15,425 nt of DNA from Methanomicrobiales archaeon (GCA_037137755.1 JBAXJR010000050.1:1-15425), one strand, 5' to 3'; shown: positions 1 through 15,425, counted from the stretch's first letter. Program-made: numbers and translations. The notes: generated from the sequence alone by a model not told the origin.

Positions 1-253
1 GTTCAGAAAGCTGCCCTGTCAACTCTGCGTATTTTGCATTCCAGCGTTCGACCGTGCGTGTCCCGCCATGGACAATGTAATCATTTTCAAGATAGTAGAG
101 TTCAAATGAGGATTTTTCAATATTGGCAATGATCTGCTGCTTTTTTTGAATTTCCTGAAGCTGGTTGACACTCGAAAAATATGAGGACGTTATCACAACT
201 GCCAGTATGACAAAGACGATGATGCTGATACTTACCTGAGTTTTAATTTTCAT
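1..253 (-). CDS. N-terminal part of a membrane-anchored sensor protein, probably a histidine kinase (runs off the window edge)
   Basis: Not in the ORF track. Manual translation from the ATG at 253 gives MKIKTQVSISIIVFVILAVVITSSYFSSVNQLQEIQKKQQIIANIEKSSFELYYLENDYIVHGG..., open to position 1. It has a basic N-terminus, one TM helix and a helical extracytoplasmic segment. A GAGAGGA RBS precedes it and it starts 23 bp after the binding-protein stop. The kinase call is an inference from context. Confidence 0.7.
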   Translation of the reverse strand, partial: MKIKTQVSISIIVFVILAVVITSSYFSSVNQLQEIQKKQQIIANIEKSSFELYYLENDYIVHGGTRTVERWNAKYAELTGQLSE

Positions 254-276
254 ATTCCTCTCAACCACTCCATAAC

Positions 277-1281
277 TTACCGGATGATGGTCACCGATGC
301 GGGTTTCAGTCTGGACAGGATATCAGGAGATATATATTCCGTAAAATCAGGTACAGCAGTCTCATCAGTCATATTGTTTGAGATCCGCCACCGGGTCTCG
401 TCTTCCATTGTTGTGATAAGCGACTGGGAGAGACCAATGGAAAAATGATGATTCGGCCAGTCCTGTTCCATGTACTGATCATCAAAATTTATCTGCTTCC
501 GTGCTATTATTTTAGCTTCTTCCGGGTGAGATTCGACATACGTCTCTGCCTCGAGAACCGATGCCAGCACGGCCTCTGCGATCTCAGGGTGCTCCTTTAA
601 GGTGATATCAGTGCAGACAAGAGAATAGTATGAATGCTGCCCAAGATTGACCGGCCATACCACCGCATTTTCTCCCATCTGCCGCCGCATCTGGTATATA
701 TACGGTTCAAAGGAAAATGCCGCATCTATATCTCCTTTGACAATTGCATCTACGAGTTCTGCAGGTGGCAAATAGATTACAGTAGTATTGCTCATCGACA
801 GGCTATTCAATATAAAAAACCGGCCCATAAAATATTCTACTATGGAACCCTTCGACACGCCGATCTTTTTGCCTTCAAGATCAGATATCTGAATAATTCC
901 CCTATCCTTGCGCCCGACCACAAAACTGGTATCAGATTGTGAAAGCATACCGATCACCCGTAACTTTTTGTTGAACAATGCCGGTTCAGAAAGGGAATAC
1001 TCATTAATATACCCAATATCAAATTTGCGATCCAGGAGGTTCTGCATGGCTACTACGGCTGACGGAGATTCTATGAATGTTACATTTAAGCCGTGTTGTG
1101 TAAAATATCCCTGATCCCGGGCGACCAGCAACAGGGTGGGTTGCACTCCTTTACCCGGATCAATGGTGATATCTGTTAAAGGTACGGGTGTAGGTTTCTG
1201 CGCAGACTGCAGGTACCAGGCTCCTCCGCCGATGAGTATAATTCCGATAACAATGATTCCGATAATTAAGTTTTTGTTCAT
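277..1281 (-). CDS. ABC-type substrate-binding protein, NMT1/THI5/SsuA/TauA-like family, N-terminally membrane anchored
   Basis: Motifs include VARDQGYFTQHGLNV, ISDLEGKKIGVSKGS, AIVKGDIDAAFSFEPY and EHPE...YVESHPEEA. The start is placed at MNKNLIIGIIVIGIILIGGGAW (1281) rather than the track's 1350 because the anchor helix begins there. Confidence 0.88.
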   Translation of the reverse strand: MNKNLIIGIIVIGIILIGGGAWYLQSAQKPTPVPLTDITIDPGKGVQPTLLLVARDQGYFTQHGLNVTFIESPSAVVAMQNLLDRKFDIGYINEYSLSEPALFNKKLRVIGMLSQSDTSFVVGRKDRGIIQISDLEGKKIGVSKGSIVEYFMGRFFILNSLSMSNTTVIYLPPAELVDAIVKGDIDAAFSFEPYIYQMRRQMGENAVVWPVNLGQHSYYSLVCTDITLKEHPEIAEAVLASVLEAETYVESHPEEAKIIARKQINFDDQYMEQDWPNHHFSIGLSQSLITTMEDETRWRISNNMTDETAVPDFTEYISPDILSRLKPASVTIIR

Positions 1282-1422
1282 AATCCGGCTCCGTAAACCA
1301 TCCTCTGAAATATTCCTGAGTAATGATTTCCGATCACAGTCTGAATGCATGCCGTGAAACCCGATGCTCCGCTCTTTGTTATCGGCATAGTATTCGTTCT
1401 CCTGCCTGCATCCTTTGCCATG

Positions 1423-3162
1423 TTACACCCGGTCCTCACTATCCATCCGCCACATCCCTTTCGGCACTTTCATCTCAAACCGTGCACACTTACCCGGCTC
1501 ACCGGTCTCTTTGATGGTGATGCCGGTGATTTCGAGTATCTCCCGTACAAAAATAAGACTTCCCCTCGATGCACGGGTACCCTCACCACGTAAAAAGATC
1601 TTCTCCTTCTTCTCCGGTGGTATCCCGACACCGTCGTCTTCGAAGAAGATTGTGGCCCCTTCAGGGGTAACCGTGTGCCAGACCCGGATCGATGTGGCAT
1701 GGCCACCATGTTTCACCGAATTCTCGAAGAGACGCTGCCAGACTTTTTCCAGCAATGGATCGGCAAAGATTTCGAGGTCTCCTGTTTCAAGGCTGTGTTG
1801 GATACTCCCTATAGTAATATGAGAGAGCCCGAGCAACATCGTTGTCTTTACATTCTGCCAGGCTGGGGGTTTTACCCCCATATCCTGGTAATCCGTTGTG
1901 TACTCGATAATTTTTTGTGTTTCCTGGATAGCACCAACCATTCCCTCAAACGTTTTATCGATCGAACCAGGTCCGTTTAACTGGTGTTTTGCCAGTTCAA
2001 GGTAACCTTTCAGGACAAAGATCTGGTTGTTTAAGTCTTTTCGTGTCAGCCGGGAGAGGATGTTGAGCTTCTGGTTCGTGGTTGCGAGTGCCGTTGAGAA
2101 TTTCCGGAGTTCCTGCTCACTATTCCTGAGCCCTGCATTCGCAGTCAGGATTGCCTGCTCAAGGAGTGTAATCTCATCGTTCCCGGTAAGTTCCGGTTTC
2201 ATATCGTCATGTTGCCCCTGGCCTATCTTCACAACGCGGTCTTTCAGGCGATTCAGTCGTTTTAGTACGATCTGGTCTATGATAAGAAGGACAATCACCA
2301 GCGTGACTAACAGTATAAAAACGAAGAGTACCAGGTACGTCTGAATCATCTTCAGCCCGTTCTGGTAGAGATCCCGCGGTTGGTCGGTTTCAATCAGAAT
2401 TTTCTGTCCGTTAAGATCGCTGATTACCTTGTATCCCGATATGATACCGTCTGAATGAGGGATACTGACCGGTACCGAATCCGGGTTCATTTGTTCCAGG
2501 AGTGAACGTTGCAGGTTACCTGCACTCGTATCTCCATTCCAGTGAGCGGATGTGGGGTTTCCTGTGGCACGGGAGATACGGTCAAATTCACGCGTATCAA
2601 GAGCCCTTCCCATAACAAGGACCCCGTTTGAAGGACCTTCCCTTGTGTTGTTAAGCACCGGCGATGATGCAATCAGTATGGGCCCCGTAGGCAGAAGGAG
2701 GATGCCGGTATTCGTACCTGGCAGGGAGGTATGGGTAAGGAAGTGATGATCTGGGGGGAGGAACTGGCTGAAATTTTCGGGTAACGGGCTTTCACGACCG
2801 GTGACCGGATCCACGATGTTACCATAGAGGATGTTTCCCTTGGTATCGGTTACCATAAACAGGTTAGTGTGGATCGCCGTCAGTGACTTTTCATCCAGGT
2901 TTTGTGTGATATAATCCTGGTTCTGATCAAGAGCGAACTGGTACGTTTCATCCCAGTAAGACCAGTCGTGAAGCGTATTACTGAGATCATCCTGCTCGTT
3001 TGATATGGCGCCGATTACTTCGGTCATATCTTTCGAGACCTGCTGGTGTTCAAGGCGCCCCAGTTGATCAATATACAGGAACATCGAGACTCCTGCGATT
3101 ACACAGAAGAGTACAATAAAGGTGATACCGAGTACCAGCAGCGTTTTCTTACGGATGTCCAT
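1423..3162 (-). CDS. CHASE4-HAMP-HisKA-HATPase membrane sensor with a degenerate kinase core (His-to-Lys pseudokinase)
   Basis: Two TM helices flank a CHASE4 domain (LHDWSYWDETYQF...GVLVMGR). A HAMP linker (VLKRLNRL...GNDEITLL) and the G1 box EDDGVGI follow. The H box reads TRKDLNNQI instead of TRHDINNQL. Confidence 0.88.
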   Translation of the reverse strand: MDIRKKTLLVLGITFIVLFCVIAGVSMFLYIDQLGRLEHQQVSKDMTEVIGAISNEQDDLSNTLHDWSYWDETYQFALDQNQDYITQNLDEKSLTAIHTNLFMVTDTKGNILYGNIVDPVTGRESPLPENFSQFLPPDHHFLTHTSLPGTNTGILLLPTGPILIASSPVLNNTREGPSNGVLVMGRALDTREFDRISRATGNPTSAHWNGDTSAGNLQRSLLEQMNPDSVPVSIPHSDGIISGYKVISDLNGQKILIETDQPRDLYQNGLKMIQTYLVLFVFILLVTLVIVLLIIDQIVLKRLNRLKDRVVKIGQGQHDDMKPELTGNDEITLLEQAILTANAGLRNSEQELRKFSTALATTNQKLNILSRLTRKDLNNQIFVLKGYLELAKHQLNGPGSIDKTFEGMVGAIQETQKIIEYTTDYQDMGVKPPAWQNVKTTMLLGLSHITIGSIQHSLETGDLEIFADPLLEKVWQRLFENSVKHGGHATSIRVWHTVTPEGATIFFEDDGVGIPPEKKEKIFLRGEGTRASRGSLIFVREILEITGITIKETGEPGKCARFEMKVPKGMWRMDSEDRV

Positions 3163-3229
3163 GATGCCCCGTTATTTCATCCGCTTTTGTTTTCATCATG
3201 GAAAGTCCCCGATCCTAAGAACACCTGTT

Positions 3230-3290
3230 TCAACATCGATGTTGAGAGCTAGGATACCAACTGGTATGAAAGGTCACCTTGTAATTACAA
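3230..3290. promoter_or_regulatory. Cluster of palindromes upstream of the CHASE4 gene (candidate operators)
   Basis: TCAACATCGATGTTGA (3230-3245, perfect 16 bp), ATACCA-ac-TGGTAT (3254-3267), AAGGT-c-ACCTT (3270-3280) and TTGTAATTACAA (3279-3290, perfect 12 bp). A regulatory role is inferred from position only. Confidence 0.4.
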
Positions 3291-3480
3291 ATGAGTTTGC
3301 ATCTGCCTTGCTTAGTGTGGGTCCTGGCTTTCAATATTCCCAATAAACATCGGCCCTTTCCTCTTCCTACCATCCAGCACCGCCAAAACTGATCGCAATG
3401 GAACTGTGTAATAAACCGACCCAATTAAAATATTCAAAGCCCTTTCCGATGTCGATAACCTGGCGGACCGAATGGGACGT

Positions 3481-3532
3481 AACGAGAGTGAGCAGGGAAA
3501 TAGAAAAGGATCTATGGAAATGTAGCCCAGGA
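3481..3532. repeat. Dispersed repeat A, copy 1
   Basis: Shares the identical 16-bp core TATGGAAATGTAGCCC (3513-3528) and similar flanks with 8411-8468. Confidence 0.8.
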
Positions 3533-3537
3533 TCGGA

Positions 3538-3603
3538 TTACCGGTACATCCCTTTCGGCACCGTGATCTCGAACCGGGCTCCCTTTCCCGGCTCACCGGT
3601 TTC
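3538..3603 (-). pseudogene. Orphan 3' tail of a histidine kinase gene (ETGEPGKGARFEITVPKGMYR*)
   Basis: 58/66 nt identical to the 3' end of the hybrid kinase (4245-4310). There is no start codon, and an in-frame TGA lies a few codons upstream. Confidence 0.88.
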
Positions 3604-3667
3604 AACATCACAATTGTTAAATATTCAGCTGATAAAAAACATATTTTGGTAAAGACCGTTAGAAGGG

Positions 3668-4222
3668 ATGATAATGTCTAATAAGGAGATTTTGACATTT
3701 TTTTTCTGCACACTTACCATATTTTCTGTGTGCATGATTGCGGGATGTACCTCCAGTCAGGTAAAGACGGTTCCTGCGACCCCAACGATCATTATGCCAG
3801 AAAGCCCGCAGCCCATTGTTACAGCTGGCATCACTCAATTAAAAAATTCATCTTCTAATCTTAATCTCAACCAGGAAGCCGAATTGCATGCAGGAAATTT
3901 ATCGCTTGTCTTTTTAGTTACGGATAAAAGCCGTGATTCGGTTAAGCAAACGGTAAGCTTTGAGCTGACTGTAAAAAATGTAGGGAATGAGACGGTTGCC
4001 GAACTCCAGAAAAAACTGTCAGATTTATACGCTGTTGACCGATCTGGAAAGCAGTACAGTGTACCCACCCATGTTGCTTTGATGGGACTTAAACCCGGGG
4101 AAATACGGAAAGGTACTGTTGAGATTGCGGATGTCCCGGACCTGGCACTTCCGGGCCTTGTTTTCCACTACCATTTTGGTAACGAGGAAGCATCCTGGGT
4201 GCTGGTTCCGGAAATGACTTAA
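3668..4222 (+). CDS. Putative lipoprotein with a C-terminal beta-sandwich (Ig-like / DUF4352-like) domain
   Basis: Signal peptide with an archaeal-type lipobox (CMIAGCTS), then a Pro/Thr-rich linker and beta-rich motifs (VSFELTVKNVGNE, LYAVDRSGKQY, LKPGEIRKGTV). The start could be 3674. Confidence 0.75.
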   Translation: MIMSNKEILTFFFCTLTIFSVCMIAGCTSSQVKTVPATPTIIMPESPQPIVTAGITQLKNSSSNLNLNQEAELHAGNLSLVFLVTDKSRDSVKQTVSFELTVKNVGNETVAELQKKLSDLYAVDRSGKQYSVPTHVALMGLKPGEIRKGTVEIADVPDLALPGLVFHYHFGNEEASWVLVPEMT

Positions 4223-4244
4223 AAATTTCAGCCCCGGAAAAAGA

Positions 4245-7200
4245 TTACCTATACATCCCTTTCGGCACCGTCATCTCGAACCGTGCACCCTTACCCGGCT
4301 CCCCGGTCTCTTTGATAGTAATGCCGGTAATGGAGAGGATCTCCCGGGAGAGGAATAATCCAAGCCCGGTGTTCTTTCCGAATCCACGCTCGAAGATCTT
4401 TTCTTTATCTTCGGCGGGGATACCATTGCCGTCGTCCTCACAGACTATAACACAATCACTATCTCGTTTCTCAACCGTGAACCGGATTGTCGTGATCCTC
4501 CCGCCATACCGTACAGCGTTGTCCATCAGGTTGAAAAATACTTTGACAATCAACTGGTCTGCAAACATTGCCATATCAGCCGGAATATCATTCACCAGTT
4601 TGATATCGCCTAATACAACTTCTTTACCTGCAGTGTTTACAAGTTCATGGGTATTCTGCCAGATGGGAGCGTTGACTCCAATACCTTCGTAGGTTTTCGT
4701 AAATTGGATCATTGCCTGAATCCGTTCGGACGCGCTGGTAATTTTGTTGAAATAGTCACTGAATGAAGAATCAGGTTGTTTCATTTCCAGTAGTTCGAGA
4801 TAGCCCATTAAAACGGTCAGCTGGTTGTTGATATCATGCCGGGTGATACTGGAGAGAAGGGTCAGTTTTTTATTCGCTATGCCAAGGGCCACCGAAAATC
4901 GACTAAGTTCCTCCTCGTGGAACTTTGTTTCGTATTCGATCATCTTATGTTCGGTTATGTCATCAAAAATTGCTACAAAGTATTCCTTTGCAGGAGAATA
5001 AACAGAAATATGCAACCATTTATTGGAAGGTGTGAAATCGAGATCAAATGATTCCGGCTCACCGGTAGAGGCAACTCTCCCATAGATTTCAAAAAGTTGC
5101 GGCATTTCTTCCCTGATCCCCGGGAAAACATCAGTAACTGGCTTTCCGATCACAGTAGTGGTCCCGATAATCCGGTCAAAGGAGGAATTAACATTGAGAT
5201 AGATGAAATCTTTGGGGAGACCGTGCTCATCATACAGCATTCGGCAATAGGCAAAACCTTCCAGCATATTTTCAAAGAGACTGCGGTACCTCTGTTCACT
5301 ATTGCGCAGTTCCTCTTCGATCCACCTGCGCTCGGTGATATCCCGTGCTGCAGCAAAGATCAGGTTATTTTTGGGGCTGGGGAATGAACGCCATTCAATC
5401 CATCGGTAACTTCCGTCCTTGCACCGGTAACGGTTCGTAAAGTTAAGCACTATCTTCTTTTTATCAAGGTCTGCAATCGCATCAAGTGTCGCGGCAATGT
5501 CATCGGGGTGAACAAAGTCGAGGAACCGGGCTCCCTCCAGGTCGGCAAGCGAATAGCCGAGTGATACTTCCCATTCTGGGTTCAGACGCCGGAAATAACC
5601 ATCAGTATCAGCAATACAGAACAGGTCAAGGCTCGTCGAGAAATACTGGTCCAGCTCCTCGGTCTTTTCCTGCAATGCTTCTTCCGCCCGTTTGCGCCCG
5701 GTAATGTCCCGCATCTTGACGATTGTATGCTGTTTTCCCTGCCAGAGTACGGAACCGGAAGTGGTCTCGCCATAGAACAAGCTGCCATCCTTCCTGATAC
5801 CGGTAACATCGATCGATCCTATGAACCCTGACTCTTTCCATTTGGAGATGGCATCCAGGGAGTCAGAAGTGAGCATAAATTCAAACCCATTGCAGCCGAC
5901 GATCTCTTCTGGTGAGTAACCGAACATTTCAGCAAATCGTGGGTTGGAGTCTACGATGAGACCATTGTCGTGAATCATGATACCTTCAAAAGCAGCATCG
6001 GAAAGCATCCGGAATCTCGCCTCACTCTCCCGGAGCCGTTCCTCTGCCATTTTTCTTTCGGTTATGTCCACGGACAGGATCTGGACACCGGTCTTTGTTC
6101 CTTTATCATCTTTGACATTGGAGAATGTTGAGAGGAACCATCTCCGGCCTGCAGGCATGGGAACTTCATCTTCGTAATGAGTATCCGTTTCCGAATACTG
6201 CATTTTCCTAATCCGTTTGAGAAAATACTCATTATCTGGACCGGAAGGGAAAAGATCCCGGATATTTTTCCCGATAATCTTCCTACAGTCATCGAGTCCC
6301 ATATTCAGACAACCCTGGCGGTTCATATGGAGGAGAACACCGTCATAACTCCAGTACCCGATCCCGATCCCTGCAGAATCAAGAAGGGTGCGGTATTGTT
6401 CTTCTCTCGCAACGAGTGCCTCTTCAACCTGTTTACGTTCGGTAATATCACGTCCGATTACTACGAGCCCTTTACGACTTCCGTCTTCGTTAAAAATCGG
6501 GACTTTAATGACATCAAAAACCATTGCAGTTCCATCCGGGCGTGGGATGGTCTCCTCACAACGGGTTATTGCTTTATTATTCCACGTTTCTTCATCGCTT
6601 GATTCACAGGTAAGAAACGCATCCCGGTAAAAAGAACAATACTCAGCAAGATCGGAATCTTTCTTGCCCTGGTACGGGACACCATCAAGTTGGAAGAGAT
6701 TCAGGTCAAAATCGTTCGCTTCAAGCCATCTCCCTTGCCCATCTTTGAAACAGACGATATCGGGCATTGAGTTGATTAAAGTCCGAAGTTGCTCACTTTG
6801 TTTAAGTAACGCCTCTTCTGCTGACCTTTTTTGCATTTCCTGATCGATCGTCCTGGTAGCAAATGAAATCTCATGTGATATTTCCTCCAAGAGACCGACC
6901 ACGCCATCATCGAAAAATCCTGTTACCGGGGCATAAAGGGTTAAAACTCCCGCGTTATGAGTACCAAGAGCAAATGGAAAAGCGGCGTTTGCACGATAAC
7001 CATGTTTCAGTGCAGTTTCTCTCCATGGTTCCATGCGAGGATCTTGTGAAAAATCGTTTGAGAAATAGTATTTCCCTTCCCGGAATGCTGTGCCGGTCGG
7101 TCCGCGACCCTGAGGGACATCCTCAATTGAGATATTGATGGTATCAAGATATCCATCAACATGTCCGGCAGAGGCAACCGGTCTGATGATCTTACATTCC

Positions 7201-7751
7201 AAGTCTGCAAGACCTATCCAGACCATCCGGAAACCCCCGATTTCTACAAGTATCCGGCAGATTTCATTGAAAAATACTTCTTTATCCCGGATGTGGACGA
7301 TCGCCTTGTTGGTTGCTGAAAGCACAGAGTACAGACGGTTTTGGATGATAAGCCGTTCTTCCGCTTCCCTGTTATAAACAGATCTCCTGATCTTATGTGT
7401 CAGCTCGGCAAATTGGGATTCCGGGTCTCCGCCTTTCTGGAGATAAAAATCTGCACCCTCATTGAGTGCCTTAATAACTATTTCTTCACGGCCTTTCCCT
7501 GTGAAGAGGACGAACGGGATGTGCCCGAGTATTGTTCGGACCTTAATAAGGAATTGGATGCCATCCATCTCGGCCATCTGGTAATCTGATACAATAGCAT
7601 CGAATTTCTCCTGCTGGAGGAGATCTAACGCTGCGGGGGCTGAATCGATGGTTGTTACAGAAAAATCTCCGAATTTCTCTAAAAACAGCTTGCCGATATC
7701 AAGGAGTTCGGGTTCGTCATCAACGTACAGGATCCGGAGTCTATCTGGCAT
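4245..7751 (-). CDS. Soluble hybrid sensor histidine kinase, REC-GAF-PASx5-HisKA-HATPase
   Basis: N-terminal receiver (ILYVDDE, IVSDYQM, FTGKG, QK) and GAF domain (GRGPTGTAFREG). Five PAS/PAC units end in DITERK, DITERK, DITGRK, DITERR and DITEHK. The H box is TRHDINNQL, the N box NLMDNAVRYG, G1 EDDGNGI and G2 GKNTGLGL. Confidence 0.95.
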   Translation of the reverse strand: MPDRLRILYVDDEPELLDIGKLFLEKFGDFSVTTIDSAPAALDLLQQEKFDAIVSDYQMAEMDGIQFLIKVRTILGHIPFVLFTGKGREEIVIKALNEGADFYLQKGGDPESQFAELTHKIRRSVYNREAEERLIIQNRLYSVLSATNKAIVHIRDKEVFFNEICRILVEIGGFRMVWIGLADLECKIIRPVASAGHVDGYLDTINISIEDVPQGRGPTGTAFREGKYYFSNDFSQDPRMEPWRETALKHGYRANAAFPFALGTHNAGVLTLYAPVTGFFDDGVVGLLEEISHEISFATRTIDQEMQKRSAEEALLKQSEQLRTLINSMPDIVCFKDGQGRWLEANDFDLNLFQLDGVPYQGKKDSDLAEYCSFYRDAFLTCESSDEETWNNKAITRCEETIPRPDGTAMVFDVIKVPIFNEDGSRKGLVVIGRDITERKQVEEALVAREEQYRTLLDSAGIGIGYWSYDGVLLHMNRQGCLNMGLDDCRKIIGKNIRDLFPSGPDNEYFLKRIRKMQYSETDTHYEDEVPMPAGRRWFLSTFSNVKDDKGTKTGVQILSVDITERKMAEERLRESEARFRMLSDAAFEGIMIHDNGLIVDSNPRFAEMFGYSPEEIVGCNGFEFMLTSDSLDAISKWKESGFIGSIDVTGIRKDGSLFYGETTSGSVLWQGKQHTIVKMRDITGRKRAEEALQEKTEELDQYFSTSLDLFCIADTDGYFRRLNPEWEVSLGYSLADLEGARFLDFVHPDDIAATLDAIADLDKKKIVLNFTNRYRCKDGSYRWIEWRSFPSPKNNLIFAAARDITERRWIEEELRNSEQRYRSLFENMLEGFAYCRMLYDEHGLPKDFIYLNVNSSFDRIIGTTTVIGKPVTDVFPGIREEMPQLFEIYGRVASTGEPESFDLDFTPSNKWLHISVYSPAKEYFVAIFDDITEHKMIEYETKFHEEELSRFSVALGIANKKLTLLSSITRHDINNQLTVLMGYLELLEMKQPDSSFSDYFNKITSASERIQAMIQFTKTYEGIGVNAPIWQNTHELVNTAGKEVVLGDIKLVNDIPADMAMFADQLIVKVFFNLMDNAVRYGGRITTIRFTVEKRDSDCVIVCEDDGNGIPAEDKEKIFERGFGKNTGLGLFLSREILSITGITIKETGEPGKGARFEMTVPKGMYR

Positions 7752-8019
7752 TATATTTTATTTATTCTCTTTGCAATACATATGGATTTGTTATTGCCTT
7801 GCACCAGCCAGTCCAGGTTTTCCCTCGTCCTTCCCAACAAACATTGCCTGGAGGTGCCGTATAATACAAAGGCAAAATAGCGAGGTTCAATGCCCCGCAT
7901 CAATGTCGTTCAAATTCAACTTATCCCGATCATACAGATTTCCCGCCTATTCTTAAAACCCAGCTAAAACAACCAATATAAGGCCGAATTACCAGAAAGC
8001 CCTCTCAAATGGGGTAGTA

Positions 8020-8268
8020 TTACCCGCTCCCAACCGACTTCCACCACCCTTGTCCGTTTAAATCGCCCGCATTGGCCTCCTTTCTCGTCCAATACCGGAT
8101 CCTGCTATTTACAGCGATTTTATCCAGATTCCGCCAATAATAGGCCCTCCTTTGCTCCTTATCCTTTTCCGGATTCTGTAAACGCCACTGTTTCCACCTC
8201 GGAATGGCCCTTTTCCGGTGTTTTGCGATCAATATAGCGGTCCGGAGCGAAACGGTAACTGAGCTCAT
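8020..8268 (-). CDS. Small basic (Arg/Lys/Trp-rich) hypothetical protein of 82 aa, virus/mobile-element-like
   Basis: A GAGGTG SD (8274-8279) sits 5 nt before the ATG at 8268. The sequence contains WKQWRLQNPEKDKEQRRAYYWRNLDKI. Confidence 0.55.
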   Translation of the reverse strand: MSSVTVSLRTAILIAKHRKRAIPRWKQWRLQNPEKDKEQRRAYYWRNLDKIAVNSRIRYWTRKEANAGDLNGQGWWKSVGSG

Positions 8269-8410
8269 GAGCCCACCTCGATATACCCGGTCCCTTTCCG
8301 GGTCGGGGATGCTGCAGCCTGGCAACAGTTCTCGCAGATCTGAAAAGCAATCGTATCCGTCTTGCCTTCTCTTCCCCGGTCAACTTCCCGATTGTGTCCA
8401 CCTCGTATTC

Positions 8411-8470
8411 AACGAAGAGGGTGAGTAGAGAATTTAAAAAAAAAGATTTATGGAAATGTAGCCCCGGAAA
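8411..8470. repeat. Dispersed repeat A, copy 2
   Basis: Core TATGGAAATGTAGCCC at 8449-8464. AGCCCCGGAAA (8460-8470) also recurs at 4230-4240. On the minus strand the core is followed by a long T run. Confidence 0.8.
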
Positions 8471-8556
8471 GTCCTCCCCCCGAGATTCCGAAGCCGGGCT
8501 CCGAAAAATCGATTCCTCTTCCTCCACCTCCAACCAATCCACAATACACGATTCCG

Positions 8557-8605
8557 GCAAGACTGCATGGCAATACGAACACATGTATGCAGTCCGGGAA
8601 TGCTG
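8557..8605. repeat. Direct repeat B, copy 1 (downstream of the MFS gene), with an internal inverted repeat
   Basis: 41/49 identical without gaps to 12229-12277. It contains GACTGCAT (8561-8568) and its complement ATGCAGTC (8587-8594). Confidence 0.85.
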
Positions 8606-8634
8606 AAAAGAATCCCCGAATAAAAAAATAAAGG

Positions 8635-9897
8635 TTACTTAGGGGGTTTCATCATGAAATACGCGATGATGAGGCCCGCCAGGGCAAGGACGAACACGTA
8701 CGAGAACACGCCCATGTATGTCCCGGTCGTTGTCTTGATCAAGCCGGCCAGCTGGGGTCCTGCAATCGCCCCCGCTCCATAGGCCAGGAATACCAGGCCA
8801 TAACAACGTGGGTAGTCGCAGGTCCCGAAGTACGACCCGGTCGTCGTCGGTGCAATGGCCAGCCAGCCACCCAGGCATCCCCACAGGATGACAAAGGCTA
8901 CCACGTAGGTGATAACCCCGGGCACCTGCCAGAGGAGAAACGCCGCGAATGCGATCAGGACGAACGAGAGCATCGCTGTATTTCTCGGTGTAAACCGGTC
9001 GGTCATCGTGCCAAATACCGGCCTCCCGCCCCCGTTGAAGATCGCGAATACGCCCACCAGCATGGTGGCAAACCCTGTTGCGATCCCTACCTCGGTACCC
9101 ACGGGTTTTGCAACCGATATGGCCAGCAACCCGGCCAGGCAGCCGATGAAGAAGCATATCCAGAGGCCGTAGAAGGATAGCGTCCTTACCATTTGCGAGC
9201 GGTTGCGCTCACAGACGACTATTGCGGTTGCCGGGGGATTCCACCCGGCAGGTTTCCAGCCCGTCGGTGGGAACCGGAGTGGCAGTGCCAGAAGCACCAG
9301 GAGGATGATGAACGCGATACCAAAGATGCGGAACGTGTTCATAACGCCGTAAGCGCCTATCAGGTACCCGGAAAGGTTCGCCGTGATGAATGCCGAAAAC
9401 CCGAACCCGAGCACGGTAAGGCCGACTGCCATACCTCTCCGGTCAGGGAACCAGCGGGCTGCCACCGCAATGGGGACCCCATATGCAATACCTACACCAA
9501 TTCCCCCGATTACCCCGTACACCACGTAGAGCATCTGTACAGACGTAACCGTTGAAGCCAGAAGCCACCCGAGCCCGGTCAGGATTCCGCCGATGATCGT
9601 GATATTCCTCGGGCCCAGTGTCTCGATATACTTCCCGGTCAGCGGCATGGCAATTGCGAAGAACGCCAGGAATACCGAGAACGGGAGCAGGACATCGTTA
9701 GCGGTAACTGCCTGTCCCAGCGTCCCCTTGAAGTATTCGGTCAGCGGGTTGACAAACACACTCCAGGAATAGATCGTCCCCAGGCAGAGGTTGATGGCCA
9801 GACCTAATGCCACGAGTATCCAGCGTCCTTTCTCAACAGGCATTCCAAAGAGCGTGAACGGCTCGTTCACACGACCTGCATTTTCTGTTTCAGTCAT
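8635..9897 (-). CDS. MFS transporter, oxalate/formate antiporter (OFA) family
   Basis: About 12 hydrophobic segments and family-typical motifs: GTIYSWSVF, YGVIGGIGVGIAYG, WFPDRRGMAVGLTVLGFG, FNGGGRPVFGTMTDRF, YGLVFLAYGAGAIAGP. Confidence 0.92.
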   Translation of the reverse strand: MTETENAGRVNEPFTLFGMPVEKGRWILVALGLAINLCLGTIYSWSVFVNPLTEYFKGTLGQAVTANDVLLPFSVFLAFFAIAMPLTGKYIETLGPRNITIIGGILTGLGWLLASTVTSVQMLYVVYGVIGGIGVGIAYGVPIAVAARWFPDRRGMAVGLTVLGFGFSAFITANLSGYLIGAYGVMNTFRIFGIAFIILLVLLALPLRFPPTGWKPAGWNPPATAIVVCERNRSQMVRTLSFYGLWICFFIGCLAGLLAISVAKPVGTEVGIATGFATMLVGVFAIFNGGGRPVFGTMTDRFTPRNTAMLSFVLIAFAAFLLWQVPGVITYVVAFVILWGCLGGWLAIAPTTTGSYFGTCDYPRCYGLVFLAYGAGAIAGPQLAGLIKTTTGTYMGVFSYVFVLALAGLIIAYFMMKPPK

Positions 9898-9941
9898 TTC
9901 CAGTCGCCTGTCATTATGTTTTGAAAAATTTTGGGAATGAT

Positions 9942-11840
9942 TTATTCCTCCAGCGTTGAAATATCGCCTGGATCAATCCCCAGCTCTTTTGCCTTCAGTA
10001 CCCTGCGCATAATTTTTCCGCTCCGGGTTTTCGGCAGTTTATCCACAAACTCGATCTCCTGCGGAACTGCAATGGGCCCCAGCGTCATCCTGACATGGTA
10101 CATCAGGTCCTGCACCAGTTTCTCCGAAGGCTGGTTCCCGACCCGGAGGATCACGAACGCCTTGATACTGTTTCCTTTCACGGTATCCGGCTTTCCGATA
10201 ACTGCAGATTCAGCCACCGCATGGTGGGAAACCAGTGCACTCTCCACCTCGGCCGTCCCGATGTTATGCCCGGAGACGATGATAATATCGTCCGCCCGAC
10301 CGATGACCATGATATAGCCGTCTTTATCCTTAACCGCGAGGTCTCCCGCCGTGTAACACCCGTCTATCGTGTACCAGTACTTCCGGTACCGTTCATCGTT
10401 GTTGTACACGGTCCGGAACATCGAAGGCCACGGGGATTTTATCACGAGGAAACCCCCGGTGCCAGGCTTTACCGGCTTCCCGTTTTTATCGACGACATCC
10501 GCTTCAACACCAGGTATGGGTTTTCCCGCAAATCCCGGGCGCATCGGCTCGCCGATCATGGTGGTTATCATCTGCATTCCTGTTTCAGTCTGCCACCACG
10601 TGTCCACGATTGGGCACCGGGTCTTTCCGATGACATGGTAATACCATTCGAATGCTTCTGGGTTGAGTGGTTCTCCCACGGACCCTATCAGTCGCAGGGA
10701 ACTGAGGTCATACTTGTTGGGCCATGATTCGCCGACCTTCATAAATGTCCTGATCGCCGTCGGGGCGGTGTAGAAGACATTGATCTGCTGTTCCTCAATG
10801 AGCTTCCACCAGCTGCCGGCATCGGGATAATCGGGAGTCATTTCGGTGATAAACACGGTGGTGCCTACCGCCAGGGGGCCATACACGATGTAACTGTGAC
10901 CGGTAATCCACCCGGGGTCTGCCGTGCACCAGAAGACATCGTTTTCTTTTAAGTCAAAGACATATTTACTCGTGTAATATGTCCCCACCATGTAGCCGGC
11001 ACAGGTATGGACGACCCCTTTCGGTGTCCCGGTTGAACCGCTGGTATAGAGCATGAAGAGCGGGTCTTCTGCATCCATCACCTGCGGTGGACATACCCTC
11101 GGCACGTCTTCCATGAACTCGTAGAAATCAAGTTCGAACCCGGGCCTCAGTTCCACTGGTTGTTCCTTCCGGCGTCGTAATACGATGATGTGTTCCACCG
11201 TGGACGCGTTTAATATCGCTTCCTGCACGACCGGGATCAGGGGGATGGCCTTTCCACGGCGTAATGCGATATCGGCGGTAACTACGACCTTTGCCTCGGC
11301 GTCAACAATCCTCATGTTCAGTGCGGTAACCCCGAACCCGCCAAACACGACACTGTGAACGGCACCAATCCTGGCACAGGCAAGCATGGCGATGATCTGT
11401 TCAGGTACCATCGGCATGTAGATGCAGACCCGGTCTCCTTTTTTTACACCGATTTTTTGGAGCCCGTTGGCAAAACGCATGACCTCGGAAAGTAATTTCT
11501 GGTAGGTGTAGACCCGCTCTTCACCCTCTTCGCCTCTCCATATGAGGGCTGCTTTATTACGCCGGTCGGTACTTACGTGCCGGTCGAGGCAGTTCGCGGT
11601 GATGTTGAGCTTGGCATCGACAAACCATTTTGCATACGGGTAATTCCATTCCCGGACTGTGTTCCACGGGCGAATCCAGTCAAGATTTTTGGCAATTCCA
11701 CTCCAGAAGGTATCCGGGTCCGCGATAAATTCGTCATACTTCTTCTGGTAGTCACCTATCCAGGAATTGAGTTTTAACTCTGGTTCCGGGGTGTAATACT
11801 TGGCATTTTCTACAAGTCTGACATCAAATGACTCTTTCAT
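9942..11840 (-). CDS. acs: AMP-forming acetyl-CoA synthetase (acetate--CoA ligase)
   Basis: Motifs [67 protein letters not shown] and the terminal [12 protein letters not shown]. Confidence 0.97.
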
Positions 11841-12141
11841 TGTTCGACCTTTTTTTGGGTATCATAATTGCATTTCGTCACCGTTATGCCCGGCATTCTT
11901 CAGGACATTGCTGCCGGCATCATCAGGTTCGGAAATTGCGTGGATGGTATTCTTATCTGTACGCTATACCTTCCGGTCTGTCATCCGGAATCACACCAGT
12001 CCACCAAAGGACCGGCTGCTTGGAAAGGGGAAGCAACGCTGCTTCCCTCGAAAATGTACACAGGCACCAGGCCGGAACGGGCCAAAATGTCCTGTGTCAG
12101 CACGAATTGATCGTCATCTTTGTGTCCACCACTCTCCATCA

Positions 12142-12180
12142 GTAAGTAGTCTTACATGATTAATCATTATAAATTAATAA
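12142..12180 (-). promoter_or_regulatory. Candidate TATA-box promoter for acs-MFS with adjacent palindromes
   Basis: Minus-strand TTTATAAT (12166-12173) lies in the most AT-rich patch of the intergenic region. It abuts a perfect 12-bp palindrome ATGATTAATCAT (12156-12167) and GTAAG-tagt-CTTAC (12142-12155). Confidence 0.5.
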
Positions 12181-12228
12181 AGGTGTTGGATGTTCCATGG
12201 TGGAATCTCACGTTGTTAAAAAGTTACC

Positions 12229-12277
12229 GCAATACCGCATGGAAATATGAACACTTATAGGCAGTCCGGGAATGTTG
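12229..12277. repeat. Direct repeat B, copy 2 (upstream of the acs promoter)
   Basis: 41/49 identical to 8557-8605, including an identical 14-bp block GCAGTCCGGGAATG. Confidence 0.85.
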
Positions 12278-12497
12278 GGAACGATAGAGACTTGGTCTCT
12301 GACAACATGGGCAAAGAGGGATTGGGCCTTCGAAATTCATACATTGTTGTGGGGATAAGGTGGTATGAACCCAGGGCGTGTGCGGTGGGAAAGTGATGTT
12401 CTCTACGACACATTTCCTCTTCTTTGTAACGATAGGCCCTTCCCAATCTAAAAATAATCAGGTCTTCACACCCGTTGAAAGAAACGGAACAAGAAAG

Positions 12498-13679
12498 TTA
12501 CCGCCACATCCCCTTGGGCACCACCATCTCGAACCGTGCACCTTTGCCCGGCTCGCCGGTCTCTTTGATCGATATTCCTGTAATTGCAAGGATCTCACGG
12601 GAAAGGAACAACCCAAGACCTGTGTTCTTCCCGAATCCCCGATCGAAGATTTTCTCTTTTTCATCAGCCGGGATACCCACACCGTCGTCCTCACATACCA
12701 TCTGAAGGTCTCCCCCGGATTGTTCAATATAGAATCGGATAGTCGTGATTTTGCCACCGTAACTTACAGCATTATCCATCAGGTTATAAAACACTTTTAC
12801 TATCATCTGGTCGGCGAACATTTCTGTGCTGGCAGGGATCTCGTTAACCAGTTGAATATCCCCTAAAGCTACATCTTTTACAGCAATGTCCACAAGATTG
12901 GATATATTTTGCCAAGAGGGAACGTTGACGCCTATACTTTCGTAGGTTTTTGTAAACTGGATCATCGCGGAAATCCGCTGTGCTGAAGAATCGATCTTCT
13001 GGAAATAGTCGTTGAATACGGGATCGGGTTGTTTCTTTTTAAGTATGGAAATGAACCCCCTGAGGACCGTGAGTTGGTTACTGATATCGTGGCGTGTAAT
13101 ACCCGACAGGAGATTGAGTTTTTTATTAGCAAGCAAAAGCGCTTCTTCTGCCTGCTTTCGCATCTGGACTTCTTTATGCAATTCATCTGTCTCCATCTCT
13201 AACTCGACCTGAGCATCCGCAAGTTCCCGGCTCATATTGACCAGTTCATTGTTGAGACGGGTAAGGTCCTCGTAAACCTGGTAGTCCGGTAATCTCCTTC
13301 CATCTGCGGATGTATCGGCTTCGCACAGTAAGGAGAAATCGATTGGGTTGTCATCAGGATACAGGATATCGGAAATTAGCGGTCCAAGGTTGGAACACGA
13401 GGTGGTGCCGAATATTAAAAAACAGTCCCTCAGTCGCATGCCGGTACAAAAGAGGGGTTTTGATGTGCCATTCTTCACAAATTCAATTGGTCTGCTGATC
13501 GACACTCCATCAGTTGAAAGTGTTAAGAAAAACCGGGTGGCGGCCTCCTTTGAAGAGACTGCAACGTATCGTGAGAGGTGTTCATTGCCCGCATCCCCGC
13601 CAAAGATACTGAAATCGTCACGATGGACCTGGAGGACAATGCCATTGTGATCACAGACAAACACGATTCCCGGATTCAT
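12498..13679 (-). CDS. Soluble histidine kinase with a degenerate PAS-like N-terminus and coiled-coil linker; probable partner of the B12/globin protein
   Basis: N-terminus GIVFVCDHNGIVLQV, coiled coil YEDLTRLNNELVNMSRELADAQVELE, H box TRHDISNQL, N box NLMDNAVSYG, G1 EDDGVGI and G2 GKNTGLGL. The start is placed at MNPG (ATG 13679, preceded by AGGT) rather than the TTG at 13760. Confidence 0.92.
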   Translation of the reverse strand: MNPGIVFVCDHNGIVLQVHRDDFSIFGGDAGNEHLSRYVAVSSKEAATRFFLTLSTDGVSISRPIEFVKNGTSKPLFCTGMRLRDCFLIFGTTSCSNLGPLISDILYPDDNPIDFSLLCEADTSADGRRLPDYQVYEDLTRLNNELVNMSRELADAQVELEMETDELHKEVQMRKQAEEALLLANKKLNLLSGITRHDISNQLTVLRGFISILKKKQPDPVFNDYFQKIDSSAQRISAMIQFTKTYESIGVNVPSWQNISNLVDIAVKDVALGDIQLVNEIPASTEMFADQMIVKVFYNLMDNAVSYGGKITTIRFYIEQSGGDLQMVCEDDGVGIPADEKEKIFDRGFGKNTGLGLFLSREILAITGISIKETGEPGKGARFEMVVPKGMWR

Positions 13680-13801
13680 GGATACTACCTGTAAGAATCT
13701 TTTTATCTTAATACTATGAGCAAGGTAGTAATACCTGTGGACGAGTATAAAAAATTGCAAGGAATTTTTCTGCCATATCTTTGTTCTCCCGGATAACAGT
13801 T

Positions 13802-14875
13802 TCAGGAAATAAGCCAGTCTGCAAGTGAAACTGCCGCTTCTGCACTGGGGGCATATGCATCTGCCTCGACTTTTTTCCAGAGATCGGGCATAATGTTGAA
13901 CGGGTATCCTCCAATAATGATCGCGACCTCCTTTGTGTCCGGAGAGCTCCGGAGTGCCTTGATGAGGGAATAAACCTGGGGGATGTGAAAAGACATGGTT
14001 GAAGAAATGGCAACAATAGAGACTTTTCGCTCCCTGACTGCCTGAATAACACTGTTGGAAGGGCTGTTAGAACCAATATAGTACGTGTCCCAGCCGTCCA
14101 TCTCTAAGAAATCAGCAACAATCCGCATCCCGACTTCATGGAGTTCACCCGAAACACAGGCTGCGATCACGGTCCTCCCCCGTTTCACAATTTTCTTATT
14201 TCCGGCAATGAACAGGTGGTAAAACTGCGCAAGGATCTGCTGTGTTGAGGCTGTTATATAGTGCTCCTGCGCTACACTGATCTCCTGCATCTGCCACAAC
14301 CGGCCGGTTTCACGAAGAACCGGCTGGAAGATTAACAGGTATACATCCCTTACCGGTGTGCCACTATTAACCAAATCCATAACCAAATCGTGGGCTTTTG
14401 CGCGGTCTCCATGTAATAGTAAAGTAAGATATTCGTTTGCCACCTGCCTGAGAGGATTATCGTCGGTGATAAAGGAAGGGACCGTAGTCGGGGCTTTGGT
14501 AAGCATTAACAGGCATTGCTCAATATATTCATGGGATTTTCTACTCTGTTCTTCAGGCAGTTCCCTGTCGAGGACTTCCATAAGTACCTCAAGACCTGAC
14601 GAGAGGCAGTTTTTTGGCAGCCCGAGAGATGATAGTAATACGTTAGCCCACTTGGCATAATCGATGAGAATAGCAGCATCACTGACTGCCAGTGACTCCC
14701 CGATGTACTGAATATGGTAGGAGAAATCTTCAAGTGTACGTGCTTTCTGGTACGCGTTGTATCCGTTGATTATATCCGGATATCGCTGTTCATAGCTCTC
14801 GTATGCTTTCTGCGCAATCGCTCTGTAATTAAGATCAACCGGCTGATAAAGCAGTTCCTGTTCCTTAAAATTCAT
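13802..14875 (-). CDS. Globin-like (photoglobin/phycobiliprotein-fold) domain fused to a CarH-type cobalamin-binding module (B12-binding_2 + B12-binding)
   Basis: W194-x9-E204-H205 (GRLWQMQEISVAQEH), E244-x-H246-xx-G (GELHEVG) and the Rossmann motifs VAISSTM and IIIGG. The N-terminal ~125 aa are helical and carry TLEDFSYHIQYIGESL...LSSLGLP. The B12 module is a high-confidence call; the globin call is moderate. Confidence 0.85.
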   Translation of the reverse strand: MNFKEQELLYQPVDLNYRAIAQKAYESYEQRYPDIINGYNAYQKARTLEDFSYHIQYIGESLAVSDAAILIDYAKWANVLLSSLGLPKNCLSSGLEVLMEVLDRELPEEQSRKSHEYIEQCLLMLTKAPTTVPSFITDDNPLRQVANEYLTLLLHGDRAKAHDLVMDLVNSGTPVRDVYLLIFQPVLRETGRLWQMQEISVAQEHYITASTQQILAQFYHLFIAGNKKIVKRGRTVIAACVSGELHEVGMRIVADFLEMDGWDTYYIGSNSPSNSVIQAVRERKVSIVAISSTMSFHIPQVYSLIKALRSSPDTKEVAIIIGGYPFNIMPDLWKKVEADAYAPSAEAAVSLADWLIS

Positions 14876-15425
14876 AAATTATCCTCTTTGCTTTTCCCGG
14901 TTTTACGCCACATGCCGGCTGGCACCGTCATTTCGAACCGTGCTCCTTTGCCAGGTTCCCCTGTCTCTTTGATCGTGATGCCAGTAATGTCAAGGATCTC
15001 CCTCGAAAGGGCCAAACCCATACCGGTGGTCTTACCGAATCCCCGTTCAAAGATCTTCTCCTTCTCATCCGCAGGGATACCCTCACCGTCATCCTCGCAC
15101 ACGATGAGATGAACCTCACCAGATTCCAGAATTGAGAACCCTATGGTCGTTATCTTCCCACCGTACCGGGCTGCATTATCCATCAGGTTGTAAAAAACCT
15201 TGATTACCAGCGGATCGGCGAACACTTCGAAACCGGCAGGGAGATTATTCTTTACCATGATCTTTCCAAGTGGGGCATCCTTTGCCGCAAGGTCTACAAG
15301 TGTACGGGCCTCCTGCCAGGCAGGGACATGGACACCGATTTCCTCGTATTCCCTGGTGAACTGGATCATCGTGGAGATCCGGTCACTCGACCTCGTGATC
15401 CGGGTGAAATAGTCCTCAAGTGTTG
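14872..15425 (-). CDS. C-terminal part of a histidine kinase (end of HisKA + HATPase); the gene starts beyond the window
   Basis: The frame is open to the window edge (TLEDYFTRITRSSDRISTMIQFTRE...). It contains NLMDNAARYG, EDDGEGI, GKTTGMGL and ETGEPGKGARFE. The stop overlaps the next start (ATGA, 14872-14875). Confidence 0.93.
   Translation of the reverse strand, partial: TLEDYFTRITRSSDRISTMIQFTREYEEIGVHVPAWQEARTLVDLAAKDAPLGKIMVKNNLPAGFEVFADPLVIKVFYNLMDNAARYGGKITTIGFSILESGEVHLIVCEDDGEGIPADEKEKIFERGFGKTTGMGLALSREILDITGITIKETGEPGKGARFEMTVPAGMWRKTGKSKEDNL

Follow-up and report, generated by a model that had tools for sequence, protein, structure and literature searches.

A computational survey of photoglobins (Schneider et al. 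2021, PMC8717448) described a family in which B12 domains stand before or after the globin and whose gene neighbourhoods contain sensor kinases and ABM monooxygenases. It includes archaea, with Methanoregula boonei and Methanoregula sp. named in the alignment legend. The photocobilin paper (Zhang et al. 2024, PMC10979010) groups these proteins according to an N- or C-terminal AdoCbl domain; in the parts considered here, its biochemistry is confined to bacteria. The photocobilins SasPcob (8J2W/8J2X) and AbPcob (8J2Y) combine a CarH-type B12 module with a photoglobin, lack a DNA-binding domain and have STAS/SpoIIE or a fused diguanylate cyclase as partners. Other relatives of the B12 module are found in CarH/LitR, which are MerR-type AdoCbl repressors, and in AerR/PpaA and AppA SCHIC (B12- or haem-binding), where a stand-alone B12-type module acts in trans to regulate a partner protein. 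The form used by AerR is hydroxocobalamin, a product of photolysis. MtmC and MtaC share the B12-binding fold but, as methyltransferase corrinoid proteins, they carry DxHxxG, lack both a globin and the EH after the Trp, and occur in linkage with methyltransferases.

The locus presented here belongs to a Methanomicrobiales archaeon (GCA_037137755.1, JBAXJR010000050.1). The stretch of DNA analysed (the window, 15,425 nt) is an entire contig, C50, of its assembly. It encodes a member of the photoglobin-B12 ("photocobilin") family that shares with the proteins of PMC8717448 their architecture, archaeal occurrence, range of domain orders and sensor-kinase neighbourhoods, and that differs from the methyltransferase corrinoid proteins in all four respects. 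The novelty implied in a preliminary description of this DNA is not supported, as PMC8717448 already covers the family with its archaeal members, both domain orders and histidine kinase (HK) neighbourhoods. The protein is a good example of a described family and not a new kind. Our literature search brought up no publication dealing with an archaeal member; the sole archaeal mention found is that of the computational study PMC8717448. The observations added here are the pairing with a downstream HK (43 of 80 loci), HK fusions, an ABM pattern restricted to bacteria and a methanogen clade without the bilin-motif Cys. Strict pairing with one PAS-like domain and the contrast between ABM and anaerobes are not stated in sections 3.2 and 3.4 of PMC8717448.

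Domain architecture and corrinoid motifs

Table 1. Features of the sensor locus (positions in the window)
Feature	Position	Strand	Basis
Upstream HK, C-terminal 183 aa, cut by contig end	14872..15423	-	HATPase_c (Pfam)
ATGA overlap, upstream HK stop/sensor start	14872..14875	-	Direct reading
Photoglobin-B12 sensor gene, 357 aa, ATG start	13802..14875	-	ORF; Pfam PF00502, PF02607, PF02310
N-terminal globin (photoglobin) domain, residues about 16-125	14501..14830	-	PF00502; model helices 17-125
T47-L-E-D50, position of the photoglobin CXQD bilin motif, without Cys	14726..14737	-	Direct reading; alignment
Four-helix B12 cap (B12-binding_2), residues 143-223	14207..14449	-	Pfam; model helices
W194-x9-E204-H205, adenosyl-pocket motif	14261..14296	-	Direct reading; W194 14294-14296, E204-H205 14261-14266
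Rossmann B12-binding domain, residues 235-356	13808..14173	-	Pfam; model
E244-L-H246-E-V-G249 (ExHxxG); H246 predicted lower axial Co ligand	14129..14146	-	Direct reading
Sensor/downstream-HK spacer, 122 nt	13680..13801	-	Direct reading; HK ATG at 13679
Downstream HK, 393 aa: predicted divergent PAS, coiled coil, HisKA, HATPase_c	12498..13679	-	Pfam HisKA 195-241, HATPase_c 293-389
Downstream HK N-terminal input domain, residues about 1-110, predicted PAS fold	13350..13679	-	AF2; structural matches

Direct reading recovers the 357-aa ORF with W-x9-EH and ExHxxG of the preliminary description (13802-14875, minus strand), and Pfam, the AF2 model and structural matches agree with its N-terminal globin-like domain, and Pfam with the lack of a DNA-binding domain. 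PF00502 (Phycobilisome) covers residues 16-120 (27.6 bits, cut-off 22.2), PF02607 (B12-binding_2) residues 146-217 (50 bits) and PF02310 (B12-binding) residues 235-348 (79 bits). No DNA-binding or HTH family was found by Pfam at E <= 0.01. The protein is a phycobiliprotein-like globin joined to a CarH-type B12 module without a DNA-binding domain. Its order is permuted relative to SasPcob and AbPcob, with the globin N-terminal and the B12 module C-terminal, an arrangement acknowledged as a group in PMC10979010.

The AF2 model (pLDDT 93.0, pTM 0.88) folds the globin domain with confidence. Residues 1-126 match allophycocyanin 8OR7 (Z 14.2, rmsd 2.6, 126 aligned) and the phycobilisome chain 8IMK_G (Z 14.1), although Z values near 13-14 are only moderate for helical folds; in a sequence search of the PDB, allophycocyanin chains reached E 0.01-0.1. 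Among the structures compared, the top matches of the B12 module (residues 140-357) are the photocobilins 8J2Y (Z 25.6, rmsd 2.1, 209 aligned) and 8J2W (Z 25.3, rmsd 2.0, 207 aligned). Photocobilins are also the top PDB sequence matches of the sensor (phmmer E 4.2e-26 for 8J2W and 8J2X, 2.8e-18 for 8J2Y). Together with the NCBIfam scores given below, these matches support the proposed kinship with photocobilins and not with MtaC/MtbC. CarH is more distant (phmmer E about 4e-8 to 7e-8; 5C8D, Z 20.4) and shares the B12 cap and Rossmann domains, W-x9-EH and His-on ligation. The MerR helix-turn-helix is absent from the sensor, whose output would run via kinases and not DNA. A CarH-type repressor was rejected (no HTH by Pfam; NCBIfam CarH score of 50 against a cut-off of 400, B12 part only). 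AerR (7TE2, Z 20.9) and AppA SCHIC (Z 19.8) are clear structural relatives with weak sequence similarity (E 0.003-0.03), and neither has a globin domain. The methyltransferase corrinoid proteins MtmC (3EZX) and MtaC (2I2X) gave Z 22.2 and 18.4, and the M. barkeri MMA corrinoid protein E 5e-4 in the PDB sequence search.

The light-response signature of CarH-like domains (GxxW, EH, GxxH and GxxxP in PMC11796333) is present with all four elements: G191-R-L-W194, E204-H205, G243-E-L-H246 and G268-S-N-S-P272. Key residues of this signature and of ExHxxG are conserved without exception: W194, E204, H205, H246, G249, G268 and P272 do not vary in a 46-row alignment (A1) or among the 83 rows of a comparison of three groups, 18 of them from the methanogen clade. 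A chance occurrence of W-x9-EH and ExHxxG was rejected on these grounds. The photocobilins likewise have W-x9-EH and E/DxH; SasPcob Trp61 and Glu71-His72 are the adenosyl-pocket equivalents of W194 and E204-H205 (PMC10979010), and H246 aligns with SasPcob His108 in the PDB sequence alignment.

The partner kinase and its conservation

The ATGA overlap with an upstream HK and the 122 nt preceding a second HK were read as first reported. The upstream HK is incomplete because the window is the entire contig; its 183 aa are 64-68% identical to three different HK cores, and its core is 66-68% identical to several paralogous ones. The spacer before the downstream HK measures 23, 37 and 117 nt in three close orthologs. 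This kinase, 122 nt away, may have its own promoter, a possibility that counts against control by the sensor.

The N-terminal domain of the downstream HK has no Pfam family match, and a profile search of PDB sequences produced no meaningful hit (best E 0.01). Atlas leads were PAS-like only (0.88-0.94). Its AF2 model (pLDDT 86.4) matches only PAS or LOV structures among the best 50 listed, the top one being 8RW6_B (Z 11.4, rmsd 1.8, 94 aligned). On this modelled structure the domain is a PAS fold to which sequence models are blind. The host genome contains a single copy, in the downstream HK. Complex predictions for the sensor with this domain scored 0.56, 0.51 and 0.64, and one unrelated control also scored 0.56.

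Linkage to a kinase is conserved in relatives. All four members of the clade (the window, two G011 loci and G056) have the same HK of roughly 400 aa directly downstream on the same strand. An HMM built from the N-terminal 135 residues of the downstream HK was run over 80 loci from species genomes; it matched only the +1 gene, at 42 loci, and a 43rd was added by reading (43/80). In most cases the +1 HK gene and the sensor gene share a 4-nt overlap. Across 61 family genomes the domain occurs at five places in four genomes, each directly downstream of a B12 gene. Three loci have GGDEF outputs behind the same domain, and at 4 of the 80 loci the HK is fused onto the C-terminus of the sensor. The relative G029 carries a REC-PAS-HK fused onto the sensor N-terminus, which mirrors the window layout of upstream HK, ATGA and sensor.

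The earlier proposal of a sensor wired to its neighbouring kinases can thus be refined: conservation singles out the downstream HK instead of the two HKs equally, and this HK is most likely the kinase that the sensor controls. Such a PAS-HK partner distinguishes the sensor from the photocobilins. Two further points count against kinase control, the lack of a response regulator beside the sensor/HK pair in the window and the lack of a kinase neighbour in distant Methanoregulaceae homologs (36-44% identity).

Light or cobamide state as the possible signal

The best overall explanation, which we consider reasonably probable, is a stand-alone, light-responsive photoglobin-B12 sensor controlling a kinase in trans. 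The C-terminal CarH-like module would bind a cobamide in base-off/His-on form via H246, and W194 and E204-H205 would cap the upper ligand (adenosyl or methyl). On the model of CarH and of the photocobilins with known structures, light would split the Co-C bond, the cap helix would shift and the oligomeric state or the surface would change. The downstream HK could read this change in trans via the dedicated PAS-like domain at its N-terminus, and the translationally coupled upstream HK may read it as well; the downstream HK would then feed a phosphorelay. The data show family membership, the motifs, the fold and the conserved gene linkage with its fusions; the identity of the cofactor, the response to light and physical contact of the sensor with the kinase are what we infer here.

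Besides the points on the kinase raised above, others count against this explanation. The globin pocket columns differ between the methanogen clade and bacteria, haem oxygenase was not found (see below for both), and a supply of adenosyl-cobamide is not evidenced, since no CobA- or PduO-type adenosyltransferase was recognised. Neither these enzymes nor NrdJ was found in the host genome (90.6% complete), and CobA was not found in five relatives, two of them single-contig and 99% complete. These absences are weak because the control, M. jannaschii, likewise gives no match for either adenosyltransferase family, although its CbiB was matched.

The same observations bear on an alternative in which the protein senses cobamide status or redox/O2 in the dark and reports whichever form is bound (for example hydroxo-, methyl- or Co(II)-, much as AerR takes up hydroxocobalamin) to the kinases, light having no physiological role. 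The host is an apparent methanogen, as first described: McrA in the same assembly identifies a methanogen-type archaeon, and the nearest named relatives are Methanomicrobiales, Methanoregula and Methanoregulaceae records. A strictly anaerobic lineage, the lack of a recognised adenosyltransferase or AdoCbl enzyme, the structural kinship with AerR and AppA SCHIC (Z 20.9 and 19.8) and the failure to find a bilin-making enzyme all favour such a dark sensor. It is nevertheless unlikely: W194, E204, H205 and the full light signature are invariant in 83 rows, and the protein's closest relatives of known structure have been proven to be photoreceptors. Exposure of the host to light is moreover conceivable, since metagenome runs from lake water and fresh water contain the stretch (16 rows, 11 coded studies), and light sensitivity of methanogens has been reported (Olson et al. 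1991, as cited in PMC7235767).

The globin pocket and the bilin question

A second alternative is a full two-chromophore photocobilin resembling SasPcob, whose globin would hold a linear tetrapyrrole non-covalently beside the corrin and thereby add a response to red light. The confidently folded globin domain argues for it, as do D50 and W76, each at least 90% conserved in the 46-row alignment. They align with SasPcob Asp270 and Trp296 (offset of +6 derived from W61/E71/H72/H108), although phmmer aligns the globin only weakly (i-E 0.72). In SasPcob these residues touch biliverdin and corrin (PMC10979010). The sensor has T-L-E-D at the conserved Cys/Ser/Thr-x-x-Asp position of PMC8717448, named CXQD in PMC10151467. 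This Cys is not obligatory for the photocobilin family, because SasPcob also binds biliverdin without a Cys link (PMC10979010).

Several observations make this second alternative quite unlikely. Cys occupies position 47 in 30 of 36 ABM-linked bacterial rows, against none of 18 methanogen-clade rows, and the small bacterial pocket residues G43, A51 and A59 are replaced by Q, F and Q/E in the clade. An IsdG-like haem-degrading (ABM) gene accompanies 36 of 65 bacterial cassettes and none of 15 archaeal loci. The raw table of ABM against Cys47 (30/6/11/39 of 86 rows) includes only two phylogenetically independent pairs on supported branches. Haem oxygenase was not found in the host genome, where the only ABM match elsewhere is marginal (24.2 bits). 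Known haem-to-bilin enzymes, moreover, require O2. The sensor thus differs from the photocobilins in belonging to an anaerobic archaeon without a recognised bilin-making enzyme. Since there is no obvious bilin supply and the CXQD Cys is absent, the B12 centre is probably the only or main chromophore of the sensor in the methanogen clade.

That the protein is instead an MtaC/MtbC/MttC-like corrinoid protein, a methyl carrier in methylotrophic methanogenesis, is extremely improbable even though some homologs are annotated 'methanogenic corrinoid protein MtbC1' and 3EZX strongly matches its B12 module (Z 22.2): NCBIfam scores stay far below the cut-offs (MtgC 56/370, MtbC 54/350, pyl_corrinoid 49/215, MtaC 34/420), no methyltransferase gene was found among the nine window proteins scanned with Pfam, EH, ExHxxG and the extra globin domain contradict it, and the host's own methyltransferase-type corrinoid (235 aa, contig C20, beside a URO-D/MtaA-like gene) has DxHxxG without EH.

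Returning to the light-responsive sensor, a more specific version is possible and is put forward tentatively: the methanogen protein would be bilin-free, with the cobamide as sole chromophore or ligand, and would dock on the dedicated, Pfam-invisible PAS domain of its partner HK. The bilin-free part is suggested by the absence of haem oxygenase and of an IsdG-like gene and by the loss of the CXQD Cys in the clade. To our knowledge, methanogens have so far yielded no characterised photoreceptor or B12-based signalling protein. If true, this version would represent the first methanogen two-component pathway with light or cobamide state as its input, and a light- and O2-sensitive anaerobe in a lake water column could respond to illumination. 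Switching of the kinase by light or cobamide state would raise the questions of how light is perceived by strict anaerobes living in lake water, what role the photoglobin domain plays where bilin cannot be made and how a specific PAS domain lets a stand-alone B12 sensor address a kinase. The route from sensor to PAS-kinase might also supply optogenetics with a compact green-light module.

No RNA-library contigs fell on the stretch unique to the downstream HK gene, though contigs cannot in themselves show absence, strand or co-transcription. Two metatranscriptome libraries from one study contain contigs inside the sensor gene at 99-100% identity, a weak hint that it is expressed.

Sensor identity and family

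The sensor gene encodes a member of the photoglobin-B12/photocobilin family. The features first noticed are real and were correctly read: the minus strand carries W-x9-EH (W194, nine residues, E204-H205), ExHxxG (E244-L-H246-E-V-G249), an ATGA overlap of the sensor start with the upstream ORF stop (14872-14875) and a 122 nt spacer (13680-13801) before the downstream ATG. Pfam profiles agree with the proposed N-terminal globin-like domain (Phycobilisome PF00502, residues 16-120, 27.6 bits vs a cut-off of 22.2), followed by B12-binding_2 (146-217) and B12-binding (235-348); no DNA-binding family occurs among the matches. Histidine kinases flank the gene on both sides (HATPase_c in each ORF, HisKA also in the downstream one). 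The window is an entire 15,425 bp contig and the upstream kinase is therefore cut by the contig end. The host assembly (2.64 Mb, 106 contigs, 90.6% completeness) encodes McrA, and the named records closest to it belong to Methanomicrobiales and Methanoregula; the host is therefore methanogen-type, as presumed.

The comparison with CarH, photoglobins and photocobilins advised in the preliminary description places photocobilins first, both in sequence and in structure. In a sequence search of the PDB, 8J2W/8J2X (E 4.2e-26) and 8J2Y (2.8e-18) precede the MerR-type B12 domain 8JBS (2.3e-14), CarH (about 4e-8) and the M. barkeri monomethylamine corrinoid protein (5e-4). In the confident AlphaFold2 model (pLDDT 93.0, pTM 0.88, 46-row alignment), helices at 17-125 form the globin, a bundle of four at 143-223 the cap, and residues 235-356 the Rossmann domain. 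Among about 48,000 PDB representatives, the B12 half is closest to 8J2Y (Z 25.6, rmsd 2.1, 209 aligned) and 8J2W (Z 25.3, rmsd 2.0, 207 aligned), followed by 3EZX (Z 22.2), 8JBS (21.6), MetH (21.4), AerR (20.9) and CarH (20.4). Residues 1-126 resemble phycobiliproteins, among them allophycocyanin 8OR7 (Z 14.2, rmsd 2.6), at a level that is moderate for helical folds.

The protein exhibits the complete GxxW, EH, GxxH, GxxxP signature of light-responsive B12 domains (PMC11796333), whose key residues do not vary across 46 homologs or in any of the 83 rows of three comparison groups. In phmmer alignments with SasPcob (photocobilin 8J2W/8J2X; numbering offset of +6, derived here), H246 corresponds to the axial His108 and W194/E204/H205 to Trp61/Glu71/His72. 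A weaker stretch (i-E 0.72) pairs D50 and W76 with Asp270 and Trp296, described as biliverdin and corrin contacts (PMC10979010).

A methyltransferase corrinoid protein, to which clustering with MtaC/MtbC would have pointed, is excluded for practical purposes: the NCBIfam MtgC, MtbC and MtaC models score 34-56 bits vs cut-offs of 350-420. The distinction is supported by an internal control, since the corrinoid protein of methyltransferase type that the host itself encodes (contig C20, 235 AA) carries DxHxxG, lacks EH and adjoins a URO-D/MtaA-like gene. This protein follows a PAS-PAS-HK, a second kinase-corrinoid pairing in the genome (see table).

The implied novelty of the protein was not supported. 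About 5975 photoglobins were reported from bacteria and archaea, with B12 domains before or after the globin, and an alignment legend includes Methanoregula boonei and Methanoregula sp. (PMC8717448). Two bacterial photocobilins bind AdoCbl and biliverdin and change oligomeric state in light, and photocobilin groups carry the AdoCbl domain at either terminus (PMC10979010). Among the papers listed on CarH, histidine kinases and methanogens, or on B12-dependent photoreceptors and archaea, none, judged by its main text, deals with an archaeal member. The family is large: a cut-off of E <= 1e-3 retains 1908 of 4696 candidate proteins, and in species-representative genomes at least 575 of at least 599 matched stretches were confirmed.

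Distribution and the associated kinase

Distribution is patchy: at E <= 1e-30 the sensor has matches in 10 of 61 genomes (the host included) and in 5 of 19 genera of the host family. In a quick IQ-TREE phylogeny of 86 rows, rooted at the midpoint and with SH-aLRT as the only support measure, the window protein belongs to a 4-row clade (support 98) nested in a purely Methanoregulaceae-type clade of 18 rows (support 99). Among the bacterial sequences lie three further rows from archaea: Methanotrichaceae, Methanohalophilus and the G029 fusion.

The kinase linkage proposed earlier holds in the small clade, where 4/4 members carry a same-strand kinase of 393-405 AA directly after the sensor gene, but not in distant Methanoregulaceae homologs (36-44% identity), which have no kinase neighbor and adjoin, for example, PaaK-like ligase, Cdc6, RuvB or radical SAM genes. 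In these kinase-less subclades, a PaaK-like AMP-binding ligase gene (about 450 AA) is a repeated neighbor, which may reflect a functional tie or simply synteny by descent.

The N-terminal domain of the downstream kinase (first 135-175 residues approximately) matches no Pfam family (175 AA scanned). Its AF2 model (pLDDT 86.4) adopts a PAS fold and the top 50/50 structural matches are PAS or LOV domains (best Z 11.4, rmsd 1.8, 94 aligned). An HMM built from its first 135 residues and applied to the 80 top-ranking loci of species genomes matches exclusively the gene following the sensor, in 42 loci (four partial); reading identified one more (43/80). In most of these loci the two genes share 4 nt, and in three loci GGDEF replaces the kinase. 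The window's genome has one copy, and the 61 family genomes have five, in four genomes, each directly downstream of a B12 gene. One of the matches, in G042, is weak (E 1.2e-5) and follows a B12-binding-only ORF. Among 1.84 billion proteins the profile retrieves 1460 cluster representatives (1088 at E <= 1e-10). In nearly all of 150 representatives among the matches listed, the domain lies at the extreme N-terminus; the first 100 of these include HisKA (66), HATPase_c (64), GGDEF (6) and cyclase (1) domains and no B12 or globin domain (0/100). The linkage is conserved, and the PAS-kinase is a candidate dedicated partner of the archaeal sensor.

In the A4/A5 alignments, a Cys near the start of the domain is almost invariant (90% or more of 150 representatives), and G, K, F, W and G residues are also conserved. 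The window kinase keeps the Cys (C9, about 13653-13655) and lacks the Trp.

A kinase is fused to the sensor C-terminus in 4/80 loci; these fusions share only a coiled-coil linker with the window kinase and lack its PAS core. In G029 a REC-PAS-HK precedes the sensor module, which is C-terminal on a hybrid kinase, an arrangement resembling the window's upstream kinase and ATGA overlap. A receiver domain occurs in 11/13 hand-picked genes at the second position after the sensor.

Ligands and possible mechanism

Genes for sensor kinases and response regulators abound near photoglobin genes, as do, among oxygenases, those for ABM monooxygenase and haem oxygenase (PMC8717448). Using a local HMM from 20 ORFs (20/20 confirmed as PF03992), a small same-strand ABM gene was found immediately upstream of the sensor in 36/65 bacterial vs 0/15 archaeal loci. 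One cassette ABM is closest to the haem-degrading monooxygenases IsdI, HmoB, MhuD and IsdG (E 5e-9 to 2e-5). Searches of the window's genome found no haem oxygenase and one marginal ABM match (24.2 bits).

Position 47, the Cys of the CXQD motif named in photoglobins by Rockwell et al. (PMC10151467), is Cys in 30/36 ABM-linked bacterial, 10/29 other bacterial and 0/18 methanogen-clade sequences, an association with ABM that includes only 2 pairs independent of ancestry; the methanogen residues include T (9), L (3), I (2) and A (2). Positions 43, 51 and 59 are small (G, A, A) in ABM-linked bacterial proteins and Q, F and Q/E in the methanogen clade. D50 is present in 36/36, 29/29 and 13/18 and W76 in 36/36, 29/29 and 16/18 sequences of the three groups, respectively; the window protein retains both. 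We infer that the methanogen version lacks endogenous bilin, and the archaeal version is probably bilin-free. Some tetrapyrrole binding may still occur because SasPcob binds biliverdin without the Cys (PMC10979010).

The host encodes CbiB; neither CobA-type nor PduO-type adenosyltransferase, nor NrdJ, was found in its 90.6% complete assembly. Nor did five Methanoregulaceae-type relatives (G005, G011, G049, G050, G056), two of them single-contig and 99% complete, yield a CobA match; the PduO-type search covered the host only. These absences say little because the control, M. jannaschii, also matches the CbiB model and neither adenosyltransferase family. The upper ligand may be adenosyl or methyl.

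A light-driven cobamide sensor read by a kinase appears the most probable mechanism. Family membership, fold, motifs, conserved linkage and fusions are observed, and from these we infer cofactor, light response and kinase contact. Cobamide would be bound His-on at H246 and capped by W194 and E204-H205, and light would remove its upper ligand. The cap helix would then move, as in the SasPcob light state, and the changed dimer or surface could be read by the PAS-like domain of the downstream kinase, which would feed a phosphorelay; the upstream kinase, translationally coupled to the sensor, is a possible second reader. The main alternative, a dark cobamide or redox sensor, seems rather unlikely.

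Habitat and other genes of the window

Metagenome runs from lake water and freshwater contain the stretch (16 rows from 11 coded studies, 8 of them with half or more of the sampled words). Contigs of two metatranscriptome libraries, both from a single study, fall within the sensor gene; such contigs prove neither transcription nor co-transcription.

Three window kinases (upstream, downstream and hybrid) have closely paralogous catalytic cores, with 64-68% identity over 173 AA. An NMT1/THI5-like gene and the CHASE4-HAMP-type kinase upstream of it may form a ligand-binding-protein/kinase pair. Positions 8001-11000 have a G+C content of 53-56% vs 44-50% elsewhere in the window.

Coordinates of the sensor, its neighbors and related loci
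Feature	Location	Strand	Remark
Sensor ORF	window 13802-14875	-	357 AA, ATG start
Upstream kinase fragment	window 14872-15423	-	
Downstream kinase	window 12498-13679	-	
REC-GAF-PAS hybrid kinase	window 4245-7751	-	1168 AA
NMT1/THI5-like substrate-binding protein	window 277-1350	-	Pfam
CHASE4-HAMP-type histidine kinase	window 1423-3162	-	Pfam
MFS transporter	window 8635-9897		G+C-rich stretch
Acetyl-CoA synthetase	window 9942-11840		G+C-rich stretch
Metatranscriptome contigs	window 13822-13995, 14023-14195, 14423-14644, 13870-14150		inside sensor gene
PAS-PAS-HK	host contig C20 (L002) 57-1373	+	first of three ORFs
B12-binding_2 + B12-binding protein	L002 1402-2109	+	235 AA, after PAS-PAS-HK
URO-D/MtaA-like methyltransferase	L002 2106-3161	+	after corrinoid protein
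Fusion: REC, PAS repeats, HATPase_c, globin-length gap, B12-binding_2, B12-binding	G029 contig C103 (L020) 5346-8981	+	1211 AA
B12-binding-only ORF	G042 contig C1 (L012) about 239957-241022	-	241 AA open frame; matches sensor residues 143-328, no globin
PaaK-like ligase	L018 9105-10460	-	adjoins sensor
PaaK-like ligase	L021 6629-7984	+	adjoins sensor
PaaK-like ligase	L029 7133-8485	-	adjoins sensor
PaaK-like ligase	L031 7961-9331	-	adjoins sensor
PaaK-like ligase	L034 7177-8526	-	adjoins sensor
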